NCBI GenBank assembly: GCA_951406725.2 | Contig: OX597821.1 | Location: 14,818,001 to 14,882,000 of the forward strand | Source of the DNA: Octopus vulgaris | Lineage: Eukaryota | DNA: 64,000 bases | Direction of reading: 5' to 3' | Part shown: one piece after another, positions 1 through 64,000 of the stretch | How positions within the stretch are numbered: position 1 is the stretch's first letter | How the letters are laid out: each line of letters begins with the position of its first letter | Translations under genes and position numbers: made by a program | The notes under the pieces: generated by a model | The model's input: only the letters and a program-made list of their open reading frames with translations | What the model was told of the DNA's origin: nothing | The model's database searches: none

Positions 1-187
1 CGTAACCATTAGTCACTATCACCAGACATTAACTTTATTACTCTGAATATATATACACATACACTCACACATGTGGTATATATGTATGTATGTCTATGCA
101 TATATGCATGAATATAAGTACACACACACACACATATATATATATATTGATAGACACACACATATACACTTATACATGTATATATAC

Positions 188-400
188 CAGTGGTTTTCAA
201 CCAGGGTTCCGTGGAACCTTAGGGTTCCGCCAGTACAGTCCAGGAGTTCTGCAAGAAGTTACAAAAATGCTAAAATCGACTAATTTTTAATTCTCCTGTG
301 CAGATATGTGTGCATAAGACAAATTATTGCACAGGGGTTCCTCGAGCCAGTGGAATGTTTCCTTGGGGTTCCGCTCCAGCAAAAAGGTTGAAAAGCACTG
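188..400. mobile_element. hAT-type MITE, 213 bp
   Basis: 15-bp TIRs CAGTGGTTTTCAACC / GGTTGAAAAGCACTG (1 mismatch); perfect 8-bp TSD ATATATAC at 180-187 and 401-408. Confidence 0.9.
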
Positions 401-935
401 ATATATACAAATATAGATAGCATATAGTCATGTGTCATACACACACATATACATATATGTTTATACATACATACTGTTTACATACATAAATGTGTGTGTT
501 TGTTGTTTAGCATGAACCTATTACATAACACATGGGACCCCAGCAAAGTATAATATTTTGTTACTTAGGTTTTAAACCTTCTGTAAATGACCATGTGTAA
601 TGAATTAACAACTCATATAAAACTTATACTCATATGCATTATTGTTATATCATCTCGCTGTAAAATTACGTCGCCCCGTATTTATCAGTTTAAGATGATA
701 GTACAAAACAAAGCAATCACTATTATGTAATACTTGTATTGCTTCTGATATCATGGAAGTTAGTAACAAAAATGTACACAATTCTAAATGTAAATATTTG
801 TGACTGACAGATACCTAAGCTAGGGACCCAGCAATAATTACTAGAATACCACAGTGTATTTGAACTCATTTGTTTCATATCTCACGCGATAAGAATTATT
901 GTGAGGATCACCCCGAGTCATCGGCTTGACATTCA

Positions 936-1375
936 TTATAATAATAATAATAATAATAAAACATTGTGTACAGTGCTCAGGTGCACTACAACTCATCTAA
1001 AGTGTATGTATAGTACATAGGGTAACGTACAAGCGTCAGGAAAAGAACAGTGCATGAGTCATGACAGACACATATGTGTATGAGTATGGAAGGGGGACAA
1101 TCAGGTGTAGTTTCGGCGGATTTCGGAAAGCATGAGGGCCTTAAAGGATGCAGTGACATGGCAGTCAACAACTGACGCAGGCAGTTTGTTCCATGCTTCA
1201 GCAACTCTGAGCGTGAAAAAATGTTTCCGAAAGTCATGGGAGCTGTGCTGTTTTCTGACTTTGTAGGCATGTCCACGTGTGTTGGACACATGGAGATCAA
1301 AAAGGTGTTCAGTGTTGTTGTTGGTGAGGTGGTTGATAACTTTGTGGGTGTTTACCAAGTCCATCGCCAGACGCC
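936..1375 (-). mobile_element. 5'-truncated CR1-group LINE: ORF2 C-terminus, 3' UTR and (ATT)n tail
   Basis: ORF 1101-1364(-) reads TRGHAYKV...RKHFFTLRVAEAWNKLP...SFK, the typical CR1 ORF2 end; (AAT)n run at ~936-959 is the tail. Confidence 0.85.
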
Positions 1376-2471
1376 TTTATTATTAACGGGTCTTCTTTGA
1401 TGATGACTTCTCTTAAGGCTCAACGTATACTCTCTTCGTCTGTTACTGTTAGTTAATTATTAATGCAGGTGCTCTCGCCAAATTAAATAAATAAACTCAA
1501 ATAAAATTATGGGCTACGAGGTTATAAAGTTTCGGTCTTATTAGGGAAATTGTTGTTGATAATAGAAAAGAAATTCCTCACAGAATACCGTTCTGGATTA
1601 TAAGAGAATGTCTAATTTAATTTATACTTCTTTATTATCGTTCTACAACTTTCTGTTAACGAAATTATCTGAAACTATTCTAAATGCAAATTATTTTGGA
1701 AGGGAAGTAACTTCATTATTACTATAGGTTGTTTAAGTTACGTCCCTTTATACATTCATTAAACTTGTAATTAACTTTTAAAATTCACGTATGCCTGGAT
1801 ATTTTGTAGCCTTCTGTTATTTTGAAAAAAATTTAATTTAGAATGAGAAAATTTCCCGAGTGAAAAACGAATTTATTACGTTGCTCATCGCGTTCTTCGC
1901 TGCTGATATGTATTTTCAAAATTCACAGAAATTTGAATTCTCAGCACGCTTCCAGTACTTGACCGATTGAGATGTTTTCTCTAACTGTATAACGATATTT
2001 TTTTCGCTCTACTAAATACTGACTGGTAGGATTTCGTGCACTATGTTAAATATAACAAAATTAAGTACTTCTGGATTAACTGCATACATTGAAGCATTAA
2101 GCTAAATAATTTCACTTGATATGCTTTATCAATACATGCATTTCACTTCAATTGTGTTAGTTTTCAATTATCTCAGAAAATAACTATAGCAGCGATATTA
2201 CATCCGTCTGTCCGTCCATCCATACATGCATACATATATACATCTTTCAGATTTTTTTCTATTCGTTTAAACAAATTTCAGCTTTAAAGGGATAAAATTG
2301 AAATGCCTTTTGTAATTTCATAGTTTGCATAATGAGAATATTCTTAGAGAATATCTGGAATTAATCCAGCTTGCAATTTAAATTAATAGCAATGAATATA
2401 AAAAAGAAATCTTTCAAGAGGATCGTTTATAAAATATATGAATATACCTGGACATATATAAATACACACAC

Positions 2472-2529
<58 letters not shown>

Positions 2530-2645
2530 GGATTAGAACGAACAGACTCGCTATTGATAGATATAAAATGAAACTACAGCAGTGGCATTTCCAATATATC
2601 TTAACTGTAGGATGTGGGGAAGATGAACATTATTTTATTCCGAGA

Positions 2646-3143
2646 CTAGCAGTATCGCCCGGCGTTGCTCGGGTTTGTAAGGGAAATAACTATATAAGCA
2701 TTTTTAGAGAGTTATAGCCAAAATATAGAAAAAAATGCATTAAAAATGGAAAAAAAATGATGGTAATTTTTTTTTAATCGTTGACTCATCGTAGACATTT
2801 TTAGAGAGTTACTTCCCTTATATAATAGCGAAAAAATGCATTAAAAATGGGAGAAAATGATGGTAATTTTTTTTTTAAATCGTTGACTCATCGTAGACAT
2901 TTTTAGAGAGTTACTTCCCTTATATAATAGCGAAAAAATGCATTAAAATGGAAAAAAATGATGGTAAATTTTTTTTTGAAATCGTAGACTCATCGTAGAC
3001 GCGCACTTATACCCAGAAGGGCTCGATATGAATCACGACTATAAGATACCCGGTTTTGGTTAAAATGCACCGCAAAATGTGGGAGTAGTTAGGAATCTAA
3101 ATCATAGGAGACAGACACACAACTTGGCTTTTATTTATAAAGA
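2646..3143 (-). mobile_element. Non-autonomous Helitron, copy 1, with three ~100-bp internal repeat units
   Basis: Minus strand begins TC and ends CTAG, sits between A and T, has the GC-rich subterminal hairpin CCCGAGCAACGCCGGG and no TSD; two more copies in the window. Confidence 0.85.
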
Positions 3144-3151
3144 TATATGCG

Positions 3152-3582
3152 ATAATTCTTTCTTAAAGCGTGGCCTAGACGCCGCAATCTTCCTTTCCTA
3201 AGCTCGAGCCAGCGCGGCTAGACCGAAGGACGGTAAAAGGCCTGACGGTACGACAAATTTCCCGTTCCGTGGCAGTAGGTCTCACATCTGGGATGTCACA
3301 TACTGTGAAATCTCCTCCAGCGGTAACTTGGTGAGTTTAGTTACCTGCCAAGACTCTGCTGCAAAGTGTTAAATTACGGTCGCTCTCTGACAGGTTAATG
3401 GTTGAGCCTGTGGCAATGAAGACCCCCGGCGTTCTCGGCCCTTGGACCATATTCCTGCTCACCGTTATCGGGGTGGAGACGGCTATATATAAGTGCGAGC
3501 TCTGTGAGTTAGAGTAGCTGTTCCAGTACATCTCCATCGCCATCCTCCGGGCAACACCTTTTCCATCTTGTCTGCTTGGACC
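3152..3582 (+). pseudogene. Degraded restriction-like endonuclease C-terminus of a CRE-like non-LTR retrotransposon
   Basis: Manual translation across frameshifts and stops: NSFLKRGLDAA..LEPARLDR..DGKRPDGTTNFPFRGSRSHIWDVT..EPVAMKTPGVLGP..LFQYISIAILRxN, matching the RPDG/WDVT/PxAxETxG/SIAIQRGN motifs. Confidence 0.75.
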
Positions 3583-3929
3583 ATGAGGCGGTCTGAATAA
3601 CAGGAAATCGAGAGAAGCTTACTACACTCATTAATTTCCTATTCATAAATCATTGTTTCTGAGGTAAGCCCATAGCCAAAATTTGGCAAGTTGGGGTTTA
3701 GTCGATGAAATCTCCCTAAATACTTGTCTACCTAATTTTGGCCCTAATTGTCCCAAATTTTGTCTACCCGGGGTATCATTTGAACCGAGAAGGAATGAGA
3801 GCAAATGCTATAAAACATTTTGTCAAAAGCTCTCGCGATTCAGCCAATCCACCATCTTCTCCATTTTCTCAAGAATCACTAATGAAGCCAGTAAACATAT
3901 AATTAATACTATGCAATAGGTTCACCACA

Positions 3930-4345
3930 AGGCCTTGTCATTGATGCTTTGTGGTGACTTGTGTGTCTCAATAACCTTGAGAACTATTCCAGTAGAGCGG
4001 AAGCTATTGGTAGGGCTTCCTAAGCTGGACAAATCAAAAGATAGGGGCTACACTACAATGGACCACCTCTTCCCAGAAGTAAAAAATGGGTTTCCGTACT
4101 GCTAACATCTCTACCTACATACACAAAAAAAAGGCCGAGTTACAGAAGCAACGAGAACAATTCAAAACCAACAAGACCAGGTGGAGGAAGGCCTTTCCCT
4201 GGGAAAGGCAAGATACTGAGGCAGAACTGAAAAAGTAGGGATCCAAATGAGGAGATGCGGGAAAGACAGCTGAGTCATGAAGAGTGGAGAGAAGTCGTCG
4301 ATAGTGAAGGACTTCATTGGGAGTGAAGGGCTTCAGTAAGTACAC
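3930..4345 (+). mobile_element. Degraded RTE-clade LINE relic: 5' UTR-like piece next to the ORF end
   Basis: ~4212-4300 reads DTEAELKK*GSK*GDAGKTA..EWREVVD (RTE C-terminal pattern) followed by a TAAGT-like tail; the upstream part resembles RTE 5' UTRs. Confidence 0.45.
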
Positions 4346-4528
4346 AATGGGCACGAGGCTCAATAACAAGAAAAACTAAGAAAAAGTGAGACTAAGAAAT
4401 TTAGCCTCAGAAGAATTTAACCATTGAAGAATTGTTAAATCTTCTGTGTTTTAGACATTATTATATACAAAAGGACCCAAGTCGCATTACCATTTAGTAT
4501 ATATATATATATATATATACATATGTAT

Positions 4529-4977
4529 ACTCTTTTACTTGTTTCAGTCATTTTGATTGCGGCCATGCTGGAGCACCGCCTTTAGTCGAGCAAATCGACC
4601 CCGGGACTTATTCTTTTTGTAAGCCCAGTACTTATTCTATCGGTCTCTTTTGCCGAACCGCTAAGTGACGGGGAGGTAAACACACCAGCATCAGTTGTCA
4701 AGCAATGCTAGGGGGTCAAACACAGACACACAAACATACATACATACATACATACATACATACATACATACATACATACATACATACATACACACATATA
4801 TATATACATATATACGACAGGCTTCTTTTAGTTTCCGTCTACCAAATCCACTCACAAGGCATTGGTCGGCCCGGGGCTATAGCAGAAGACACTTGCCCAA
4901 GATGCCACGCAGTGGGACTGAACCCGGCCCATGTGGTTGGTTAGCAAGCTACTTACCACACAGCCACTCTTGCGCTT
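4529..4977 (-). mobile_element. SINE family A (tRNA head, CORE-like block, central microsatellite, (GTAAAAGA)n tail), full length
   Basis: A box TGGCTGTGTGG, B box GGTTCAGTCC, CTTGGGCAAGTG block, internal (TATG)n; more than 15 related copies or fragments in the window. Probably one of the described octopus OK/OR SINEs, name not verified. Confidence 0.9.
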
Positions 4978-4989
4978 ATATATATATAT

Positions 4990-5200
4990 TACTTTCAAAT
5001 TTTGGCACAAGGCCAACAATTTTAGGGGAAGGGTTAAGTCGGTTACATCGCGCCCAGTGCTCTACTGGCATGTATTTTATCGACCCCGGAAGGACGAAAG
5101 GTAAAGTCGACCTTGACGGAATTTGAACTCAGAACGTTATAACGGACGAAATGCTGCTAAGCATTTTATCCGGCGTGCTAGCGTTTATGCTAACTCGTTA
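4990..5200 (-). mobile_element. SINE family C (tRNA head, Meta/MESC-like central domain), tail-2 type
   Basis: GAGTTCAAATTCCG B box, GTCGACTTTRCCTTTC..GGGGTCGATAAA.TA..CCAG domain, GGCCTTGTGCCAAAATTTGAAA tail. Confidence 0.8.
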
Positions 5201-5616
5201 TCTAATTTAGTATATTAGTATAAAATAGTAGCTTGGCTTTTTGGATCATTCTGTACATTTTATGTAAAACTACTCCCTTTTGAAATTAATCTACCAGTCG
5301 GTCAGTATCTATACTGTCAGTAATGTAATTATTATATTAATGTTCTAAGATTTATTATGCATTGATGTATGTCCGCGAAATCCTAAGATAGGTGGAAAGG
5401 GAACGTTTTCAGCATTTCAATCATGACAGAAAAACAAATTGATATGTAAGATATATAAAGTGGCTCAGTTCGAGAATAGCAGCAACAAAAGAGGGACGGG
5501 GTTCATCTAACCAGTTGTTTGACCTGTTAGAAATAATAACAATAATTTATCTCCTTCCACAGTAGTAGTGTTTTAAACAAAGGGATATATCGTGTGTGTG
5601 TGTGTGGTTTTTTCTT

Positions 5617-6001
5617 TCATTCTTCTATTTGTTTCAGTCATTTGACTGCGGCCATGCTGGAGCACCGCCGTTAGTCGAACAAATCGCCCCCAGGACTTAT
5701 TCTTTGTAAGCCTACTACTTATTCTATCGATCTCTTATGCCGAACCGCTAAGTTACGGGGACGTAAACACACTAAAATCGGTTGTCAAGCGATAGTGTGA
5801 GAGGGGGGAGGGATAAACAGACACACACACACACAAATATATATATATATATACAACGAGCTTCCTTCAGTTTCCGTCTATCAAATCCACTTAGAAGGCC
5901 TGAGGCCATAGTAAAAGCCACTTGCCCAAGGTACTATGCAGTGGAACTGAACCCGGAACCATGTGGTTGGGAGCCAAGCTTTTTACCACACAGCCACTCC
6001 T
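5617..6001 (-). mobile_element. SINE family A, abutting an opposite-strand family A tail fragment (6003-6163)
   Basis: Colinear with 4529-4977. Confidence 0.85.
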
Positions 6002-6202
6002 GTTTATGGTCTCGTAATTAGCGGTTCGGCAAAAAGTGGCGATGAAATAAGTACTTAGCTTAAGAAAAACACACCGGAATCGATTTGTTCGGCTAAACCC
6101 GTCAAGACGGTGTCCCAACACTATCGCAGTCTAGCGACTGAAACAAATAGAAAATAAAAGATAATATATACATTAAGTAGCTATAATATATAAGATAAAG
6201 TA

Positions 6203-6261
<59 letters not shown>

Positions 6262-6737
6262 GAGAAAGAGAGAGAGTATTTAGTCTCTTATGCTGAGATT
6301 GATAGTTGGAAAACAAAATCAGGACCAGTAACTTATAAACAAAAACTCGATTATTTCCCCTTGGAAGTATTTTGGGTGAGATTTTTCTGTACTGAAAATA
6401 ATAAAATAATCTAATCTTACATTAAAAACGTTATTTACTATTTTTACACTTATAACTAATTAAGAAGCTAAGCGAACTGGCGCTAAAGGAAACTAGATGA
6501 GAGGATTTATAGCTCTCAATTTGGTGTTTTACACACCATCCTTTTATAGCTGAATAATGTTTCAATTATTGATGTGGAGCATTGGATGTAGAAAGTACGT
6601 CGATTCTTCTTCAGATTTCTTTTCTCCTTTTTTCGTTTCAGTCATTACACCGCATCCATGCTAGGGCACAGCCTTAAAGTATTTTTAGTCGAATGAATCG
6701 ACTCCAGTCCATATTTTTTTGTTAAGCCTTGTACTTA

Positions 6738-7164
6738 CTAATAATCTTTTCTACTCTAGGCACAAGGCCCGAAATTTTTGGGGAGGTGGCTAGTTGATTT
6801 GATCGACCACAGTACGCAACTGTTACTTAATTTATCGACCCAGTACGAAACTGGTACTTAATTTATCGACCCTGAAATACCTATTTCTTTACTAGGTATT
6901 TGAACTCAGAACGTAACGGCAGACGAAATACCTATTTCTTTACTACCCACAGGGGCTAAACACAGAGGGGACAAACAAGGACAGACAAACGGATTAAGTC
7001 GATTACATCGACCCCAGTGAGTAACTAGTACTTAATTTATCGACCCCGAAAGGTTGAAAGGTAAAGTCGACCTCGGCGGAATTTGAACTCAGAACGTAGC
7101 GACAGACGAAATACTGCTAAGCATTTTGCTCGGCGTGCTAACGTTTCTGCCAGCTCGCCGCCTT
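6738..7164 (-). mobile_element. Composite SINE family C (head, tail-1 unit, remnant unit, tail-2 end) inserted in a family A relic
   Basis: TSD CTTGTACTTA at 6728-6737 and 7165-7174; junction GAAATAC|CTATTTCTTT present twice (~6880, ~6930). Confidence 0.8.
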
Positions 7165-7172
7165 CTTGTACT

Positions 7173-7221
7173 TAATAATAATATTGAAATAGTTGTATAC
7201 AGTGCTCAGGTTCACTACAAC
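7173..7221 (-). mobile_element. ~50-bp extreme 3' end of the CR1 family seen at 936-1375
   Basis: TACAGTGCTCAGGTTCACTACAAC plus (AAT)n matches 969-992 with one mismatch. Confidence 0.6.
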
Positions 7222-7534
7222 ATTAATGTCTTTCTGCCCAAACGTTTGGTTACAAGGACGTTAACACACCAACACCGGTTGTCAAGCAGTAGTCGGGGAA
7301 TTATCTTTTTTTTTGTTAATGTTTTAGTCATGCAAATAAGCTGTTCCCATAACCCTTTACACACAGGGGAGAGGGAGTGAAGGAAGAAGGGAAGTATCTT
7401 CTAGCCAATCTTAATATGTGCAACAAAGTGGACCCTACTATAAACCCCCGGGGACTAAATAGTGCTGCTGTGGTGGTGTTAAATCTGGTGACGTTTTCCC
7501 TCGGTATCTTTAACGGGGTTCACTGTTGAAAGCA

Positions 7535-7840
7535 TTCGTGAAATTAACGTGTAAGTGGCTGAGCACTCCACAGACACGTGTACCCTTAACGTAGTTCTCG
7601 GGGATATTCAGCGTGACACAGAGAGTGACAAGGCCGGCCCTTTGAAATACAGGTACAACAGAAACAGGAAGTAAGAGTGAGAGAAAGTTGGGGTGAAAGA
7701 GTACAGCAGGGATCACCACCATCCCCTGCCGCAGCCTCGTGGAGCTTTAGGTGTTTTCGCTCAATAAACACTCACAACGCCCGGTCTGGGAATCGAAACC
7801 GCGAGTCCGCTGCCCTAACCACTGAGCCATTGCGCCTCCA
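7535..7840 (-). mobile_element. SINE family B, long-tail type, 3' truncated
   Basis: Head GTGGAGGCGCAATGGCTCAGTGGTTAGGGCAGCGGACTCGCGG..GTTTCGATTCC; colinear with 38053-38433. Confidence 0.85.
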
Positions 7841-8899
7841 CGACAGACAGATAGCCGTAAATGAATAAACAAAATAGAGTCATATTAACTTCCTCCATAT
7901 CCTTTACAAGTATTCCTTTCTAGAAAATGTTTTGATACACCCTTAAGCACCCAGGTTATTATCACAGGTGATTGTGAAAGTGATGCACAGAACATTAAAT
8001 GGTATTTTAAATTTCCTCTATACATAACGGTTGACAGCTGTCAGGTAGCATTACATTTTCCATTCAAGTAATCATAACATTTCACTTTTAACACAGCTAT
8101 AAATGAATAAATTAATAAATTAATAACTGAGTTAATAAATGTGACACAATTTTTAACATAAAAAAACGGTGTTTATTCATATTTTTCGGTTTAATTTCTT
8201 TTGATTTTATTTTAATAAACTATGCACGTAAAAGTATGTATGATAGATTCGAAGTGTTGAACAGAGTAATATGTAAGAAGTCAAACGAATAATATTTTTC
8301 ACAAAATTCCAGTATGATTGTCCAAATATCTTGGATGATATTAGATTTGTAAGATGGACCTTTATGATTCTTATAGAAATAAAATCCATTTCAACAACAT
8401 AACAACGAAGCTTTATTATCAAAACCGATCGAAGATATAAAAAGAAACAAAACAAAAACCGACACAAAATAATATAAAATGGCCCTAAACCTTATTTAAT
8501 GAACATATTAAATATCTCAATCAAATATTCTTTTGATTTTAAATAGCTTATTATTTCACAAGAGAGACGCATTATTTCCCTTACGTGAGGGTTATGTCCC
8601 TTCGTTTACAAATTATTAAGATTATTTCTTAAAACATGTTTCCCGTCTAACTTTTTCTCATTTTTTATACTCATTTTCAAATCAAAGTACAAGAATCTAA
8701 AACTTTAGATTCTATATTCCTGATATTAATTGAACTTAGTGAATTCTTCTATCGGTAACATATTCTGCACGGATAAGGTATATAAAAATGTGTCGTCACT
8801 GATGTTATCAGGGTAGGTGGTGAATCCACGTGAAGGAAGACATCGAGTAATACATACATACATATGTATACACACGCATATATGTGCATGCATAACCAG

Positions 8900-8943
<44 letters not shown>

Positions 8944-8963
8944 CATACACACACACATATATA

Positions 8964-9016
<53 letters not shown>

Positions 9017-9203
9017 TATAATAAAGGGTTAATTGCAACAAGTTGCTCAAAACCACATACCGAAAATATTAGAAATAGCACCCTAAATTGATCGCTGTTT
9101 CTCCTACTATTAAAAAAAGTCTCCACAAACAAACAGAATTTGTAACCCGTATATGGCAAAACGAAAGAAAATAACGAAATCTCAGCCCATGGATTAAATT
9201 TTT

Positions 9204-9259
<56 letters not shown>

Positions 9260-9534
9260 GGAGGGATAGAGAGAAGAAAGAGAGAGAGAGAGAGGCTGAG
9301 AAAGAGAGAGAGAGAAGGATCAATCCCAATATTGAACTAGCATCTCCACCTGTCACCTTAAGGGACCAAAGCTTTAGGAATTCCCTCTCTATTGCAAAAC
9401 TTGGGGCCATATCTCCAGTTTAAGGCTAGCTTGTTTCCTCCTACCCACTCGTCCGTGAAAAGGTCCGAGGCGCTGTCTTTTTTCCTGACAAAAAAAAAAA
9501 AAATCTGTTATTTGGTATAATCCATACTATTGAC

Positions 9535-9965
9535 TGGGAATGTCTGTGTGGTAAAAATGTTGCTTCCCACCTGCATGGTTCTGAGTTCTGCTCCAGTGTG
9601 TGGTATCTTGGGCAAATGTCTTATACTGCAGACCCGGATCGACTAAAGCCTCGTGACTGGATTTGGTAGAAAGAAAATAAAAGAAGCCCGTCGCGCGCGC
9701 GTGTGCGTGTGAGTATGTTGTTGTAGTGTGTGTATGTGTATCGTTGTGTTTGTGTTTGTCTTCCACCATTGCTTGACGTTCGGTGTTGGTTTGTTTCTAT
9801 CTCTGTAACTTATCTATTCGGTTAAAGAGACTAATAAAGTAGTTGACTGGAAAAAACCCCCCAAAAAAACCGTGTCATTGAAGGCGGTCTCCCAGTAATT
9901 CGTGCCATTCGAAGCGGTGTTCCGGCATGGTTGCAGTGCAATGACCGAAACAAGTTTAAAAAGAA
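9535..9965 (+). mobile_element. Old diverged SINE family A
   Basis: Recognisable head, CTTGGGCAAATG block and tail. Confidence 0.7.
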
Positions 9966-10177
9966 AAAAAAAAGATGAAAGATATTGGCAGAAGTCTTTT
10001 GAAGTCAAAGCTATAATGGAGTTTTGGCGAGAGAATGATTTAGAGAGCAAAATAAGATAGCAGCAAGCCAAAACCTTGAAGACGTCTCTCTTTTAGGATG
10101 TAATAAGTTCACATTATCAACGTTTGTACTTTTCTCATAAAAGTACAAACATCTTAAAAATATCATTTATGATTTAT

Positions 10178-10470
10178 CATTTACTTGTTCCAGTCATTGG
10201 ACGGCAGCCATGCTGGTGCACTAACTTAGAGTATGCCTAGCTCATCGACCCCAGTACTTATTTTTTAAGTCTGGTGCTTACTTCACTGGTTTGCTTTGCC
10301 GAACCCTTAATTTATGGGGACATAAACAAACCAGCACCAGTTGTCAAACGGTGGTTAGGACGAACACAAACACAATCACACACACATACACACACACACG
10401 CGCGCGTGCGGTGGGTTTCCACCAAATTCACTCCCAAGGATCGGTTGACCTGAGGTTAAGTAGAAGACCC
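10178..10470 (-). mobile_element. Old diverged SINE family A fragment
   Basis: Colinear tail and central part. Confidence 0.65.
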
Positions 10471-10678
10471 TTATACAGGGCCACTTGTCAAGCAGTGGTT
10501 GGAACAAACCCGTTTTATATAATCTAAAAATGTCGTGCCTGGATACATGGTTACTTATTTATCCTGGAGACGCGTGTTTCGGTCTTAAAACATACACCAA
10601 CCGAGTGACCCAATCTTTGTCTCACTGGCGTTCTATTGGCACCTCTAATCACGTCGTTTGAGCCAGAGCCATCAAGAC

Positions 10679-10935
10679 CAGTGCTTCTCAACCGGGATCC
10701 TTACGACCTTTAGAGGTTCACGTAAGATTTTGCTGTTAAAATTTTTGTACAATAAATTAGTTATACCTCTACAATGCACGAAATATTCTAACAATTGCTT
10801 TTATACAGTTCCTAGCAATATTTAACAATAAACATACAGAACTTTTTAAAACATCGAGTGGCTATGACAGTCCACCTGAAAAAAATATGAATCAAAGGAT
10901 ATCAAACAGGAATCAAAAATGGTTGAGACCCACTG
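10679..10935. mobile_element. hAT (Charlie-like) MITE, older
   Basis: TIRs CAGTGCTTCTCAACC / GGTTGAGACCCACTG; degenerate 8-bp TSD ATCAAGAC / ACCTAGAC resembling the NTCTAGAN target preference. Confidence 0.75.
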
Positions 10936-11899
10936 ACCTAGACTGACTGATCTTTTACTACTACTTTCTGAAATGCTCGGGGTTCCATGGGCCTAAGTGA
11001 AGGTACAACTAACGAATCTTCGACTGCCCACGCCCGCTGACAAACATCTGATCCTTCATCTATTCCTAAGAAAGTCTTCCATCTATATATAAAAAATATA
11101 TGTTACCTCAAAAAACAGAAATGATTCTATTTCATAAACGGCTTTTAATGCTCTGAGAAATGTATTTCCTCATGCACCAATTATAATTTTCCAGTACAAT
11201 AACTCACAACTATTTAAATAACAAATGCAATTTTTCTTCCTTTTGTTTTTTTTTAATCGTTAAAGAAGAAGGCTGCTGCCATACAAGTAAATGTCAAATG
11301 AGCATTTTAGCGGTACTTCATATATACAAGTTCTAATTTCATTACAAATGGTATTGGAATATTTGAAGTTGTCGAGGTACAAATACATTTTATATAATTT
11401 GGAAGAAACATATGACATTTCTTAATCTAAGGAATGCGTGAAAAAGCACAACAGACTCTATACAGGCAAGAAATAGAGAGAGAAGGATACTCCACACATA
11501 TATGCGCGCATACACACATACATACATATATATATATACATATATACACACATACACAGACATCCCTGAAACTTAAAGGTTCGGCGAAAAATCTGATGAA
11601 ATGAGTAAGGTCTAGGATTGACTTTTTCTATATACATACACACAAACATACAGACATACACACACACCTACATACATACATACATACATACATACATACA
11701 TACATACATACATACATACATACATACATACATACGTATACACACACATATTTTTATGTGAATACATGGCCAAGAGAGAAACTTTAATTACGTAATGTAC
11801 TTGTGGATCGCAGTCACTCGTCAACGAGGATTCAGTTATTTGATTGGCTTAATTAAAGTGTAAACAGTTGAGATTTCCACACTCAAATGTGTACAATTA

Positions 11900-12257
11900 T
11901 TTTTTAAAGCCTAGAACTTGTTCTAATGGTCTCTTTGCCGAACCATCAAGTAACGGGGACGTAAACACGTCAACACAGGTTATCATGTGGTATTGGTGGT
12001 ACATAAACACAGATACAAAGACCCTAACGTAGTAAAAAACATTTCTCTCTCTCTCTCTCACTGTGTGTGCGCGTGTGTATATATATATATATATGTACAT
12101 GTATATACGACGGGATTCTTTCAGCTTTCGCCTACCAAATCCACTCACAAGGCTTTGGTCAGCGCAAGACACTTGCCCAAGGTGTCACGCAGTGGGACTG
12201 AACCTAGAACCATGTGATTGGGAAGCCAGCTTCTTACCACACAGTCACGCCTGCACC
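11900..12257 (-). mobile_element. SINE family A, diverged
   Basis: Colinear with 4529-4977. Confidence 0.8.
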
Positions 12258-12905
12258 TTCTTACGTACCTGCATTTATGTTATGTGAACAGTTCTCTTAA
12301 ATGCTTAGGTATTTGTGTGTGTGTTTGTGTGTTTCTGAGTATGTATAATTGTGTTGTGTCATTGTAGATAGACACAACCAAGTGAGTGCATATATTCATT
12401 TAAAGAATCTCACAAGGAGAATCTTTCGAATGTAGTATATATTTTCATTGGACTGCGTAACAGATTTTTTATGTATGTATGTATGTATGTATGTATTTAT
12501 GTATGTATGTATGTATATACGTACGTACGTATGTATGTATGTACGTACGTATGTATGCATGTACGTATGTATGTATGTATGTATGTATGTATGTATGTAT
12601 GTATGTATGTATGTATGTATGTATGCTAAATGCACCTCGTTGGTTTCCCATGTATCCATGAACCCAAAGAATATAACACGGAAATAAGCTACATGTTTGC
12701 TGTATACTTGTGGACTGACCTACAAAGATTTACACATTTACCTGTTCAAGCTTATCATTAACGGCCATGCTGGGGCACTAGGGGCACCGGTATTATAAAA
12801 ATCAACGCAAGGACAATCCCTGACAAATACAGCTTTATAGCTTCATATATATAACCCGTATTCACCTGCCAAACTCTCTCTCTCTCTCTGTCACTGTCCC
12901 TCTCC

Positions 12906-13017
<112 letters not shown>

Positions 13018-13025
13018 TATACATG

Positions 13026-13086
<61 letters not shown>

Positions 13087-13177
13087 TTATCTACATATAT
13101 ATGTGTACACACACATATTTATCTATCCATGTATCTCTATATACATGCATACATACATACATACATACATACATGTG

Positions 13178-13224
<47 letters not shown>

Positions 13225-13291
13225 ATATATATTTCCTTTTTGGATTTGGTTTGCAAGATTCTTTATGTGAGTTCGCGTGTTGAAGCATATT

Positions 13292-13426
13292 CTGTTGTGT
13301 CTGCGGAGAGTCATTCTCTTTTAGTGCATTATAATTTAACACACTCACCATTAAAATTTCCACTCATTTACTGGTGAGTTAAATTATAAGGGACTAAAAG
13401 CGAATGACTCTCCCCAGACACAACAG
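13292..13426. repeat. Fold-back inverted repeat in (TA)n, probable Penelope pLTR remnant
   Basis: Arms ~13292-13350 and ~13372-13426 are reverse complements with a few mismatches and a 4-bp indel. Confidence 0.75.
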
Positions 13427-13433
13427 TATATAT

Positions 13434-13626
13434 ACTCTTTACTCTTTTACTTGTTTCAGTCATTTGACTGGCCATGTTGGAGCACCGCCTTTAGTCGAGC
13501 AAATCGACCCCAAGGCTTATTCTTTGTAAGCCCAGTACTTCTTCTATCGTTCTCTTTTGCCGAACCGCTAAGTGACGGGGACGTAAACACACCAGCATCG
13601 GTTGTCAAGCAATGCTAGGGGGACAA

Positions 13627-13665
<39 letters not shown>

Positions 13666-13822
13666 CATATATACGACAGGCTTCTTTCAGATTCCGTCTA
13701 CCAAATCCACTCACAAGGCATTGGTCGGCCCGGGGCTATAGCAGAAGACACAGTCCCACGAGGTGGGACTGAACCCGGAACCATGTAGTTGGTTAGCAAG
13801 CTACTTACCACACAGCCACTCC

Positions 13823-13826
<4 letters not shown>
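13434..13826 (-). mobile_element. SINE family A, near full length
   Basis: Colinear with 4529-4977. Confidence 0.9.
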
Positions 13827-13902
<76 letters not shown>

Positions 13903-14620
13903 CATACATGGCGGTGCCCCAGCTTGGCCACAGCTCGTGAGCTGAAACTAGCTAAAATATAAATAAAATAAAAATATATACGTGTGCTTCTGCGTGTGAG
14001 TGAGTGCTTTTTTTTGTGTGTGTATAGCTGTACTAAACTGGAAACCGAATGGACGGCGAGCTTGTTAATCACCCACCCTTACCTCCGCCTGTCATATATT
14101 AGTATAAAAATGTTAAATAAGTATCATGTTATGGTACTTATCAACATATTTCCCATAGTTATTTTCCTAACACGACATCAAATAAAATTACTGTTTAAAT
14201 AAGTTAAATAAGTTAAATGTCAACTAATTCTGAATATTTCTGTTTGGCTAAAAAAAGGTGGGAAAAATTTGGAAAGAGCAGACGACAGTCTCAGCCAATC
14301 AAAAGACACGACAGAAAACCGTGTTTGTTACTGACGATGTCTTTTATCTTTTCTATTTTATTTGTTTATTTGATTCACTGGACTGTGGCCATGCTACAGC
14401 ACCGCCTAGGAATATTTTCAGTTGAACATATCGACCCCAATGTTTATATATTTTGCTGAAAAATAGACACAATTGGTAGTCATGTGCTGGAGGGAAAAAA
14501 AATCGAACATAAAGACACGCTCATACACACACACACACACACATACACACATATATATTTCAGTGGCGTATGGTGGTTGTCGTATTAGATGTGCTGCCAC
14601 ACCCAATGCCGCCAAATTTC

Positions 14621-15477
14621 AAGTTTTCCATTAAGATCAGTAATTAAATTAATGAGAAGGGTTAATATTTATTAGAAATTTGCCATTTTCTATGGGTGTG
14701 CAACGCACACCTAGCAAACCCGGATTATACGCCCTTAATATACATATACCCTTACTCTCTTTTTACTCTTTTACTTGTTTCAGTCATTTGACTGTGGCCA
14801 TACTGGTGCACCGCCTTTAGTCGAGCAAATCGACCCCAGGACTTATTCTTTGTAAGCCTGGTACTTATTCTATCGGTCACTTTTGCCAAACCGCTAATGT
14901 TACGGAGACGTAAGCACACCAGCATCAATTTTGAAGCGATGTTGAAGTAATTCTATCAAAATGCTACCAAACTGCAAGTAGGGGTATCACAAAAGTTTTC
15001 CATTAAGATTTGTACTTAAATTAATGAGTAGGGTTAATATTTATAAGAAATTTGCCATTTTCTATGGGTGTGCAACGCACACCTAGGAAACCTGGATTAT
15101 ACGCCCTTAATATACATATACCCTTACTCTCTTTTTACTCTTTTACTTGTTTCAGTCATTTGACTGTGGCCATACTGGTGCACCGCCTTTAGTCGAGCAA
15201 ATCGACCCCAGGACTTATTCTTTGTAAGCCTGGTACTTATTCTATCGGTCACTTTTGCCAAACCGCTAATGTTACGGAGACGTAAGCACACCAGCATCAA
15301 TTTTGAAGCGATGTTGAAGTAATTCTATCAAAATGCTACCAAACTGCAAGTAGGGGTATCACAAAAGTTTTCCATTAAGATTTGTACTTAAATTAATGAG
15401 TAGGGTTAATATTTATAAGAAATTTGCCATTTTCTATGGGTGTGCAACGCACACCTAGGAAACCTGGATTATACGCC
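14621..15477. repeat. 372-bp tandem duplication (2.3 units) built from a MITE-like piece and a SINE A tail
   Basis: AAGTTTTCCATTAAGAT recurs at 14621, 14993 and 15365; the SINE-tail portions read identical. Confidence 0.9.
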
Positions 15478-15511
15478 GTTAAAAAAATATATGAGTATGT
15501 ATATATGTATG

Positions 15512-15743
<232 letters not shown>

Positions 15744-15774
15744 GATATATACCAGTGAAACTCTGTTGTTGATG

Positions 15775-16225
15775 TTATCGACTAGGCCCCTACCCTCAAA
15801 TTTCAGGCCTTGTCTCTTTAGTAGAGGGGATTAGCATGTATTAACAGTTAGATGTCGAAAAGAAGCTTGGTGGCATTTACACTCTTTACGTCCGGAGTTT
15901 AAATTCCACCGAGCCTTTAATCCTTTTGGGATCGATAATCACCAGATGACACCTGGATCGTTGCAACCGATGGGCATCCTCCTACAAATTTTAGGCCTTT
16001 AGCCTATAGTAGAAAATGCTAGGCAGAATCGTTAGCACACCGCAAAAATGCTTAGCAGCGTTTCGTCCACATTAACTTTCTGAGTTCAAATTTCGCTGAG
16101 GTCGGCTTTGCTTCTCATCTTTTCAAGGTTGAGAAAATAAGAACCTCTTGAACACTGGAGTCGATGTAATCGACTCTGTCATCCACTCAAAAGTGACAGT
16201 CTTGTGACATAATTAGAAAGCATTG
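15775..16225 (+). mobile_element. Cluster of three old SINE family C fragments
   Basis: Repeated GAGTTYAAATT B box, central domain and AAATTTCAGGCCTT tail-2 pieces. Confidence 0.65.
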
Positions 16226-17126
16226 TTATTTTTATTCAGGAATACAGATATTTCTTGAATAATATGCATCTTTAACAGATTCGAAATGTTTTCATCTAAA
16301 CTAGAGTAACGTATAGCCTAGGGAAGCTACGGTGAAATATCATAAGCATAGAATTTGAACAACACGAGGCAGAAGAATTATAAAGTCGATCTTTGAAATA
16401 CTGATCTCTGTATTGCAGAAGCATTTTATGAGCTTCTCTGTCCACACCCAGTCCCATTTCACAACGAAGTAACAGCAATAATGTAACAAAGCCATTATTA
16501 GCAAATGCTATAACTTGAAAAATTTAAACGATCATTTTCATATTTAGACGTTTAGAAAAAATATAAAAATAGAAATTCGTAGTAATTCGGTGAAATGGAA
16601 AAGCTTGATTAAATCTTGCAGAGATTGAAAGAAATCCAATAAAATATCTATATAAATGATGTGTGACAAAAATAGTCAGTCACTTAAGAAAGAAAATATT
16701 TAAGAATATCTTTTTATTACAATTTTATTCGTTGATAGAGGAGGTGTAGTAGAAATAGAAGAAAAAAAAAACACAAACCAGAAATAAAGCAAAATATTAG
16801 AGAAAATATTAACCGAGTTCTTGAAAATAATTTCAACAGAATCTCACGTGCATATACACATACACAAACGTTAATACACACGCGCGCGCGCACATATGTG
16901 AAGTATTCTGTTGCTCTGGTGAAAAGGAGCCAACAGATTGCTAGGATATAAACAATGAGTGTAAGAGCGCATGCGCACGCGCACTCACAAGCATATACAC
17001 ACAACACACAGACAATAGACACAAATATCAAGCTTCCCTTCTTCTCATCAACCTGTTTACTTCGCATCATTTGTAATGCCTGATTATGCTATTAACCAGG
17101 GGTTTAGTTGAGTGATATTTAAATAT

Positions 17127-17437
17127 CACCGTGATCACTGTGACCGACCAGGCTATCAGATGTTGTTACACATCGCTGGTCACAATGCGCTTCGCATTGT
17201 TTTAGCCTTGAAATGACGTCACCCCGCTGGCTAAGCGAGCAGGCCAACAGAAGAAAGAGTGAGAGAAATTTGTGGCGAAAGAGTACAGCAGGGATCGCTA
17301 CCACCCCTTGCCGGAGCCTCGTGGAGTTTTAGGTGTTTTCGCTCAATAAACACTCACAACGCCCGGTCTGGGAACCGAAACCGCGATCCTACGACCGCGA
17401 GTCCGCTGCCCTAACCACTAGGCCATTGCGCCTCCAC
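17127..17437 (-). mobile_element. SINE family B, short-tail type, full length
   Basis: Same head as long-tail B but a different 3' half; TSD ATTTAAATAT at 17117-17126 and 17438-17447. Confidence 0.9.
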
Positions 17438-17705
17438 ATTTAAATATACGATATAAGAATTTCAGGACCTCACTGTTCTGAAATCAATGACGTCCCGTCA
17501 CTCAGTTGCATAGCTATATTCTCTAGGAGAAACTTAGTTCTCTCTTCTATTATTTTTGCTTTGCTTCCTACTAGCCTGATCGGGTGGAAGGGGTCAACGG
17601 CTATGGCATTCGCAGTGCCTACAAAAAGGAGACCGATGTCATTGATCTTCCTTTGAACAGGAGAAAGATGTGCCACACGCTAGATAACGAAAAGATCACA
17701 GAGCG

Positions 17706-17742
<37 letters not shown>

Positions 17743-17815
17743 AAGCATATTACTCTACCACTGGTATTTGAGTACTCTTTTTTCCACCTTGTTTCACATT
17801 TATGTGTTTACTCCG

Positions 17816-17911
<96 letters not shown>

Positions 17912-18211
17912 TATATTGTCATTTTAGTAAATAAATAAATAAGTTGACATAATATAATGTCTAAAAGTTGACGAACCACCTATTGATCCCCTCCATTTTC
18001 TTATTGCTCTATAAATTAATGGTAAAATATCTCTTTACCTTCACCCATTTCGTACACTCGGTAATGTAATTGTAATGCAATAAAAAAACACTTGTGTATT
18101 AATAATTGGGTATTCTACCAGCAGTATATTGGATAGATATTATCCCTTAGTTGGTTGGATTCACAACCTCTAACTTTCTTTCAATATATATATATATACA
18201 CATATATATGA

Positions 18212-18512
18212 TGATAGTCTTTCGTGGTCCGATGAAAAGGGTTCTACAATTTCTTGCTGAACGACCTGCACAATGGATTTATTTATGATGACCAAATGTA
18301 ATGTGCTGTACATTATTTCACTCCCTCCATCAAATCGACATAGTCTTATCAGGTGCACAGTGTACCACACATCAGGTGCTGAAGTAATTACAGAGCAAGG
18401 TGAGATGAAGTATTTTGTTCCGGAACACAACGCACCAACACTGGTCCAGGAACTGAAACAACGATCTCGCGATTGTGGGTGTTAACACCTTAACCACTAC
18501 ACCATGTGCCCT
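18212..18512 (-). mobile_element. SINE family D, diverged
   Basis: tRNA-like head TGGTGTAGTGGTTAAGG; colinear with 41186-41482 (shared ATGTCGATTTGATGGAGGGAGTGA). Confidence 0.75.
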
Positions 18513-19139
18513 CACACACACACACACACACATGCACACACATATATACGCACACACACACACACACATATATATATACGCGCACACATATATACATTTA
18601 CATCCCTCCCTCCGCACATGTTAGAGGATTCGGTACCAAAAGAGCCATTCTAAAAGACTTATGATTAGCTAAATTTACTATTTTAGGAATTCAAACGATC
18701 TGTTTAATAACTTTTGAAAATTTCAGTATCAAAAATAGCAATGCTTTGCCAAAATAAGGGATAAGTAAATTTGATTAGACCTGACGATTGAAAGAAATCC
18801 AATAAAATGCTTACATTTACTCGTAGAGAATATTGATTGGGTGAATTAAAATAAAAATCATTATGTATAAAACAGTATTCTTCATGTATTTCTGTATATT
18901 CTTTGGTTAACTTGAATACTAATCGTGGTGATCAGTATTCTCAAATACGTCTCTGGCTCTCTGGCTCTCACTTAGTCAGTCTCTCTTTGCCTCCCCTCTC
19001 TCACTCTCTGTCTATCTCTCCACACATACGCATACATGGATTATATGTGATACACTTGATACAGATCCAATCTTTTTCATGTATATCTATCTAGGCATGT
19101 AAGCATATAATCACATGCTATCTACGTTGTTCAGATCGT

Positions 19140-19276
19140 TGTCGCCCTCCTCCTCATCATCTTCATCATCTTCAATATTAATACTAGTATGATTAGTATT
19201 ATCGTTTTAGCGCTATTATTATAATATTTTTTTTTATCATCAGCATCACTGTTACTATTATTATTATTACTATTAA

Positions 19277-19333
<57 letters not shown>

Positions 19334-19520
19334 TAATATTATTATTATTATTACTGTTATTATTATTATTATTATTATCATTATTATTTTTATTATCATC
19401 ATTATTATCATTATCATCATTATTATTATTATCATTATTATTATTATCATTATCATTATTATTATCATTATCATCATCATTATTATTATTATTATCATTT
19501 TTATTATCATTATCATTATT

Positions 19521-19607
<87 letters not shown>

Positions 19608-19628
19608 TTTATTATCATTATCATTATT

Positions 19629-19660
<32 letters not shown>

Positions 19661-19701
19661 CCTTATCATCATCATTATTATTATTATTATTATCATTATC
19701 A

Positions 19702-19744
<43 letters not shown>

Positions 19745-19900
19745 CATTATTATTATTATCATTATCATCATCTTCATCGCCATCGTCGTGGTCGTCTCGT
19801 TGTCGTCCTCCTCCTTCTATTCCTCCACCACTTCCTCCTTATCATCCTCATCATCCTCATCGTCATCAACATCGCCGTGCAGCATAATAACCATTCTTTT
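19140..19900. repeat. (ATT)n/(ATC)n/(TCC)n compound trinucleotide microsatellite
   Basis: Direct reading. Confidence 0.95.
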
Positions 19901-21025
19901 AAAACAAGAATTAACGGATAAGGCGGAACAATACTGCTGTTACAATCATCTCTCATCATTCTATATTTGTTTTTAGTTTCAATCATTTTTATTTCATGTT
20001 TTATTTATTTATTTATATATTTTGTTTTTAGTATTTTCTTAATCCTTTCAACAACAAAGTGCTTTGGAATTAATTTTCCTCAAAAAAGAAAGAGAGAAAA
20101 AAAAATAATGAAAGAAGAAAAATTCTTAATATCAGATTTGCAGTCTGTCAGAGCAACAGAAATATTCTGATTCAGATTTTTAGTTTGGGAACGAGAAATA
20201 TAGACAGGGGCTGTGTGTGTTTTGTCTTCTTAAAGCCGTTGCAGTAAAAAAAAAAAAAGTAGGTTGTGATAGGGTTATTAAGTAGATAAGAATAGAAAAT
20301 TGAACAAAACTTCAGGTAACCATAGTGACATCTTTCTTAAGTAACGAGGAAATGATAGAAGCTAAAAAAAGGAAAAGCCGTACAAATGGGCTTTCCGACT
20401 GCAATTGATCTATTCATCCATTCTTCCTTCTATTCTGTCTATCTCTCCTTCAATTCAACTCTCAATCCATTCTTCAGAGCTTTGATACACCCAGCAAATT
20501 CTGTCCATATATATCTCAGAATATTACTCCATCATTTCCTATTATTCTTGAATACAATTGTCAATACATCCATGAGACTTACAAAGCCATTTCGTAATTT
20601 CTATGTCTACGTCTAAGAAGTATGCATTATATTTTTATGTTAATCTATCCCTCCATTCGACTGGCTACAAGTAGATTCATCCTCCTATTTCTTAGCTATT
20701 CAATAAAAAAAAGCCTATCCATTGGTTTTCCTCTCTTTCTATACATCCATCCGTTCGTCCGTCAATCCATCCATCCATCCATCCATCCATTTTCCCATTC
20801 ACTTATATATTCATCCATTATTTGTATGACTACCTTGTTATCTCTTTAAATAAGTTATTTTGAATATTTTGCGTAGTCTGCAAATTGAAGTAAACTAACA
20901 ACAGCTAAGTAAGTAATGGCTATGGATATATTCCCTACCATCATTAAGGGTTTTAACTGAAGTGATCTGTTTTATTTTTGTCGAGAGTAATACTTTTTAA
21001 AACAGTCATATGATTTGATGGAATA

Positions 21026-21216
<191 letters not shown>

Positions 21217-21398
21217 TCTGAAATTTTTGGGGAGGGAACTAGTCGATTACATCGACCCAAGTCTTTCTCTTGTACTTATTTTATCGACCCCGAAATGATG
21301 AAAGGCGAAGTCGTTCTCGGCGGAATTTGAACTGGGAACGCAGCGACGGGCGAAATACCTCTAAGCATTTCGTCCATCGTGCTAAGGATTCTGCCATC
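21217..21398 (-). mobile_element. SINE family C, tail-2 type
   Basis: Colinear with 4990-5200. Confidence 0.8.
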
Positions 21399-21510
21399 GA
21401 AGAGATGATACATGATCGTTCAGCTTTTTGCTAACCGACCTGCACAAATGATTTCTTTATAGTGATCAAATGTTCCCGCTTTCCATCAAATTGACGTTGC
21501 CTGAACAATA

Positions 21511-21640
21511 TTTTTACCCACTCCGATGTTCATACACGGCCAGTTATACGTCGCTATGAGTAGAGCAAACGGACTACAGTAATTTGAAAATTTGCGTCGA
21601 CCAAAAGAAGTTTTGTAATCATATTGATATTATCGAAAGG
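21511..21640 (+). pseudogene. Helitron Rep/Hel PIF1-type helicase C-terminal relic
   Basis: Frame from 21511 reads FLPTPMFIHGQLYVAMSRA, the PVFxHGQLYVAxSR motif VI, then a frameshifted NLKI. Confidence 0.75.
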
Positions 21641-22205
21641 AAAATGATTCATAATTTAAATAAGGAAATTTGTGAACTTTGAATGTATAAAAGTATAAAC
21701 TAGCGTAAAATAGAGTAAACAACTAAAATAAAAGTATATCTAAATAACATTTTTTTTCTTAATACATTTTACGTAGTGGTTGAAAGAAGCTCCGGCTTTC
21801 GTTAGGAGCGGTCCACATAACCATTCATGATACAGAGGCTGGGAGCCTATTTCAGTTCGGGAGTGAATTGTCATCACACGTCACTTAGTCGCAAACACGT
21901 TGTACAGCTACAATAGAATGCTATAACGCCATATTGTGATTTCTCTAGACATCACCCAATAATCTATCAAGTCCATTTACATATTTCTCAATACATACTA
22001 CTGTTATGACTTCCCTCCTTCATTTCATGCCTCCATCGTAGATGGGTAGAACTGCTAGTAAAAGGAATGAAACTAAGATCGGCTTCAAAAATCACATAAA
22101 AGTATGTTCTATTTAATGTGAGAGTATTGATCAATGTTTCATGTAAAAAAAATATTCCCATACAAACACAGTATATTTTTCTAAAGTGTTAATGTAATTC
22201 GTATA

Positions 22206-22645
<440 letters not shown>

Positions 22646-23748
22646 ACCACATTGAGACGTCACGGTAATGTGGTTCAAAGCTTGATCACAGAAACACGAA
22701 AATGTGATACCACGTCTATGATATACAATCCATTTCTAAATTAACATATAGCTTCGCTCCATTGAAAGAAAGAAATAAGTCTCTAATATGACAGTAAGAA
22801 CAATGATATTTCCAATGTGCAGTACAATAGGATATACATCCCCATTTTGAAATGACAGAATGATATTCTATAAACAGTTAAATAATTACTTGATAAATTT
22901 TCGTTTATAGTGCAAGTACCTCACCGATTTTCCAGACATTGATGGTCAAGAACCACTTATAATTCGCAGTAATTTACAAGAAGGAACTGCAAATTCTCAC
23001 ATTCAGCAGCCTAGCTTATTGCTGCCTTGCATAAACTAGTACCCTGCGCAATACTGTATCAATGAAATTGTATTATTTATACTAATGCATTTAATTATAT
23101 ATGTAATTAATTTTTCATTTAATTATATTAGTAAATTTAGTATTTGTTTAATTTAGCCTGACAAATGTTATACTTGTCTATTCACATTCTTTTGGATCAA
23201 TAAAGCGTTATCTCGTAGCTTCAAAATTTTGATGATACCACGGCTTATTTTTTGAATGACATTGTAGGGAAGGTGTGAGAAGTCAGATCTGGATGGTTTA
23301 AGCATAAAACTGGTGAAATATTAAGGTCTCATATGACCAGTTTAAATACTGGTTCAGAAGAAACAGTAATCCGGTAGGATTTTGGAACAAAAGTTTCCGG
23401 AAAATCGATGTTGTGCTCGTGTATTTACTGTTTTCTCATATGGCTAGGTTACCGTTATACATAGCTGTTTGGGTGAGTCAAAGAATACACAATATAAGAT
23501 GACATAAATGATATCTTCTCACACATGCCATCTTTCTGTGTGACGTAAATGATGTGGTATAAAAAGGTGACAAAAACGTATATATTAAATTTCATAGAAG
23601 AAATAATGCATTGACAGTTCGCAGTAAATAGGTTCATTTTCTTTCATGTATTAAATACACGGGTAACACATTTTACCTTTACTTCTTTTCTAACTCGCAC
23701 ACTTAGCCCTCACAATGCACACACACACGCACACACACATACACACAT

Positions 23749-23828
<80 letters not shown>

Positions 23829-23918
23829 ACACCCGCGCTCACAAACCTGCAAATTCCCATTATTCCGCATTGGTATTGAGATTACAAATTTATAAGAGAA
23901 TAATTCTGAAAGACAAAA

Positions 23919-23967
<49 letters not shown>

Positions 23968-24614
23968 TATATACAGATATAGGGACAGGTACTGTGAGTA
24001 AGGAAGGGAATGTTTAGAAGGGTAGTGGGGCTACGTAGTTGCTATCTAATTCATCAGCCCTTTTTGAAAAATATTTTAGATTTATCTTCAAATCAGGTCC
24101 TTTATTATATGAATATGTTTAATATAAAGGCATCTAAGATTCGACTTACACTTATCATAGATACAATCAATCTTTGTAGGTGTATATATATAAATAGAAG
24201 GAATGAAATTTGAAATAATTTTACATTTTATATTAATGCAAGGTTAATACTTGTTGAAAATGATTTTATATTAAAATCTTTGATGGAAAAATAACATATA
24301 CAACATATATAAAATAGAGAAAGCACATATATTCTGTTATAAAATTTAAAGATTCTCGTTCAAAAATAGTATAGCTCAGAGATGTATTGAGGTATTGGCA
24401 GGAAAATTATATTTATACCTTGATTTAGGATTTAAAACTGCATGGAAAATAAGTGATGGTGCAGAAAACTGTAATATAATTAAGAAAATTAAGTTTTTTT
24501 CCAAAGGAGATAAAAAAAAAGGAAAATGGCTCATATATTGCAACGTACATGTGTGTGTTTTTTTAGATTATGAAACTAAAGTCATTATCAACAACAGTGA
24601 TAATAATAGTAATA

Positions 24615-25145
24615 ATGGTTTCAAACTTTGGTACAGGGTCAGCTAATTTGGAGGAGGGTGTGTGTCGATTATATCGATCCCGGTGCACACAACTGGTACT
24701 TTATCGATTTTATCGACTTCTAAAGCGCGAAAGGCAAAGACGACCTCGGCCGAATTTGAACTCAGAATGCATGCAGCGTGTTATCGATTCCGTGAACTCA
24801 CTGCTTTAGCAAAGCATTTCGCCGACCCTCCAGTACTTCGGCTGATGATGGATGTGGACAAGCACTGCGCCCTCGAAAGTTTAAGTAATGTATATTAACA
24901 AAAGATGGAGCTGAGTCTATCCGTTATTAAGGCAGCTATCTGGCAGATTCGTTAGCAAATCGGGAAAATTGCTTGGCGGCATTTGTCCGTCTTTACGTTT
25001 CAAGTTTAAACCCCGTCGTGGCAGCCTTTGTCTTTCATACTTTTGGGGTCGATAATATAAAGACCAGTTGAGCACTGATTTCGATGTAATTGACTTTCTC
25101 CCTCCACCGAACTTGCTGGCCTTATGCCTAAATTTGAAATCAATA
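24615..25145. mobile_element. Two divergently oriented old SINE family C copies (24615-24830 minus, 24925-25145 plus)
   Basis: B box, central domain and tail-2 on both. Confidence 0.7.
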
Positions 25146-25556
25146 TTCATATATATGTATCTATAGATTACGAAAATTCTCTTGAATGTTTCGGAGCCAT
25201 TTTCCTCATTTACAAAAAAAAAAAAAAAAAAAAGTATACGACATTAATATATGCTTTACCGAATTTAATAATTTTTATAATTTTAAAAACAATGTATTTA
25301 TGTACCTTCATTGAATTGGAGAGTTATATAAAAAAAAAAACAGGAATTTCACTAATAACTTATTAATATGCCTCAAACATCTCTGCTCTATTTGAATAGT
25401 TTACACTACTGCATAAGTGAACCATATAAGGAAAGTTATATTCATGTTACAAAGATTTTATACATGGAAATCAAAACATATTTGGTTCAGTTATTAAAAT
25501 ATATTTTTCAGCAAAACATTCAACAATTCTCAAAATATGATATATATATATATAGA

Positions 25557-25612
<56 letters not shown>

Positions 25613-25618
25613 GTTCAG

Positions 25619-25666
<48 letters not shown>

Positions 25667-26044
25667 TTCACTGAACCATACATATATACATACACGCAAT
25701 TTTAAGTAGCCAAAACGTCATTCTTAAATGCAGAAAATTTATTACACATTTCCAAAGCATAGAAAATCAGAAATTATATAGGAAGCAAACAAATATATAT
25801 TTTCAGCACACACACACGTGTATATATATACGTCTATATATATATGATATATATATATATATATATATAAATATATATATATGCATACATACATGTATGC
25901 TTATATATACACATACTTACATAGTATATATATATATATATATACATGCATACTTGTATATATATATATATATATATACATGTATATATATGCACACATA
26001 CATGCATATATGCATACGTGTATGTGTATATATATGTTTATATA

Positions 26045-26085
<41 letters not shown>

Positions 26086-26932
26086 CTGCATGTGTAATTA
26101 TTTGTACTTACACATTGTTTGAGTGAGAGGGCTTTGTCTACCCAAATTCTGCATTATTCAGTGAAGTTTTAGCAACTTATTTTTAAATCTATTTTTTATC
26201 TATACATAAAATACAATCAATAAAAAAACTCACTGCTTTTGATTTATTAGAAATATGTAAAAATGCATATAAAAATGAAATATAGAAATAGAAAACTATA
26301 TTGTACTGTACCATGGTTATGACAACATCTTTGAACTCCACATTGTGTATAGGTAAATCCGTTTTATGATGATGTTGTTATTATTAATATTAGTTGTACA
26401 TATTTCAGTCTCCTAGCAATAACTCTTACGTTAACCAAGTTTCAAAGCATAATCAGAATTATAGTCCTGTTTAGTATAGTAAATTTAACTTGTATTCCAT
26501 GTTGTTATGTCAACGTCAAGTTCTGACGATGTCACCTTAAGGAGATGCCATTTCACGGTCAAAAGAAATTATGTATGAAGTTAGCAAAAGATAATTTGCA
26601 ATGTCAAAAGTGAATGCTTCATTGCATCAAAACAGTACTCATATTTGTGTCCATATATATATCATTTACAATATATCAATACCTCACGTCAATTGTGTCA
26701 GTTATGTCAATTATAATTAGAGTACACCGATCCCGAACAGGTGTATATGTTTGTATCCACGTGTTTTAAGAGATAAACTGGAAACAGTAAGTAAAGTACA
26801 TACAAAGGCTGTAGCGGTATATGGTACGAAAGTGCAAGTAGTAAATTTGTCAAATGAGAGCTAATTTCTAACGTCATTAATGTCGAAATGAAAAGCTGGT
26901 ACAAATTATCACACCAACATACTTCATATTTC

Positions 26933-27345
<413 letters not shown>

Positions 27346-27657
27346 TGTGTATATATACTATTCATAAAATTGCATGTAGAATGATACATATATACAAATA
27401 GGTAAATATTCATAATATATTTGCGCCAATCTTGAGGAATAAATAACAATATTAACCTCATTAATCATTAGATTAGAATTAACAGAATTTATGGTGTTAT
27501 TTCGATTTTAAAATTATCTCACGAAAATCGCAGATTGAAAAAAACTGATGTTATGGCATATCACTCTTGATTGGTGCAGTACATAGCAGTGAGTACAAAA
27601 TGAAAGAAAATATTAAACTGTATTAAAAGTGGTAGATAGTAAGTGATCAGCATCAGG

Positions 27658-27688
<31 letters not shown>

Positions 27689-28299
27689 CATACATACATA
27701 CATACATACATACATGCATACATGCATACATGAATACATACATACATACATACTCATGTAAGGTGCATTCAGCTACGTAGCTAGAAATTTACACAAAACC
27801 TAGAAACATTAAGTTTTTCGAAGAAAGAGCAAAAGAAACTGACATGAATTCCCTAGATCCAATCTATTTGCGGCACAGTGAGGATCTGCAAGACATTTCA
27901 AAGATTCTCCATCCGAAATTTTATTTAGATGACTAGATGTATACACTTGGGTGTGTGCACCGACATTTCAACCAACACACTAACTCAACAACATATTAAC
28001 AAACCCTGGGAACGTTCTTAACTCAAAAAGTCTTGTTGCTTTGTTAGCGACCAGTTTGTACTTTCTTGATAAGAACTAAAACAAAACTGGAAGTAAAAAC
28101 ATCCATCCATCCATACTTGTATACATAGATATATACATATGCGCACATGCATGTATAATTAACTGTAACGAACGAATACGAATTCAATAAAGCACTCAAG
28201 TAAGATTTAAGACCAAGAGAATTTTAGAGGTGTTTTTTTTTTGTTAATTAAAAATGTACTGGCATTTTTAGGAACATTGATGAATGGGTGCAAGCAGAT

Positions 28300-28830
28300 A
28301 AACTTTTATCATGTCGTATATATGAAACTATGATTTAAAGTTTGAGACTGGGGCACTTCACTACAATAGAACGCGACAAGTTACATAACATACCGAAAAT
28401 ATCAACCTGAATCCTAGATTTGTAGAAAGTGTAACATATTTTCATAACTGAATATTGTATATCAGCTAAGAAAACGTATAAAGGCAAGTATAACAATATT
28501 ACAATGATTATCTGTTGAGAATTATTTAAAATCCGTGAATTGGAATGTACAATATTGTAATGTAATTTTGGTTAAGTGTATCAAAATCTTTTGAGATTTC
28601 TCCGTTGAAGTACAATTATAACAGCAGAAGAGGAACTGACATTGTTGTAGAGATAAAACGCTCTTTGGAATATGAAATAATATTGACGGTTTTATTTAAG
28701 ATATAAAATTAATGAATATTGTAATGCCAAAGAAACCAGAGTTGGGGAAAAGGAACATGGAAAAGCAGTTGTAGACTTACTCAGTTGAGAATTAAAACGT
28801 ATAAATTTATTAAAGAAGATGTCTGGGTTT
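28300..28830 (+). pseudogene. Highly decayed RLE-type (R4/Dong/NeSL-like) non-LTR retrotransposon C-terminus
   Basis: Patchy translation: H.TIE.DKL, I.*DFS..VQ..I.ARRxDIVVxDK, IID, ETRVGEKEHGK, LS*ELKR; many stops and frameshifts. Confidence 0.5.
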
Positions 28831-29029
28831 CCACGTATCGTCTATTACAGATTTAGCTAGTAGTTCACTAAGACAGCTAATAGAACACAGAACTTCAACG
28901 AGATGCACTGAAAATTTTAATGCAGTTTTAAAAATAAGGAAAAAAAAACGCAAGAAAGCGACGACAAAAGCTCTTGCATGGTTCCACTCTACAGAATTGC
29001 ACCGCCCTTATGATTCTGCTTCTACTACT

Positions 29030-30550
29030 AATAATGTCTTCCAATTTTAGCAAAAGGCCAGCAATTCCAGGGGAGGGGTAAATCGATTACATCGACCCTA
29101 GTGCTCTGCTGGTACTTATTGCATTGAGCCTGAAAGGATGAAAGGCAAAATTGACCTCGGTGGAATTTGAACTCAGAACGTAAAGACGGACGAAATACTG
29201 TTAAGCATTTTGTCCGGCGAGCTAACGATTCAGCCAGCTCACCGCCTTTCCTACTTCTAGAAATAACAGCTATGGATCTAGGCGCAAAGTTAGCAAGATT
29301 TTGATGGGCATGATTACAATCGATTGTATCTGTATTGAAATTTATTTTATCAACACCGAAAGGATGCAAAATAAAAATAACTTCGGCAGAATTTGAACTC
29401 GGAACGTAAAAAATTGGATAAAAATTGCTACAAAGCAATTTGTCCGACGCGCTAGCTATTTTCCCATTTCACCGTCTTTGTCATAAAATCCTTCTTAAAA
29501 TAAGTACAAAGCCTGAAATTTTTGGTGAGGGGGTCTAGTCGGTTACATCGACCCCATACTTTGACTGGTACTTAATTTATCAACCCCAAAAGGATCAAAA
29601 GCAAAGTCTACCTAGGCTGAATATGGTTTCATTAACCATTTTGTCCGGAATGCTATCGTTTCTTATTTCTTTATTGACCACGCGGGGCTAAACATCGAGG
29701 AGACAAACAAGGACAGATAAAGGGATTAGGTCGATTACATCGACTCCAGTGCGTAACTGGTACTTAATTAATCGACCCCGAAAGGATGAAAGGCAAAGTC
29801 GACCTCGGCGGAATTTGAACTCAGAACGTAACGGCAGACGAAATACCGCTAAGCATTTGGCCCAGAATGCTATCGTTTCTGCCAGCTCACCACATTTGTT
29901 ACATCATTTGTTGATATATTAGTCGTCTAATAATGTTGTTAATTTCTAACTTTGGTACAAAGTCACATATTTATTAAGGGAAAATTGAATTTAGTTGACC
30001 AAACTGATCCTTACAGGAAGTGATAATTACATCAACTCTGACCTTACTTGGATCACAAAACTTAGAGAAGAGACTGAATATCGTCAGCCATTATTAATAA
30101 AGATTAGAAGGATAGCGGATGAATAGAATCGTTAGGGCGTCGGAAATAAATGCCTTGCACTATTGAGTCCGCCTTTTATATGATCAGAATTAAAATCCCG
30201 TCAATGTCAAATACGGGTAGATAAAATAAAATACCACTCTAGTACTAAGGTCCATTTATTTCGATAAGCCTACTCCTTTTCCACAAAATTTCCGGTCTCG
30301 TGCTTAGGTTATAAGCAATTATAAGAATTAGAAAAGTAATGGACTGACAAAATTGTTAGGGCGTTGGACAACCCGCCGACAAAGAACTCTTGTTATGATC
30401 CTTTACGATTTAAGCTGAAATCTCATCGAATTTAACTTTCATCCCTCAAGAGTCAACAGAAGAAAGTAGGAAAGTATTGAGGTAGATATAATCGATTTGC
30501 CACCACTCCTACACCATGATTTCCGGCCTTGTGCGTATGTTAGAAATAAC
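29030..30550. mobile_element. Dense cluster of ~7 SINE family C copies of different ages, including one nested insertion
   Basis: Minus copies 29030-29250, 29270-29480, 29490-29892 (nested), 29940-30090; plus copies 30110-30320, 30340-30550. Confidence 0.75.
29664..29864 (-). mobile_element. Young tail-1 SINE C inserted into the tRNA head of an older SINE C
   Basis: 16-bp TSD GAATGCTATCGTTTCT at 29648-29663 and 29865-29880, carrying host-private substitutions. Confidence 0.85.
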
Positions 30551-31531
30551 TATTAAGATTAGATACGAATTCAAATGAGCAAAGAATTGGAGGTCGCGAC
30601 TTCATGCTTTTCTAAGAAGTATTTTATGTAATAAACGAAGCACTTCGAATCAGAATATGGAGACACCGCCATCCACATAAATGACTTACAGAAATGCTGT
30701 TTGGAGTAAACAACTAAATTTCATTAATTTTATGTCTTAAAAGGAAACCGTAAAGGCTGTAGCATACACCACTAATGCTAGATATTGGAGCAGTATTTAA
30801 TCTAGACCTCTTTTTGCGAGCTTACTATGAGATACTGGTTAACAGTCATACATATTCGACAATGGCGACTACAGTCTGCAATTTCTTTGTCTCCATTTGA
30901 ATTTAGTGTTGTGTGAGTGCTTGCATTTAACTGTGCCTAGTAGAGCGTATAAGCTTTTATGAAAGTCATTGAATACGTATGTGGATGTGAGTTTCGTATC
31001 ATAGGAGTGAAGGAAACAAGATCAATTATATTGGTTCCGTCTTAAAACCTACCACTTAGTGGAATTAGTTGACATTTTCTCATTTCGTGACACTCGGCTT
31101 ACACCGATTAAGCTTCGTCATTGCAGCATGTGTGTTCAGCGACGCTTATGTGTACACATGTATTATGATGTGTACTTACGAATATACGCAAATACAGACA
31201 CACACACCAAACAAACATCTGTCTATCACCATCATCATTGTTGATTAGTGAGACAGTAATGTGCTCTGACAAAATTACACGCCTACACATTGCACATACA
31301 CACAAACACACTTATACTCACCTCACACAAACACAACTACAAACTTAGGAGCATTTCCTTGCATTTAGATGTAAAATGACTCCGACGAACACTTATCCGC
31401 ACAACGTAATTGTTTTGCTGTTTAATAACGCTAATGTTATAATTTACATAAATGAACGCATTCATGCACACAGCATACGCATTTTTAGCACTAAATGAAT
31501 TTTCAGTGCAGAACATTTAAAAACAAGCATA

Positions 31532-31587
<56 letters not shown>

Positions 31588-31611
31588 CGTGCGTGTGTGT
31601 GTGCGTGTGTG

Positions 31612-31678
<67 letters not shown>

Positions 31679-31731
31679 TTATATACATATAAATATATAT
31701 ATATATGCATATATATATTTATATATATGTG

Positions 31732-31793
<62 letters not shown>

Positions 31794-32764
31794 ATATATA
31801 TATAGAATATATGCATATACATACACACACACACATATATATATATACATACATACATTTATAATACATACGTACATACATAGATAATATATATACGCGG
31901 TGTGTTTACGGTTGTAAATATTATGAACTCATTTAATGTTCGAAATGCATGTCTATATGCATTTATATTCACAGACACACACATATACATATATATATAT
32001 ATATTATATATATGTATATATATATATATATATATACATGTATATATATGCATATATATATTTATATATATGCATACATGCAATGGTTATATATATATAT
32101 ATATATACTTATATGTGTGTTTGTTCGTGAATACATACATACATAAATACATACATACATACATACACACACACAAACACACTAGCACACACATATAGTA
32201 ATGTATACAACCTGCATAGGTGCTTATGTACAATAACATACTAAATTCATTGCGACAGAACTGACTTAGTGATGGTAATCTGCACTTAAATGCAATCAAA
32301 ATGACACACAGCCCCGACACACACAAGAAATAATTTCATAAGCTCTTCAATACATATTCCTTTGCACAAACAATACAATAAAAGTGTATTTATAAACATA
32401 TATGCGGCCATATGCTTCTAGATATGAATAACGATTGTATATAAATATTTATTCGGGAACATTAACATATATGAATATATATATACACATTCAGAGTAGA
32501 CACACGTGAAATGGAAAGTAACCCTACTACCTGTGCGCATTGGCTATTCTCCATATTTATGAGAAATTTCGAGCGATCACCTTGTACAAATATTCATACA
32601 GGGTCGGTATTAATGCCTGCAATGAATGCATATATACACTTATTCGCATTCTTGGGACTATATTCGTGTATCTCTATTTTACTGATTGTTCAGAGAGGTT
32701 ACGGGAGTAAACTGGGAACACTGGACAGGTATTTGCTCTTTAAATATTTCTCTTATAAATAATA

Positions 32765-32969
32765 ATAATGGTAATTTCATATAAACTTAAAGCTTATGGC
32801 AATCACCGTGCAATGACGAAGGAAAATAGTCTAATAAAGGGGCTTATATGCTCCTTTATTATTGAGCGAAAACACTCCCTGTCGAGGGCTTATATGCCCC
32901 TATATTAGACTATTTTCCTTAATCATTGCACAGTGATCGCCATAAGCTTTAAGTTTATATAAAAATACC

Positions 32970-32974
<5 letters not shown>
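32765..32974. repeat. Fold-back inverted repeat, ~90-bp arms, next to (TA)n
   Basis: Arms 32765-32853 and 32884-32974 are imperfect reverse complements. Confidence 0.85.
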
Positions 32975-33016
<42 letters not shown>

Positions 33017-33259
33017 GGAGATGTACTTGCATAACAAGTGACCTGATCTGAGATCTTGTGCTTGAACGAAAACAATTGCAGCGGGGAAGGTGTTTATAAA
33101 CCATTTAAAGACAGATGCAGCACGGAATTTTGTCACTGAACATGTCGCGGTCTCAAAGCGACAAAAATATTTCGGCAAATTAAATTTAAACGTTGTGGTG
33201 AATCTACCGGTTTTTGTGTGTTTTTAAATGGCTTATAAACACCTTCAACGCTGCAACTG

Positions 33260-33263
<4 letters not shown>
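33017..33263. mobile_element. Penelope-like pLTR remnant with inverted arms and a degenerate hammerhead, between (TA)n tracts
   Basis: Arms 33069-33113 / 33218-33263; CTGAACA-TGTCGC..GCGAC-AAAA in the spacer resembles a decayed core and stem II. Confidence 0.55.
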
Positions 33264-33340
<77 letters not shown>

Positions 33341-33442
33341 TTGAAAAATAGGATAAAATCTTTATAAGAATTTATCAAGTAGTTAGCGTGAAAAACCTCA
33401 TAAGTGAAAAATCCATCAATTTTTCTCTTAAATATATTTACA

Positions 33443-33591
33443 TATTAATATTGAGGGCATTACTATACATAAATGCCACACGCTAGGAGGGACTCTTAAA
33501 GTCAAAACTACCAACTATTTTGGTAGTATTGACTTTAAGAATCCCTCCTAGCGTGTGGCATTTATGTATAGTAATGCCCTTAATATTAATA
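33443..33591. repeat. Near-perfect 72-bp-arm hairpin
   Basis: Arms 33443-33514 / 33520-33591, 3 mismatches, 5-nt loop. Confidence 0.9.
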
Positions 33592-33806
33592 ATATATATA
33601 CATATATATACATAAATATACATATACATATACATACATATACATACATATACATATACATATATACATATATATATATATACATGAATATATATACATA
33701 CATACATATATATGCATACATATATATACATATACATACATACATATATATATATACATATATATACATATACATACATATACATACATACATATATATA
33801 TATATG

Positions 33807-33838
<32 letters not shown>

Positions 33839-33995
33839 CATATACATACATATACATACATACATAAATATATATATGTATATATATATACATATATATA
33901 TATACATACATATATATGCATACATATATATACATACATACATATACATATATATATATACATACATATATATATATATACATATATATACATAC

Positions 33996-34055
<60 letters not shown>

Positions 34056-34211
34056 TATACCCCCTTCGGTCACATATATGGGTTATACATGTATATACAT
34101 ACCTATACACAAGTCATACATATACATACATATACATACATACATATACATATATATACATACATATACATATATATATATATGCAATATATATATATAT
34201 ATATATATATA
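33592..34211. repeat. (TA)n/(TACA)n/(TATACA)n low-complexity tract
   Basis: Direct reading. Confidence 0.95.
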
Positions 34212-34726
34212 ATTCGCTTAGGTATTGGAAGACTAATAACCCGGTGTAGAACTCAATATACATATGTTTCAGAAGGAAGTGTTAGCTGAGTAGAGAGCGG
34301 TGATAAGAAAGATAGACGAATGATAGGAATGAATGATTATCTTATGAACTCCGTTAGCTTACAGCTGTTTGTGCATAGTTGACGGTTGAACAACATACAG
34401 TAACTTCATCGGAGCGTCGATATTTCTATCTTCCTTTGTCATCACTATTTCTTAACCACCGCTCCACACATGTATATATGCATGCACATATACTGTGTGT
34501 GAATATAAATATATAATAGGAGAAACAGAAAATGGAATTCAAGAGATTCTTTGTTAGAGCCACGATCGTTTCGGCCCATCAAGCACTTATACCTTACAGG
34601 TGAGATGTTGCACATACATTTAGTACTTTGTTGTACATCGTCTCACCTGTAGGGTACGGGTGCATGGTGGGTCGAAAGGAATATAGTGGTTCAGAATAAA
34701 GTCTGAATATGTGTGTGTGTGTGTGT

Positions 34727-35100
34727 GCAGGCGCAATGGCCCAGTGGTTAGAGCAGCGGACTGACGGTCATTGGATCGCGGCTTCGATTCCCAGACTGGG
34801 CATTGTGAGTGTTTATTGAGCGAAAACACCTAAAGCTCCACGAGGCTCCGGCAAAAGGTGGTCGCGAACCCTGCTGTATTCTTTCACCACAACTTTCATT
34901 CTTTTTTCCTGTTTCAGTTGTACTTGTATTTCAAAGGGCCAGCCTTGTCACACAATGTGTCACGCTGAATCTTCCTAAGAACTACGTTAAGTGTACACGT
35001 GTCTGTGGAGAGCTCAGCCACTTGCACGTTAATTTCACGAGCTGGCTGTTCCGTTGATCGGATCAACTGGGACCCTTTTTGTCGTAGCCGACGGAGTGCC
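34727..35100 (+). mobile_element. SINE family B, long-tail type
   Basis: Colinear with 38053-38433. Confidence 0.9.
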
Positions 35101-35961
35101 ATGACGATATATATATATATATATATATATATGTGTTTGTGTGTGTGTGTATGTGTGCGCGCGCATGTGATACACACACACACACTTATATATAGCTTAA
35201 AAGAGTCTATATACTTCCAGCCAGCATATCTGAAGAATCGCCAATGCTGTGAAATGTAATCTTCAGCGTGAAATCAACGGTCACATCCTGACCAGTTATA
35301 TGGCATAATCATACTGCTCAATGTAAAAATATAATCACCCAATTTCTATTTTAGAGTGGATTCTATTTCTGAGGGACAGCTAAACTATTACACACACACA
35401 CACACACACACACATCCTTATAGAGATAGACTTGCAATATCATTTACCTGTAAGATTTCAGTACACTAGAGAATGATATGAAGGGTGAAGCCATGTAAAG
35501 TATTCCTAATTCCTTACACGTTCAATCAGCAATTTAATCTCGAAATCTCTCTTATCCGTCAGATAAGTCGATTTACCCGCGTTTAGTTCTAAGAATGCAA
35601 ATGAGTGCAAACATATATTCATTGCTTTACAAAAGTCCCCTGTATAAACATTTTTATTTTGCGGTCCTTTAAATATGTAGTCAGAAAACAAAAAAAGCCA
35701 ACACACGCGTGAAATAACATTACTTTTAATTGCACACGCCTGAAGATATGTGTATACTCTTGCATGTTTATGTGCAGGAATAAGTATACATACATGACTA
35801 TTATTCGTATCTATATACACATGCATATGAGTGGATGTATATTTACAAATATGCTTTTATTTCTTTATGAGATGGTGCATAGGAAAATATATTGAAGAGA
35901 CTATAACGTTTCCACATGGATGTATTTGTGTGCACTTATGAGTGTGTGTATGAATAAATAA

Positions 35962-36014
<53 letters not shown>

Positions 36015-37509
36015 TGTATGTATGTATATATAAGATGCAGTGGCGGTGCTTTATTCAAGTGCATTAGTGGTTTAAAGGAAAATAGTTCCTCGCTGTTTAA
36101 CTATTTACCGAGACTTTATAGCCACAACACTTCAAAGCACAAGAAATCAATTGTCCCCCAAAAATCAATGCTCGGCATTCGATCTGTAAGCTCTAAAGGT
36201 ATTAAGTTAGGTGCATAGGTGGTGGTCAACCAAAGTTTGTTTTCAGAGCGCTCAAAGTACCGGCAACTTTTACTTTCATTTATTAAAGTTAGATGTGTGG
36301 GTTTGTACTGAATCCAGTTCATGAATAAAGCAATAACCCCCCCCCAAAAAAAACACCCCTCCAACCAAACAAGTACCACTACACAGGTAAATGTAAAAGA
36401 AACACAGACATGTATATATAATGTGTGTATATGCATATATATGGTATAAAATATATATATGTATATACATACATACACACACTTATATATACTATGCACG
36501 CACATAAACACACACACACACACACACAGAATGAATGTATATATATGTGTGTGTGTATATATATATATAAATATATGCATACATATATATGTGTGTGCAT
36601 ATATGTATTACGTGTTTGTATATGCATATGTATATATATATGGTATATAATTATATATATATATATATATCTTCTACATCAATCTATATACATGTATATA
36701 TAATACATATATAGACATATGTATATATTTATATATATGTTTACGCATCTTTCTCTTTCTCTGTATACACACACACACACAAACACAAACACACACACAC
36801 ATACATGCAAGGCTTATCGAATGCCCTGTTGCTCTTGAGTTTCTCAGACATGCTTGTTTCTTAGATAGGAACAGAGAGATCCAATTTATTCCTAATTGAA
36901 GAGCCGACGATACACCGGGAAATTTCTAGCACTCATGTGCATATGTATTTACGATATTGTCAATGGTCACTATATGTAATTAAAATAAAATTTCGCGCAC
37001 ACTTATATATACAAACAAGCATACGTCAGTCATACTTTTTTTCAGAATTTATTATAAGATGAAGTAGTCTGAATAGTGAACAAACTGATGTAGCTTTTGA
37101 ACAAAGAAGTTGATATGCATACTCAGACGGACACGCATTCCATCCATCCATCCATCCATCCATCCACACACACACACACACACGGACTCGTATATGTGTA
37201 GTCAATCACACAATCATTCATCAACTCGATTTGGATTGCCTTTTGCTGATCACTTAAATCATTAATTATATTAAAGATTAATTTAGGATTTCAACTTACA
37301 GAAATTGTCCACTGGACCATGACGGTACCGCCACAGAAGCGCGCCTGCAATGAAAAAATAAAAGCAAAATATATAAGTTGAATCTAATATAAAGATAATT
37401 GCATACATAATTGCATAGTGTAAAACATATAATTAAACATTCAAACATCGTCACAATCTTTACCAATCCTGCTGCATTTCACAAGAAATTATTGGTTCGC
37501 CAAAGTCAT

Positions 37510-37592
37510 CTCGGTGTACAAGTTGACCCCCCTGTGTTTTGGCTGTAAATTTTGGCGCGAAAAGTTTGATGTGTTTACCAGAAAACACGGTA
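37510..37592. mobile_element. Possible decayed Tc1/mariner (pogo/Tc2-like) terminal fragment
   Basis: Ends ...CCAGAAAACACGG-TA with an internal GTGTACAAGTTGACCCCCC repeat typical of such ends; no partner end found. Confidence 0.35.
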
Positions 37593-37711
37593 AATAATCT
37601 AATGATTATTATTCGATTTTACCAAAATAATTGAAAAAACTTGACATCAATATATCAAAACATCAATAACATCTGATTCACAGGACAGGTGTAATTCTTT
37701 CTCATTATAAA

Positions 37712-38020
37712 ATTTTACTTGTTTCATTCATTGGACAACGGCCATGCTAGAGTACCACCAGGAAGATTTTAGACGAACAAATCGATCCCAGTACTTTTTT
37801 TCTTTAAAGTCTGGTACTAATCCTATCAGACCATTTTGCAGAGCCACTAAGTTATGGGGACGCAAGCAAACAAACATCGATTGTCAAGTGGTGCTGGTGA
37901 GGAGACTAATACAAACATACATATAGAATGAGTTTCCGCAGTTTTCATCTATAAAATTCAGTTGCAAGGTATTGGCTGACCTGGAGGCGGGTATAGTAGA
38001 AGACGATTGCCTAATGCGTC
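37712..38020 (-). mobile_element. Old SINE family A fragment
   Basis: Colinear but diverged. Confidence 0.65.
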
Positions 38021-38052
38021 ACTTCTTAATTACTCAGGACTCTCCGAAATTG

Positions 38053-38433
38053 GTGGAGGCGCAATGGCCCAGTGGTTAGGGCAGCAGACTCGCGGTCGTA
38101 GGATCGCGGTTTCGATTCCCAGACCGGGCATTGTGAGTGTTTATTGAGCGAAAACACCTAAAGCTTCACGAGGCTCCGGCAGGGGATGGTGGTGATCCCT
38201 GCTGTACTCATTCACCACAACTTTCTCTTACTTCCTGTTTCTGTTGTACCTGTATTTCAAGGGCCGGCCTTGTCACTCTCTGTGTCACGCTGAATATCCC
38301 CGAGAACTACGTTAAGGGTACACGTGTCTGTGGAGTGCTCAGCCACTTACACGTTAATTTCACGAGCAGGCTGTTCCGTTGATTCGGATCAATCGGAACC
38401 CTCGTCGTCGTAACCAACGGAGTGCTTCCATCC
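38053..38433 (+). mobile_element. SINE family B, long-tail type, full length
   Basis: A/B boxes, (CCAT) tail, TSD ACTCAGGACT at 38032-38041 and 38434-38443 with 11 extra 5' nucleotides. Confidence 0.9.
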
Positions 38434-39097
38434 ACTCAGGACTGCCTACAGCAGTAAACGATACACATCAAATAAACCTCTTTTGTTTCTCTTTTTCTGG
38501 TCCTATTTCATTCACTTTTCGCGGTCACGTTCCACTAAGGAATATTTGATTAAATTGCGCATTTAAGAATAGGAAAGTCAACTTTTTGAAATCTAGCTTA
38601 TTTTTCTAAAAATCGAAGTACTCAAGATTCTGTGGAATAATAAAATTCTTTGCGCACGTAACAGAACAAAGCTATTTTTACGAGGAAGCCAATAATTGCA
38701 TTCAGAAAAGAAATTTTAATAAATGTATATTCTAACCCTCTTTGTCGAATTCTTGAAATTTTTATTTTGCTCCCCACGTAGGAAACCCGTGTTCTAAAAG
38801 AATGAAAGGCTGGGTCGATAGGCATAAGATTTGTTAGCAGAAATAGAAACACAGCCGTAGCCTATTAAAAGAAGCCAAATAAGAACAATAAAAAAAAAAA
38901 CAAAAAAACTACAACCCTTGTTGCAAAACAAACTGCTTCGCAGAACAATATTGCCTACATCCACATAACCCAAACTTTGTAATCATCCCTCCACTAATCA
39001 CAAACATATAGGCGAGAGAGAAAGAGAGAAAGAGAGAGAGAGAGAGAAAGTTAAAGAGAAAGAAAGAAAGAGAGAGAGAGTAAATATATATACATGC

Positions 39098-39128
<31 letters not shown>

Positions 39129-39480
39129 CCTTAATCGATTTCGATACCAAATAAGACATAAGTTTCAATCATTTGTGGGTGATCGATTTCTTTGACAGAA
39201 GAATATTCACGGAAACTTTGCAAGAGCAGACGATAGCCACAAGAAATAAACAGGATACTTTGAAAAGGACACAGTCGATATTATTGAGAGAATGTAGACA
39301 ATATGGCGACAGGGAGATGTTGATGTTATCTTTATATTTGTCTTTTGTTCCACAAAATAACCGAAATATCACTCAAAATTTCGGCAAAAATAATATTGAT
39401 CTTATGGGTATACATACACACGCACATGCATATACATATATACATACATACATACATACATACACAATATATATATATGT

Positions 39481-39512
<32 letters not shown>

Positions 39513-39538
39513 TTTCATACACAATATATATGTATGTA

Positions 39539-39579
<41 letters not shown>

Positions 39580-40002
39580 TTTCACGCACACACACACACT
39601 GACATGCACACTGGAGGTGCGTGACTTAGTAGTTTCGTTGATGGACTCATGATCGTAAGATTGTGGTTTCGCTTCCTCGAGTAAAACAGTTATTCCAGTT
39701 TACTCAGGTGGCAAAAATGAGTAATGCTACCTAGTAATTCAGGTGGGCAATATATACACCATCATATATACACGCTGGGAAACCGTCCTCGTGAGTCTAT
39801 ATGACTAGGGAAGAATTTTATCCTTATCCTATACACATAGGCGCAGGAGGGGCCGTGTGGTAAGAAGATTGTTTCACAACGACGTGGTTCCGGGTTCAGT
39901 CCTACTGCGTGGCACTCTGAGCAAGTGTCGTCTACTATAGCCTGGAGCCGGCCAAAGACTTGTGAGTGGATTTGGTAGACGGAAACTGAAAAGAAGCCCG
40001 TC

Positions 40003-40043
<41 letters not shown>

Positions 40044-40046
40044 TAT

Positions 40047-40345
40047 GTGGAGGCGCAATGGTTAGGGCAGCGGACTCGCGGTCATAGGATCGCAGTTTCG
40101 ATTCCCAGAATGGGCGTTGTGTGTGTTAATTGAGCGAAAACACCTAAAAGCTCCACGAGGCTCCGGCAGGGGGTGGTGATCCCTGCTGTACTCTTTCACC
40201 ACTCTTTCTCTCACTCTTTCGTCTGTTGGCCTGCTCGCTTAGCCAGCGGGATGGCGTCATTCGAAGGCTAAAACAATGCGAATGCATTGTGACCAGCGAT
40301 GTGTAACAACATCTGATGGTCTGATCGGTCACGTGATCAGGTGAT
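40047..40345 (+). mobile_element. SINE family B, short-tail type, nested in SINE A
   Basis: Colinear with 17127-17437. Confidence 0.9.
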
Positions 40346-40348
40346 ATA

Positions 40349-40404
<56 letters not shown>

Positions 40405-40405
<1 letters not shown>

Positions 40406-40695
40406 TTAAGATTCAGTTGAATTATGTAGTTAAGTTGAAGCACCAAGTCAGTATGGTATTATCCGCACAGCTCGAAGCAACATAATAAGCAAAAGAATAT
40501 CAAGTAGTAATGCAGTACGAACGTTTCAAGCGGCTCCATTTAACTGAACAATGCAATCATTACATCAATTTAGATGCAGTGCCATCTTCAGCTGCACAAG
40601 TAAGTAAATATTTTGACAGAGTAAAAGCATGGTAGACATATCGCTTGAAACGGTCGTACTACATTACTACATGATAACCTGTTGCTTATTTTGAT

Positions 40696-40697
<2 letters not shown>
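40405..40697. mobile_element. Penelope-like mini-element with inverted arms; related copy at 43912-44088
   Basis: Arms ~40484-40533 / 40641-40692; starts AGATTCAGTTGAAT like 43914; contains a hammerhead core. Confidence 0.65.
40511..40596 (-). ncRNA. Candidate type I hammerhead ribozyme with extended stem II
   Basis: Minus strand UGCAG-CUGAAGA-(57 nt)-GAAAC-GUUC-GUA-CUGCA: stem I 5 bp, intact core, GUA triplet; stem II pairing uncertain. Confidence 0.55.
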
Positions 40698-40738
<41 letters not shown>

Positions 40739-40961
40739 ACGTGTGCTTGTGTGTGTGTGAGTGTCTGGGTTCGTCCTCCACTATCGCTTGGCAACCAATC
40801 TTGGTGTGTTTACGTCCCCTTAACTTAGCGGTTCGGCAAAAAGACCGATAGTGTAAGTACTAGGCTTACAAAAAATAAGTCCTGGGTTCGATTTATTCAA
40901 CTAAAAGCTGTGCTCCAGCATGGCCGCAGTCAAATGACCGACACAATTAAAAGAATAAAAG

Positions 40962-40997
<36 letters not shown>

Positions 40998-41069
40998 ACC
41001 TTTAAAAGTATTTTTTAATATGCTGGCCATTGATAGAATTTTTTTCGAAAAATTTTATCCTATACTTTA

Positions 41070-41482
<413 letters not shown>

Positions 41483-41491
41483 CACGTATAT

Positions 41492-41903
41492 ACTCTTTTA
41501 CTCTTTTACTTGTTTCAGTCATTTTGACTCCGGCCATGCTGGAGCACCGCCTCTAGTCGAGCAAATCGACCCCGGAACTTATTCTTTGTAAGCCCAGTAC
41601 TTATTCTATCGGTCTCTTTTGCCGAAACGATAAGTTACGGGGACGTAAACACACCAGCATCGGCTGTCAAGCAATGCTAGGGGGACAAACACACACACAC
41701 AAACACACACACACATACACACGCACACATATATATATACGACAGGCTTCTTTCAGTTTCCGTCTACCAAATCCACTCACAAGGCATTGGTCGGTCCGGG
41801 GCTATAGCAGAAGACACTAGCCCAAGATGCCACGCAGTGGGACTGAACCCGGAACCATGTGGTTGGTTAGCAAGCTACTTACCACACAGCCACTCCTGCG
41901 CCT
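41492..41903 (-). mobile_element. SINE family A, full length
   Basis: Colinear with 4529-4977. Confidence 0.9.
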
Positions 41904-42158
41904 GATATATATGATAAAAGCAATAATAACATTTAATGCATCACTACGCACATTTCCACAAATCACATGACTTTTAAGATCATACTCCATATTTCTGGGA
42001 TGATTACAATGTAATCCGTAGTATCCGTGGGCGTTTGGTTAATTACCATCATTGATTCATTTCTTTAGGCGATATATCATTCTCTTTTTGCCAGTATGAA
42101 GGTCAAACGGGTTATGTCGGCATTTCTGTGTGTATTTGGAGGGGAGGAACAGAAGGTG

Positions 42159-42189
<31 letters not shown>

Positions 42190-43089
42190 TATTTATATAT
42201 GCGCGCGTATGTGTTTGTGTGTGTATGTGTGCGCATGTGTGTGTGTGCGTGCCTATGTTTGTGTGTCTGTGTGTGCCTGAGATTAAAACAAGCGCAAACT
42301 ATGTAACATATAAGATAAGAAAGTGAAAGTCGTGTACTACACCCCCCCCGTACTAAAATAGCATTTGTTGGCCTGGATGTCACTATTATATATTTTATAA
42401 GGTCCTTTGAATTGATGTATCGTCTTTCTTTTCCCTCATTTCTTAATAATTTACTTTACCACCAAGAAAGAAAGCTGTCCAGGATAATTTCCTAGTGTAG
42501 TTATAATTTTCCCTTCGCTACATGAAAGCTGAATTGCTTGAGGAAGTATTCATTGTCAAGCTTATTGTTCAGTACATAATGGCTACGTTCAATATTCCAG
42601 ATTGATACTTGAAGCATTCGTGTGGGCGCTAACTGAAATGGCTTTGAAACTAAATGCAACTCATCGGAAAGACCTGGCTCGTATTGTTATGAAATCACCT
42701 CAAATGGATTGATTTGACCAGGAAGTCAAATCTTATGCGATAAATTTCTTTACTTGCATGCAACTCGATAGCTACTCTGATTAGACTTCAAGAAAAAAAT
42801 AAAATAAAAGAAAGAAAATTCCTTTTCTTTCACTCAATTTGTGTTATCAAATAAATGTAAAAAAACGAAAAAAAGAAAAGAAAAGGAACTGAAAGCTATG
42901 GGATTGGACATTTATCGGAGCTGAAAATTACATGATGAAAAACTTAGAAGGAAAATAGGAAAGTAAGCCTGGGAACAGTACTTTATGGGTTTCGTTATCA
43001 TAATTAGCAAATTTAAGAATAAAGAAATTGAATTTAGCCAAATTAATAGCAGCATTATTAACAGAATCTGTAACAGCTTTATAGTAATA

Positions 43090-43387
43090 CTAGCAGTATC
43101 GCCCGGAGTTGCTCCGGTTTGTAAGGGAAATAACTATATAAGCATTTTTAGAGAGTTACTTCCCTTATTTAATAGCGAAAAATGCATTAAAATGGAAAAA
43201 AATGATGGTAAATTTTTTTTAAAAATCGTAGACTCATCGTAGACGCGCGCTAATACCCAGAAGGGCTCGATAGGAATCACGACTATAAGATACCCGGTTT
43301 TGGTTAAACTGCACCGCAAACTGTGGGAGTAGTTGGGAATCTAAATCGTAGGAGACAGACACACAACCTTACTTTTATATATAAAGA
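43090..43387 (-). mobile_element. Non-autonomous Helitron, copy 2 (single internal unit)
   Basis: TC...CTAG termini in an A|T site, same subterminal hairpin. Confidence 0.85.
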
Positions 43388-43911
43388 TTACTTATAGAGG
43401 TGGTGTGTGTACAATATAAACAAGCATTAAAATTATAATTAGTTATTAAAACAATAATAAATTACAAAATAAAGATAGTAAAGGCCTAGGCATGTTGTAA
43501 GGATGGAAAAAATGAAATAAAAACAACTTCAGTTGTCTTTAGCCAGTTGCTTCCTTAACAACCTATCAAGATATTTTCCCCGCCGTTTCCTGACAGGCGC
43601 AAATGCAAAATGTTTCGTATAAAGCAAAATTTTTGCATAAAGGTTATAGTGTAAAATTCAGGCAAAGATTCAGTATTGATTTTGTAATACTTCTCTATCC
43701 TGTGCGTTTAAAGAGATTTCAAACTAATTGACGATATATTCTATAAGATATGGTCAACACTATGTAGTATACAAATTGATAAAAAGGTTAATTTTAGCAT
43801 TGTTTAACGAGCGACGAAATTTGTATACAACATTATACACACAAACACACATACTTACATACATACATATAGATATATACATAGAAATATATATATAAGT
43901 TCAGTAACAAT

Positions 43912-44088
43912 TTAGATTCAGTTGAATATGGTACTTAAGTTAAATGGTATTATCCATATAATTCAAAATGGGTTGATTATAATCAAAATAAGCAACAAGG
44001 ATATCCAGAGGTAGTGCTGTAAATGGAGTGGCATGAAACGATCGTACTGCATTAGCTGTGGATATCCTTGTTGTTTATTTTGATTATA
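43912..44088. mobile_element. Penelope-like mini-element with ~30-bp inverted arms and the 3' half of a hammerhead
   Basis: Arms 43978-44007 / 44059-44087; GAAACGATCGTACTGCA; same family as 40405-40697. Confidence 0.6.
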
Positions 44089-44122
44089 TATATATACACA
44101 CATACACACACACATACATACA

Positions 44123-44154
<32 letters not shown>

Positions 44155-44804
44155 CACGCACATGTATGTGTGTGTGTCTGTGTGTATGTAATGAATTATG
44201 TTACAATATATGTTGATGAAGGTGATGAATATAAGTCAATGTATTATTATTCACATGACCATCAATATCACAAAATAGCGTAAGATGATTTAATTTCTAA
44301 GATAACTTTTCTTTTTCGCTTAAACGAGGAAGTATCTATATGGCTATACAACCTGCGTGCGTAAAGCTTACCTTCTAAAACAATATATTGGATAATTTTG
44401 GACTAGACCGAAAAAGAACAGCCTTAAACGCGGTATTACGAGGCACTGAAGTTCGGGCTAACTTCGGCAAAACAAAAATAATAACGGCATCTCTCTTTCA
44501 CTTTCTATCTCTTTCTCTTCCCATCTCTCTCTTTTTCCCCGTCTCTGTCTATCTCTCTCACCCAAAAATATATACGCAACTAAATTAAAGAAAATGCGAA
44601 GAGTTTGATGATATTTTGTCTCTTTTTCAAACTCAAAAGAAAAAGAAGAAAAAAAGCAGTCCTCTATTCAAGACGCTTTCTACCTCACAATCTTGCGTGC
44701 GCGCGTGCATTGAGGCGAGTAAGATATACCATTTTCTCACACTTTTTAAAGCTATTTTGCATACAAGAGACTATGTCACACCGTGGTAGTTTAACGATCC
44801 TACT

Positions 44805-45194
44805 GGATGGATGGAAGCACTCCGTCGGTTACGACGACGAGGGTTCCGGTTGATCCGATCAACGGAGCAGCCTGCTCGTGAAATTAACGTGTAAGTGGCT
44901 GAGCACTCCACAGACACGTGCACCCTTAACGTAGTTCTCGGGGATATTCAGTGTGACACAGAGAGTGACAAGGCCGGCCCTTTGAAATACAGGTACAACA
45001 GAAACAGGAAGTAAGAGTAAGAGAAAGTTGTGGTGAAAGAGTACAGCAGGATCACCACCATCCCCTGCCGGAGCCTCGTGGAGCTTTAGGTGTTTTCGCT
45101 CAATAAACACTCACAATGCCCGGTCTGGGAATCGAAACCGCGATCCTACGACCGCGAGTCCGCTGCCCTAACCACTGGGCCATTGCGCCTCCAC
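44805..45194 (-). mobile_element. SINE family B, long-tail type, full length
   Basis: TSD ACGATCCTACT / ACGAACCTACT at 44794-44804 and 45195-45205; (CCAT)n tail. Confidence 0.9.
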
Positions 45195-46022
45195 ACGAAC
45201 CTACTATTAATGTTGTTAAATGGTGCCTAGATGCCATTTGACAAGCATCATTTTCGATAAGTCCATGTATTTTCTTTTAGCGCGATAAAGGTGGAAGAAA
45301 GTATATTCCATGCTTAGTTACTTCGCAGCAATATTAATTGAAATTCATTTCGCAGTTAATATAAATGGTAACATTGCTTTTCTGAATTGAAAAAAAAAAA
45401 AAAAAAAAAACAGAACAAAAGCAAAAAACAAAAACTGTAACTACCTCGGTTATCATAGTCTTAAATATGATATCACACCGAAGAAGTCCAGTTTAGACTG
45501 AAATACGTATACGTGATTAGAATTTTGTAATTTTCATTAAGCATAAAAGAAATACATAACAGATTAAATATGATTTCACAGCTGAATTCTAATTATCACT
45601 GTTACAAAATAACTGAATACAGAATAGAATTTTTCCCTTTCCTTACTAAGGTAAACGGATTTTTGTTGTTGTTGACAGAAAAGCTCTTGGGTTTAAATTA
45701 CCTTTTTTCTGATTTCGAAAAGATTCAATAACACACGTATAAGCTTATCTTTGTCTGCAAAAGATTTTGCTGTTTTAGCAAATTATTTCTTTAACAATTT
45801 ATCAAGATTTTTTCTATTTGCAGACAAAATCAATAAATTGTTTTTCGAAAAGATCATAGCGCAATGTTTGGTAATGTCTGACAAATAAAGGTTGATTCGA
45901 TTTCCACTTTCTAATGCTTCTCACCAAAGCTTTGCACAACCTGTACGTAAACTGTTTCTATCCATTTCCCCTCCACTGCTCAGATTTACATAATTTCTTT
46001 ACATAAGTCTGTTTTATACATT

Positions 46023-46210
46023 ATTTACATTATTTACATTCGACGGATATTTTTTCTCATCTTGTTTGTCGTTAACACAACGTTTCGGCTGATATACCCT
46101 CCACCCTTCTTCAGGTGTCTGAAGAAAGCCGGAGGGTATATCAGCCAAAACGTTGCGTTAACAACAAACAAGATGAGAAAAAATATCCGTCGAATGTAAA
46201 TAATGTAAAT
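46023..46210. mobile_element. Fold-back Penelope pLTR remnant, 92-bp arms and 4-nt loop
   Basis: Arms 46023-46114 / 46119-46210 are reverse complements with a few substitutions; both carry CTGAAGA..CAGCC(G/A)AAACGTT. Confidence 0.8.
46075..46118 (-). ncRNA. Minimal type I hammerhead ribozyme (PLE type)
   Basis: ACAC-CUGAAGA-AGG(G)UG..CAGCC-GAAAC-GUU-GUGU: stem I ACAC/GUGU, palindromic AACGUU stem III as in dimeric PLE hammerheads. Confidence 0.7.
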
Positions 46211-46212
46211 AT

Positions 46213-46378
46213 AGGCGCAGGAGTGGCTGTGTGGTAAGTAGCTTGCTAACCAACCACATGGTTCCGGGTTCAGTCCCACTGCGTGGCATCTTGGGCAAGT
46301 GTCTTCTGCTATAGCCCCGGGCCGACCAATGCCTTGTGAGTGGATTTGATTGACGGAAACTGAAAGAAGCCTGTCGTA

Positions 46379-46439
<61 letters not shown>

Positions 46440-46655
46440 TTGTGTGTCTGTGTTTGTCCCCCTAGCATTGCTTGACAACCGATGCTGGTGTGTTTACGTC
46501 CCCATCACTTAGCGGTTCGGCAAAAGAAACTGATAGAATAAGTACTGGGCTTACAAAGAATAAGTCCCAGGGTCGATTTGCTCGACTAAAGGCGGTGCTT
46601 CAGCATGGCCGCAGTCAAATGACTGAAACAAGTAAAAGAGTAAAAGAGTAAAAGA
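46213..46655 (+). mobile_element. SINE family A, full length
   Basis: Head AGGCGCAGGAGTGGCTGTGTGG through (GTAAAAGA)3 tail. Confidence 0.92.
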
Positions 46656-47024
46656 ACGTACATAATTCCTCATCTCTTAAATATAGAACTGTATAAGTCT
46701 GTTTTATCTATCAGTATTAAATCCATACTCTGGTTAGACTTTTCCATTTCCTCTATTTCAACTTGACCTATGTCTCAGTCTCTTCGTCATCTGTAACAAT
46801 CATGTCCCTCTTCCAATTTTCCAGTGTTTCTTATACATTTTCAGGTCTCTCACATTCTACATTGCTTTCAGTTTCCCTTCGCTCTCCTCTTCCTTCTCTC
46901 TCTCTCAGTTCTGTCTATCAGTTCATTTCATTTTCTGTATTCCATTTACTTTTTGCGGGATTGAATTGTCACTTATATCAACTCATGCTCACACTTCATC
47001 AAACTTTCTCCCAATTTACATATA

Positions 47025-47335
47025 TTCTTTCTACTATTGGCACTAGATCCGAGATTCTGTGTGAAGTCAATTACATCGACCCCAGTGCTCAACCAGTACT
47101 TACTTTATTGACTCCGAAAGGATGAAAGGCTAAGTAGACCACGGTGGAATTTGAACTCAGAATGTAAAAGGCCGGAAGAAATATCGCTAAGCATTTCGCT
47201 AAGTGTTTCACTGATATTTAATTTATCGATCTTAAAGGATGAAAGGCAAAGTCAACCACGACGTGAAGACGGACGAAATGCCACTAAACATTTTTCCCGG
47301 TCTGCTAACGATTCTGCCAACTCGCTGCCTTACTA
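47025..47335 (-). mobile_element. Two overlapping old SINE family C fragments
   Basis: Central domain and head each present twice. Confidence 0.65.
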
Positions 47336-47344
47336 AAAGTAATA

Positions 47345-47388
<44 letters not shown>

Positions 47389-48425
47389 GATGATGATGAT
47401 GATTGCACAAGTTTACAAATATGTATGAGAAATGAGTATGATTGATTCTATCAATTTCAGTGCTTACTCTGGTGTTTCGTGCGTTCTACCAACCTCTTTA
47501 CTATTATTTCACAGCAATAATGTCAACGATTTATTGAAACCCTGATAACACAGTATAGAACAACAACGATTACCACTAAAAACAATAACGATAACAATAA
47601 CGAAAACAGCAAAATTTGTTAGAAGTAGTAGCTAATATCACCTCAAATCACACATTGCCATCATCAAAAGGAAAGGACACATTCAGTAATGCCGCTCTAA
47701 AAAGTTTGAACGAAAATAAGATAGGATCGTCATGGTTAAAGCGATTTGATCATAGATCTGCCTTATCAAGATTAACCATCGGCAAATCGCCACCACCGTC
47801 GCCACCACCACTACCGCCGCCACCACCACCAACAGTCAGAGACTCTATTACTCCCACTGATTTCAAACTTCAACTTAGACTGTCTATATATTGTCCCAAA
47901 ATTTCGTTTAATTGTTCTTATCGAAGTTTACTTTCTTGATTGCTCTTTTGTTTTAGGTTTAAAACAACCAGCGACGAAGCTTTCGTTTAATGAATTGCTT
48001 GAATAACCTTAAGTAATAGAAGTTGTTCAACTCAAATATACGTGCTTCTACTGTTTTTAATTATAATCACACATACAGAAAAAATAGCTGCAGTAACTAT
48101 AGCATCATTTGTCCTCAAGTACTGTAGTGTGATTCACACCGCAATGCTGCAGAATGGTAGATTCCATCTTTCTCGAGTATGATAATGCAGCCATCAGAGT
48201 CTATACGTATACAAAAATAGATTAATCAGTAGGGCGAGCATAACATGTCTAAACTGTAACTCTGCCACCGCATGCTGGATCTGGGTTGTGTAGTATGACC
48301 CTCAGTTACGCGGAAACGTAGTTTACCTGCACAGTAGATTCGTGAGTGAGTCTTGGTTGCTTGTCCGTCATGTTATGTACCATCTATTATTTTCTTGATC
48401 ACGAGTTGACATGTGGTTTCACACA

Positions 48426-49237
48426 AATTTGAACTCACAACGTAACGGCAGACGAAATACCTATTTCTTTATTACCCACAAGGGGCTAAACACAGAGGGA
48501 GACAAACAAGGACAGACATAGGTATTAAGTCGATTACATCGACCCCAGTGCGTAACTGGTACTTAATTTATCGACCCCGAAAGGATGAAAGGCAAAGTCG
48601 ACCTCGGCGGAATTTGAACTCACAACGTAACGGCAGACGAAATACCTATTTCTTTATTACCCACAAGGGGCTAAACACAGAGGGGGACAAACAAGGACAG
48701 ACATAGGTATTAAGTCGATTACATCGACCCCAGTGCGTAACTGGTACTTAATTTATCGACCCCGAAAGGATGAAAGGCAAAGTCGATCTAGGCGGAATTT
48801 GAACTCACGACGTAACGGCAGACGAAATACCTATTTCTTTATTACCCACAAGAGGCTAAACACAGAGGGGGACAAACAAGGACAGACATAGGTATTAAGT
48901 CGATTACATCGACCCCAGTGCGTAACTGGTACTTAATTTATCGACCCCGAAAAGATGAAAGGCAAAGTCGACCTCGGCGGAATTTGAACTACAACGTAAC
49001 GGCAGACGAAATACCTATTTCTTTATTACCCCAGGGGCTAAACACAGAGGGGGACAAACAAGGACAGACATAGGTATTAAGTCGATTACATCGACCCCAG
49101 TGCGTAACTGGTACTTAATTTATCGACCCCGAAAGGATGAAAGGCAAAGTCGACCTCGGCGGAATTTGAACTCACAACGTAACGGCAGACGAAATGGCGC
49201 TAAGCATTTCGCCCGGCGTGCTAATGTTTCTGCCAGT
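48426..49237 (-). repeat. Head-to-tail array of four ~185-bp tail-1 SINE C units under a single 5' head
   Basis: Units start at 48461, 48646, 48831 and ~49015 with junction GACGAAATAC|CTATTTCTTT; A-box head only at 49196-49237; few differences between units. Confidence 0.9.
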
Positions 49238-49556
49238 TATTAAAAGGAGATGCGTAAACATGTTTGAAATAAACGTTACATCAACTATGTATGTATTGTT
49301 CTTACGAAAGTGACATGGATGGCGATATAAGCGTTGTCAATATTAGGCCAAATATAGGCAAAAAACATTAATAATCGCTTCCACTGTAACATCTATCAGC
49401 AGCATTTTCTTAAAATATTTGAAAACTTCCTGAAGGCTAGCAACCAAAACATTACAGGGCAACAAATGCTAATTCTATGGACATTTGCTACAATAACTAC
49501 ACATGTGGGACCAATGATAAATTATTAATAATTCAAGTTGTTTTGTTTATAAACTA

Positions 49557-49935
49557 CTAGCAGTGTCGCCCGGCGTTGCTCGGGTTTGTAAGGGAAATAA
49601 CTATATAAGCATTTTTAGAGATGTAAAGTATAATAGCCATCTCAATATGGTTAACCACAAAGGGGGGGGTGTTACTGTAGCTTTTTACGTTCTGAAAATT
49701 TAATAATAAACTTTTAGAGAGTTACTTCCCTTATATATGCCAAAAATACATTAAAAATGGAAAAAATTGATGGTAAAATCATCGTAGACGCGCGCTAATA
49801 CCCAGAAGGGCTCGATATGAATCACGACTATAAGATACCCGGTTTTGGTTAAACTGCACCGCAAAATGTGGGAGTAGTTAGGAATCTAAATCGTAGGAGA
49901 CAGACAGCACACAACCTCACTTTTATATATAAAGA
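49557..49935 (-). mobile_element. Non-autonomous Helitron, copy 3 (extra ~100-bp internal segment)
   Basis: TC...CTAG termini, A|T site, hairpin; segment ~49621-49720 absent from copies 1 and 2. Confidence 0.85.
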
Positions 49936-50059
49936 TTATATGCACAGAATGTATATTTTTGTCTAACACTACGAATAAACTGTTATAGGAATTCATTAAT
50001 ATATTTTATTTTAGTGCGCTAAAGTGTTACTTAATCAGATCAGCTCAGTAAAATATCGA

Positions 50060-50480
50060 TTTCATATTCAGGATAATGCTGTTACAGATATCCTGGATCG
50101 CATCCAGAGAAATGCCGTTCTGATGATATGCATCAACCTCTTACATAACATGATCCATACCCTGGGCCACAGGCGTGCAGCCGACTATCCCTGTTATTTC
50201 GGTCACTACTATAATCTCATCTGTTTCTCGGAGTTAGCTGGTCTTTGGTCTTCTTCACTTCTTTGTGCAGGTGCTACAGACACCGCTCATGTCATCAGTA
50301 TTGCTTTGTCCAATTCCTTAGGCCCTACACTAACCACTACCTTCCTTCCTTCCTTCCTTCTGTCCTTCCTTTCCTTTCCTTAATGGTGGTGCTCTGAAAC
50401 CTCTCTGCTCATTATCTTACGGAACATTCACAATGTTAATCTAATTGGTCTTCAGGGCCCAAAAGGGTTATGGTTACTAA
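50060..50480 (+). pseudogene. Decayed CR1-group (Zenon-like) LINE ORF2 C-terminus
   Basis: ILDRIQRNAVLMI...TLGHRRAA..CYF.HYY..CFSELAGL matches the LDRxQRRA..L.HRR..LFY.YY.G.CS.EL pattern. Confidence 0.65.
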
Positions 50481-50696
50481 CCCTTTCTGCAGTAAGTTAA
50501 ATAAAAACACAAAACAAAAAAAAAAAAACACAAACAAACAAACAAAAAACCCCCAGCAAAACCACTTCACCAAGACACTGGACATGAGATGCTACATTTG
50601 CTAATAAACATTACATAAGCTAAGTCGAAGAATCAAAACACTAAAAGCCAACAGTCTCACTTGACAATGTATTAAGATATTTTTAAGAAGGATTGA

Positions 50697-51112
50697 TGCA
50701 GTGGCTGTGTGGTAAGTAGCTTGTTTACCAACCACATGGTACCGGGTTCAGTCCCACTGCGTGGCACCTTGGGCAAGTGTCTTCTGCTATAGCCCCGGGC
50801 CGACCAATGACTTGTGAGTGGATTTGGTAGATGGAAACTGAAAAGAAGCCTGTCGTATATATGTATATATATATATATGCGTGTGTGTGTTTGTGTATCT
50901 GTGTTTGTCCCCCTAGCATTGCTTGACAACCGATACTGGTGTGTTTATGTCCCCGTTACTTAGCGGTTCGGCAAAGAGACTGATAGAATAAGTACTGGGC
51001 TTACAAAAGAATAAGTCCCGGGGTCGAGTTGCTCGATTAAAGGCGGTACTCCAGCATGGCCGCAGTCAAATGACTGAAACAAGTAAAAGAGTAAAAGAGA
51101 GAGTAAAAGAGA
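50697..51112 (+). mobile_element. SINE family A
   Basis: Colinear with 46213-46655. Confidence 0.9.
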
Positions 51113-51519
51113 GCATCTATAATTACATTATTGATTGTTACTTCAAACATACGCCAGGAAGGAAAAGTTTACTTTGAAAACAATCACTATGAATTCAGAA
51201 TCAGAGTGATACTCCAACAAGAAAAAAAAAAAAAAAAATGAAAAATACAATATTTGATAACTGTACAACAAGTTTCTGTATGAAACAACAAAAATATCAT
51301 AAAATTTTTACTGTATATCATTTCTGTGCTAATCTCCACACTGGGCAGATTACAGTAACTGATTCTAGAAATGCTATGTTTCTTTATTAAAAGCTGTAAA
51401 TTCACGCCAAACATGACACATCGAGAAAATATTTGATATACGAATGCAAGAAGATTTCAAAGACTTTTATGATGGACATGTTCTTCTATATTACTAAAAC
51501 GTATGTTCATAAGTACAAC

Positions 51520-51583
<64 letters not shown>

Positions 51584-51619
51584 ATATACATATATATATA
51601 TATATATATAAACATATAC

Positions 51620-51660
<41 letters not shown>

Positions 51661-51860
51661 AACATATACATATATATATATATATATAAACATATACATA
51701 TATATATATATAAATATATAAACATATACAGATATATATATATAAATATACATATATATATATATATAAACATATACATATATATAAACATATACATATA
51801 TATATATATATATATACATATATATATAAATATATATATATTATATATATATATATACAT

Positions 51861-52299
51861 AGGCGCAGGGGTGGCTGTGGTAAGTAACTTACTTACCAAC
51901 TACATGGTTCCCGGTTCAGTCCCACTGCGTGACACCTTGGGCAAGTGTCTTCTACTATAGCCTAAGCCGACCAAAGACTTGTAAGTGGATTTGGTAGACG
52001 GAAACTGAAAAGAAGCCCATTGTATATATGCATGTATATATGTATGTATATATATATATATATAAATATATATATATATATGTTTATGTGTTTGTGTGTC
52101 TGTGTTTGTCTCCCCAACATCGCTTGACAACCGATGCTGGTTTGTTTATGTTCCCGTAGACTAGCGGTTCGGCAAAAAGAGACCGATAGAATAAGTACTA
52201 AGCTTACAAAGAAGAAGTCCTGGGGTCGATTTTTTCGACTAAAGGCGGTGTTCCAGCATGGCCGCAGTCAAATGACTGAAACAAGTAAAAGAGTAAAAG
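51861..52299 (+). mobile_element. SINE family A, full length, within (TA)n
   Basis: Colinear with 46213-46655. Confidence 0.9.
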
Positions 52300-52411
52300 G
52301 GTATATATAAATAATATATTCATATACACACACACACACATATATATATACACACACACACGTATATATATATACACACCCACATATATATATATATATA
52401 TATACACACAC

Positions 52412-52444
<33 letters not shown>

Positions 52445-52757
52445 TATATATACATACACACACACTCACACATATATATATTTATACACACACACACACA
52501 CATATATATATACACACACACATACAAGCATACACACACATATATATATGTGTATGTATATATGTATGAGTATCCTTATCAAACGCACACTCACATTCAG
52601 ACACACATGTATGTGTGTGTGTGAGATTGTGCATTTGAATGTATGCATACACACACACAAAGCGGTTTGTCAGAGTGGAGTGCTCGTTTGAATGTCAGAC
52701 TGTTTTCCATGTCTGTTTTTTTAAGTACTTTCACTGTTGTTGTTGACGTGTAATCGG

Positions 52758-52990
<233 letters not shown>

Positions 52991-55354
52991 TGTCTAGTAT
53001 GTATGTATATATGTACATATAGGTGCATACCTGATTATATATACATATATATACATACACACACACACAAATACACATATATATGTATATATACATGCAT
53101 TCACACGGTTGCACACATGCTCTCGATTTAAAGTCACAACGTCATAAAGGGTTCCGTTGTTTTCAAGCGTGCTTTAAAATAATAACCTTGATCTAACATT
53201 TATATAAGACATATACACATACATGCATATATACATAAATACATACATACACATATATCTGTGAGTGTGTGTGTGTGTGTGTGTGTAATGGAGTGTATAT
53301 CCATATCTATGTGCGTAGAAGAATACTTGTTTGTGTTTTGAAAGTATAAATATATAAAAGGAGTAAAATGGATGCAAAGTGAATATGGAAATTGAAAGTA
53401 GTTATACGCGTAAGAGCGTATGCGCGCGTATTTCGAGTCGTGTGCACATGAGAAAAGGTACATGTGTGTGTGTGCGTCATAAATATATCAGGTATGTACA
53501 TTTATATACGCATATATGTTGTATTGAGCTTAGATGAATAACTAGAATAAATGTCAGGATTGAAGTAAAGTCGTTAAGAAATAAAGGAAAAACGAAAGGA
53601 AATAAATAAGAAATTATATGAAGATACGAAACAAATATTGTGTATGGAAGTGAATGATTGAAGAGAAACGTTACGAAATTTTCTAAAATATATTTTGTGA
53701 TTCAACATAGAAACTGGAATTAACTTTTGCTCACATGCAGTGTTATACATTGAATTTTCTTAAAAAATATATTCCTTTTGAAAACCGTATCTCAGATTAC
53801 TTTGGAAGGCTATAGTGTGCAAACATTCCATTTCATTATGTGGAAAGAAAATAACTTGATGTATTAAAAGACAATGATGAGGAACTATATGTGGTATTTG
53901 CGTAAGATTATAATTTAAAAATCACTATGACATGTGTACACATCACTATACTCTCATAAACGCAGGAAATTACAATCACAGACGTAAATTGCGTATCAAA
54001 TACAGAGCAGTTTCTATGGTGTTAAGTACTTGTCACAGAGGAAACTGCTGGAAATATTTCAATCCTTAACGACATCAAGATCACATGATGTGTTTGACAA
54101 GATCATCAGTCATAAACTTGTGACATTAAAAAGTTTATCTCTTGGCAATCAAACACTGTATCGATAGCCGTTTTCATTTAATCATTGTTGGTATTTATTC
54201 AGTCTAGTAAGATTGAAAGCCCAGGCGCCATATGTCTGTCCATCTGTGCCACAGAACAACCGTCAATTATTGCAAAGGTATGTATGAGTTACGGTAATAA
54301 TTTATGCAACAAATAAATTGCGCTGATTACCACACACACACACGAGCAAACAACACATCGTCCTGCCATCTCTTTTTCCTATGCATGGCTTTTGTTGCAT
54401 GCAAGATGACACGATCTGGTTATTACCTCATTCAGCTCCCTACTCTTTATTGAATGCATGGGTCCCAGTGAATGCCTCGCCTCATCCATACGACCCCTTT
54501 ATAATGTTGTTTAACTGATTCTAACAGTTGGGGAAATACAATACCGCTCACTTTACGACATGAGCCCCCTGGGCAGTCACCCATTGTTCTCACGGCATAA
54601 GCGCTCGACACTTATCTATGTATGCTGAGGTTCTGTATGTAGGGATCGCAGTGAATTACTCTGTCCGGAGAGAAGGGAACTATTATGCGGTTAAGATGGT
54701 CTTAGGTTTCGCGAGAAGTAACGACTTCAGCTCTTGAATGGCACGACATGTAGCGACGCCAAGATGATGAAAGACATATCCCATGTTTACACGAGTTGAA
54801 ACCAGAACGCAAACAACCAAAATAACTAACAACAACCTTTTGACTGATTTTGTCACGGTCCTGTGAAAGCAAATATGCATTCATATGTATATAGGTTGAA
54901 ATGCACAGCAGAATAGAAGAATATACATACATACATACATACATACATACATACATACATACATACGTATGTATCGCCTTCACCTTCAAAACGTAGAGTA
55001 GATGAAACCATGGCGACTGAAGAAGGGGTTTTTTCCTTGTGTTATTTGTCCTGTACTCTATTTTTTTGTTGTTTAAGAAACATGTCCAGTTCCTTGGGTT
55101 TGTGTCTATGTTTTCGTTTCTCATTGTGTTCGACGTTTTTTTTTTGGTGTCCTGTACTCATATATGCGTGTATATATACATGTAGAGGTAGGTACGTACA
55201 TATCTGTATATATATATGCATATGTTTTATTTATTAATATATTATATGACGGAACGAACGCATCCCTTTCTAAGTAAGATTGTTCTACATACATATATAC
55301 AAGATATGGATGGCTTATTCGCAATTTTACAGCTTTACAAGCAGAATTACAGAC

Positions 55355-55616
55355 GTCACTAAAGTGACAAAGGCCACTAGTCAGCACCTGTATTGCTAGA
55401 AATAAGAATCAAAACAACTCAATAGCCATGAAAAGCACTATCTTAGTGATTGACAAGGGAGGCAAGCCCCTTACAACAGCGGACATAGCCACTGATGTAA
55501 GGAGCATGCCTCCCTTGTCAATCATTTAGATCGTGCTTTCCGTGGCTATTGAGTTGTTTAGACTCTTATTTCTAGCAACACAGGTGCTGATTAGAGCCCT
55601 TTGTCACTTTAGTGAC
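55355..55616. repeat. Fold-back inverted repeat, 128-bp arms and 6-nt loop
   Basis: Arms 55355-55482 / 55489-55616 colinear without gaps, scattered substitutions. Confidence 0.9.
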
Positions 55617-55805
55617 CTCTCTCTCTCTCTCCCTCTCTCTTTATATATATATATATATATATAAATGAGTGAGTAGAAACTGAAAGAAATAGCTATTCAA
55701 CATATTTTGTAGGAATTACATGATTATTTAAAACAGTTTGATTGGTCCTCATTAGACTTAAACTTTCGCAGGACTATAACAAAAGCCCATCTTTTTCAGA
55801 CTTCC

Positions 55806-56031
55806 ATTACCATGCTGGGACACCGCCTTGCATTTTTAGTCGAATGATTCGACTTTTTTTTACTTATTTTTGCAGCCTAGTACTTATTCTAAGTTACAGG
55901 GACGTAAACACACCAATATCGGTTATCAAATGGCGATAGGAGGAGGTGAACAGACAGACATACAGACACACACATATGCGACGGGCTTCTTTTAGTTTCC
56001 ATCGGCCTGTGGGTACGGTAGGAAATATTTT

Positions 56032-56035
<4 letters not shown>
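55806..56035 (-). mobile_element. SINE family A 3' part, duplicated in inverted orientation at 60239-60428
   Basis: Shares private deletions and substitutions with 60161-60428. Confidence 0.85.
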
Positions 56036-56079
<44 letters not shown>

Positions 56080-56101
56080 TTAAAATTTATTATATAGAAG
56101 G

Positions 56102-56152
56102 AGCTTCTACAGGACTAGTACTGTTTCATTCAAGAGAAATCTTCAGGAAGCT
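56102..56152 (-). ncRNA. Type I hammerhead ribozyme in the 3' pLTR
   Basis: Exact reverse complement of 59983-60033. Confidence 0.8.
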
Positions 56153-56542
56153 ATTTAACAAGAATTGTATTAGCATTTATACATTTAGGCAGGTTTAAAG
56201 GAGTGGTGGTGGGGGACTTTTTTGGGGGTAGGCATAGCGCAAAATATCATACTTGGGGGAGTGGTCAAGGAGTCAGTGGTAAGTTAGATGAAAGAATAGA
56301 TAAATAAAAAATAAAATAATAAAATAAAAAAATAAAAAAATAAATAAAAAAATAATAAAATAAAATAAAAAATAAAAAAATAAAAAAAAAAAAAATAATA
56401 AAATAAAAATATATATAAAAAATATATATATAAATATAAAAAAATATATATATAAAAAAGGGGGGATAGAGTTATAGGTAAATAAGGAGATTCTCACTTA
56501 TACCTATACACATATGTATACGTATCTACACACATATATATA

Positions 56543-56596
<54 letters not shown>

Positions 56597-56898
56597 TATA
56601 TACACATATACATACATATCTACATACACACATACATACACCCGCCCACATATACAAATTTATACACATGCACATGCATATACCTGTCTACACATACACA
56701 CACGTATATATGCATACACTCACTCCCATGCATGCACGCATACACACATGTATATATATACACACGACCACACATACATATATACACAGAAAAATATATA
56801 TTCATACGCACATACACTCATGCACACACAACACACCTAGTTCCCTATATACACATATTTACACCTATATATACATACACCCACATACACATATGTAC

Positions 56899-56933
<35 letters not shown>

Positions 56934-57038
56934 CATATACACGCATACATATATATACATGTGTGCACATACATACATATACACATATACATACACACAC
57001 ACATACACATGTGTACCTATACATACCTACACATACAC

Positions 57039-57083
<45 letters not shown>

Positions 57084-57403
57084 CCAATACAGGCCCATTC
57101 CCTAATTTTAATTTTATTATCTTCATTTATTACTTTTGTTATCTTTGATCGCTAGAGCTAAGGATCCTGGCTATGGCAGCATGTCCATTTGTCTGTCTAC
57201 TAGAAGGCAAGTACTCATTCCCGCACGCACACTCATTAGCACGTACATTCACCCATTCGTACACTCATACACATACACGTACGCACGCGTTATATTCATA
57301 CATACAAACATCTACATACGTTCACGTATATACACATACGTACTCGTACCTACAGATTCGTGTCTACACTTTAGGAGGCTAGTCTATACATATACACCAA
57401 TAA

Positions 57404-57435
<32 letters not shown>

Positions 57436-57476
57436 ACATACACACACACACATATACTCCTACATACAGATACATA

Positions 57477-57544
<68 letters not shown>

Positions 57545-57748
57545 CATACACACACACACATATATATACACACACATACATACACATATATATACATACA
57601 CAAACATATATACACACATATATATATATATATACACACATACACACACATACATACATATACACACAAACACATACATACGTATACATACATACATACA
57701 TCCATACATCCATACTTACATGCATTTATACGCATACACACACCCCCA

Positions 57749-57783
<35 letters not shown>

Positions 57784-58272
57784 TCACACATACATATACA
57801 AATATACGCACACACATACATACATACACGTATACGCATACACGCACATACACATATACATGCGTACCCATACACGTGCACACACGCACGTGCATCCATA
57901 TATATACACACACACACATATATACACGTGTGCAAGCATACATACATACTCATACACGCACACATACTTACATATACATATATGCACACACTTACACACA
58001 TATATACATACACATATACATGCATACATACATATATGCATACATACACATACACGCACATACACATATACATGCGTACCCATACACGTGCACACACGCA
58101 CGCGCATCCATATATATACACACACACACATATATACACGTGTGCAAGCATACATACATACTCATACACGCACACATACTTACATATACATATATGCACA
58201 CACTTACACACATATATACATACACATATACATGCATACATACATATATGCATACATACACACACACACGCA

Positions 58273-58316
<44 letters not shown>

Positions 58317-58498
58317 TATACATACATACACATACATATACATACACACATACATATATCATACACATACACATACATACATATATATATATATATACAC
58401 ATATATACACATATACACATACATATATACACATATACATACATATACATACACACACACATACATATATACATATACACTGATACACATACCCATAC

Positions 58499-58529
<31 letters not shown>

Positions 58530-58623
58530 TATACACATGCATATACTTATATCTCTACATACTCACATATAAACATATATATATATACACACACATATAT
58601 ATATATATATACATGTACATACG

Positions 58624-58655
<32 letters not shown>

Positions 58656-58657
58656 CC

Positions 58658-58695
<38 letters not shown>

Positions 58696-59591
58696 TACAT
58701 ATACACATATACATGTATACATACGCAATAATGATACACATATATACACATACACACACACAGACAGATGCATATACATACATATATATATAAATTACAT
58801 ATCTATATAAATACATACATAATACACATATACACACACATATATATACATGCATATACATATACAAATATACATACACATACATACACACACACGCGCG
58901 CACATACATATACACACACACATATACAAATACATACATACACACATACACACACACACATATATACATACATGTACACATATACATATATATATATATC
59001 AACAAGGGAGGGTAAAGTTAATTAGTTATTAATCAATTTCACCAAGTATTCAGTATGTAAAGGGACCATTATTATTTTGAGTAAACAATGTTAGAGGGAA
59101 AAAAATTCTCTAAGTAGTGGAAGAGGCTAAAAAACTTTATTGGCTGCTATTTCTAGAAAGTTTAGTATGTGGCAAAGTAATTTATTTTATTTTACTAAGC
59201 CCTAATTATATAATATTTTATACATACATACACATACATAAACACATACATTTACACATACATATGCATATACGTATATACACATATACATACAAACACA
59301 TATACATATATACACACACACACACATACAAGCACATACATATATATATATATATACATATATGCAAATATATATACATATATATATTTTTACATGCATA
59401 CATACACACACACACACATAATACATGCGTATATTCCTACTGTACCCATGCATTTCTATACATATATACATACATACGATACACATATACAAGCGTGCAC
59501 ATACAATATGTGAAAGGTCTTAGGAGAAAAGGTAATCGGGGGTGCTAGGGGAACAGTGGGGTTGGGGGGGGGTTGTAGGGGGGGGTTGTCA

Positions 59592-59924
59592 TCAATCAGG
59601 TTGCCGGTTAGGTCTATAGTTCTTGTAGTTCGCATACTTCTTATGCATGCAATTTGGGGAGTGTTCTGAAAATTTGTTAAGGAGAGGGCCTTTGGCGAAC
59701 AAGATCTCTAGGCTCTCTGATATGCATAGGTCACAGCAGGTATGTCCTCCTGTGTACGAGCGCGCCTTCTGTAGTAGTTTCCACTTGGTCTTGAAGGGGA
59801 TTGAGTTCCTTTTAAGGTACCAGATGTGGGCGGCGAGGGTAGTTTGGTTGGATTTATCCTGTCGCCGGAACGAGTGTGTATGTGCGTACCAGCGGGTCTT
59901 AAAGCTGTTTGACGTCATTCCAAT
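59592..59924 (-). pseudogene. Penelope-like GIY-YIG endonuclease, C-terminal part (5' truncated, frame intact)
   Basis: IGMTSNSFKTRWYAHTHSF..TTLAAHIWYLK..WKLL..A.SY....CCDLCISE..I..LLNK.SE...CMH: YIG remnant, conserved R, E and N, His/Cys cluster. Confidence 0.85.
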
Positions 59925-59982
59925 GACGTCATTCCAATTTACCTGCCTAAATGTATAAATGCTAATACAATTCTTGTTAAAT

Positions 59983-60033
59983 AGCTTCCTGAAGATTTCT
60001 CTTGAATGAAACAGTACTAGTCCTGTAGAAGCT
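59983..60033 (+). ncRNA. Type I hammerhead ribozyme in the inverted pLTR
   Basis: AGCUUC-CUGAAGA-UUUCUCUUGAAU-GAA-ACAG-UACUAGUC-CUGU-A-GAAGCU: stem I 6 bp, stem III 4 bp with palindromic loop, GUA triplet (cut predicted after 60027), short stem II. Confidence 0.8.
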
Positions 60034-60160
60034 CCTTCTATATAATAAATTAATTTTACTCTGCTATGTATTGAGTACCTTACTTACTGTGGTTAACCCC
60101 GAATCAACCCGGGACCTACATATATATATATATATATATAAACACATATATAAATATATA

Positions 60161-60424
60161 TGCGCAGGAGTGGTTGTGTGGTAAGAAGCCTGCTTCCCAA
60201 CCACATGGTTCTCGGTTCAGTCCCACTGCTCAGCACCTTAGGAAAATATTTCCTACTGTACCCACAGGCCGATGGAAACTAAAAGAAGCCCGTCGCATAT
60301 GTGTGTGTCTGTATGTCTATCTGTGCACCTCCTCCTATCGCCATTTGATAACCGATATTGGTGTGTTTACGTCCCTGTAACTTAGAATAAGTACTAGGCT
60401 GCAAAAATAAGTTAAAAAAGTCGA

Positions 60425-60428
<4 letters not shown>
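60161..60428 (+). mobile_element. SINE family A 5' part (inverted partner of 55806-56035)
   Basis: Head plus body ending abruptly in (TCTA)n. Confidence 0.85.
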
Positions 60429-60482
<54 letters not shown>

Positions 60483-60505
60483 ATATATATATATATATAT
60501 ATATT

Positions 60506-61107
60506 CTCTCTTACTCTTTTACTTGTTTCAGTCATTTGACTGCGGCCATGCTGGAGCAACACCTTTAGTCGAGCAAATCGACCCCGGGACTTATTCTTTG
60601 TAAGCCCAGTACTTATTCTATCGGTCTCTTTTTGCTGAACCGCTAAGTGACGGGGACGTAAACACACCAGCATCGGTTGTCAAGCAATGCTAGGGGACAA
60701 ACACAGACACACAAACACATACACACATACATATATATATACATATATACGACAGGCTTCTTTCAGTTTCCGTCTACCAAATCCACTCACAAGGCTTTGG
60801 TCGGCCCGAGGCTATAGTAGAAGACACTTGCCCAAGATGCCACGCAGTGGGACTGAACCCGGAACCATGTGATTGGTAAACAAGCTACTTTATTTCATGA
60901 AAGATTCGCCATTAAGGCGTTACATAGAGGGGACATACAATTACAGACAAACATATAGGGTGTAGTAGCTTAAAACGTTGGTGATTACAATAAAATATAT
61001 ATAATATTTACAATATAAAGTTTTTAAAATTAGGTATTATACAGTAGGGCACGGATCCCAGCCATCTGGGTAAACAAGCTACTTACCACACAGCCACTCC
61101 TGCGCCT
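60506..61107 (-). mobile_element. SINE family A with a 178-bp insertion in its tRNA head
   Basis: Colinear with full-length copies apart from 60891-61068. Confidence 0.9.
60891..61068 (-). mobile_element. 5'-truncated non-LTR retroelement 3' end sharing tail-1 with SINE C
   Basis: 16-bp TSD GGTAAACAAGCTACTT at 60875-60890 and 61069-61084; 27/31 identity of 60922-60952 to tail-1; same TATTTC terminus. Confidence 0.75.
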
Positions 61108-61519
61108 ATATATATATTGTTGATCGCGCGACCACACTCACACACATGAGCACGTTTGTGAATGGGTGTGTGCCTATTTGTGTGCATGTACAGTAACGCA
61201 CATAAACGTGCATATACTTATAAGTCAAAATATTCGACATCCTCTACCACTGGCACTCTTCCATGCGCATACTCAAACAGAAACTGACGAAACTGACTTT
61301 ATAGTGCCATAGATAAAGTACAATTAGATCAAATTACCGTTTGGAGGAAAACTTAAACTTCACTAACAATAATCTGAACAATAACCTGTGTATCATGAGA
61401 TTTAAAAATATAGAAAAGTAGTAAGATGTAATAAGGTGGAGATAGAAAGAGTGTATGATAGCTAGATAGATTACGGAGTGAATGGGTAAGCTAGAAAGAG
61501 CGCATGCGGGAGATCATTT

Positions 61520-61526
61520 CAGATAG

Positions 61527-61558
<32 letters not shown>

Positions 61559-61710
61559 GGAGAGAGGGAGAAAGAGACAGAGAAAGTGGCTGGAAGAGAT
61601 TACAGATACGAATGCCTAAGACAGCGTACTGAAACAAAACTTTTGATATAATGAAATAGTATATCATAGGATTAACTGAAGTGACTTATTGATAGAATAA
61701 TAGATAGAAA

Positions 61711-61741
<31 letters not shown>

Positions 61742-61937
61742 GGAAGGCGTGAGAGTGAAGTATAGAGAGAATGGGTGAAAGAGAAAATAGAATGTAACTG
61801 GGGTAGCTGATAGATCGATAGAAATAGTGATAGACAGATAGATAAGAATGATAAATAGATAGATAGATAGATAGATAGGCATATACATAGACTGATAGAT
61901 AGATAGACAAATGCACATATGGACAAAGAGATAAAAA

Positions 61938-61989
<52 letters not shown>

Positions 61990-62110
61990 AGATAGAGGGA
62001 GGGTGTGAGGGTGAAGTATACAGAGAATGGGTGAAAGAGAAAATTGACAGAATGTAACTGGAGTGGCTGATAGATCGAGAGAAATAGTGGTAGACAGATA
62101 GATAAGAATG

Positions 62111-62141
<31 letters not shown>

Positions 62142-62420
62142 GAGAAAGAGAGAGAGAGATAGAGAGAGACAGGGAGATAGATAGATAGGCATATACATAG
62201 ACAAATGCATATATGGACAAAAATGATAGATATACAGATAGCTAGACAGAAAGATAGCTAAACAGGTAGTTAGAGAAATAGACAGATAGATAGACAGAAA
62301 GTTAGAAATATAAATAGACTGACAGACAGACAGGTAGATGGATCGATGGACAGAAGGATAGATAGAGAGAAAGAGAGGGAGAGTGGAAGGGAGAAGAGAA
62401 AGAGAGAGAGAGAGATTTCA
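61520..62420. repeat. Purine-rich (GATA)n/(GA)n tract containing a diverged duplicated unit (61739-61928 vs 61995-62222)
   Basis: Shared GTGAAGTATA.AGAGAATGGGTGAAAGAGAAAAT and GACAAATGCA.ATATGGACAAA blocks. Confidence 0.85.
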
Positions 62421-63063
62421 TTTTACTAAGTAAAACAGATTTAGCCTGAGGCGAAACAATATCACTACCGGCGACAACAACAGCAGCAACAACCTTAAGT
62501 TTTCCCTGAGTTATTTTTATTTGTATATCATTATTAGCCAAAGCAGTATGTCGTAAGTGAAGCTCCTGCCAATGCATGCAACACACCAAGTAAGAAGCGA
62601 GAGAGAATCATGAGGTTCTTGTAGAATATCGCACGCAAGGAAACCTGGAAAATTAGCATATTTAAAACGATAAATTACTGAAGTTACTTATCAGACGCCA
62701 TGCACATAGTAAAAAAGTGGATAAGATAAGGCTAATATATTCATGGCCTTGGTTTACCTGATCTGCATAAGATAATTATGTGAAAATAAATCAAGCTAAT
62801 CTATAGGGTGATGGGGTGCTATTGGCGAAATCACAGATCGCTCAAGTAAAGTTGAGAAAGTACAGAAATAAATGAAATAATAAATATGTACTTTAAACAT
62901 TCTCTTCATTGATTCTTCTGCTTGTTTTAAGAGATACGCAACCGGGAATTAATGCGATAATTCACACTCCTTGTAAGATTAAAGCCCATTGTTCAAGGCG
63001 ACGTCACTCGGTTACGTCACCGCTAATTTTCTTTCAATATTCGATTGTATTCTGTTTTTATCT

Positions 63064-63392
63064 TTTTATCTTTTACTTGTTTCAGTCATGTGACTGTGGC
63101 CATGCTGGCGCACCGCCTTTGGTCGAGCAAATCGACCCCCAGGACTTATTCTTTGTAAGCCTGGTACTTATTCTATCGGTCTCTTTTTGCCGAACTACTA
63201 AGTTACGGGGACGTAAAAACAGCAGCATCGGTTGTCAAGCGATGTTGGTGGGACAAACACAGACGCACAAACATATATACACACACACACATATATATAT
63301 ATGTACATATATACGACGGGCTTCTTTCAATTTCCGTCTACCAAATCCACTCACAAGGCTTTGGTCGGCCCGAGGCTATAGTAGAAGACACT
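63064..63392 (-). mobile_element. SINE family A, head missing
   Basis: Colinear up to AGAAGACACTT. Confidence 0.88.
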
Positions 63393-63399
63393 TTTTTAT

Positions 63400-63830
63400 A
63401 CGCCTGGGTCAAGGAAATTACCTCAATCCGTTTTGTACGGAAGAATTGGGTATGAATCCCAGTACAGCTGTTATTTACAACAGTTATGTTCGTGAGTTGT
63501 GTGCGAAGGACCTGCTCCACAACCCAGTTCAGATAGTTGGTCAAGGAAAGATCGCTGAAATAGACGAGACAGTGTACTCAAAACGCAAGTACAACCGATG
63601 GAGGAAGTTACTTGAACAGTGGGGTCTTTGGAGGAGTTTTTTTTTCTTGGAGATGGTAGCAAGTTATATAAGGGTCGTTTGGCTGCTATTTCTTATTGCG
63701 TTAAGTGACAACTTAGAGACATACTTCATGCCTCTTATAAAATACCGAACGAGATACGCAAAAATTTCAGTGAATTAAAATATTAAAAGCTTAACCCGGA
63801 CCGGTCTTAGGAGGTGCGGAGGGAATTTCC
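63400..63830 (+). pseudogene. Merlin (IS1016/ISXO2-like) DDE transposase relic
   Basis: ELGMNPSTAVIYNSYVRELC..L...VQIVGQGKIAEIDETVYSKRKYNRWR..EQW matches IGGxGxxVEIDExxxxKRKYNRGR..QWVFG; frameshifted downstream; possible right TIR ending GGGAATTTCC at 63830. Confidence 0.8.
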
Positions 63831-64000
63831 GATTTCTGTGTAAAAAAATTATTTGGGGTATATAAGGAGATGAGATTAGTTGATATACGGATGTGTGTGA
63901 TTGTGTATAAAAAAATGCATTACTCAAAGAAATTCCAACTTTGACTTTCACATTTTATTTACAAGCTCATAATAATATAATATAAGATAATATGAAATGA

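Follow-up and report, generated by a model that had tools for sequence, protein, structure and literature searches.

The stretch of Octopus vulgaris DNA analysed here (64,000 nt, hereafter the window; host genome size 2.8 Gb) contains a short retroelement fragment inserted into the head of a SINE that we call SINE A. The insert and its host occupy positions 60506–61107 and consist of the following parts:

60506–60874 (minus strand): what remains of the host SINE A, including a B-box match near 60849–60859; its 3' end is approximate
60875–60890 (minus strand): 3' copy of the target-site duplication (TSD), whose first nucleotides are the fixed target of LINE clade A
60891–61068 (minus strand): 5'-truncated 3' end of a SINE-A-targeting Tx1-like LINE of subfamily A1, wholly within the 210-nt 3' UTR and 100% identical to the 3' end of the full-length copy L031
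60907–60919 (minus strand): terminal stem-loop of the LINE tail, present in both folds and likely serving as a recognition element for the reverse transcriptase (RT)
60964–60971 (minus strand): 8-nt "anti-target" segment of the tail, the reverse complement of the target
61069–61084 (minus strand): 5' copy of the TSD, whose last 4 nt are also microhomology with the element
61085–61107 (minus strand): 5' part of the host SINE A head, with an A-box match at 61086–61096

A preliminary description of the window had reported a 178-bp insert flanked by a 16-bp repeat, and both were borne out. The repeat is exact and cannot be extended on either side; since its last 4 nt also match the element just upstream of the break, the true TSD measures 12–16 bp. 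The insert lies 1 nt 3' of the A-box match (one mismatch) and the minus-strand host is co-oriented with it, also as described. Folding recovered the CGCC-ATTAA-GGCG stem, and the TATTTC terminus is indeed common to the insert and to tail-1, one of the tail types of a second SINE, SINE C. A claimed 27/31 match between the insert and tail-1 was found for the copy at 6960 but not for those at 48–49 kb, which match at about 83% over 29 nt. ARAGORN called no tRNA in the whole window, and a SINE A copy searched against Rfam with E up to 10 matched no tRNA. The heads of SINE A and SINE C carry A- and B-box matches with 1–2 mismatches, and it is from these box motifs alone that the heads are called, provisionally, tRNA-like. 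The contigs compared at the insert locus break at the SINE head, so an empty allele could not be seen in them.

The insert was predicted to belong to an autonomous LINE, and it does. A DNA search with its sequence, from which 40 of 113 candidates were scored, led through the longest copies to a Tx1-like element of 5.4–5.7 kb, including copies with an intact ORF2; we refer to this LINE as clade A. Its ORF1 carries a zinc knuckle, and the ORF2 downstream carries Exo_endo_phos (APE endonuclease), RVT_1 and zf-RVT (C-terminal zinc finger) domains, in L032 as an uninterrupted frame of 1140 codons. The top PDB match of ORF2 is human L1 ORF2p (8.5e-66; R2, 7.9e-22). This arrangement of ORF1, APE, RT and zinc finger is that of the L1 group, as are the fixed 3' end, the variable 5' truncation and the presence of either a TSD or a target deletion. 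Subfamily A2 is a younger sister of A1 (92% at the amino-acid level) with many intact copies, 96–100% identical among themselves, and 115 exact tail ends genome-wide. A third subfamily is represented by one copy (L305; 82% at the amino-acid level over the C-terminal region) at the same SINE A site. The only named close homologue of the LINE comes from Argonauta hians, at 52% identity. Anatomy and behaviour make membership in Tx1 likely; a tree built by a quick method with SH-aLRT support only holds own-genome rows and one outgroup, with no named Tx1 member in it, and searches for named Tx1 reference sequences returned none. The hairpin loop of the clade A endonuclease differs from the loop in seven sister sequences; this loop is described as contributing to the choice of target (PMC1950540). 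Two further observations concern the surroundings of these elements. At L034 (reverse strand, 477–1763) an RT frame of 428 codons, from a LINE of another type, is found upstream of the A1 copy, and Tx1 matches spaced by about 5.4 kb at C2:73046133–73068136 and C9:2664555–2675449 are likely tandem arrays of full-length elements.

Homing of the LINE to a SINE head in a fixed orientation, as the preliminary description had it, held throughout: all 83 distinct clade A loci examined end at one site motif just 3' of the A box of SINE A. Fifty-six of these loci were chosen by similarity to the insert or to the LINE protein and not by their flank; 40/40 A1 and 16/16 A2 loci are at the site, 54 with an exact AAGTAG and 2 with one change. 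The first 30 of the 115 exact A2 ends, 3 of them shared with the 56, are likewise all at the site (28 scored as SINE A, 1 as SINE A with an internal deletion and 1 as the 5' end of a passenger). On the 3' side, 47 of the 56 loci run on as SINE A. Of the nine exceptions, five enter the 5' end of a related element with its own target copy, two pass through a short passenger tail into SINE A, and two fit neither pattern: L073 and L075, both A1, leave SINE A sequence after 8–10 nt, which counts against the reading we prefer. Among exact A1 ends genome-wide, 23/27 are followed by AAGTAGC and the other four by the same site with one change; a recount with a degenerate pattern gave an exact AAGTAG flank in 28/31. 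The genome holds 106,016 intact target sites (exact 21-mer), and the chance of landing at the site is about 2e-5 per insertion (1.9e-5; 1.1e-4 by a generous count). Background AAGTAGC sites lie in SINE A heads in just 22/43 cases, so clade A reads more than this 7-mer. The meaningful disruption of SINEs that had been proposed did not stand up: 142 exact LINE ends compare with 106,016 intact sites, a negligible effect on the SINE population of about 0.1% of sites.

The 5' ends behave quite differently from the almost invariant 3' junction. Break points are many and varied, from 133 bp to full length, and the junctions span a 13-bp deletion to a 16-bp duplication. At 44 of the 56 loci the 5' side was called as rejoining the 5' half of a SINE A head (L032, counted among them, is really a passenger tail plus target copy), 10 gave no such call and 2 ran off the locus. 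The varied truncations show that the insertion events were independent. The constancy of the 3' junction could in principle reflect hitch-hiking, in which one ancestral LINE-in-SINE chimera was amplified and the common junction records a single event; such growth from one unit likely took place in homogeneous SINE C arrays (L044, see below). Full-length copies carry a +16 junction, that is, a 16-nt target copy at the 5' end, and in 8/19 of them it does not match the 16-mer at the 3' end of the same copy. Some of the target sequence may therefore be carried by the RNA, which would also suit hitch-hiking. Dozens of 5' break points, each rejoined to the 5' half of a SINE A head, speak against it, however, as do host SINE A variants that differ from locus to locus, and we find this account scarcely credible. 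The 16-mer mismatches suggest that part of the 5' target copy is templated by the element itself. A target regenerated at the 5' end would explain the head-to-tail stacks that relatives and ORF1-only passengers form at the SINE A site; one such passenger, ORF1-only and 2.1 kb long, lies upstream of the L032 element. Several diverged families of ORF1-only passengers (65–90% identical) were seen in stacks at L032 (C2:95671800–95681300), L003, L013, L014, L035, L074 and L262.

SINE C was initially described as the parasite of the same LINE. Three loci in the window bear on it, each belonging to a system separate from clade A:

6745–7165 (minus strand): a rearranged tail-2 SINE C to which a tail-1 SINE C is joined at head position 51; the fragment at 6880 is part of this locus
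29480–29891 (minus strand): a tail-2 SINE C with a tail-1 SINE C inserted in its A box, at about position 18
48426–49236 (minus strand): an array built of four tail-1 SINE C units (about 185 bp each), with junctions at head position 51 and a 36-nt piece of a head at its end

Seven tail-1 ends had been listed as lying in SINE heads; they come from only these three loci, the 6880 end being a tail fragment of about 14 nt in the same rearranged locus as 6930. Placement within the A box applies to 29664 only, whereas the main junction, at head position 51, is about 26 nt beyond the best A-box match. The statement that none is in unique DNA was not borne out on a wider sample. Among the first 30 exact, unselected tail-1 ends on contig C1, 16 are in SINE C heads (position 51 in 15 cases and position 18 in one; 13/27 after collapsing arrays), none is in SINE A, and 14 are elsewhere, 10 of these with a candidate TSD. 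Over-representation in SINE heads was nevertheless confirmed for this Tx1-derived tail: of 20,813 exact tail ends genome-wide, 5,647 are followed by an exact SINE C head 11-mer, that is, at least 27%, where both counts are of exact matches and include array-internal junctions and the larger takes in some LINE ends.

Insertions of tail-1 outside SINE heads mostly begin GGT(A), a motif found in the 5' TSD copy as well, and a GGT start or a location in a SINE C head accounts for 24/30 ends. One insertion is in the ORF2 of a LINE (L037) and one lies antisense in a SINE C body (L234). Flanks with GGTATT are in a SINE C head for 11/15 tail-1 ends as against 13/220 background sites, so the enrichment of SINE C in its own head goes beyond the hexamer alone. 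Self-insertion of SINE C is real, because a full-length copy with a TSD sits inside a diverged head at L253 and because in several dimers the host, of another tail type, carries the outer TSD. The units of homogeneous arrays such as L044 have private changes in common, and these arrays likely grew by tandem amplification from one unit; unequal recombination has been proposed for tandem SINE arrays of bivalves (PMC11481361). A rarer second junction, at about head position 18 within the A box, was seen at 29664 in the window and at L066, L067, L219 and L232.

Clade A and SINE C have neither their 3' terminal sequence nor their insertion target in common, as a LINE and its partner SINE would. The last 30 nt of tail-1, compared without gaps, match the insert at 8/30 positions, A2 at 11/30 and other Tx1 families at 27–28/30, and global identity is 44/65 to clade A versus 47–50/66 to other Tx1 families. 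The proposal that the two form one system was consequently dropped. A Tx1 family other than clade A, one preferring GGTA(TT), likely mobilises tail-1 SINE C. No LINE ending at the GGTATT site of SINE C turned up when LINE ends were inspected in 160 fetched loci; these loci, which include some duplicates and some that lack a clear end, were drawn from more than 20,000 first-look candidates and make a small sample, no proof of absence. Nor did such a LINE turn up upstream of 60 tail-1 loci on C1. One candidate partner, L241, was rejected as a tail-only SINE fragment.

Sister LINEs of clade A, 56–65% identical to it, use U1, U2, microsatellites or varied DNA, and their ends at multicopy targets conform to the preference typical of Tx1 families. 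U2 snRNA genes are the target of one family, whose copies end at their first bases at L192 (C23:43309000–43316500) and L193 (C3:20826600–20834100), the latter with stacking and a 5' target copy as at the SINE A site. A Tx1 copy at L320 (C18:49050970–49052320) terminates at the 5' end of a U1 snRNA gene, and other families end in (TTA)n and (TC)n microsatellites (L127, L317 and L323; L128 and L146). In addition, L138 has a U2 gene nearby on the opposite strand. Repeats with a CTGA.GA...GAAAC-like motif, which we presume to be hammerhead- or Penelope-like, lie just downstream of the ends of several Tx1 families (L111–L115, L309 and L310; L099, L137, L141, L191, L301, L302, L308, L311, L314 and L316; L101, L107 and L318); Rfam called no hammerhead at the flanks of the three loci tested, L113, L141 and L107. 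Members of an older Tx1 group have in common a flank with a short palindrome, a repeat target (L150, L151, L160, L163–L165, L167, L169, L171 and L175).

These targets bear on the mechanism originally put forward, in which Pol III factors (TFIIIC/TFIIIB) guide one LINE, together with SINE C as its parasite, to SINE heads generally. Elements of this kind exist: tethering by Pol III factors places Ty1, Ty3 and the Dictyostelium TRE elements next to genes that differ in sequence. Clade A shares with them a location at Pol III-type sequences, and every clade A end is 1 nt 3' of an A box; 16/30 tail-1 ends lie in SINE C heads, at two positions, and a block of about 30 nt is common to both tails. Clade A is, however, inside one sequence of one SINE family rather than at many Pol III genes irrespective of local sequence, and no tRNA gene was called in the 56 clade A loci scanned. 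Cross-targeting is absent, with 0/83 clade A ends in SINE C heads and 0/30 tail-1 ends in SINE A. The block common to the tails is also present in Tx1 families with other targets, and tail-1 is found in other DNA too, mostly at GGTA, including the LINE ORF2 and the antisense SINE body mentioned above. Insertion at one exact base and stacking into 16-nt target copies likewise tell against Pol III factors as the steering agent. Sister families occur at the 5' ends of U1 and U2, which are Pol II genes (PMC4494074), and in (TTA)n or (TC)n. These sisters point to sequence-specific nicking and not to Pol III tethering. We judge steering by Pol III factors to be very improbable, and as an account of a single system it is already largely refuted. 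What is observed is one base, one orientation and two distinct sequence targets, one for clade A and one for SINE C tail-1; tethering is not needed to account for the targeting, and may have a minor role, for example through a B-box-bound factor.

With considerable confidence, we interpret the insert as a 5'-truncated copy of a young, L1-group, Tx1-like LINE that inserts at a fixed base of SINE A and whose endonuclease likely reads the sequence there. The clade A endonuclease would recognise the SINE A head sequence beginning AAGTAGC, and a nick at that base would prime reverse transcription (target-primed); we infer both the nicking chemistry and that the specificity resides in the endonuclease. 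The segment of the tail complementary to the target possibly aids the enzyme. SINE C would be mobilised by a different Tx1 family preferring GGTA(TT); its best such site is in the SINE's own head, and this would give rise to dimers and the seeds of arrays beside many insertions elsewhere.

A larger part for the tail segment can be envisaged, in which 8–10 nt of the tail pair with the top strand of the target, or with read-through RNA, and help the endonuclease to open or select the site. The longest reverse-complement match between tail and target is 8 nt in A1, reached by 5/1000 shuffles, and 9 nt in A2 (0/1000); passengers match over 10, 7 and 7 nt (0, 75 and 10 of 1000), and 0/11 other Tx1 tails show such a match (244–1000 of 1000). 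The motif is present in 84/92 ends of clade A or its passengers (some loci counted twice), its distance from the end differs between LINEs and passengers, and a fold of tail plus flank closes a 9-bp stem with the segment. In the young SINE C subfamily a comparable match of 9 nt is seen (z −2.5). Set against this, the tests are post hoc and the elements are related, hence the tests are not independent. The whole fold of LINE tail plus flank does not surpass that of shuffles (z −0.40), and SINE C copies that lack the segment use GGT sites too, 24/42 as compared with 50/57 for copies with it. RNA-assisted targeting thus seems to us doubtful, though worth keeping in view. We hold it unlikely that the several observations combine into a broader scenario, an octopod Tx1 radiation retargeted to SINE heads in which a guide-like segment in the 3' UTR of clade A assists the APE endonuclease while a SINE, in parallel, targets its own head and generates arrays. 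If true, an L1-group LINE would be selecting its sites with RNA assistance, through an internal segment of its tail. The complementarity of segment and target is directly testable.

The targeting of SINE A reverses the usual relation of LINE and SINE, in that a SINE with more than 100,000 intact sites is the landing pad of a LINE. Furthermore, young copies with intact ORF2 and near single-base specificity, beside sister families with other targets, form a natural comparative series. This series bears on how APE endonucleases gain or switch specificity, which has so far been studied with loop grafts (PMC1950540).

Several known elements resemble parts of this picture. Dada DNA transposons, like clade A on our reading, insert at the A box by sequence recognition, but they are DNA transposons with a short TSD and use real tRNA genes (PMC8869645). 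Keno is described at U2, Kibi and Koshi at microsatellites and NeSL/LIN at tRNA genes (PMC4494074, PMC4640811); the octopus sister families are likewise at U2, U1 and microsatellites, whereas clade A uses a retroposed tRNA-like head, with no true tRNA gene hit in the 56 loci scanned. SINE C is comparable to SINEU-1/2/3, which are mobilised by Tx1-Mar and, as reported in PMC4494074, also combine a partial target preference taken from their Tx1 partner with tandem copies; the preference is given there as 13–90%, while for SINE C it amounts to at least 27% of exact tail-1 ends, and the preferred site of SINE C differs in being in its own head. PMC4494074 also describes Tx1 families directed at other transposons, at snRNA genes and at microsatellites, together with their SINE passengers and tandem stacking. 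The transposon-targeting ones include Tx1 (Tx1L) in Tx1D of Xenopus, Tx1-Mar in Mariner-N4_AMi, Tx1-9_AMi in Harbinger, and Tx1-8_Crp and Tx1-4_AMi in LTR elements (PMC4494074), and Tx1L-EN has been shown to nick its own target site (PMC1950540). Clade A resembles them as an APE-type LINE with a fixed target inside a multicopy element, a TSD of about 16 bp, tandem stacking at the site and non-autonomous passengers with the same target, and its site motif in 83/83 loci compares with a threshold of 20% for "specific" families (PMC4494074). It differs in that its passengers are ORF1-only rather than snRNA-headed SINEs and that its target is a SINE head beside an A box, not a DNA transposon or LTR element (PMC4494074). 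Thirteen recently active L1-Tx1 families have been reported from O. vulgaris in a paper whose main text uses neither "target" nor "nested" (PMC13282606), and our literature search found no Tx1 family described as SINE-targeting; a prior description is possible, for example in Repbase Reports. As far as the literature was searched, clade A thus follows a known habit, that of Tx1 elements inserting into other transposons, and directs it at a new target, a SINE.
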